64,000 nucleotides of DNA from positions 1,217,580 to 1,281,579 of the forward strand of contig JALDTO010000266.1 in the NCBI GenBank assembly GCA_023515725.1, given 5' to 3'. Numbering within the stretch: position 1 is the stretch's first letter; every line of letters starts with the position of its first letter. This DNA comes from Amoeboaphelidium protococcarum X5 (taxonomy: Eukaryota > Fungi > Aphelidiomycota). Both the position numbers and the translations under genes were made by a program. This document shows, in pieces, positions 1 to 64,000 of the stretch. The notes below the pieces were generated by a model that did not search any database, was not told where the DNA came from, and was given only the letters and a program-made list of their open reading frames with translations.

Positions 1-444
1 CATGCTCTGTCAGAGCTGCCTGACATGGATCAGGATTAGTTGATGCGTGCAGTGTAGGTAAAGCCAGGAAATTTGGTGACCTGTGAGCAGTTGGAGTCGC
101 CGTTATACTGCTTGGCGTTAAAGATGTGTATGGATGCAGTTTTCCCCCAGCAGTCATACGCCGGTGATATTCTGTAAAACTTGAAACGTGCCCATACGAG
201 CTCTTTCCGTCTGGACAGTCTGAAGCAGCAGATTGTCCAGATTGAGTCAACATCTTTGCCTACTTAAGACATGTCCAAGTGTGCGAAATGCGGTGAGATC
301 AAAGTTGCAGAATGCATGACGTGCAACTGTTCATTTTGCAATGTCCATTCAGCTGATCACGCCGCACACGCAACCACTCTAGAAGAGTCTGATCCTGGCT
401 CCGACTCGATGTCAAGTGGCGATACGCATGACTCAAATATTTGA
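1..444 (+). CDS. 3' part of a gene with a C-terminal B-box-like zinc finger (5' partial)
   Basis: Frame 1 is open to TGA 442-444 if TAR=Gln; it contains KCAKCGEIKVAECMTCNCSFCNVHSADHAAH (CxxC-x7-CxxC-x4-CxxH-x3-HxxH). Confidence 0.6.
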
Positions 445-854
445 GTGGTTCAATGGATCTTGGATATCTAGTTGGCGGTGATTATTCAATACTATGTTGC
501 AGGATTAACGGTAAATATTATGAGTGAATAAAATAGTAATGGAAGCTGTGTCTTCTCTCCGGGCTTGTGTATTCATCCGGGTTGTTCTTCTGGCGCCCTC
601 ACTGCGTGCTCAGTGACCCATCTAGCATCAGCCCAATTTCTTGTTACGTATAAATCGGTTGGCGCGTACGTCGATGGGCAAGACTTTAAGCAAACCGTCA
701 GTTTACTGTCAATTGATAAGATACTTTGCGCGTGATAGTATTTTCCAGCTATCATCAAGGTGTAAAAGATAAATCAATATTCCCAGTTTTACTTATTTTA
801 CGTAAACTCGTAACTAATGCAGTAGTAATATCAATACGCCTTAACGTTTTGATA

Positions 855-2141
855 ATGAAGCAACCCGCAGCTCCAGAATTTGGCCTGAGTACTAGAGCTA
901 TTCACTGCTCTGAAGGGGACACATCTTGTACTTAAGCCTGCCCCATAGCGCCACCTAATTACACGTCAACCACCTACTTGTAACCGGGAGAGTTTATCTA
1001 TGGTAGAATTGAGAGTCCCAACGTGGTGCTGGCAGAGAAGACTCTGGCTTAAATGTCAACTGGTGCACCGGATCCCCTGTATGTGTCAGTGTTTTGTAGC
1101 GGTATGGCAGCGATCCAAGCCGTGTTGTACCATTGTCAGCCTCAAGTCATCTACTATCTCTGTGGTTATTATTAGAGTTGCCGCGCTATTAATGCTTATT
1201 GTGATAGATCTCATGGCTGGGCTGTCTGTCACGATATGACTAGTAACTGGTCTGACTCGTCAACCATACCTGATGGCGATGTTAGCAATAATACTCTTGT
1301 CTGGATAGAGTCTCCCATGAATGAGACCGGTTTCCTAATAAGCCAGAGATTGCCGCGCGTTTATGCTCAGTTGTTGAGTGGTGATAGAAAGTTCAAAGTA
1401 GCTGTTGATAACACTATGGCGCCTTATCCTCTATAAGATGCTATGAGATATATCGCACCTGATTTTTTGGTATGTTCTCTGACTAAATTTCATGGCGGAC
1501 ACGCTGACGTTCAAGGTGGAATGGTTGCCACTTCAAGTCATAGCGACAGCGTAGTTTTGAAAGAGTAACGTACACTGCTTGGCACTGTAATGTAAAGTCA
1601 TGATGCTTGGATGCTTGTAAGAAGTTTAATGACTTTTGATTTGCGTCTGACAAAACAGCGTGACAGTGTGAAGGTGGTTGTTGCATATTTGACTTAAAGT
1701 CTAGATCGTGGTGTTTACACTGACTTTCCACATTACATTGAACACTTTGATCACATCATACGTCAAGTGCTGCATCCTCTTGTACAAGACCCTGTATGCA
1801 AAGTGATAAGTCCTGTATTCTCCCTTATATTCAAGACTGGGAAATTGGCGAGACAGTTTAGTTAATGCGGCATGCTGCAAGATGATCACGCTAATAAATC
1901 AAATACTTTGACTGGTGGCGAGACTCGACTGAAAGTCTTCAAAACTGCAACGTCGTTTGGTGGTGTGCACTCACTCATAGATTACAGAGCGTAGTATGAT
2001 AACAAAAAACAGTAAAGCACTTAATCTGGTCAGGACATGGATGACAGCGAAGATTAATGTCTTGTCAGAGTGAGTATTGGTTGCGAAGACGCGAAAGATT
2101 TGTGCTGGGATCTATTTCTGTGCCTATCATCTTTATTGTGA
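855..2141 (+). CDS. PLP-dependent Cys/Met metabolism enzyme (cystathionine gamma-lyase/synthase family), divergent
   Basis: GLSTRAIH, STTY, YGRIESPN, SGMAAI, WIESPMN, VDNT, SLTKFHGGHADVQGG (PLP lysine), TSFGGVHSLI, LVRVSIGCED; one frame from ATG 855 to TGA 2139-2141. Confidence 0.85.
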
Positions 2142-2479
2142 CAAATAGTGTTTTAAAGTGCTGTAATATTGAGTTGTTTACAGTGTTCTGCATTTTGTGA
2201 TAAAATCACATTATATATTCAGCTTTAATATAAACACACATTTTGATGATATACTTACTGCGTTGCAATTGGGAGTGTTACCATCGCTCCACCAAAAGCG
2301 TGCAACGTTGAATGTGACGCGAGCCTCGTGGTGGCAAATCAGAATGGCGATAACTGACCGCGTATTGAGGGGGGATCAAGACTTTCACTCCATTGAGTAG
2401 ATAGTAAATATTTCACGTCTACAATAATCTATAATAAATCTAAAATAAATAGGTTATATTAATTATACAGTATTAAAGA

Positions 2480-3226
2480 ATGTCTAGAGTAAATTATGCC
2501 GTGTCGATGCTGCAACTGCTTCTGATAACAATCACCACGGTCAGTGCTCAAATTGATTGGCAAGGCAAACAACTGGCGTAATCTACCGTGTTTGGCAATA
2601 AATATGATGGGCAGACTATTTTATTCTCTTAGCAATAGCCCAATGGCGCGTAATTTCCATACTTGAAGACTGATACCGATGGCTTGGTTGGATCTAATGA
2701 TTACCTGCCACCGAGCAATATTCTCGTCTCTGTATACCTCTTGAATCTCGATACTGGACTGGATTTGAAGCTGGTGTCTAATTTTGATCCTCAAAAGCAA
2801 TAATGCTCGTGCTATTACTTAAGTGCTGTCGAACTGCTTGCAAAGTATGGAAACTAGATTGTACCTAGTCGCAATTACCAGATTCTGTTCTAGGATGATT
2901 TTTATCAGCCAATTCCCGGCGATAATAACGCCACCTATCGCGGTAGATGGGCCTCTGGTCTATTCGGTATCGCGTCAAATAACGGTACCATCAGTCGTCT
3001 ACCTGCACCTCAGACTGATAAAGTTGACTTGGCTCTGGATCACGTCACGGGTCAGAATGTGTTTGTTCCATCTATTCTATACGGCTAGGGTACTGATCTT
3101 GATCTCACACTTAACAATACGCGTTCTCGCAGTAATTCTGCTTCATCATTGAGTGGACATGGCTACTCGCTTCTATTAACCTCACTAATATCTGGCCTGT
3201 CCATGATTATTTCTACGTTTCTATGA
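2480..3226 (+). CDS. Putative secreted GPI-anchored surface protein (CSC-motif family, paralog of 24447..25163)
   Basis: Hydrophobic N-terminus (MSRVNYAVSMLQLLLITITTVSA), Ser-rich linker and hydrophobic C-terminal tail (YSLLLTSLISGLSMIISTFL*); 248 aa. Confidence 0.7.
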
Positions 3227-3411
3227 TTGATTTTATTTAATTTAATTTTGCCAATTTAATTTGAATTCATACTATTACACTGTTCTCTCCTGTGTTAAAG
3301 TCGCGTCAGTTTTTTCACTTTAACGTTTTCACTCGAAGCGATCAAGAGCTCTCTTAACCTCAATTTTGCGCATATTATTCTTTTAGAGAATTCAATATTA
3401 GAAATTACATA

Positions 3412-4185
3412 ATGACTGAAGTAGAGAGTAAATTGGTAAGTTGAACATTATATAGAGTTAATTTAGCGATAAATTTTAATTCTCAGAATGTGTAGAAAGA
3501 GCAGGAGCAGTAAGAAAAGGAACCTCAAGTAGTAGCATCCACCGCCTAGGATAATGAGGACGATGATCAGCCTGAAGAGTCTGTCGATGTCCACTTTGAG
3601 CCGGTAATCAAGCTTGAGCACAAAGTTGAGGTGAAGACTCATGAAGAGGAAGAGCATCCAGTGTTCAAGATGCGTGCCAAGCTATTCAGACACGACAAGG
3701 ATGCTGGCGAGTGGAAGGAGCGAGGTACTGGAGATGTGCGTCTGCTGCAGCACAAGCTTTCCCATCGCGTCAGATTGGTGATGCGTCGTGATAAGACTCA
3801 TAAAGTCTGCGCCAACCATTACATTACAAATGATATGGAGCTGGTGCCTAACGTTGGTAGCGATCGCTCTTGGGTGTATAATGTCGCTCTTGACTATGCG
3901 GAGGGTGAGGCTACTGCAGAGACGCTGGCTATCAGATTTGCGAATGCTGAGAATGCAAACAAGTTTAAGGAGTTGTTCGAGACGTGCAAGAAGGTGAATG
4001 ATCTTCTATCTCAGGGCAAGTCTAAGGATGAAGTGCCTCAGCTGGTTCCATTGAAGGAAGTTGAAAAGGAGGAGGGTAGCGAGGCTGCAAAGAAGGAAAA
4101 AGAGGCTGCCGCTGCGTCCACGTCATCCACTCAGTCCAGTGCTGCTGCTCCGGCCGAAGCTGGAAAGGATAAAGCTGAAAAGTGA
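3412..4185 (+). CDS. YRB1: Ran-binding protein 1 (RanBD); join(3412..3435,3487..4185)
   Basis: [51 protein letters not shown]; GTAAGT...CAG intron 3436..3486. Confidence 0.95.
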
Positions 4186-4342
4186 GTTCTAAGTTTAGTC
4201 CTTTATCAACCTATCTCTCAGAAGTTATTAATGGGGCTTGGATGACTGAGTACTAACATGATTGATCATATTAAAAAGACTGAAAAGTACGATTCATATC
4301 ACATTCTCAACTTCTTTTATTAATTTTTAACCTTCATTGCAC

Positions 4343-11401
<7,059 letters not shown>

Positions 11402-11885
11402 ACGGTGCTAAGATGTCATACTGTTGAAGATTGGGAGGTATTGATGTCGTTATTGAAGAAGGAGATAAAATTTGGCGACAAGGAATGAGGAACGTACAGT
11501 ATAAAGATAGGTGCGAAGAAGAATGAAGTCGCGAGGGCGGCTCTCACTTGAAAGCAAACACGGAGACTAAAAAAGGTTACGATAAAGATGTGGACAAGAC
11601 TTTCGTGAAAGTAATGATAATCATTCATTTTCAGTCGATTAAAACAAGTCATCATAAGAGCGCTGCACCTATTCCATGTGTTTGAGGTTGGCTTAGTGGT
11701 CATTGATTTCACCTAAGCCCAACAGTAAACACCCACCACTCCCAAGGCAATTTGATTCCAACCTTGCAATCCCGTAAAAAATTTGTCACATTACCACTTG
11801 CAATCGCTATTCCCAGAGCGATTATATACGCGACGCAAGCAGCGCTCAATATTAATTTAATAACAGTCATCTATCCAAGAATTCA

Positions 11886-11906
11886 ATATATATATATATA
11901 TATATA
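11886..11906. repeat. (AT)n microsatellite
   Basis: About 10 AT units immediately downstream of the stop of the frameshifted coiled-coil gene. Confidence 0.9.
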
Positions 11907-11908
11907 AC

Positions 11909-12213
11909 TCAGAGGAAACGGAAAGCAGAAATTACCATTTAATTAGCGAGATTGTAAGAGGCCGTTGATTTAGCAATAGCGAGACGCGAATCTCGCATCT
12001 TACCCTTAATATCTCTTACATCAGCAGCAATCTTTTAGACATCTCGTCTCAGCTGAGCATTGTCTTTCTTCAACTGCGCATTCTCTGCCTTAAACTCAGC
12101 ATAATCATTTTCTGCTAAGCATTGTCTAAAATCAACTGAGCGTTGATTTTGCTTTAAGCGTCCAACTATTGTTCAATGCTACGAGCCCAATCTAAGGTAG
12201 GTTATGAAGCCAT
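11909..12213 (-). pseudogene. Small coiled-coil protein gene with a 1-nt frameshift (paralog of 12768..13160)
   Basis: MASQPTLDWARSIEQQLDA...QQK / DYAEFKAENAQLKKDNAQLRRDVQKIAADVRDIKGKMRD...*; ATG-to-TGA span is 305 nt; the frame breaks in a 4-A run near 12108-12111. Confidence 0.65.
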
Positions 12214-12767
12214 GTCTCACAGTAGAAGTATTAGAAATTATTAAATGAAATCGAGTGAAATGTTTACGCGGAATAGAAGTAGACCCTATATCCTGTAAGT
12301 GGCAAGAAATCTTTGAAACAGCTCTGATTGGAAACGAATTTCCCGAATTAAGTAGAAACACAAGGCCATTCGACGAAAGTTGCTAGGAGATGTTTGGAAG
12401 AAATAAGGCAACGCCAAAAATTAGATATTCTTGACGCCCACTCAAGTATCTGCAACACCAGATAAAATAAATTGTGTTTTGAATAGATCTCTGAAACCAT
12501 CGATTGATATACCTATATTCGAACTATACCTGAGACTGAGACTGTGAATTTGAAATGAAATGGCTCTGAGTCAATACAGAAGTAGATACGCGTAAGTGGC
12601 AAAAAAATTGATGTCGTGTAGGGGAATTGGGAATTGATGATTTTTATTTAGGTATCATTTTATTTGCAACACTCTTATTTTGAAGTTAAGCCGGGCACTT
12701 ATTTGCAGCAACAGTACACAGAGCGACAGCTAAGTAAACACCACCTTCGCATCATATTTGTCACAAA

Positions 12768-13160
12768 TCAAAAGAGATACGAAGCGGATTTCTACACTTT
12801 AGGCATTAGAGCACGAGGTGCAGTAGAATTCGGCATAGCGCGGTATTAATCTCTCATATTTCTTCTGATACCTCTAACATCAGCAGCGAGCTGTGAAACA
12901 TCCCTCTTTAATTGATCAACTTCTTTCCTCAATTGTTCATTTCCTTTAAATATTAAAGCATTCTCTTTGAATATTTAAGCATTCTCTTTGAATATTTAAG
13001 CATTCTCTTTGAATATTTAAGCATTCTCTTTGAATATTTAAGCATTCTCTTTGAATATTTAAGCATTCTCATTCAGCACTATAGCGCTCTTTGCTAGTGA
13101 CGCGTCTAGTTTCTGCTCGATTTTAATGCACCACTCTTAAAACGTTTCCGGATACTACAT
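12768..13160 (-). CDS. Small coiled-coil protein (130 aa) with a heptad tandem repeat
   Basis: MQYPETFQEWCIKIEQKLDA...(ENAQIFK)x5...QLKRDVSQLAADVRGIRRNMRD...YLF*. Confidence 0.7.
12956..13070. repeat. Perfect 21-bp tandem repeat, about 5.5 copies (aagcattctctttgaatattt)
   Basis: Direct inspection; encodes the heptad ENAQIFK on the minus strand, with Q encoded by TAA. Confidence 0.95.
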
Positions 13161-13485
13161 AGTTTGAAGCAATTTTGATATTCGATGAATAAATACTAAT
13201 GTGAAAATGTATTGCGGTAAATTTACAAATGATAAATCAAATAGCGCAATGTAACACGAAAATCTTTGGACCATCTATGATTGGACCCAACACCGTAACG
13301 TAGCTTGGACACATTTTTCACTATAGTCATGTATTGGATGAAACCTAAAAATGCGCAACAGGCACTATCTCGTGTATTTCAAGAGAAATTAAAATAATTT
13401 AAAGACAATGACAATTTGACTTGAATTGAGCAATAGTACCGTATAACAATTGCGCAGTCGCTATGTGGACAATAAAAATCACTAC

Positions 13486-14161
13486 TCAAACGGCCCTCTT
13501 CACCTCAAAGAAACGCGTCAGGTACCAGACTTGGAATAAACAACTGCCGAATACCACCACAACTTGCAGCAATGACCACCATAGAACACGTTCGTTAGTG
13601 CTCTCAGCCGTATTTCTGTGTATACGCTCCCTATGCACAATGTATTACTGCTCTTCTCTCACTGCACGTAATCCCTCTCTCAGCAAGCGTAACTCCTTCT
13701 CCAGCGGATCTATAGCATCATTCTTGTTCGCCTACATGGTGTTAAGAAGGTTCCCATTACAAAACTCATTGTATTAAAGTAATTTGCCTTAAACACAAAA
13801 ACATTACCTTTGCAACATCATCTTTAAACACGTAGAAGGAGACCAATTTACTTGGGTGATTCTAGTTCTTATTGCGGAAACAGTACTTGTAACTGCCTTC
13901 ACCGAAATCTTTAGAATCCACTTTGCCCTCAAAAGATGGACTGTCTTTAATATCTTTTATCAGTTAACCATTAGGCGACAGTATTTTAAAATCTGCATTA
14001 AACTCTGGGCCATCTTAAACTTGATATCCCACAGACACGACTTGTCCAGTGGAAACTTGTTCACTGAAGCAAATCTCTTCGTTCGGATACAACTCAATGG
14101 TATAGCCAAGAATCGACTGTGAGATGCCAAGTATAACAAATAACTTTAACAGACTATTCAT
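13486..14161 (-). CDS. EMP24: p24/GOLD cargo receptor, Emp24/TMED2-like; complement(join(13486..13731,13808..14161))
   Basis: Signal peptide, EICF...YKYCFRN GOLD cysteines, RERIHRNTAESTNERVLWWS, transmembrane segment, FFEVKRAV* tail; GT-AG intron 13732..13807. Confidence 0.9.
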
Positions 14162-14463
14162 TCTAAGTGGATTTTAATTTTAGTCAAATAAGAGTGTTTT
14201 CAACACGAAGAAGTTGAAGAATCTGGCCGTAACAGAGAATTTCACAGCAAAATAATCACTAAAGAGAGAAAGGAGCCTCTTAAAGACCTTTGAGTGGGAG
14301 TTGACTGAATTGTTCTCGCGTGATCACTTCTACTCCGTTTAGGCGTTTGGGTGCGAACGAGCGCGGTCAATGGTAATTTCGCCGTGTCTATTTCAAAGCA
14401 TATACCGTATTAAAGAACTACTGTATTACTCCAGGCAATAACAATTTATTACTGCATTAATTA

Positions 14464-15657
14464 ATGACTTAGAAAGTTTATAATTTTACCGCTGGTCCTA
14501 GTAAATTGCCAGAGGAGGTTGTACAGCGAGTGTAAAGTGAGATTTGCAACTTTAATGGTAAAGGCTGCAGTGTGATGGAGATTAGTCATCGCGATCCGAG
14601 CATTGTAGCAATGGTTAAAGAGTTGACGCAGACGGTGTATGATCTCTACCACTTGGATAAAGATCAGTGGGCAGTCTGTTGGATGTCTGGCGGTGGTGCC
14701 ACTTTATAATTTAGTGCATGGCTGATGAACTTGTTGCATGATTTAAGTGATGACGACGATGAATGCGTAGACTTTATTATCACTGGCTGTTGGTCGTAGA
14801 AATCGTTTGAAGAGGCGCGTCGCTTGATTGGCGACAGAGCTCGCTGTGTTGTTGACACGATGAAGGTGAATGGCTCACATAATGGTCATCTACCTCCACC
14901 ATCTGAATGGAATTGGAATACCGACGGCAAGTAGGCCAAGTATGTGTACTATTGCAGCAACGAAACTGTACATGGTGTTGAATGGCCAAAGGATGCTAAT
15001 CCCCTTACTGTTGGAGGGTGTCCGTATCAGGATGCCATGTTGGTGTCTGACATTTCATCAAATGCTCTATCTCGGTAAATACCGTAGAATATTTTAAATC
15101 GTCATGCTTTATTATATGGCGGTGTTTAAAAGAACATTGGTCCCGCTGGATTGACAATGATTATCGTTCGCATGTCTCTGCTTGAACTCTAACACAAGCA
15201 TTGTCTACCCGTGGCTTTAAGTTACAAAGTCGCGTTCGACAATGATGCTCTCTACAACACACCAAACGTTTGGTCAATTTACGTGTCCAATTTGGTTCTG
15301 CAATGGATTAAAAATTATAAGCATAATACCTGTACGGGCCTTGAGGCTATAGAGTAGAGAAATTTGTAGAAATCAACGTAGCTGTATGACTTTCTTGATA
15401 GTCATAGCGCGTAGTTTGAATGTCCCGTTAACAAGGCGTACAGATCGAGAATGAATGTGGTGTTTCGAATCCGCGTAAATGGCGCGCCTGACTCTGGCTT
15501 GGAAAAGAAGACTGTGGCGAATGCAGAAAAGTAGGCGAGTATAATTGGAATTGGTGGCCATAGATCAGTGGGAGGACTGCGCGCTAGCTTGTACAATGCT
15601 GTCTCACTGGATGATCTTCAGGCTCTGATTGACTATTTGAAACAAATTGAACTGTGA
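14464..15657 (+). CDS. SER1: Phosphoserine aminotransferase
   Basis: [71 protein letters not shown]. Confidence 0.95.
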
Positions 15658-15802
15658 TATAGTTTGCATTAACCAGCGCTCTCTTTAATCTCTTGAGATC
15701 GCTCTCTTCTCTCTTCATCTGCCCCAATCACACGATCGTTTCTCAACAATTCTCTTGTTGCTGTTCAAGTCAAAGATTATCTCACCTTGGCACGGTATTA
15801 AA

Positions 15803-16699
15803 ATGGAAGATAATGGGAAGGTGTTTGAATGCCACTTTGATGGGTGTGGTAAAAAGTATCCGTGTTTTAGTAAATTGCAGATTCATTTGAATTCTCATAA
15901 TAATATCAGGCCATTCTAGTGTGATATATGTGATAAAGCTTACATTCGGAAAGATCATCTGCAGGATCACTTTAGACGACAGCACGGTGACGCGTAGACA
16001 GAAAAGTGCCATCAATGTGAGCATTGTGAAAAGTCATTTTACACTAAATAGTAGCTGTAGAGGCATTGCAAATCTCATCATCTCACTATTGATTAGGCGT
16101 CAAGATTTTTTGCATGCACTTACAACGAGTGTAATGCTAAATTTGTAAAGAAGGCTCAATTGCTTTAGCACGTATAGACGGTACATGAAATTAAAGATAG
16201 TAGTTATTATGCGTGTGGTATTGATGGCTGTGAGTGGTCATTTCCCTATCCTTCTAAACTAATGGTCCATCGTTCGTGTCATTTGCGAAAAGACACCCCA
16301 GCACACTTTGCATGTGGATTTAATGATTGTACATTGGTGTTTGACTCTGCTCTGTAGTTGAATTAACACATAAACGACGTGCATAATAATGTGGCACAAC
16401 AATGTCCTCACTGTGGAATTTAGTTGAAAAATAAGACTTCACTCTAGACTCATTTAAATTACGCGCACTCTGCCAATCGCACCTAGTCGTTTGACTGCAT
16501 TATATGTGGTCGAGTGTTTAGTACGTCGTATAATCTCAAAGCTCATATTGTCTCTGTACATCACAAAGGAAGCTCTGAATAATAATTCTAATGCTCAACA
16601 TGTAAACAATCATTCACCTGCAAAGGCTCTCTAAAACGCCATTAGACGCGTGCTAATTGCTCTCCTCCTATTGCGTCTACTCTCTATAATGTTGAATGA
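15803..16699 (+). CDS. Nine-finger C2H2 zinc finger protein, TFIIIA-like
   Basis: Nine tandem Cx2-4C...Hx3-4H fingers (the last is C2HC); first finger FECHFDGCGKKY..SKLQIHLNSHNNIRPF resembles TFIIIA finger 1. Confidence 0.8.
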
Positions 16700-17800
16700 A
16701 TCTATTATCAAATGTAAATGATATTTAAGGTGCTTATTTTAGGCCCATATTTATTGTCATAAGTTTGTGGTATCAATACAATGATCGTTACAAATCATAA
16801 GAATTTGAATTTTAAAAACTTTACATTGTTTTGATGTGTTGTTACCCTATTGCATTACCTCATGTAACGTCTCTATTCTCGTATGAAATAGATAAACTGT
16901 GAGGACATGGGAATAAGTCTAAGCAAGATAACACGATAATCATAATTGATATCAACTTGAAATTAAGTGTTGTGGTGAACGAAATCTGATAGTTTAAAGG
17001 GCTTAATTAAGGTTAATCTATTTCTTTGTATGTCGTTCAAGATCATCCTTTCTGAAAAGTGATCAATAATATCAAATACATATCAGTTGTCACTTACTTT
17101 ATCTCACCTTATATTCGACAAACTGTACATTATAAGTGTGTATGAAGTTTATTTGAAACTCGCATTAAGAGATGTGAATATTAATAATAAGTCAGTGGTT
17201 CAACTGCACAAGTAAGTAATCACGTATTGTAGTCATGCTAGAATAGTTCTAGTGGAAAACGCGCCGATAAATTTTTTTTACAGCTATAGATGTAGTCTTT
17301 ACATTGTTTCGAAACCACATCTCTGCTGCAATTGGCATATCGAATAGGCAAACTTTTACACTATCTTCAGTATTCAGACCCCTAATATGAAATAAGTTTG
17401 TTAATAGATTTAGTTCTATTATGCATACACTGAACTTCTCATTTTTGTCTAGAACCACTGATTATTATTTATTACATGCTTTCCTGAAATATATTCGGTT
17501 GCTTGGACGGCAAACATGTCAAAAGCAAAAAAAACAACTCTATAAACGAGATAATTAGCCATGACAGGAAGCAAAAGGTATCAACTTTAGACAAATCTTA
17601 AGCTGGCATTTCTGTAAAGTCGTGATAGATTTATCAGGAATTGAGTTTACCAGTAAAATACAGCATATTTGTGCAATTAGATTTAATTAGGAGTTATACT
17701 TTAAGCGCCCCATTGCTATCATCACACAATTGGCGACAGTAGTGTTCCGACAGGCAGACATCGTAACAATACAATCTTTTTAGCAAAAAATGCAAAAATA

Positions 17801-17874
17801 CTCTCCCGGGCAGGATTGAACTACCGACCTCTCGATTAACAGTCGAACGCTCTAACCAGCTGAGCTACAGGAGT
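17801..17874 (-). tRNA. tRNA-Asn(GTT), intronless
   Basis: ACTCCTG TA GCTC AGCTGGTTA GAGC G TTCGA CTGTTAA TCGAG AGGTC GGTAG TTCAATC CTGCC CGGGAGA G folds as a cloverleaf; G73 discriminator; followed by T-runs (Pol III terminator). Confidence 0.95.
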
Positions 17875-18104
17875 TGTAAACTTTTTCGGATGAAATGAAA
17901 TTTCGTGTTGACTCATAATTCAACATTTTATTAGATAGGTTTAAAGGAAATTCCAACCTGACCGTTTAACGAATTTTTGTGGATAGCCAAGTAAATCTGG
18001 ATGCTGACACGGATAAGAACGATAGATATATTTCCAAAATGTGTAAAAGTAGATGAGGTGAGTCCTGTGTATCACAGAAGTAATATTTTGTATTTATTGC
18101 GCGA

Positions 18105-19829
18105 TCACACCTCAAGTTCAAGCACAAATTATTTCAATCCCGGAATTTCTCCGACCTGTGAACTTACTTGTTTCTCCAAAAACTTTTGCTTTTTAAACCT
18201 GGCAAAGCGATGTGGAGGCACTACAAAATACAACTGTGGATCAGCTTATAATTTGCACAGCTGTTTCAGGACTTGAACGCCACGTATAGAATGTTCGGCA
18301 CCGACGGTAAACTAAAACATCCCTTGTTTGCTAATAGAATCCACCGCAGGAAACTGGTCATCGTCCGACGGCTCGTAGTAAGAATCCAGAGGAGGTTTCG
18401 GGATATTATTTTTTCCCATGGGAATTCGTTCTCCATTCAGTTTATCCAACTAAAGTTCTGACTCAGTATCATCCTCCAAGCTGCGACACTTCAACTTTTT
18501 CCCGCCCTTTGAAAGTATCCGATGACCATAAATCTCATACAAATGCCTTGAAATCTCATCTGGACTGCCGCCAAACATCTCTTTCAGGTTGGTAATCATT
18601 TCTGCGTAATGATGATCCCACAGCTGTTCTCCCACATACTTGGATGCAATATCGGCATACAAAAATTGATACTGAAATCCTTGCCTCTCCCCGACTAGCA
18701 TGAGCAGTAAGGTGTGAGTCATCTCAAACATCTCGCTCGGCAAACCAATAGCGCGCAGACTTTTTACGGCACTCGCGTCGGCCAACACAGTCTACATTTC
18801 AAGCGGATCCTTTCTCACATACGGTGCACCGGCCTTGAAGTCATAAAAGGCGAACCTTGCCACTCCTCCATACACATGAAAACGTTCAGCAAGTACGTCT
18901 GGGGGAAACGAAGGATAGCACTTCTGACGACAGGTTGATAGCTCCTCCAACGTCCAAACCGGGAAGTACCACACGGTAGCTTTCTGCGGCTTGACAAAAT
19001 CCTTGAAGTGGTCCGAGCGAGGAGACGATATGAATAGCGTGGTGCATGAAGACGGTAATGGATACGTATAACGTCCATCAACCACATAGAATGTGTCCTT
19101 ATCACAAATCAGAGCTGCAGGTTCGCGTCATTGTGCTCTTCCAAGTCAAAGCATTCGAACAGATTTCCTCTCTGATATACAATGCGCTTTGGCTTCCATG
19201 GGGAGTCATCGTTCATAATACGAAATAGGATGTATATAAAGAACAGCGATTTCCCTATTCCTGGTGTTCCTGAAATACCAAACCACGTTTCACCGGCAAT
19301 GATATTCTACAATAGCAATCCAAACACATCTTCATAACATTTCCGCACAAACAATCGTTGAATTTTCTCATGTAGAATCGGTAGATGCGTATTATTTTGC
19401 GATGAAATGCACCCATCAATCAGTTTTGCATTCACAAACGATTTCAAGCGCAACGCCAAATCATCCAACTTTTCGTTTTTTGGTAGCAGGTGCAACGCTT
19501 GTTTCCGACGACGACCGGCTAGACACACGAGAATCTGGAACCAATATCAGCAAAGCACTCTTCTTCTTCTTTCCTGCCTCTCCAAGATCACTGACAGGCG
19601 TCTCTTCACCCAGAGGCAAGCCCGTTAAATCAGCCTTGCTCCTGAACACCTTCAAATCGGACGAGTCGACATTGGGGAGGATAGCGGCATTCTCAGCTTT
19701 GACTGCTTTGCGGAGGTCGGCAATGTCATCAGTGGATTTCACATACACCTTATCGGCGGTAGAATTGCTGAATGGTGTGCCATCAGCCTGCACAAGAAAA
19801 TACCACATTCGTTGCTGGTTGCTCGACAT
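18105..19829 (-). pseudogene. Crinkler (CRN)-type effector: ubiquitin-like N-domain + P-loop NTPase + restriction-endonuclease-like C-domain; two frameshifts
   Basis: N-terminus WYFLV...DIADLRKAVKAEN...VDSSDLKVF...LLILVP; FVRKCYED, ISGTPGIGKS (Walker A), FISSP, PVWTLEEL, YGGVAR; C-terminus FPAVDS...MFQFTV..EH...LYFVVP...QFVLEL*. Frame changes near 19470 and near 19120. Confidence 0.85.
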
Positions 19830-21179
19830 TTTGTTTAAAGAAGAAAAATTCGTCAAATCTTGCCCAGTCACATTGAGGATTTCGTTTATCGCTCGCAGTG
19901 CCCAGCACGGAGAGCATTTCTATTTTTTTCTTTTGACAGCTTTTTTTGTAAGTAACGGTCTTGCCAATTAGCGTAGAGAATCGCGTCACCATTCAATTAT
20001 AGCACTAAACTTTGAAACTGACCAACCAGAATAATGCATTACGATCAGTCAATGCACGTGTGTTTTACTTAAACACTATTTTTTTAACAGTGGGGGCATG
20101 TCGCAGCGGGGCGCGCCATGCTACGGGCTTTGGATTCATCCAACTAGTAGGTATATACAGTAGATGGCGATTAGTTAGACTGATGATATGAGTGTTATTT
20201 TAAACGTGTATAGTTTACGCGACGACATGTGCAGTTTTCGCATTGTGACAAGAACACACGATAGAGTGGATCTAATGCTAAAACGTGTTAATTGCGTCCG
20301 AAACTCTAGCAACTATATACGGATATTGATTGCATCGGGTCAGTTTCAGATATAATTTCAGCTATATACGAGGCATGTGTCGTCTTGACTTTCTGATTAG
20401 TTTTGTCGATTCTTTTAATACGGTGACAGCTGTACTAGATTTCGCGCTCGAAGGCGCAGTAGTTTCACATTGACGACGACTTTCAGTACTGTATTTTAAT
20501 GGTATGAGTGATGCATTAGCTTGTAAGGAGCGGAAATGCATGAATACTGTTCTATTGTACTATACTAACTTATGTCAGGATGTGTTACACGTTTTTACAG
20601 TGGGACGATATAAAACGCGATAGAATGCGATTATGGTTGAGTTTGGTGTGTTCTGGGCCCTTTATTCATTTTCATTACGGCCGCTATGTATATTCAAATC
20701 ACTGCACGGCAGCTTGCCAATGTTAAGAATAATATAAGATAGTGAAGTGAATATGAGATATAACAAGTATATTTACAGCTGTTTCAACTCTTGTGTGATA
20801 AAAAGAGAGAGTGGTTGATTGAAAAAAGTCAACAATGTTTCAGCTCACCAGATATCGTTAATATACAATTGAAATGACAGAGTAAGTAACAGCTGGAAAA
20901 TCACTATTCATAATAAAGCGTGTAGATTTAAAGTATTTTATTTTGAATTTACTCGCACCAATTCAACAGTAAAATCTTCAAATTTGGATTACCCGCAGAT
21001 TTGTTATTTCAATCGCGTGCATTGGCCGTTTCAATCACTATCTCTCTCGCTCTCGCCCTTTCCTAACACACTCTCTTTTTTTCTTCTTCACTTTGCTTCA
21101 TAGGTCTTTCTCTTTGAAACAACAAGAACTTTTCCACGTCCACGCTAAATATCACCTTTACGTAATACTTTTTAAAATT

Positions 21180-22847
21180 ATGACGCTGGCGTTTGACTAG
21201 TAAAAGATAACAGCTGGATTGAACAAGCACAAGAGCAAGGAAGAATTCAAAGTGGTCTATGGCACTGCTGGGTTCAGAATGGACAGTTCCCTATTGGATG
21301 CCATAATGTTCAAGGTTGGCATTGTTGCTGCATTGCGTTCAAAATCTCTCTGTGGTCAAGCAGTCGGTGTCATGATCACTGCCAGTCATAATCCATCTCA
21401 TGATAATGGAGTCAAAATTGTGGAGCCTATGGGCGATATGCTTGTGCCTGAATGGGAGAAAATTGCAACTGACCTGTGTAACGTTTATCGAGCAGACGAT
21501 TTCCCAACCTCAGTGTTCAAGATCATCTCTGATAATTCGATTGACTCCAACAAGAAGACGGTGGTCATAGTTGGAAAGGATACTCGTCCCTCTGGAGAAC
21601 GATTGTTGAATGCACTTTTAGATGGCATTTACTGTTTCTCCAACGTTGAAGTTGTTAACATCGGTGACTGCACCACTCCTCAGCTGCATTATATGGTTAG
21701 GACTCGTAATGATCCGGTATATGGTGATAACTCTCTTGATGGTTATTACAAAAAGTTGTCAGCTGCTTATAATTCCCTTACTTCAGACTGTGTAGTGGAT
21801 GCGAGTACATAGTAGTTGATTATAGATGGCGCTAATGGTATCGGTAGTGTCATTGTCAAGTAGTTTATTCCGTACTTGAATACTTCTGGACACATCAAAG
21901 TTGTAAATAGTCTAGTTGACTAGCCAGAGAAGTTGAATAGTGATTGTGGAAGTGATTATGTCAAGGTTGGCTAGAAGCTTCCTAGCTAGATCAGTAATGA
22001 GGACTTTGTGCAAAAGTATTCTGTTCGCTGCTGTTCTTTTGATGGCGATGCTGACCGTGTTGTCTATTATTTTGTTGAGAATGGACAATTTCAGCTTTTG
22101 GATGGTGATTATTTGAGTGCTCTGTATGCATCATTTATTAGCTAGTTGTTGGCACAGATTCCTTAACTGAGTAAGGTGACCGTGGGAGTTGTGTAAACTG
22201 CGTACGCCAATGGTGCATCCACTAGGTATTTTAACTCTATCAAGGTGCCTGTCGTTTGTACGAGCACTGGTGTTAAGCATCTGCATCATGAAGCGTAGCA
22301 ATTTGGCATTGGAGTGTATTTCGAGGCAAATGGGCATGGAACTGTCTTATTTAGTGAAGAGACTGTAAAGTATATTAAGACTTTGTGCAAAGATGACAAG
22401 CTGAGCAGTGAAGAGAAGAAGGCTGTGAATTAGTTGCATAACGTGTTGAACGTAATCAATTAGACTGTAGGAGATGCGTTAAGTGACATGCTGCTAGTGG
22501 AGGCTATCATGCACATTCGCAAATGGTCTTGTGCTCAGTGGAAGAGATTGTACTCTGACATGCCGAACAAGTTGCTTAAAGTCAAAGTGGTCGATAGATC
22601 TGCATTCAAAGCTATAGATGCTGATAGAAAATTAGTTGCTCCATCAGGCCTGCAATAAAAGATTGACCAAGTGGTTGCCAAATACTCTAATAAGAATGCC
22701 AGATCATTTGTTCGTCCATCTGGCACTGAAGATTACATAAGAGTTTATGCTGAGGCTGACGATCAAGACACCGTGGATAAACTTGGATCATAGATCTCTT
22801 AGTTGGTATATGACTTTGGCGGAGGCGTAGGTGATCGTCCACTATGA
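21180..22847 (+). CDS. PCM1: Phosphoacetylglucosamine mutase
   Basis: [69 protein letters not shown]. Confidence 0.95.
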
Positions 22848-23096
22848 CTTTGACTTTGATGGGTGAATTATAATTAGGCGTTATCTAGTCGTTACTTTTA
22901 CATTACTTTAATCTTGACAATTTTTTGATAATGCAAGAGCCATGTGGAGAAAAGCGGCGCTTTCGATGTAATATCTAAGCCACTTTGCCTTTAAGGATTG
23001 GCGATTGATAGGCTTATCTTTCGCTCTCACTTGTCTCTTCACAACATCATCCATTCACTCATTACAATAAAGCCATCTAATCAGAAACAAAATAAT

Positions 23097-24152
23097 ATGA
23101 TTACATTCAACGCGTGTTTATTCGTGTTAATCTTGATGATGCCGACTATCATCCACGGTACTCGTCCTGGTGATGAATACTGGAGCGATAGGGGCACATC
23201 AATCGGCCAGTAAGAACGACTACGCGCTCTCAATGACATTATTAATAATGATAGTAACAACAATGATCGTGTAAGAATTGCTTAGAGTAGACTGTAAGTT
23301 TTTAGAAGGTAGATGCAGCCAGGTGCTAATGACAATGATCTAGAATCTGCTTTCCATTTTGGAGTACCACGTGATTTGCGTGATCAAACTATAAGACAGC
23401 TGATGGGACCACCGCCTGCTTAGCAATAAGCCGCACCAAGGGTCATGGTTGATGCCAGTACCTAAATTGATGTTGATTTAGTTGAATAAATTGAAAAAGA
23501 AGAAGCTGAATAAAACAGAGTGGTCTTACCAGCGGCAAACGCTGGAGAGGATTTCCAGGTTGAAATGACTCCCCCACAATAAGAAGATCCTGATGAGGTG
23601 TACGTGAATTCCATGGTGGCCGGCATTTTTGATCGCGCGATCGAGTTCGATAAGTCCAAACAGGCAGTTGAGATTTACTTTCCAGAGTGGTTTCTTAATA
23701 TAAAGCCTTTGCTGTTCACTATCAAGTACTATTCTTAGTAAGACGTGCTAAGAATTAGCTGGAATGTTGCCAAGATCAAAAGTACAGCTAATAATCTACG
23801 CTATAAGGCGTGTCGTACGTACAAAAAGTTGCGTTGCTAGTAAGTGCCATCTATTATGAATAAGATAAGCGTCACCATCGCGATCGAAAATAAACCCGAT
23901 ATCAATCTGTATCGCACTCCAGATTTACTTAAAGGCTACTATGACATTGAAGATTATGCGTATATACATGGTCTAGACAAACATCTTACTACTGGTACCG
24001 TGAAAGCTGCGTATCATCACGGTAAATCTCTGTTCAGCAATGATGAGTTGGGCGATTGGAAAGCATCCAGTCTGGCGGGCAAAACTGAAGTAGTCGCTCA
24101 GCGCAAGTTTGTGGTCTCTGCTCAAAAATTGGAATTTTATTACAAATATTGA
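23097..24152 (+). CDS. Secreted protein of unknown function (351 aa), effector candidate
   Basis: Signal peptide MITFNACLFVLILMMPTIIHG; continuous frame to TGA with TAR=Gln; no recognisable domain. Confidence 0.7.
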
Positions 24153-24446
24153 ATAAATTATCAGTACTTACCATCTTACTTTCATATAGCATTTTTAAAG
24201 ACTCTATAAATATATTTCGGGATTATCAAAAGGTGTTGCTAAATGAGTTCAACGGTTATATTTTAGGCGCGCTGTGACTATAATGGGGACGAATGCTTAC
24301 CACAAATAGGTCCATAAACTCTGAAATAGCAACACCCTACACTATAAAAGCGATAAAATTATAACCATCTCTTTCTTCTTCTTCTCATACAAACAATAAT
24401 AATAATATCAAAGCTGCTTAAATCTAAATATCAAAAACTATCGAAA

Positions 24447-25163
24447 ATGAACAGTCTACTAAGAGCAGTGATTGCCGTTGCATTGTTTCAAGTCGCTCAC
24501 TCTGCTGAATTGTCAAATGGTAAAATCGCTTGGACCAACGATCCTGCAAAGACCTCTCTGACTAAATCTGATGATCCTCTCACTACAATTTATGCTCTGC
24601 CAAGTGGTGGTCAGCCTAAAGGTGCACAGATCCTCTACTAGTAGTTGACGCGTAATCCTAAAGACTAGCCGCTGGTAACTGTGTACCTGGTAAACTCGTT
24701 TTATGGAATCAACATTGCAATGTAGAGAGGCTTCGACATGGTAAGTCAAAAATGCTCCTGCTACTGGGTTGATGCGTAGATGCTGATTAATCACAAACTG
24801 CCTTCCAGCTCACAGTACCGTGTTGTTTTCCAGAGCTCCAATGGTGAAGTCAACCTGCAGTCTGGTGTTTTTGCAATGTCTTGGTCCACACAGCTGGTTG
24901 AGGGAGAGAGAAAAGAGTATACTGCTCCTCCTGCCACGGTCTATGACTTTGACGTTACTGCCAATGATCTGAATACACTGAACAATAATAACAACAAGAA
25001 CGATAACAAGAACACTGGCGCTCCAGCAGTACAGGCCCCATAATCCTATGATGGCGACAATAAGGCTGCAGTGACTCCGATTCCAAGCTCATCCGTATCA
25101 GTCCTTGGAAGTGGATATGCTCTGTCGATAGTTTTGATGTTAACTGCTTTGATTCTCAACTGA
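24447..25163 (+). CDS. Putative secreted GPI-anchored surface protein (CSC-motif family, paralog of 2480..3226)
   Basis: Signal peptide MNSLLRAVIAVALFQVAHSA; N/P/S-rich stalk; hydrophobic tail GYALSIVLMLTALILN*. Confidence 0.75.
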
Positions 25164-25315
25164 TTAAAATTAAAATTGATATCTACATTCATTCAATCTT
25201 TTATATTTTTATTGTCTAGTATTGAATACTAGGCATCCATCAATAATCTTCAACGAACGAAATTAAGATTGAAAATTATCATAATCTATTCAACAAACAC
25301 TTGATGTTATCAATA

Positions 25316-25894
25316 TCACTACTGGAGATTATCTAAATGCTACTGCACCAAGTACTCTTTCATGGGATCTTCCAAATCTAGTCCCAACTTTATGGCAATC
25401 TCATCAATTTTGTCTATTCCATCATCTTCTACCGATTACGAACCTTCAGTATAATTTTCCAACTCAATTTACGATACATTCAGTTGAGATCGACCATTCG
25501 ATACACTTATCCTATGTTTGGGATAACGATAATCACGAACATGGTCCACTTTGACGCGTCGTTCGCACAGCTCAACTCCAGAGAAATTATCCACTGCTAA
25601 AGCACAGCTTCTTGCATCTTCATATTTCAGGTAGGCATATAAGCTTCTACTCTACGCGACTTATGGAACACCTTCGTGAGATTGAGAGTATGGCCGCTGG
25701 TTGTAATGAGTATTATCTCTACCGACTCTATGGGCGTCTGGAACTTTCAGATCGAAATCTATAATCTCGCCATACTGAGAGAACATGACAAGAACTTGCT
25801 ACCACGTGACACTTGGAGCCAAATTTCCAATGAAAATCCATTAGCTGTCGGCGTATGTCTCATGCCAACTGCCTCCTTCAAGTCCACGCGACAT
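25316..25894 (-). CDS. IST3: RES complex RRM protein Ist3/Snu17/RBMX2, divergent
   Basis: SWHETYADSQWIFIGNL, FSQYGEI, YLKYEDARSCALAVDNFSG, VKVDHVRDY, EDPMKEYL. Confidence 0.85.
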
Positions 25895-26034
25895 ATATAG
25901 ATATAATTCGATTGTTGATTACAAATGAGTATTTTCGTGTGAGAATCGCTCTTGAAAACGCGATAAAGAAGTTCTAACGCTCTCCCTTGATCATCAAATC
26001 TTCTTGCTTTGATCGCGGCTTTAAAAAAGACAGT

Positions 26035-26928
26035 ATGGACGCTATTAAAGCTGAAATTGCTAGAAAAAAGAAAGAGGCATAATAACAACTGCGTGCTTCT
26101 AAATAGGGACCAGATACTCAGGAAATTCATTAGAAAACGGACACTGCCTCTGTTAACTCCCTTTAAGAGGCAGATAATGGTCCTCTCACTGTTAATAATT
26201 AATAAGATCAATCGAACGATGATGATGATGATAGTGGCAAGTCTAACAATGCTGATAGTATCTCCAGTTCATAGATTAACGATATCAGTGGTAGTATAAA
26301 TGATGAGTCTTTACATAAAGAATAATCAGAGTAGTCTAAAGATAAGCAGCTAGTGATTTAAAAGTATGAGTCTGAATTTTCAAGCATTAGCAAAACACTC
26401 GCGATTAACGACCCTTCCAAGTGCCAGAAACTGTTATACGTGTACTTTAAAAAGCTGCTAATGGAATGGGAGGAATACATTACGGTCAAGGAGGAGGAGG
26501 AAGCATCATCGGCAGCTGACACTGGTGAAAAGAATAAAGACTTAGTGGCTGAAAGGAAACTCTTCATCACTAGTCAAGATTATATGAAGCCATTCTTTCA
26601 TATGCTCAAGGCCAAGAAGATGGAAGGTGAGATTCTGCAACACGTCGCGTGCATTGCCCAGAATATATTTGCGTGTGATTTCGCGAAAGCCCTCGATTAT
26701 TACATGAAGCTTAGCATTGGGAACAAAGCCTGGCCCATTGGGATCACCGCTGCCATTTTGCACGAACGTAAAGCTCTGGACAGAATCAGCGGACGGAATA
26801 TTTCTCATCCGCTAAACAACGAGACGGTTCGTCGATGGGTGCAGTGCTTGAAACGGCTGATCACATTTAAAGAGAAGATACACCACTCTGCTGATGTGAA
26901 CGTTGATGTTTATGTGAGTAAATAATGA
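26035..26928 (+). CDS. PRP18: Pre-mRNA splicing factor Prp18
   Basis: MDAIKAEIARKKK N-terminus; YMKPFF, YMKLSIGNKAWPIGIT...HER, HPLNNETVRRWVQCLKRLIT; ends TAA(Q) TGA. Confidence 0.9.
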
Positions 26929-27159
26929 ATATATTTTTCTAATCTCTTTAAAGAGTACGCAGTCAAAGTCTTAAGGTGGTAAGGTGGGTAGTCTTAGTCG
27001 AACTAAACGGTTTCAGTTCAAAATAATAGCGTTCATAAAATGCAAACGTTGTAGAATTTCTTCATGCCGGAAGTGAGTGCAGTGCTCTAGGTGGAAATCA
27101 GAAAGAAGGCTAGGGACCGCCGAAATTACTGCTCAGTAAATTCATTACTTCAATAATCA

Positions 27160-27780
27160 TCATTCGAGTTGGCATAGAAAGTTGACAACTTGATCAGCGG
27201 ACGGTCTTTGCATGTAGTCCTGACAATAAGCGGCATTCATAATGGTGATTATTCTTCTCACCGTCTCATCATCAGCGATTTTTACATTCAACGGAGGCCG
27301 CTCACCTCTCAACACCATTTACACATCTACTGATTTTATTCCAGCTACTGGGAAGTGGGTCACCCTCCTATTGCAGAGCTTAACAGTTCGGCATGCGCCA
27401 CATCAACATTGAGCCCTCCCGAAGTTAATCAGTGGATGTTGATGCAGCATGCGCTCAAACAGTAAGATGCAGCCTTGGCCCGTAGACAGTCAACCCGTAG
27501 GATGTCAAGACAATAGGCGGAACATGATAAACCCAAACTACATATACACACAAATAACTCTGCGTAGAAAATCTGCGTTAAACTTACCGCTGCATGCTTG
27601 TTAATCTATTTGTAAACCAAATCTTTAGAATGATCATCCAAAGCAGTTAACCAGAAGACCATTGTGCATAATCCGATAAATAATGAGGTTCTACTTGTAC
27701 AGATACGAGATCAAAAGCAGAGAAGAAAGCGGCTGGCGATATCAAACTTTTACTGAGACTGATACATCACACTGAACACT
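27160..27780 (-). pseudogene. Degenerate protein kinase (TKL-like C-lobe) remnant
   Basis: C-terminus ...VLRGERPPL...IITIMNAAYCQDYMQRPSADQVVNFL* matches kinase subdomains X-XI; upstream SYLYKQNLIIYRIMHNGLLV looks like an eroded catalytic loop, followed by an in-frame TGA. Confidence 0.5.
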
Positions 27781-28612
27781 CATCAGAACCAGTTGTTACA
27801 CACGCGAATCACAAAGTGACGTGGTCAACAGGCATCAAAAACATTGCAGACACACTTATAATACAAAGACTTTTATTGGACGTATTCATAAATGACTGTA
27901 ATCCTTAAGAATAAAATAAGCCATTTATAGTCTATCAGCACGATAATGATAATAAGGCGTGGATGGAGAGGGGGGAAAGTGAAAGTGGAAGGTTGTCAAA
28001 ATTGAGTAAATCTCAAGTGACAAAGAGATCGCGTCATTTGCTAAAGCTATCTATTATCATAACGTTAATGAATTCTAAGATTGAAAAATTTAATATAGTA
28101 TTTGATTTTCTTAGTAAAGAATGCAGTGCTGTTAAGCTTGGTATTTAATCACAATGAGAAAGAGAAGATTGATAATCAAGATCTGTGTCACTATCAGTGA
28201 TCAGCCTATCATAAGAGGCTTCTCTAACTACATTGTTACACGACTAATCAGATTGCGTAGAATAACACAACTCAAATTCCAACAATTTATGATCAGGAAC
28301 CTTTGCAAAATGGATCTCATCGCTATAGCTGCGTGTATTAACACTGCGCATATTCTTTCCGCGTCTCGTTTGCGAGCGATATCGGCGCGCGTGTCAGAGG
28401 CAGTCTGTTAGAAGAAAAAACTCGAAAAAAATTTATTTCCGTCGGAACTTTTGAAGATTCATTCACCAACGGCGTGTCTTCTTTCCCATTCTCTCATTTA
28501 CTCTTCTTGCTCACATATTGTAATAATAACTTTTTACCAATAATTTTAATTAATTTGACTCTCATTTGAGTTGCTTTGGACTAGATTTCTGGATAGAGTA
28601 CACTTCTTTGTG

Positions 28613-35338
<6,726 letters not shown>

Positions 35339-35478
35339 ACTGTATCTTTAAAGTGACTGCTGATTCTGTATTCATAACAATAGTGTAAACAAAATTTAAA
35401 TATATATATTGTTATCATTACATTGATCATATTCTATTCATTATTATGAACATCCTGCGTCTCTACAGTATCAAAGAC

Positions 35479-36585
35479 TCACATTTGATCCATTTTATCA
35501 GCCAGGTGATGATTAAAGTCGCGATGACTAGCTTCATCTGCTCTCACAGCCAATACAACATCGTACAACTTGGCATCAGATTGTAGATTCCAATACTTGA
35601 TTGCAAACTATGGTGCAGGAACATTTTCTATATTACCGCGCTCAATTTCCTAGGCAAATGCTGTATAACTGATGATAGCCTGAGATTCAAGGTGGCCCAC
35701 TACTCGATGACAGGTGCGAGGCGCAACTAGATACATTATAAAGTATGCGCCGAAAAAGAGTGCCTACACTGAACTCACTAGAAATCTATCGAATAGATTC
35801 GGCTTTGCAATTGCCAGCCATGTGATCAAATGCATACGTTCATTCTCAGCCTCGTGGATCAGGTGATGAATGACCGCATCATTTAGCACGTATAAGTTGC
35901 GCAAACTGTCTAGATGTCTCAGCAGTCCACTGACAAATCCAGGAACTGCAGCAACGGATTCTAAAAGTAGAGCTCGATGCAAGTACCGCTTCCCGAAGAA
36001 TATATCAGAAGGCTTTCTCAGAGCCATAACAATTGCAAGCGCAACTCGATCACTTGTACATTATGGTTGATGGTGGAAGTCTTCGCCGATGTCCATCTCT
36101 TAAAGGCAGCGCGTACTTAGAGGAGCATTAGCATTATTATAGTTTTACTATTAAAACTCTGATCTTACAGGCAGTAATGGTGGATCTACTGGTAGTTTGT
36201 ATTTGTACTAGCGCGATGTAGTTCTGATCATAGCTTCTGCTTTACCACCGGTGTTCTAGTTGTGCTTCTAAAGCATTGTTTCAACTTAAGGTGCTCCACC
36301 TTACCGATCATTATCATTGTCTTCACTGATGGCATCAATCTACTATTTCAGGGCCACGGCACTTTGCTTTACCACCTAAGTAGACTTATAGCGGTACTTG
36401 ATAGTTTAAAGATAGTTCTGGGATGGAACTTGTGATACAACGTTATGATTACCAACGGCGCGCTACGAGGAGTGTCCAATCAGTATACGGGAAGCGCTAA
36501 ACTTCCTGGCAATAAACATTCTCTTGCCAATATCGCGATACTTGGTAGCAGCTGAGTTCATTGCATTACAACTTTTAAAAGACAT
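35479..36585 (-). CDS. AOX: Alternative oxidase (start codon uncertain)
   Basis: [52 protein letters not shown]. Confidence 0.92.
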
Positions 36586-36968
36586 CTGAAAGACACAGTT
36601 AATTGAATATACTTTGTAAGATGTTATATCATTTAGAACAGAGTAAATCACGAACGACCTTCATCGATTACCAGCAGCCATTGAAATTTCATGCCTCCAA
36701 CATCGATCATGTCGACATTGTTGTTTGATCGTGTTCTCTTTCACAATTACTCCACACGATCCCGTTGATAATTGAGCCATTTCATCGGGACAATCCATTG
36801 AGGAATTTCACGCGTCAAGATTTGATCTTAGTTGTCAATGTTGAACTGCTGGTATAAGTACTATAACTGATAAGTGTTCGTTCATGATAAGTTCTAGTTA
36901 AACACAATCTAAAACGTTTAAAACTGTATATCTATAATGGATTTTATTTTTCCAACCATAAATTGGTG

Positions 36969-39386
36969 TCATATTAGTGACTGAGAATTATCATCTAAAG
37001 CATTCGCCAACTTATTCTAACGTCTCTACTGCTTCAGTGCTTCTATCCGAGCTCTATGCTCTTCACGTTTCTTCTCCAAATCACTATTAGGCTGTTGGTA
37101 AAAGCCTGAAATATCCTTTTACACTTGTTGTTATTGCTATTATGATTACTATTACTATGAAGCATTTCCATTAAACTAACTGTCTAATGAGAGTTCACTA
37201 AACACCTGAGAAGTCAGCTACTATGCACCACCACTACCACCTAATTACATGCCACTCTTCTGCATTCCAGGCAATTTCAAGACCATGGAACTGTCTTGGC
37301 TGCTCACACTTTTCTGATTGAAGGAATCTAAATCTCCCCAGTCATCGCTATCAACATCAGGTGCGACATTAACTTTTAATTCCGTCTTACTATTACCAAG
37401 CGTATCGTGACTGTACTTGGTTAGTTAACTTGGAGATATCATCGACCCGAATCCCAAACTTTAACTTTGCGCTTGGCTTTTTGAAGCTTCTCCGTTCATA
37501 ACTTATTGCTGCTATTATTACTACTATTATTGTTACAAAGATTGAGGCTATTATCGCACAGATTCGGTCCTCTCTTATTCAGGTTATTATGAAGGCATTT
37601 GTTCAGCGTGCTACTCAAGCTTACCCAAGTACACTCGTATGAGTTTAAAAGATGCATCGCGAACAGACTTAGCCGAGTCAACTAACAGAGGTACCACCAC
37701 AGGCATAATCTTGGATGCTTGATCTGCAGCAGTATAGTACTCAGCAGTAGCTGTAAGAGCAGACAGAGCAGCCGTCCTGGCAGGTACAAAAGGATCTTTC
37801 AAGGATCGACAGAAGCTCTGGATAAGCAACTTCTTCCTAGTCTACTCAGACATAAACTTACATATCTTACCCAAACAAATAACAGTATTAGCGCGTATGG
37901 CAGCTTCCTGATCCATCTAACATTTTTCCAAACATTAAACCAGCTCAGTGTTGATACTCCTCTCGCTAAGATACTCTACAATCACAACGAGGGATTTCAA
38001 AGAAGCTTCACGCACCACAGGTATTTGATCATTAAAGCCATTCACTAAATTGGGGAAAATCTTGTCATTTATCACAGATTTATCCAACTTTCCAATGTAC
38101 AAATGCAAAGACTCTAACAATGCAAGTCGTAGCTATCTATCATTCGATGCATACAATCGCGCAATGGAATCCTACATCTTGGTTCTAAATGTAACTTGAT
38201 CCTTAAGCACAGTATTCAGAATTAATACGATATAACTTGAGTCGAGAGAGCCGAATTCTACAGCATTACACAGAGCATCATTGACTTTAGTCTTGATGAA
38301 ATCGTCACTAATCTGCTTATTCTCAACCAGAGCGGTAAGTTGTTTACTAAACATTTTCTTTTACTTTGGAGAGGCAATAGTCACATTATCCAAAAATCTA
38401 GATACTTGAATGTACGGATTACTCTGAAAATATTGTGCTAATAATTCTGATCCATCACCTCCGTCCTAGGCTGCAATATTAACTATTGCAGAATTGGATA
38501 CAAAGCCTTTTAAATTTGGACGTACCAATGGATCACTATGAAGACACTTTTGCATAAATGCCCAAATGTCCGCAGGCACCTTCATCCGTCCACGTCCACG
38601 AATCTCCTCCGCAATAGACTATGAAGTGGTAAAATTATATTCACTGTGATTGAATATGACCCAGCACAGACAGGCAAGCATGAAGCTATCCACAGAGTGA
38701 AGTGGACTTTGACAATTTTTAATAGATTAGAAGGCAGACTAGTTGTTCTATAGAATCTCTTGTGGTAGATACTGCTTTACACCAGGCAGAAGATCATACT
38801 AGCTATACTACGTCCACAAATAATCTGTATCATTTTTCACAGAGCTCAACAACTCGAATCCAGCAACTTTCCATTCTCCACTAGGCGTCACAAAGATAGA
38901 AGACGGTCTAATGTTACAGTGAATAGATTGAGTCTCATTATGCAAGAAGATGAGAAACTGTGATACATTATACAAACCCCATATTAGAAGATCTTGGTGC
39001 AGAGATGAAGCTTTAGTTTTGAGGATACCAGTGAGTGGCTAAGCACGCTCAGTCATCACATACAAAGTATCATCCGTCTGGATAGAATCTATAATCTTGA
39101 GAGTGAGCGGATGTCGAATCGACTTCATCTTTCTAGCAGAGTTCTGTGCCATAACTTAGTCACTCCTCGCCTTGAATATCAACACCTTCTAACCATCATC
39201 CTTCTTGGTGCCATTCAGCACTGTCCACACAGATTCACCTGGCTCACTGACAGCACTTTCTACACACTATACAGTACTTGGATAACCGATATTCATTAGC
39301 CCCAATGTATAATACAACATACCGATAGAGTATGGGAACGTGGCAACTCCATAAACTTTATTAAAAGTTGATTTTAGAAAGTCCAT
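36969..39386 (-). CDS. CEX1: SCYL1/Cex1 pseudokinase with HEAT repeats; intron 39260..39322
   Basis: FPYSI, GTKKDDG, MKSIRHP, WKVAGFE, IRANTVICLGK, RSLKDPFVPARTAAL, basic C-terminal tail. Confidence 0.88.
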
Positions 39387-39806
39387 ACTATTAAATTATT
39401 AATGTTCTTTTAAAGAGCAATATCTTTTTCCACTATCGTAAAAGAACGCAATGCAACACTAAATAGGAGAGAAAAGAAGAATGTTCCGGTAAAGCTAAAC
39501 AACAGAAACGGAAAGACTGAGCAGCGATTCTGGAATGAAACACTTGTAAGAAGAAGGACCCTGTTAAGATTGACTCTTGTCCAACTTTAGGAAAAATTAT
39601 AGAGGGTGCAGAATAAATAAGAACTTTCAACTGGCGGCGATAGAATGACTTGAAACGAAAAGGTTTTTACAACTGCTGTAATGATTTAGATGGAGCCTCC
39701 ACTTTACTTCACTGGCAACTATAGAGAACGCGTCAGATATCGAATAAATATATAGAGAAACTTTAAGTAACTCGAGTATTGAACTACAAAGTGTATTCAA
39801 ATACGT

Positions 39807-41666
39807 TCACTCCAATAATTGACGGAAACGCTCCTCAATTTCCTTCTACAGTTTGGCGTAGCGAGCCTTGATCACCTCTTCACCGTCGACTGGATCTTCA
39901 AATTTCATAGATGTCAATTTGTACATCAAATCACTCATTGACTCTCTTATACGCGACCAAGTGACCTGGCTAGATGACACCTCCACCGCATGTCCAGCTT
40001 GGTCATAAAAGTAGCAAATGTTTCTCATCATGCCAACAGTCTTGTAGAATGGACAGAATCTATCATATGAAGAGTAGCCGTTCTATTGCAGAAAATCATC
40101 CTTGATCAGCTTGGCAATGTCCAGTGTAATTTTGTCCTTCTCAGCCAGAGCACTCTTACCCACCAACTGCACAATCTCACTCAGATCCTCTTCAGTCTGC
40201 AGAATCTCCTTGCACTTGGTTCTCAGCGTGACAAATTCCGGATCAAAGCTCTCATAGAAAGGATCCAGGGCTTTCATGTATTTGGAGTAGGAGAGGGACC
40301 AGTTGACAGAGGGGAAATGCTTACGCTGAGCCAGCTTCTTATCCAGACCCCAGAACACCTGAACAATACCCAGCGTGGCAGAAGTGACAGGATCAGAAAA
40401 GTCACCACCAGGAGGACTGACAGCACCCACAATGGACACGCTACCATTCCTCTTAGGATTACCCAGACACACAACCTTGCCGGCGCGCTCGTAGAAACTG
40501 GCCAGACGGGCACCTAGATACGCGGGATAACCAGAATCTGCAGGCATCTCAGCCAGACGACCGGAAATTTCTCTCAGAGCCTCTGCCCATCTCGACGTGG
40601 AGTCGGCCATCATACTCACGTCTCTGCCCTGGTCTCTGAAATACTCAGACAATGTGATACCAGTGTAAATGGATGCTTCACGGGCAGCCACGGGCATATT
40701 GGACGTGTTCGCAACCAGACTGGTACGCTTCATAATACTCTCCTCCCTGTCTCCGATCTTAACCTTTAACTGAGGGAAATCCATCAACACCTCAGCCATC
40801 TCATTACCTCTCTCACCACATCCCACATAGATGATGATATCAGAATTGGAGTACTTGGACAGCGACTGACTAATCACAGTTTTACCACAACCGAACGCAC
40901 CGGGAATAGCACAAGTTCCTCCTTGCACACAAGGAAACAATGCATCCAAAACTCTCTACCCCGTCAACAGTGGATAGTCAGCAGACACCTTCTCACTAAC
41001 TGGGCGCGGTGTTCTGACAGGCCAAATCTGCAACATGGAATAGCTAGACTTTTCTCCATTAAACTCCACTTCCAAAATCTTGTCAGTAATAGTGTAATTA
41101 CCCTTTGGTGCAATGTATGAGACTGTACCGCGACTACGAGGTGGAAGCATGATACTGTGCTTGACCAGAGTGTTCTCGTAAACTATACCAAAGACATCAC
41201 CACCGGTGACATGATCTCCCACCTTCAGATTACTAACAGGTTCAAACTCCCATGCAACTTGCTTATCCAGCGCTGCAGTATTAACACCACGCGGAATATA
41301 AATACTCTTTGAAAGATCTTGAATGGCTTTCAATGGACGCTGAATACCATCATAAATGTTGCCGCACAATCCCGGGCCTAGTTCAACAGACAGCGGCTTT
41401 CCCGTCTTTAGAACAGGATCACCGACCGTCAGACCGGAAGTCTCTTCATAAACCTAAATGGTTGTCTTGTCTCCCTCAATACGAATAACTTCACCCACCA
41501 GCTCGTTATGACCGACACGCACAAGTTCGTACATTGCAGAGCCGGACATTCTCTCAGCAATCACCACGGGACCAGCGACTGAGTAAATGTACCCATAAGA
41601 GTTCTCCTTGTCGGCGTCCATAATCTTGGGCAAGTACTTCTTTGCATTTTCTAGCGCTCCTGCCAT
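39807..41666 (-). CDS. VMA1: V-type H+-ATPase subunit A (619 aa, no intein)
   Basis: GAFGCGKTV Walker [39 protein letters not shown]; TAG at invariant Gln sites (TIQVYEET, LTGQRVLD, FLQQNGY). Confidence 0.98.
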
Positions 41667-42094
41667 TTTATATAAGAATTAATCTAGTAAACTTTATCAA
41701 AGTTAAATTAAATGTAAAAGGCGGTTTTATTGAGCAGCTGAGTTCTAAGAAGGAAAGATGAAGGATTTTAATTTGGCGAGTAAGAGGGAACCACGAAAGC
41801 GCGCGCAATGGAAAGCTATAGCTGATGGTTAATGAATGATAGCTGGAAACAGACTTTCAACCTTTTATAGATTCACACTTTTAGATTATAGACACAACGA
41901 AAGCCTTCTTACAATATCATTATTGGGGAAATATAGTAGAAGTGATACCACACACTGTGATAATTGTAAGAAACGAAACGCGCTCTAATACAGTGAAGAA
42001 CGACGCGATGAGAAAGCCCTTCACTTCATTTTTGCTGTGCTGTGAAGAGGAGTGAAGAGAGAGAAATCACACCATTATATTCTACACAAACGTC

Positions 42095-42580
42095 ATGAGA
42101 TCTGGACTATAAAGAGATGTCCTGCGGACATATAAATAAGCTCTAAGATAAATTATCCCCTCCAAACAAGTTGTAATATTCTGATATATAGTCTAAAAGC
42201 TAAAATATAAAAATAATTAAACTTTAACGAACGTAATACTACTGTAGGAATAACAAGTTAAATTTTACGCGATGATGCGCCAAGAGATGGAGCGTAATGC
42301 TAAAATCAAGTTGAGTGAATTATTTCTTATCGAACATCATCTAAGATAATGTAAGAAGAAGATTGAATTATTATCACGACCGGATGTCAAGAATGTCTCC
42401 ATTAGCTTTGACAATTAAAGGAGTGGATCAACCAATATGATCAGTACAAGTAACACTATGAGCAGTGGTGATGATGGAGAGAACCAAGAGTCAGCGGTGT
42501 TGCGAAGGCGATTGCTGAAAATAAAATCATTCGCCGTTTCACCAGATCGCCCGACTTCTTCCCACAACGAACAAGACTGA
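42095..42580 (+). CDS. SDH6: LYR-motif protein, SDH assembly factor 1 (Sdh6/SDHAF1)-like; join(42095..42172,42248..42580)
   Basis: MRSGLQRDVLRTYKQALR...IEHHLRQCKKKIELLSRPDVKNV; the intron GTAATA...TAG (42173..42247) removes an in-frame TGA. Confidence 0.75.
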
Positions 42581-42833
42581 AGGGAATTATAAGAATACAG
42601 TACTGCAGTACATTGTATCGTATCGTATTATATTGTAGTGAGTGGTTGAGATATTGTACGAACTGTGTTTATAAAAGGATTTTGATTCCTCTGTGAAACG
42701 ATAATTATTTTGTTCACTTCTCTTGTTTGAAACAAGATCCATCTATCATCTCAGACTTATTCGTATAGAGTACTATAAGCTATTATTTACTATTGTTTCA
42801 GCTTTTGCAGCATTATATATCATCGTTATTGAA

Positions 42834-45425
<2,592 letters not shown>

Positions 45426-45549
45426 AAATTGAAATGTTGAAGATGACGAATGATGAACTGTGATGCTAAAAAGGATCCATTACTATCGATCTAGTATCAA
45501 TCACTAAAGTAGCGCGTTTTAAGCTATTATATTATACGCAATAATCATA

Positions 45550-46041
45550 TCAATGCCGCAAAACTTTCAAAATCTTCTTGGCTCTTTTATAACGCCGTTT
45601 TGCAGCTTTATCAACGGGAGTTGAATCCTCTCGATCATCTTGTTTAAATTTTGATACAATCTCAGTGGAACTCGACACCAATCTATCGCGTGCGCCACCT
45701 TACAAGCCTTGAATATATTTGCACAACATCTTGAAATCAGACTTTCGCAATTTCTCTTTGTCAAAGGTAATAGCTAGAAGATCGTGTTACCTATTCTTTT
45801 AAAATTTCCACTTCTATCTATCATCATTCCACAATCGAAGATACTCGACTGCATTCTTAATCAAATCGTCTTCATTAACCGCCGACTCATCATTCGCCTT
45901 TTTAGCCAGCCTCTATTTCTTTGAAGGCTTTCTCTTCTTCTTCTAAATCTTATTAGTGGAAGCATTATCCACAGCGTTGGATTCTTATTACACAGCCGAT
46001 ATCACCACCTTATCAGTCTCAACAACATCGGTCTTAACCAT
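45550..46041 (-). CDS. WKF-domain protein (C7orf50/YCR016W-like)
   Basis: Lys-rich N-terminus, AVEYLRLWNDDRQKWKFQKNRQHDLL, YIQGLQGGARDRL, RAKKILKVL. Confidence 0.8.
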
Positions 46042-46184
46042 TTTCGCGCGATTTTCTCAGCCTTCTCTTTAGAATGGAGAAGGAGAGAGCGAGTAAGAAC
46101 TTTACCATTTTAAATCGTTTGACAAGATAAAACTTTCTGGTCAATTAAATAGCTTGAGAATACTCAACAAAACATTTTTCTTAA

Positions 46185-47342
46185 ATGAAATTGATAAAGT
46201 AATTTCTGGAAAAAGACTAATCGGGATATGTTATTCTGTATCCTGAGGAATCGGAGGATATGTGGCATGCGTATAATCTCATTCTACCTGGAGATCAATT
46301 AAAGGCTACCACTGTCAGGCGAATATAGACTTCTACTAGTACTGGTTCTAGCGAATCTTTTAGACAGCGAATTAATCTCAGGATCACCGTGGAGACTTTA
46401 GATTATGACCCTTCGCCGCAGACTGGCGAGGCTTCAATTCGAATTAATGGCCGTGTCTGCGAAGAGAATGAGTATGTTAAAATGGGAGCGTATCACACTA
46501 TAGATCTGGAGCTTCATCGCAACTTCACTCTGTATAAGCTGGAATGGGATAGAGTGGCTCTAGATCGTGTCAAGGCTGCTTGTGATATTTCAGAGCGGGC
46601 TGAACTTGCTGCAGTTGTGATGCACGATGGCCTTGCTAACATATGTTTAGTAACCCAGAACTTGACTCTGATCAAGTAGCGCATAGAGTCGAGCATACCA
46701 AAGAAGAGGAGAGGAACATCGACTCAGCATGACAAGGGATTGAATCGATTCTTTGAGTAGATTATGTAAGGACTTCTCAGGCATATCAGATTTGATATTG
46801 TGAAGGTTATTATCATAGCGAGTCCTGGTTTTCTTAAAGATCAGTTCTGGACTTATCTATAGGCAGAGATGGCCAGGTCAGATCATTCCGCAGCGAATAG
46901 ACCTCTTATTGAGAATAAATCTAAATTCTTATTGCTCCACTCCAACTCTGGTCATAAATAGGCTTTGGGTGAGATTTTGGCAGATCCGGCGATTTAAGGG
47001 CGGTTACAAGACACAAAATATGCTCAGGAAGTTAAAATTCTTGATCAGTTCTTTACCACTTTGAGCGAAAGTCCTGATAAAGCCTTCTATGGATGGAATC
47101 ATGTGCGAAAGGCTGCGGATATTGCTGCCATCTAGTATCTGCTGATAAGTGATACACTGTTTAGAGCCGCTGATGTTCCAACGCGTAAAAAGCATATAAA
47201 GCTGGTGGAAGAAGTCGAAGGTTTTGGTGGTCAAGTATTTATATTTTCTAGTCAGCACGCGTCTGGCGAATAGTTGGATTAACTGACAGGTATCGCTGCA
47301 ATCTTAAAGTATCCCGCCCCGCAGATTGAAGATGATGACTGA
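46185..47342 (+). CDS. DOM34: Pelota/Dom34 ribosome rescue factor
   Basis: [73 protein letters not shown]. Confidence 0.95.
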
Positions 47343-47649
47343 AAAGAGTGATGATCATCATTTTATAGTACATTTAACATTGAAAATCAATCGAAATACT
47401 ACCTTGTTATCAATAGAATCGTGCCGTCTTGAGATAATTATAAGGTTTGTTAGCTTTCTTTAGCGGTACTGATTGATCTTGAATATTGAAATATTGAGAA
47501 ACTTTCAGCTATGAGCCTTCGAAAAGTATGGTACTTCACTTGATTAATTCATTATGAAATTATATAACGTCTCATCCTATACCTTCATTCTTAACATTAT
47601 TATACCGAATACTATCAGCCACACAGCATCGACACCATTTTCATATCAC

Positions 47650-48744
47650 TCAACGTCTGTATCCACCAGGAGGAGAACGAGAACGCTGCTGGGCACGCAT
47701 ACGATCAGGATGCATCTGATAGCCAGATGGAGATGGCGAACGTCTTGAAGCGCTACCACTGCCGGATGGCGGAGGAGGAGCATCATAACGAGGCGCACCG
47801 CGCGGACTCAATGGTGGTGGTGGAGAACGTCTTCTTGATGGAGGTGGTAATGGCATTCCATAACCAGGGCCAGGAGGTCCGCGACGAGGTGGTGGCGGCA
47901 TATCATAGTAATCACGCATATGCGGCGGTGGAGGTGGAGGGCCAGGATATCTATCATCACGCCTACCGTACATAGGACGATCATAAGGTGGAAGGTCACG
48001 CATATGAGGCGGTGGCGGCGGATATCCACGGTCATCGTGACGACCACCTCTAGGAGGTCCATCAAATCGTGGAGGAGGTGGACCATAACGATCAAACGAA
48101 CGCGGTGGAGGAGGACCATACCTATCGAATGAACCGTAAGATGGAGGCGGCGGCGGGGGAAGATCTCTTTTCTTTGGACCACCAGCACCTGAGCCACTGT
48201 AATCATCACGACGAGGCCCCATATACTAACCAGGAGTAGGATCATGCGGCTTCTTGGTAACGGAGAAATCGACGCGAATACGCCTTTCATCCACAATGGA
48301 ATCAGTGGTGGCCTTTCGCGCCTCGTCTGCATCCTCAACCTTCTCAAAGTTTATAAAAGCAAAGCCACGGGAGACATTGGTCCTCTTATCCATCACCACG
48401 GTCAGCTTCTCAATGGGCCCAAATTTGCCAAATATATCTCGCAGGTCAGCCTCAGAAGTGCGCAAACTAAGACCAAAGACACCCAACACATTGGTCGGCT
48501 CAGGATTCTCTCTGAAGCGCCCACTTCCACCGGATGGACGCAAATCTCTACCACCAGAAGAAGCGTTGGCTGGTGGCGGAGACTGTGGCTAGTCCATGGC
48601 CAGCTTGCGATCATGATCCATGTCATCCTTGTTGGTAGCAGCATCATCACCACCGGATGCGCCCCAACCACCCTTAATAGGTGCACTCTCAGAATCAGGC
48701 ACTCCCCAAGCATCGCGCTCTGGAGATTTAGCAGTAGTCATCAT
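47650..48744 (-). CDS. TRA2: Transformer-2-like RRM splicing regulator with Pro/Arg-rich C-terminus
   Basis: [53 protein letters not shown]. Confidence 0.88.
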
Positions 48745-49008
48745 ACTAAGAAAATTTTCTTTTATTGATGAGTGTTAATAAAAATACTAATCCGCTACGA
48801 AGAGACGCGACTTTACAAAGCGACAAAGAATACGTCTTTTCCCCTTGCTCAATCACGACGCTCTCTCTGTTCCTTTATCTCTTTATGAAGCGCCCTTTGA
48901 ACCGCCCCTAGTCATTCAACACTTTCCAGCGAGCTGAGAGTAAAACGCGATAATTCTATTCAGTAATAATCTTTTTAATAAAAACTCAGGTGATTGTTGT
49001 GATTAAAG

Positions 49009-49716
49009 ATGGACATGTAAAATAGAGTTGGTGTCAAATTTGGTGGCGGTGGAGTTGCCACTGCTAGCGAATAGAATTTGAGTCGGCGCGAGAGGTAAAG
49101 ATAATTGGCACTGGAGACTGTAGATCTATCAAAAGATCCGTACATTTTAAAGAATCATTTGGGTACGTTTGAATGTAAACTGTGTCTAACACTCCACGTC
49201 AACGAAGGGTCATATCTGGCGCATACTCAGGGAAAGAAACATAAGGCCAACTTGGCTAGGCGTGCGGCTAAAGAGGCGAAATAGCTTGGTCCCGGAGCAC
49301 AGAGTCTTGATACTCTTGTCGCTGCTTCTGGTGGTGGTAAAGGTGATGAGCCGGCCGCGGATAAAAAGGCTAAAATGTAGAGAACTGTCGCTAGAGTTGG
49401 GCGACCTGGTTATAAGATTTAGAAAATTAGAGATCCTTAATCAGGAGCTTATGGCTTTTTATTTTAGATACACGTTCCGCTAATTATGGCTGATGTACAT
49501 CCCATGTACCGATTCATGAGTGCTTATGAGCAGAAAGTTGATACGCCAGATAACGCGTGGTAGTACTTGGTAATCGCTGCTGATCCATATGAGAACATAG
49601 CATTTAAGATACCTAATACACCCGTAGATGTCAACTCTGATCTCCTTTTTGATCACTATGATGTAGACACTCACGTATATACAGTTTAAATCATGTTTGC
49701 CTAGCCTAAAGCGTGA
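49009..49716 (+). CDS. SF3A2: Splicing factor SF3a subunit 2 (Prp11/Sap62)
   Basis: MDMQNRVGVKFGGGGVA, LALETVDLSKDPY, ECKLCLTLHVNEGSYLAHTQGKKH, VGRPGYKI, RFMSAYEQKV, PYENIAFKIP. Confidence 0.95.
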
Positions 49717-49821
49717 TAGGATTGTTGTTGGTAATTACTAAATATTATGATTGAATTGTGTCATATGTACTTAATTAACTCTATTGTATAGTATTCTATC
49801 TTGTTCAAAACTATCTGATCA

Positions 49822-50919
49822 TCATATTATGGCATTGTCAGTCTTCCTTTTACCTTTTGCTTATGAAGAATCTGGCTTTATATTTTCTATCAATACCTGT
49901 AATCTTCCAAGAGATATATAGATGGCAACCCATAGCAAGTAATAGCACATCAGCATAGAAGTTGCCGCATACACTGAAAGAAATAACGCCAACACCAGCA
50001 AAGCTTCCAGTCGATACCATGACGCGTATATAACACATTAGAGCGTGTAAAAGTCAAAGAACTAAATATACCACACAGGTAAACCTACAGGTTAATACTT
50101 GGAGATATCTACTTTAGCGAACAGGTGACATACAGTACCTGTAAGTAGTATGAATACGCCAATAATTGTAGAAATCAGAAAGCCGTTAAAATATCCAACC
50201 TAATCTTGACTATGATTATTATTTCCCTTCAGAGGTATAATCAGATTAAAAACTTCGAGCCTACTAAGTATGTATAGTAGGAACATACTTGCACATAAAG
50301 TCAATAGAATATCAATTGATATATGTCGAATAGCTTTACCAAATTAGACTCGTCTTAGAGTATAGTTATGGCCACAATAATCGCAGTGATAAGGAACTTT
50401 TAATTGACGCAATTGCTATTTCTAACTCTTATATTCGTTGCCAGTAGGTATTCCATCATTAGAAGCAGCTGCGTAGAGACATCGTCGATGAACAAATCTA
50501 TCATTGCTCTCACAATAGCACGGCGATACAAATGCATCATAAGCTGTAACAGACGCGACCAAGGGCTGTGAACAAATCTTGCAGCATGGCATATGATTCA
50601 AAAATGCAGCATTAGATGTAATAATCTCATCGCTCATCATCACTGCAGTATGCATAACTTTGCTCTTAGTCTTGAAACTGCCACTTTTATTAGTCTGTGT
50701 CTTCTTTTTTAGGTAGGGACTGTTTTCCTTTACAATTGTAGGTGGTATTTACTATTCAGTCGCTGTCACACTCACAGAGTTTTATCCATTCTGTAAACGT
50801 ATCGAAGCCACCACAGACTCTGTGAGGACATCATTCTCAGACAATACGGCAGTGTCGGCAATATCAGCTTCAACCTCAATCGAATCTTGTGAGTCTTGAA
50901 CGTAATCAGATTGTTTCAT
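49822..50919 (-). CDS. RING-CH (MARCH-type) membrane E3 ubiquitin ligase-like protein
   Basis: CKIC...FVSPCYC...FVHRRCL...(insertion)...CDYCGHNY followed by several hydrophobic segments. Confidence 0.75.
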
Positions 50920-51769
50920 AATGGTAGCCACTGTTTCTGAGTGTAAAGTATTGGGTAGATAACTGAGACAAACTGACTTATAGAGAGGAAAGGAGTTGAT
51001 AATTGCACTTGTAATAAATATGCTTGGAAATTAACAGAATGAAAACACTTGTGTACAGGGTACGAGTAATGACCAATATTCTGGAAGAGTATTTAAATTG
51101 TACATCAATCACCATCGTGATGACACGATAATCTATTTTTAGATCACGGAATGTTCTAACAATGGATAAAAATTGCTATGTGATATAATAGAGAGCAAGA
51201 TATATAAAGACTGTTATACAATTGAAGGCCTTGAAACATTGATAGATTGATGGTATGTAGAAAGTGGAATTAACGGTGCAAAGTAGCCGCCAACAAGGTC
51301 GCCTGTTCTTCAAAGCAAGCCTGCGCTCGAATTTGGGTTGAGAAAAAAAATGGTTAAACGACAAAGCTTTACAAAGAGACGTCGCCTCATCGCACTCTTT
51401 TCATTCTTCAACAAACGCTTAAACACTTCCGTATTGTTGTAATTATAAATTACGCGTCTTATTAGCCTTATTACATCTAATGACGCTTACCTAAATGCGT
51501 GAAGGAGATTGACGCAAACGATTGGGTGTCAGGATACGGTTAACTCATTACCTATGCTGACAAAATCTTTGCTACATATTCACTTTGTATTTCTACCTAG
51601 TACATTTTAATTGTTTTTCTACTGGCGCGAAAAGATCATTTTTCTTCAATGACGATGTCTACATGTCGTCCATCTTCATGTATAAATTCATATTGTGTGT
51701 AAAAACGAAATAGTACATCAAACCAGATTGAAGAATCAAAGTATATATATTTTCATCTTTCGTCAAATA

Positions 51770-52133
51770 TCAGAACTTTGGGTCAACTTCGTTTATCTCA
51801 CGCACTGGGTGTCTTCCGGCAGCCTTTTGCTCATCCCAACTCTCCACCTACATGCATGAGTAATATCAATAAATATTAGCACCTTGCATCTAATGAATAC
51901 ACAATAAGAGATAATATACTTACCCAGAATGGAGGACAAATCTCTGAGAATACATACTTGAATTCTTGGCAAATTGGATTCTCTTCGCCATTCACTTTAG
52001 CACACTTCCAATAGTCCACGTAGTTGATAAAGCATCTCTTGGCCTGGTTAGTGGAAGGGAAACGAGGATCATATGGTGCAGTCTAGAACTTCTTCTTGTT
52101 CTCTTCGCGCTCTTCTTAATTCCAAAAGTGCAT
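51770..52133 (-). CDS. COX12: Cytochrome c oxidase subunit 6B; complement(join(51770..51847,51924..52133))
   Basis: TAPYDPRFPSTNQAKRCFINYVDYWKC...C...ICPPFW/VESWDEQ; GTAAGT...TAG intron 51848..51923. Confidence 0.93.
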
Positions 52134-52327
52134 TTTAATAAATTTTATATTATATTAATATTAAAACGATAAATGTCCGTTATTTAAAGGATACGTATTA
52201 CAGTACTTTGAGCAAGAACGTTCGCCTTGAGGATTTTGAAAAGGAAAAAGAGACGAGCCAGTCGTATACGCACGAAAAGCTAAAAGTCTGAATATACCCA
52301 TATTTTACGCAGAGTATTGACTACGAT

Positions 52328-52753
52328 ATGGAAGATTAGAGTCTAAAAACCAAACTTGACGCGCTTGCCTTCGATACAGCCTATGATATAATGGTGGCAG
52401 AATCTGTGTTCGAAATGACGCCTGCCCAACGATAATTGCCACAGTCCAACGAGGCTTCCTATTCAAAATATTACATTCGTGATTGTTATGATGAGTATTA
52501 TGATTATCTTATTCAGTCTTTGGACAAGAAAAAATTCATCACTACTGTTACTGGAACTCCTGGCATTGGAATGTCTGTATTCTATGCTCATTTCTACTAA
52601 AAGTATCGCGAATCCAATCCTGATAAGTAAATAGTGACAGCTTCTTTTGATGAATCAAGATATTTGTTACGACTTTTAATTTATCCACCGATCTTGGGAG
52701 TGAGAATGTGCTGTAGCAAACAAAGCTAATATCCTAATTTCATGAGCCTATGA
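52328..52753 (+). pseudogene. Truncated CRN-type P-loop NTPase fragment
   Basis: YYIRDCYDEYY...TVTGTPGIGMSVFY resembles FVRKCYED...ISGTPGIGKSLFF of the CRN at 18-19.8 kb; Walker A Lys replaced by Met; in-frame TGA upstream (52289) and no downstream nuclease domain. Confidence 0.7.
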
Positions 52754-52929
52754 GAGTGCAGTTATCAAATGAGTATTATTAGAATTAGATGTTGCATGCT
52801 GATTTTTTCGTTTCTGCTTGGACTCTAGCTGAAATGCTACATGCTGTAACTAGTATATTCTCATCTGTTGTGGAAAAAAAACTAAAAATTCCGTCAATGT
52901 ATAGTACGATTTATATTGAACTTAGTCTT

Positions 52930-55041
52930 TCAATTTTTGCACTTGGCAGGGTGAGAGAAGTCTTCTCTGCCACCAGGACGAGCTTTCATACCAAGTCCAC
53001 GCTTGGCGAATCCACGCCAGATGGCGCAAGCTGCTTTTCCATCATAATTGACTTGATCTGCCTGTAGTAAAGCATCTCTGGCATCCACGAAAGATGGACG
53101 ACATGGCTGCAATTTCATAGAGTCAATCAACAGCTGAAGGGCCATCACATTGCCAGCAGGATGATCAGTTTTACGCGTCTTATCAGTAGACAGTGGATCA
53201 TACAGATCATTGCTGAATCCAAATTCCTCCACCAGATTCCAGTACATTTCATTGAGCATTGCTGCAAACACTTCACCCTTCGCGTGAACTCCAATGTAAG
53301 CAAACTTACGAGTATAAGCATAGGTGGACGGATTAGTGGTCATGTTGGTGGAGTACACAAATTTTCGGATACCCTTTGGACGATTAGAAGCGTATGCACC
53401 CATCGGGAAATCCATGGTTCGATTATAGTGTTCGCGTTGACGCAAAATCAAAGACATGAAATCACCATAACCTTCACCCATACCACCAGCTTCTCCCCAG
53501 CCCAGGCAGCCTGAGTTTGAAGGACCACCAGTCAGACGAGTCGAGATACCGTGAGTGTACTCATGAATAATGATGGCGTTATCAAAATCACCATCACGAT
53601 AAGGCTTTGCAGTGTTCCAGACGTACATCCTCATTTTAGGAGTCTATCCATCGGGCGGAGTAGCAAAGTTGGCATTGTTCATACCAGCACCGTCTTGTGC
53701 ATTGGCCATCACAGCATCACCATCCTGACCGCCACGACCAAAATTATTCTGCTGGAAATTTCCACTCTACTCATCAAAGCCATAGACATAAGGCAAGTCG
53801 TGCATCACATTGTTCATGTAGAACAAGTTGATAATCGCAGCATCGAGATAAGTCTTAGGACTCTTCTTGAGATCAACTTTGGATCTGAAATCGAGATCTT
53901 GACCGCCATCTGGACGATAGTTGTTAATCTCCCCAGAAGTCTTACCATCAAGATTTTCTTGAGCATACACATTGTTACCAGCGGTGGTTGTGAACCTGTC
54001 AGATTCATCTTCACCTTGAGCGTGCCAGCCAAGAGGACTAGCGTCAGATGCCAATTTTGCAGGATCCTTCAACACGACACGCTCACCATCATGCGGATCG
54101 TTCACTCCAACTGGGTACACCTCATAGGTAGCATCGCTGACCCAATCAACTAAAGCTATGACTTTGCCATCCTCTGCATTAACGTGTGCATGATACCAAT
54201 TCTCTTCCATCTCGACCTGGATGTCATAAACGAGCACAAGACTGTCTTTACCGTCATCCGATTGGACGCGCAGATACTTGTTCTTAATAGGGATTCCATT
54301 CTTCAGAGTAAAGTTAAAACCCAGTACAACCTGCTCAGGCTCTCCATTCAGCGAGTTGACAGTCTTCACAAGCTGCTGATGCTCAGGAGGCACAGGCAAG
54401 CTCAAGAAATTGGCAAGAGACGAAACAGCTTTTGTCGCAGAGATTTTAGGCTCAGAAGAGATGTAAAACTCTTCAGCGGCAGCGACATAATCATTGCCGC
54501 CATCATTCTGTAAGACAAAGCCAGGTGAAGATTTCACACCCTTACCACCTCTGTAAGTGCTCTCACCGAAACTGACAACGCGTCCTTGGCGATCAATGTT
54601 AATGTTCACATCACCATTCTCCACAGCCAGGCCATTCACCATCTGCTTAAGATAGATATGCGTGACTCCATTATGTTTAGTAGTGTACTGATCCTTCACC
54701 ACGTAGTCAGATTCAGCCTACAATCCCAACTGACTTTCCACAAAGCGCTGAGCAATAGTAAGAGGTGCATCAGACGAAGCCTGCGTCAAGTATGCAAATT
54801 CTTCTTCCACATCAGCCACCTGATCCATTCCAATCGCGGCATTCGGCCTAGGCTTTCCCGACCATTTCCACGCATCAAACACGCTATTCTTCAGCAAATC
54901 CAAGCCCTTGTGAATGCCATGCACGAATCTCTGCGAAATCTGCGGCGCAAATGACTCTTTGCGGATACGATGCGCGTCAACAGATTGAGATTATAGCGCG
55001 AGGGCTACAAGCACAAATGATGCAGTTACGGATAGTTTCAT
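52930..55041 (-). CDS. Secreted fungalysin metalloprotease (M36) with FTP propeptide
   Basis: Signal peptide [16 protein letters not shown]; [10 protein letters not shown] (FTP); [57 protein letters not shown]. Confidence 0.95.
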
Positions 55042-55396
55042 TTTTTTGAACCAGTAATAATAAAAGATATATTAAAATCTGGTTTAATATTGAGCTGAAT
55101 TAAAAGAAGGAAATTTCTAATTAAAATGATGTGATCTTCTGATGAAAAAATAACCTTAATCTGATTTGATCACTTGATTGGACGCAAAGGGGAGGTTAAA
55201 TATAGATTTCGCCTCCTGTGATCTTTAGTCACGTTAAGTTGGAGGCATTCAAGAGTAAAGTTCAACTGGTAAATATCGTTCAACTCAATACAACTGATTT
55301 TATTGGAAAACAATTTAACACCAACAGCAATGACAAAAATCTTTAATGTCCATATAAAATCTTTTCATTACTTGACCCCTCATGACATACAATCTC

Positions 55397-57061
55397 TCAT
55401 TGACGGAGTTGAAGAAAGTTGCTTGGCGCCCATCCTTCATCAACGACTATCACACTGTCACCACTCTCTTTCAATTTCAACGAGTAGAACCATCCACTAT
55501 CATCCTTCTTAATGACGCGTAAGATATCTCCTTTTTTAAACTTTAGCTCACCATTTTCATTACTGTGATATGAATACTTTGCCTCATACAGATCCTTGAT
55601 GTAATTCCCATCCTGATCTAAAAACGACTCTTGAGTATTAGACTAAAATACAGCCACCGTATTCCGTCTAAGTTCAAATTACTGTCCAGCAATTGGGAGT
55701 GTGTCAGTATCAAGCACATCACATTAAGCTTCTTCTTCTTCAATGAAATACTACGACTAGTTTACTTGTTATTCTTACATGCCAGTCTAATTAAAATCCA
55801 GAGTCCTGATACTCTGCTCAAGCTACTTAAAATCGTCATAATCAATTTGGGACATGTTAAATTCAGATGAGGACTAATCGTCAACGGCATTAATTTCAGG
55901 CAGTGGCTTTGTGTATATCCAGCTCATAGACTCTGCACGTAATCCAATGCCAGCAGCAGTAACGCCTGCACTAGCTTTCTATTCTTGAAGCCCAGAGGAT
56001 AGTTCTAATCGATTTAAAATGTACTATGTTAAGGCAGATTACTGATGATCTTCTAATGTACTCTCTATAATCTTAATGTTCAGACATTGTCGCCACAACA
56101 GACTCACTTCTTAAAAATCAGATAATGGTCCAAATTGAGTAACATTAATGACACGGTCTGTGAAATCCTTCACGGCATCATTATGCTCTGCATAGTGGAA
56201 AGAGACATAATTACCAGCTTTACTGCTACTACTAGAATGATACTCAATATCAAATACACTCTAGAATGGCACAACAGTAGGAAAGTCAAACTCGTTACCA
56301 CACAATACAACGTGATCTTTAGTGATGAGCCACTGAGAGAAAGTCTGAGACTCGGCATGCTCAACGCGGTTCTAGAAGAGTATTTAATACTTAGAGTCAC
56401 TGTAATCTTGAGCGCCCACTTACATCTCCAGCCAGTTCGATTTCAGCTTTAGAAATTCTCTCTCAATCATTGCACCATTAGGAAGCCTCTTCTTATCGTG
56501 AGCTTATGCAGAATCCAGAGGGATAATCAGAATACTACACGTCTATAGCTCATAATCCTTATAGACTACACACAATAGCTTCTTTCTCGTAATATCACCC
56601 TATTAATACTACTAAGTGTACTCACGGAAAGTCATACTACTAGATACATTAGAGCTGGTGTCTGACTATGGTTTTCGCATTACGCTGCCTGGCGACTAAA
56701 CAGGCGACTTGGCCTCGCGTAAAACGGGCGCCACAGGCTCAAACTGAGTGTGCAGATGCAGATCAAGTACATCTGCAAGGTATATAGTTTTTACTTAATT
56801 CTTGCCAGCTATAGAGCGATATTACAGCTATATTTAGAAATTAGATACGCACCATTGAACCTCTCCCTAGAGCACCGTATGATTAGAGTTTAGATAATAA
56901 TGACCCCGCAGTAGAACGCCATCCACATCTGGAGCATCAGTAAATACGCGCTCACTCCTGGAATAGGACAGCTAAATTTTCTTTTTACCGCCGCGGAATA
57001 GACTTGGAATAGACTACAATATGCTATGCTTTCTCTCTTTATTATTATTCTAAATTGTCAT
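55397..57061 (-). CDS. Protein with C-terminal SH3 domain (554 aa); N-terminal region unassigned
   Basis: YEAKYSYHSNENGELKFKKGDILRVIKKDDSGWF...EGWAPSNFLQL*; single open frame with TAR=Gln. Confidence 0.8.
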
Positions 57062-57469
57062 GCTTTGAATATTGTGAATACTATTTTAAAATCAGCAGTT
57101 TAGCAAAGTAAGGTAGTGTTGGTTTAAGGGGTAATTATCAATCAACAAAATTCCGGCGTTTAGTGAAATGATGAGGCTATATACAAAGTTTGCTTTTAGC
57201 GGCATGATTCAAAGATTTAAAGACTCGGAAATTTACTTATAAGCGAAGCTCGGCGATAATCTATGAGTGTTATATATGCGCGTTCGCCTTAATGCTATGA
57301 AATCCGCGTCAAACAATGCATATTGATTTGAGTTGTGTTTGGTACTGTGCTTTGTAACAAACAATGACATACTTGCTTTCTCATACTATGATATCTTCCG
57401 TTCTTTCTCTTTTACATATTTCAGTCTAAATTATTCTCAGATATTTCAATTTTCGAAGATATACTAAGG

Positions 57470-59617
57470 ATGCCTCATAGTACTATACCGTGTTGTCCAA
57501 TCACTCAGATGCCAATGAAGGATCCTGTAATTGATCCTGATGGGAATTCGTATGAGAAAACGGCTATTCTGGAGTGGCTGTAGATTCATGGAGAATCTCC
57601 AATTACTAGACGTCCACTAAGTGCAGCTTAGCTGTTGCCTAATAGAGCTCTGAAGGATTTGATTGAAGGTGGTGGTGACTTGTCGCATGTTGACTCTGCA
57701 GCCACATAAGCTGATAACTTGGCGCCCGCTCTGGATGATCAGTTGGTGAAAGTTGTGAAATGGACTCACAACAACCATTTGGGCGTTACTATCAGTGGCC
57801 CTGACTCAAAGAAGCCTCATCCGATTCATGTCTGTTGCGTCGTTGATATCTCTGGCTCTATGGGAACTGAGGCTACGATTTCCAATCAAGAATCTGATGG
57901 TCTGACTTTATTGGATCTGGTCAAGCACGCTTGCCTGACTATAATTGAGTCTTTGAATGCGTATGACAAGTTATCTCTGATATCCTTCTCTAATGACGCC
58001 ATCGTTGAGCTGGATCCAACGTTGATGACCAAGGGTGGCAAGATTTTGGCCAAGAATGCTCTTCAATAGCTAAAGCCGACTGATTCCACCTATATGAGCA
58101 AAGGTATCAAGTTGGGTATTGAGACTGCAGCCAAGGTGTCTCACGAGCATTTCTCTTCTATTTTCATCTTGACGGATGGAGTTCCAACTGACAATTTGGA
58201 CTATCGTCAGTTGATCAAACGTTAACTTGACCAGAATCCTGTCTACGGATCCATGAGCACGTTTGGCTTCGGGTATTCCTTGGACACTAAGTGTTTGAAG
58301 GGAATCGCTTTGGAAGGCTTTGGGTCTTATAGTTTCATTCCTGATGCTTCAATGGTGGGCACTATATTTGTGAATGCTCTGAGTAATGCTCGTTGCGTAT
58401 ATGGTGTAAATCCGCAGTTGACTATTAACAATTCTAGAATAAAAGTTGTGGGAGATTTTAAGACCAACACCGGGCAGGATTCATAGACGGTGACGGTTTA
58501 GCCTCTTCGCTACGGACAAGATACTACCCTGGTCTTTGACTATAAGCATTCTGGTAATTAGCCCGTTGATATCACTTTAAACTTTGATGGGATCAATGGT
58601 AAGCACATGATAGTATCAGCAGTGCAAGCGGCTGCTGATGATGCTACATTGAATGATATTTTTAAAGTTTTCCAAATCTACCGTGCTGCTCTGGCGGTTG
58701 AATTGTTTGCTGTCTGTGTACAGAAGCAAGAAATCAAAGTTCCTACAGACGTTGAAAGTCGTAGAACTGAATACGAGCTCATTGACAATATATGCAAGGA
58801 CGTTGAGGGTCAGGTATCTCAAGCCTTGTCTAATGATCATTGGTATTCCAAATGGGGTGTCCATTATTTGGTATCTCTCGGTTTTGCTCATATGCTTCAA
58901 TTCTGTAATAACTTTAAGGATCCTGGTGTTCAAGGCTATGGAGGGGTGTTATTCAAGGAGTCTGTAGAGAAGCTGACTGACCTCTTTGTCTCTTTACCTG
59001 CTCCAAAGCCTTCGATTCAACGTCATGCATCATATGGTCGTGGAGGCGCTGCAAGTTCTGCTGCACCTGTTAATATGTCTCGCTACTATAACTCTGGTGG
59101 AGTATGCTTCCATCCTGACAGTCCGGTGGCAATGGCTGATGGGTCTCAGTGTCCCATTAAACATATTCAAAAAGGCGATGAAGTTATAAGTGACAGCGGT
59201 ATTGCTAAAGTTCAATGTCTGGTATAAACAGCGCATCAACAAGAATTTTAGGCATTTGTGCGCATGGGATCTAACGGAAACTTATTGATTACGCCGTATC
59301 ATCCAGTCGCTGTTGATGGCGATGAGTATAAGTTTCCTATTGAATGCAGCTCCGATATTGTCTTAAGTACTGTGCCTTCAGTTTACAATATTGTATTGAC
59401 TGATGGTAATACAATCAGTATTGATGGTGTTTAATGCGTAACTTTGGGACACTCTATTGACAGTGGAGCTGCAAAGCATATGTACTTTGGCTCTCGTCGC
59501 GTCGTTGAAGATTTGAAATAGTTGGCTGGGTACGATCAAGGCTTCGTGTCTATGACTAGTGATTAGATTTATCGGGGTAAAGACGGTACAGTCTGTGCAA
59601 TAAAGCCGTAATTATGA
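57470..59617 (+). CDS. U-box + VWA + Vwaint + Vint (Hint) domain protein (715 aa)
   Basis: U-box [26 protein letters not shown]...[15 protein letters not shown]; [21 protein letters not shown]; Vwaint [25 protein letters not shown]; Hint [42 protein letters not shown]. Confidence 0.9.
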
Positions 59618-59831
59618 GTAGGACGTTTTATATATAGGTTAAATGATGTTGTAATAAAAAAAGGTTAATGGTTTTAATTGATGCTTTATTATCGAATTTA
59701 TGATCCTTGATTCTAAGGCCAGCTGATAAGATTCTGATACATCAAGCAGGATAAAACTAAAAATTCATATTCACTGAAAATCATCATATTATAAAAATTT
59801 TGCGTATTATACAGATACTTTCTCCAAACAA

Positions 59832-61793
59832 ATGCATTTTAAATCCAACTTCTCTAATACAAACTCAATGAGATTGGATAATCGCGATTTGTGTCCCCAT
59901 CTAAAGCGAAAAATGATAAACGGCAAAAAGTTATCTGGATACGATCTCTATAAGGCATTGGGCAGTCCCAAGTGTGTCGTCGCTCCCATGGTGGATGCTT
60001 CTGAACTCCCATGGCGTGTTTTGAGCTCGATTTATGGTGCCCAATTGTGTTATACTCCAATGATTCACGCTAGAATGACTGAACACCAGTTTGAAATTAA
60101 TAGTGCAAATCGATGCTGCAATCATTTTTACGATTCGATGGTCAACGTTTCTGCTGATAGACAGGTGCTCAAGTAGATTGGATATAATCAAGAGGAGATT
60201 GATAGTCCACTTATCGCTTAGATTTGTGCCAATGATCCGGATACTCTGCTGAATGTGGCACGTATGATCGCAGCAGAAGGTCACGTCAAAGCGATCGATC
60301 TTAATCTCGGCTGTCCTCAGGGAATTGCTAAGCGCGGACATTATGGCGCGTTTCTGATGGAGGATTGGGATTTGATTTATCGTCTGATTAATACTTTACA
60401 CAAAGAGCTAGATATCCCGGTCACTGCCAAGATACGCGTCTTTGATGATCTGGATAAGACGATAGAATACGCGCGTATGATCCGCAATGCTGGAGCGTAG
60501 ATTCTGACTGTTCATGGACGAACCAGAGAAATGAAAGGTGTCAACACCGGACTTGCAGACTGGGATAAAATACGTGCGGTTCGCTAAGCTATCACAGATA
60601 TCCCAGTGTTTTCTAATGGAAATATCCTGTATTTTGAAGACATACAATCCTGTTTAGATCATACAGGGTGTGATGCTGTGATGGTCTCCGAGACTAATTT
60701 ATACAATCCCGCTGTATTTGCTCCGTCTCTGGCTCAACCTGAACAATATTTGGATGTAGATTTTTGTGGTAAAGACTTTTTAAGTAAAGCTTAGAACATT
60801 GAGACATATCCTCTCCTGATTGAGCATCCACCAGCTACTCAAGTTGCTATTCAATACGTGTTGGCGGCATTCGGATGCAAGTTTGGTCGGTTGTTAAAGT
60901 TTGATGGTGAAGGGAGCGAATATGACGCTGCACACCGTGATTAATACGTTAATGAAGGTAAATTGATAGTGAAGGTGGATACAACTATGGATGGTAATCT
61001 GAAATTTCACGGCGCGAGTTCCATAGGTGGACACATATTCAAATTGCTTAGATCAATATTGGATGTATTCCCACAATACAGACCTAAGCTTGGAATAGTC
61101 AGAACTTTGGCTGACTATCTGTCTGTCCTTCGGGAGTTGTAGAAGAGGATTGAAGATGATGTCTAGAATGACGAATCGCAATGGTCTTTATTGACACGCG
61201 ACGGTGCTGTAGTCAGAGAATGCACGCCTTAAGGTGTCCCTGTTAAGAATGGCTTCCGAATCCTGCCGTATTGGGTCTTGCAGCCATATGTGCGCTGCCA
61301 TAATTAGGATAAGCCAGCATCCGCAACCGTAACTATTGCTGCATCTGACTAAAGCAATCAAGTTGATAGTGTTGTTAATTAAATCAACTCTTCTAGATCT
61401 CTAACTGCTGAGGAGTCAAAGTAGCATGTGATTGAATAACGAGAATTGCGTAAGGCCAGACGATTGCACTCTCGCATGTAGTAGAAAGAGGACTTTTAAA
61501 GGAAGGTGGCAATGTACGGCAAAGATCGTGTTGCCAATTGGCGTCACTTGAAGTGCGCCGGCTGTAGTAACGTTGCTAGTAGCAGGTGCTTAAGAGTAAA
61601 GTGTTCTCGATGTTGTTAAGAGGCATTTCATTCAAGCACAGAAGCGATTAAGCAATAGGCGGAGTAATGTGGTAATCCTGGATTGCAGTTGAAGGATTTA
61701 CCTCGAGAGTAATTGGTATCAATTTTGTGTCCTTGTCATTGTGGAAACTAGTACAAAAAGTATCTACAGGACAAGGAGAACGTGGAGTAATGA
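59832..61793 (+). CDS. DUS1: tRNA-dihydrouridine synthase 1
   Basis: [63 protein letters not shown]; Cys-rich C-terminus; ends TAA(Q) TGA. Confidence 0.93.
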
Positions 61794-61826
61794 TTGGCCT
61801 AATAGATATCAATACACTTTTTTAAA

Positions 61827-62924
61827 TCACTATTTCGACTTTTTAGGAGAAGAGACTGTAGAGGAACCTGCCTCCTGCTATGTCTCATCTTGGTCTTTTC
61901 TCTTAATCTTCATGGAAGTGGCGGCAGATTACACAGATTTCTGCTTGATCAATCCATCTAGACTCTTAACTTCATTGACTGTGGAGATTGTCTTAGAGGA
62001 TGACTAAAAGCCAATACTAGTTTATGGCTGTGGTTCATCGGCAGATTCTTAAACCAAACTTTTCTACTCCAATTAAGATTTAAGATCAGCCATCTTCTCA
62101 TCCAACTCTGGCAATAAAGATTCAACTTCAGTAACATCTTCACCTGAAGCTTTCTTTGTATTAATGAAACTATTTAAAACAGACTTTGACTAATGCATTT
62201 CCGAAATCGCAGACTTGAAATCATTCTATAACTCATAGACGATTGCTTTTCTAAACTGCAGCTCAGACAATTCGCGGAGGAAGCTGACATTAGATTGACT
62301 TAACGTCTTCTTTATGCCATAAGATTTATCATAGTCCATCAAGGCAGCTTCGAAATTCTCCATCTCCGTTCCCAGATCTCCCAAGGCATTGTATATATCA
62401 GCCAATTGAAGCAGATGAGGACTGCTATCGTCAGATCTGAGGCCAGCCACTAGCTTCTCATAAATCAATCTGCTAGTCTCAAGTGCCTGCCATGCATCAT
62501 CGTAATCATCATTTTAACCTTGATTTCCATCTCCGTCATTCTCATCTGAATCATCTGGACTATCATTGTCATTTTCATCATCTTCCCACTGTTCCTCATC
62601 CTCTTCCTACCCTTCCGCTCCTGATGCCTCTTCAAGTACCTGTTACAAATTAGAGTCGTCCGCATCCTTTACAGCGTCACCAAATAGATTGGCCGCATTA
62701 GACATGCTCAATCCCAAAAGGGCTTTTCCATAGATATACCAGACCAGGCCAAGAGCAGGATGCAGATCATCACCGTCATAGTGAGCGACTGCCTCTTCCA
62801 AAAGACTTACGCTCGTCTCCACAGACTGCTCATACTCATCTTGCATCAACAAATTCTTGGCCACATCAAGCTTAGCCTTCAACTCATGAGGTAAATTCAT
62901 CTCGACCTGCGTATCACTAGTCAT
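61827..62924 (-). CDS. NASP/Sim3/Hif1 histone chaperone (SHNi-TPR)
   Basis: YGKALL, acidic insert, DAWQALETSRLIY, LADIYNALGDLGTEMENFEAALMDY, basic C-terminus; ends TAG(Q) TGA. Confidence 0.85.
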
Positions 62925-63222
62925 TATATATATTTCTGTAACTTAAATAATTACTATCCAAGAGCTTCACAGTGATAAGAAGTTGAATGTATCCGTTATT
63001 CTATTGACTAAAAGAGAATAAGAAGAAGTGAATGGAAAGAACTGACGCGCGACGTGTCGAAAAGACTTTTTTCGTTTCACTTTGAAACCGTTTCAGATGA
63101 AAAACTTAAGCCATATGGATGAATAGCAATCCATTAGGTAGACAATCAATGGACTTAAAAAAGCTAATTTCATTAAAGAATGTTAAGCAATCTATTAATT
63201 ACGATAAGCGATTAGTCTAATA

Positions 63223-64000
63223 TCATCTGTCCAAGTGCATGTTACGCCAGTTGAAAAAGTCAGCCTCCATGATGTACCGACACTGGCCGCATAGATCGAA
63301 TTGGGAGGAGCGTTGCAAATTACCACACAAAGGATAATCAAGTTGACATATTTTGCACCGCTACACTTGAATATCACACTTGGTCTGGAGTTAAAGATCC
63401 ATATCATTTTGCAGATCAATGAACCTTAATTTATTAATACCATGACGGTAGTAAGTTGTTACCAAATCGTCAAAATAGTAAGGTCTCTTTGCAAAAGACT
63501 GTATCTAATCCAGCAGTGAAATTGATACATCAGCTGAACTAATCGGAGCAGATTACGCGCCATAAAAAGTGCCATCCACGGATTAGATGTTGTTTAAACT
63601 AATATTTGACGCACCAAATTTACGGCGTCTTCGTCTAACGGCTGTCTATGGCTTTTACTTCCCAAAGTTAGAGGAGGCTGCATTTTCTACCCTCGCGTCC
63701 AAAGTAATACAGCGGCCGTTGTTCAACAAAAACAGAATTTAATCAGAGCCAAACAGCCTTACACAAACCCACTCGGATGGTTTTTCTGTATCACGGTCGG
63801 TGGATGTGTAGCACTACCAGACTAGCAGTGCATCGATATCATCATCACATAGCGCATGTGCAGTCAGGCTCATAACAATCTAAAACACTTGATGACATTC
63901 TAATTAAATCCGACTGAAACATGATTCTATGGATTAACGATCAGTTGATACACTGGAGGTTGAGTAACCATCTGTCTAATGGATTAAGCCAAATATTCTA
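63223..64000 (-). CDS. 3' part of an unknown gene with a C-terminal CxxC...CxxC motif (5' partial)
   Basis: 259 codons open with TAR=Gln to TGA 63223-63225; RCKICQLDYPLC...LCGQCRY. Confidence 0.6.

Follow-up and report, generated by a model that had tools for sequence, protein, structure and literature searches.

A probable self-cleaving precursor of a U-box ubiquitin ligase of the VWA-Vwaint-Vint family in the aphelid Amoeboaphelidium protococcarum

Described Vint proteins and the aphelid member

Among eukaryotic Hint domains, those of the Vint type form a third branch, next to Hedgehog and the inteins. The VWA-Vwaint-Vint family was defined by Bürglin (2008, BMC Genomics 9:127; PMC2362128), who named both the Vint and the Vwaint domains, described four members with an upstream U-box, reported conservation confined to motifs A and B and the absence of a signal peptide, and proposed that processing takes place intracellularly. 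Our literature search retrieved no cleavage experiment on any Vint protein and nothing on Vint biochemistry beyond that study; as far as we found in the literature searched, Vint is the only one of the three branches with an unpublished reaction product. The Vint domain of a protein of the ciliate Tetrahymena thermophila has been crystallised and its structure was released on 2024-02-28 (PDB 8R2C); the same search found no publication on it.

Among the other Hint systems, Hedgehog is secreted and carries a sterol-recognition region, placed after the Hint core, that adds cholesterol, whereas inteins end in His-Asn followed by the nucleophile of the C-extein. BIL2, from the polyubiquitin-like BUBL1 locus of Tetrahymena (6Y75/6TMM), is likewise a Hint domain that is eukaryotic, cytosolic and linked to the ubiquitin system. 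It is located between two ubiquitin-like domains, has a C-terminal Asn, and joins its N-extein to lysines, being activated by histidine-bound zinc (PMC8616854). With respect to the ligase portion, the plant RING-VWA(-Vwaint) E3s WAV3 and SOR1 share the general design of the protein described here, with an E2-recruiting finger, a VWA domain and a Vwaint domain, but they have a RING instead of a U-box and lack a Vint domain, and hence self-cleavage. E3 activity has been measured for SOR1 (PMC5924906), and RING proteins with VWA and Vwaint domains have been described from wheat (PMC8169666).

The gene analysed here is contained in a stretch of 64,000 nucleotides (hereafter, the window) of contig JALDTO010000266.1 from A. 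protococcarum, a parasite of algae (Table 1). Its product is in our opinion, and with a probability of about 0.7, the cytosolic precursor of a self-cleaving U-box ubiquitin ligase of the VWA-Vwaint-Vint family. This reading is based on the recovery, above the respective Pfam cut-offs, of all four domains in the order U-box, VWA, Vwaint and Vint, as advanced by the original prediction, which was made from the DNA letters alone. The U-box members of Bürglin have the same domain order, motifs A and B, no signal peptide and a Vint-specific C-terminus. Nothing essential differs between them and the aphelid protein, whose gene uses a code with TAR as Gln and is present in two copies in the genome.

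The gene was also initially considered the strongest candidate in the window for an uncharacterised system, and this claim stands in part. It holds for the biochemistry of the Vint domain, for the reasons given above, but not for the architecture or the intracellular processing, both already put forward in 2008, nor for the fold, solved in 8R2C. The gene is an ordinary representative of a family already described, for which there are Pfam models and a structure of the Vint domain, and its architecture is not new. Its value is that of a clean example, free of introns, duplicated and under selection, and it is a reasonable experimental entry point to a biochemically uncharacterised family rather than a discovery.

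That family is large. When 1.84 billion representative proteins were scanned with HMMER without a profile, residues 365-585 being the query, we retrieved 2,126 clusters with E <= 0.001, 1,518 of them with E <= 1e-10; named relatives include proteins from Amoeboaphelidium occidentale and Mastigamoeba balamuthi. The VWA, Vwaint and Vint domains were all present in each of the 66 closest full-length relatives, and 33 of these also contained a U-box. Since the U-box is fused to the Vint domain in half of the closest members, the chemistry of the latter very likely controls a ubiquitin ligase.

Table 1. Coordinates in the window of the gene and of the features of its deduced product
Feature	Position	Strand	Remarks
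Complete, intron-free CDS	57470..59617	+	715 codons plus TGA stop; 14 in-frame TAA/TAG read as Gln
U-box (aa 8-66)	57491..57667	+	PF04564; 51 bits in the read-through search; first stop-free piece alone, 29.6 bits
VWA (aa ~121-290)	57830..58339	+	MIDAS: DISGS 126-130, T207, TDG 235-237
Beta-sandwich after VWA (aa ~310-385)	58397..58624	+	From the AF2 model of aa 291-545
Helical bundle (aa ~396-508)	58655..58993	+	From AF2 secondary structure; contains the Vwaint match
Vwaint (aa 436-503)	58775-58978	+	PF14624; 86 bits, cut-off 23.5
Ala/Ser/Gly-rich linker (aa 509-545)	58994..59104	+	pLDDT 50-77; ends at the predicted scissile bond Val545/Cys546
Canonical Hint fold (aa 546-660)	59105..59449	+	Cys546 at 59105-59107; TPYH (Thr608-His611) at 59291-59302
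Vint-specific folded extension (aa 661-715)	59450..59614	+	Made up of a helix and three strands, with pLDDT 91-98
Extension histidines	His661, 59450-59452; His670, 59477-59479	+	Invariant, 129/129

Gene integrity, genetic code and second copy

The gene is intact, intron-free and already public as a protein, although without a functional name, and its product has 715 amino acids and 77.8 kDa. Translation with the bacterial table yielded a frame of 716 codons with 14 interruptions, each of them a TAA or a TAG, whereas the sole TGA of the frame is its terminal codon. Under the standard or the bacterial code, these 14 in-frame stops would define a pseudogene, or an interrupted ORF that arose by chance. 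We count this possibility as refuted by several observations. The in-frame stops are exclusively TAA or TAG and the frame is closed by TGA, and other ORFs in the window exceeding 2,000 codons are likewise open only if TAR is read as sense (4343-11620 on the minus strand and 28559-35338 on the plus strand, of 2,425 and 2,259 codons, respectively, with TGA as the sole stop). Also, a UAR to Gln reassignment has been published for A. protococcarum (PMC5304391), and the translation with TAR as Gln coincides exactly with the deposited protein P0152, which belongs to a 90%-identity cluster whose named entries are all annotated as 'hypothetical protein' from this species. Lastly, homologues align uninterrupted across every TAR position of the gene, and its comparison with a second genomic copy (see below) gives a Ka/Ks of 0.11.

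The identity of the amino acid encoded by TAR deserves a separate comment. The 14 TAR codons correspond to variable alignment columns, in which Gln represents 5.6% of the residues, versus 3.6% overall and 22% in the columns of CAR codons. With such variable columns and so little Gln, this gene is not by itself a proof of the Gln assignment, which we take from the deposited protein and from the published reassignment. The reassigned stops of this gene are not concentrated at ancestral Gln sites. For instance, codon 252 (TAA, 58223-58225) aligns with Tyr in 40 out of 65 relatives, the TAY codons being one base away, and codon 344 aligns with Gly in 53 out of 65.

Searches of the whole genome (23.6 Mb in 346 contigs) retrieved exactly two matches each for Vint and Vwaint. 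The second copy is on the minus strand of contig C207 (955800-958900) and encodes a protein of 717 amino acids (P0151). Both copies are intact, and show 92.7% identity in protein and 90.5% in DNA, with a Ks of 0.35 and a Ka/Ks that rises from the overall value to 0.19 in the Vint domain; the gene is therefore under purifying selection. The duplication is probably genome-wide: there are seven U-box matches in the genome, and six of them pair up with near-equal scores in two different places, which suggests a genome-wide duplication, a hybrid origin or the presence of divergent haplotypes.

The U-box, VWA and Vwaint domains and the linker

Pfam domains were searched in the stop-free pieces of the frame, in the genome by reading through stops, and in the deposited proteins P0152 and P0001, the latter being a proxy with 92.9% identity. 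The U-box scored well above its cut-off of 21.4 bits, covering positions 6-65 of the 73 in the model; the match thus lacks model positions 1-5 and 66-73. VWA_2 reached 30.5 bits on a single stop-free piece that corresponds to the first half of the domain, and the VWA_2 (44 bits), VWA and VWA_3 models span residues 122-290 in P0001. The MIDAS motif had been described as intact, and its DISGS, T and TDG elements are indeed all present, on columns that are invariant or nearly invariant among the 66 relatives. The Vwaint domain was also recovered from a stop-free piece, with 83.8 bits.

The region from the end of the VWA domain to the Vint domain (residues 291-545) was modelled with AF2 with a pLDDT of 87.7, and consists of a beta-sandwich and a helical bundle followed by the linker. 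The sandwich and the helices resemble the post-VWA region of archaeal ArnB (8S05 and 5A8J; Z 9.7 and 8.9, over about 170 residues) and, more weakly, Sec23/24 (Z ~6). The ArnB scores are modest, yet above those of the single-domain matches ranked below them. Taken with the VWA domain that precedes them, the sandwich and the helices recall the VWA-sandwich-helical core of ArnB, and Vwaint may represent the helices of a core of the Sec23/24 type.

A self-cleavage site needs a flexible linker, and the Ala/Ser/Gly-rich segment ahead of Cys546, which includes the stretch RGGAASSAA, is where the original prediction had it, as are the TLGH and KHMYFG motifs downstream. The protein was also anticipated to lack a signal peptide. 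In agreement with this, only seven residues precede the U-box and the N-terminus is hydrophilic, with a mean Kyte-Doolittle value of -0.2 for the first 25 residues; judged by hydropathy only, there is no N-terminal hydrophobic segment and hence no signal peptide. Along the full length of the protein, hydropathy is highest in the window of residues 397-415.

Together, the first 545 residues (59.4 kDa), comprising the U-box, a metal-binding VWA, the beta-sandwich and the Vwaint bundle, would make up a ligase with its substrate-binding module. We infer the ligase role of this fragment from the U-box and, by analogy, from the activity of the plant RING-VWA(-Vwaint) E3s.

Fold, conservation and presumed reaction of the Vint domain

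The C-terminal 170 residues (18.4 kDa) form a Vint-type Hint domain. The Hint fold that had been proposed for this region was recovered both by profile and by structure prediction. The Pfam Vint model PF14623 matched window positions 59102-59578 with 120.2 bits (cut-off 27), covering positions 1-158 out of 166, and an AF2 model of residues 540-715, built with 66 sequences, reached a pLDDT of 94.6 and a pTM of 0.89. The best structural match of this model was 8R2C (Z 26.9, rmsd 1.3 Å over 164 residues, 38% identity; TM-score 0.85/0.89), in an alignment spanning model positions 5..174, equivalent to residues 544-713, and thus including the C-terminal extension. The same entry was found by sequence, in a phmmer search with the Vint region of P0001 (E 5e-28), and also contains the two additional histidines of the extension (LGH...H.Y.G). 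The chain of 8R2C starts with SGG-A-MHGD, with Ala at the position of Cys1, as in the 'C1A' entries of BIL2, which has the same fold. An Ala there would fit a construct made to prevent cleavage and, judging from it, Vint autoprocessing has evidently already been worked on by someone.

All the next-best structural matches were autoprocessing Hint domains with Z values of 10-12, including BIL2 (12.0), the DnaB, RecA and gp41-1 inteins (10-11) and the Drosophila Hedgehog HhC domain (1AT0, 10.8). The entire chains of inteins, HhC and BIL2 align only to model positions 7..~120, that is, residues 546-~660; for instance, the complete 145-residue chain of 1AT0 aligns to residues 546-659. Since these whole-chain alignments stop at around residue 660, the canonical Hint fold ends at '...GVQCVTLG', and the tail of about 55 residues that had been noticed does lie beyond it; among the structural matches, residues 661-715 align to 8R2C only. 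The coverage of the tail by both the Pfam Vint model and 8R2C led us to consider it as simply the remaining half of a Hint fold, an interpretation that was discarded because inteins, HhC and BIL2 end at around residue 659. The tail is nevertheless an integral, compactly folded part of the Vint domain, which has been crystallised with it, and not a loose appendage.

Conservation was evaluated with 129 near-complete Vint domains from among the top matches, and the 66-sequence alignment gave the same picture. Cys546, His611, Pro612, His661 and His670 show no substitution in any of the 129 sequences; Thr608 is conserved in 126 and replaced by Ser in the other three, and Gly691 and Arg702 are maintained in 128 and 123, respectively. 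The motifs for N-terminal cleavage, Cys1 and TxxH, which had been assigned to GGV/CF (codon 59105) and to TPYH (59291) and were found at these positions, are thus intact. Likewise, His661 and His670 are as constrained as the nucleophile, in spite of being outside of the classical fold. The invariant residues that are candidates for a catalytic role are hence four: Cys546 and His611 within the canonical Hint fold, and His661 and His670 external to it.

His661 immediately follows the last Hint strand, at the place where inteins have their terminal His-Asn. The lack of this pair had been predicted and was borne out: the sequence here is ...CVTLG-His661-Ser, and the residue after His661 is Gly in 83 of the 129 relatives, Asn in only 17 and Ser in 11, so that no His-Asn closing the Hint core is conserved among them. 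Additionally, the median distance from His661 to the end of these proteins is 60 residues, with no conserved C-extein. Without a conserved His-Asn and without a C-extein, intein-type splicing is excluded.

Self-cleavage is likely to take place at Val545/Cys546, as deduced from the presence of Cys1 in a Hint fold, the TxxH motif and the flexible Gly-rich linker upstream. Cys546, aided by Thr608 and His611, would attack the carbonyl of Val545 in an N-to-S acyl shift, generating a thioester. This would then be resolved without splicing, freeing the ligase module from the Vint domain. His661 and His670, whose proximity to Cys546 we infer from topology only, probably act in or regulate the resolution step, for instance by serving as general base or by forming a metal site. 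Water would be the simplest acceptor for the thioester, and we consider hydrolysis at least as likely as the formation of an adduct.

The same invariant residues could, however, have a role without any cleavage. One Cys and three His form a set able to bind zinc, and zinc binds to and modulates other Hint domains (PMC8616854); the Vint domain could then stay attached to the ligase as a regulatory or binding module, e.g. with Cys546, His611, His661 and His670 as a metal or redox sensor gating its activity. We find this very improbable, because a Hint Cys1, a T-x-x-H motif and a flexible Gly-rich linker are the standard arrangement for self-cleavage, and because constructs of the same fold in the PDB carry Ala in place of Cys1.

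For the self-cleaving precursor, the role of the extension bears on what happens to the thioester. It might be a transfer module, passing the thioester-activated C-terminus of the ligase either to a small molecule, as in Hedgehog, or to a lysine in a protein, as in BIL2. If true, self-cleavage would yield a covalently tagged or anchored E3 ligase and not merely a free one; we nevertheless regard this possibility as rather doubtful.

In the first of these variants, the extension would bind a small nucleophile, such as a sterol or lipid, and direct it at the thioester, and the freed ligase would be covalently tagged at its C-terminus, for example for targeting to a membrane. Hedgehog HhC and Vint have in common the Hint fold, Cys1, TxxH and an extra segment after the Hint core, and the folded 55-residue extension occupies the same topological position, right after the Hint core, as the Hedgehog region that recognises the adduct. 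Moreover, the extension is constant across the family, with its median of 60 residues, and is conserved to the same degree as the catalytic core, both of its histidines being invariant. However, it has no detectable similarity to the adduct-recognition region, and, motifs A and B apart, there is no sequence likeness to Hog: the Pfam Hint model (PF01079) scored 18.2 bits on the stop-free piece, below its cut-off of 29.7, and had no match with E <= 0.001 in the read-through search of the whole genome. The extension is also a small alpha/beta unit that packs well and contains no hydrophobic stretch, and the protein has a U-box at its N-terminus and is predicted to be cytosolic, with no candidate ligand known. 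An adduct of the Hedgehog type is, consequently, unlikely.

The second variant, in which a lysine from another protein or from the ligase itself would attack the thioester, leaving the N-fragment linked by an isopeptide bond with no need for ATP, seems to us highly unlikely. It is suggested by BIL2 of the BUBL locus being the second-best structural match (Z 12.0 over 118 residues; Foldseek E 1.4e-5), and by the control of BIL2 activity by histidines outside of motif B, which hints at what His661 and His670 might do through zinc. Nevertheless, the N-fragment of the aphelid protein is a 59-kDa multi-domain ligase and not a ubiquitin-like tag, and the protein lacks the C-extein, the flanking ubiquitin-like domain and the C-terminal Asn of BIL2. 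The residues before Cys546 show no sign of a ubiquitin-like tail, although their richness in Gly is compatible with one; among the relatives, the consensus of the three positions before Cys1 is S/G, G and G/P/V.
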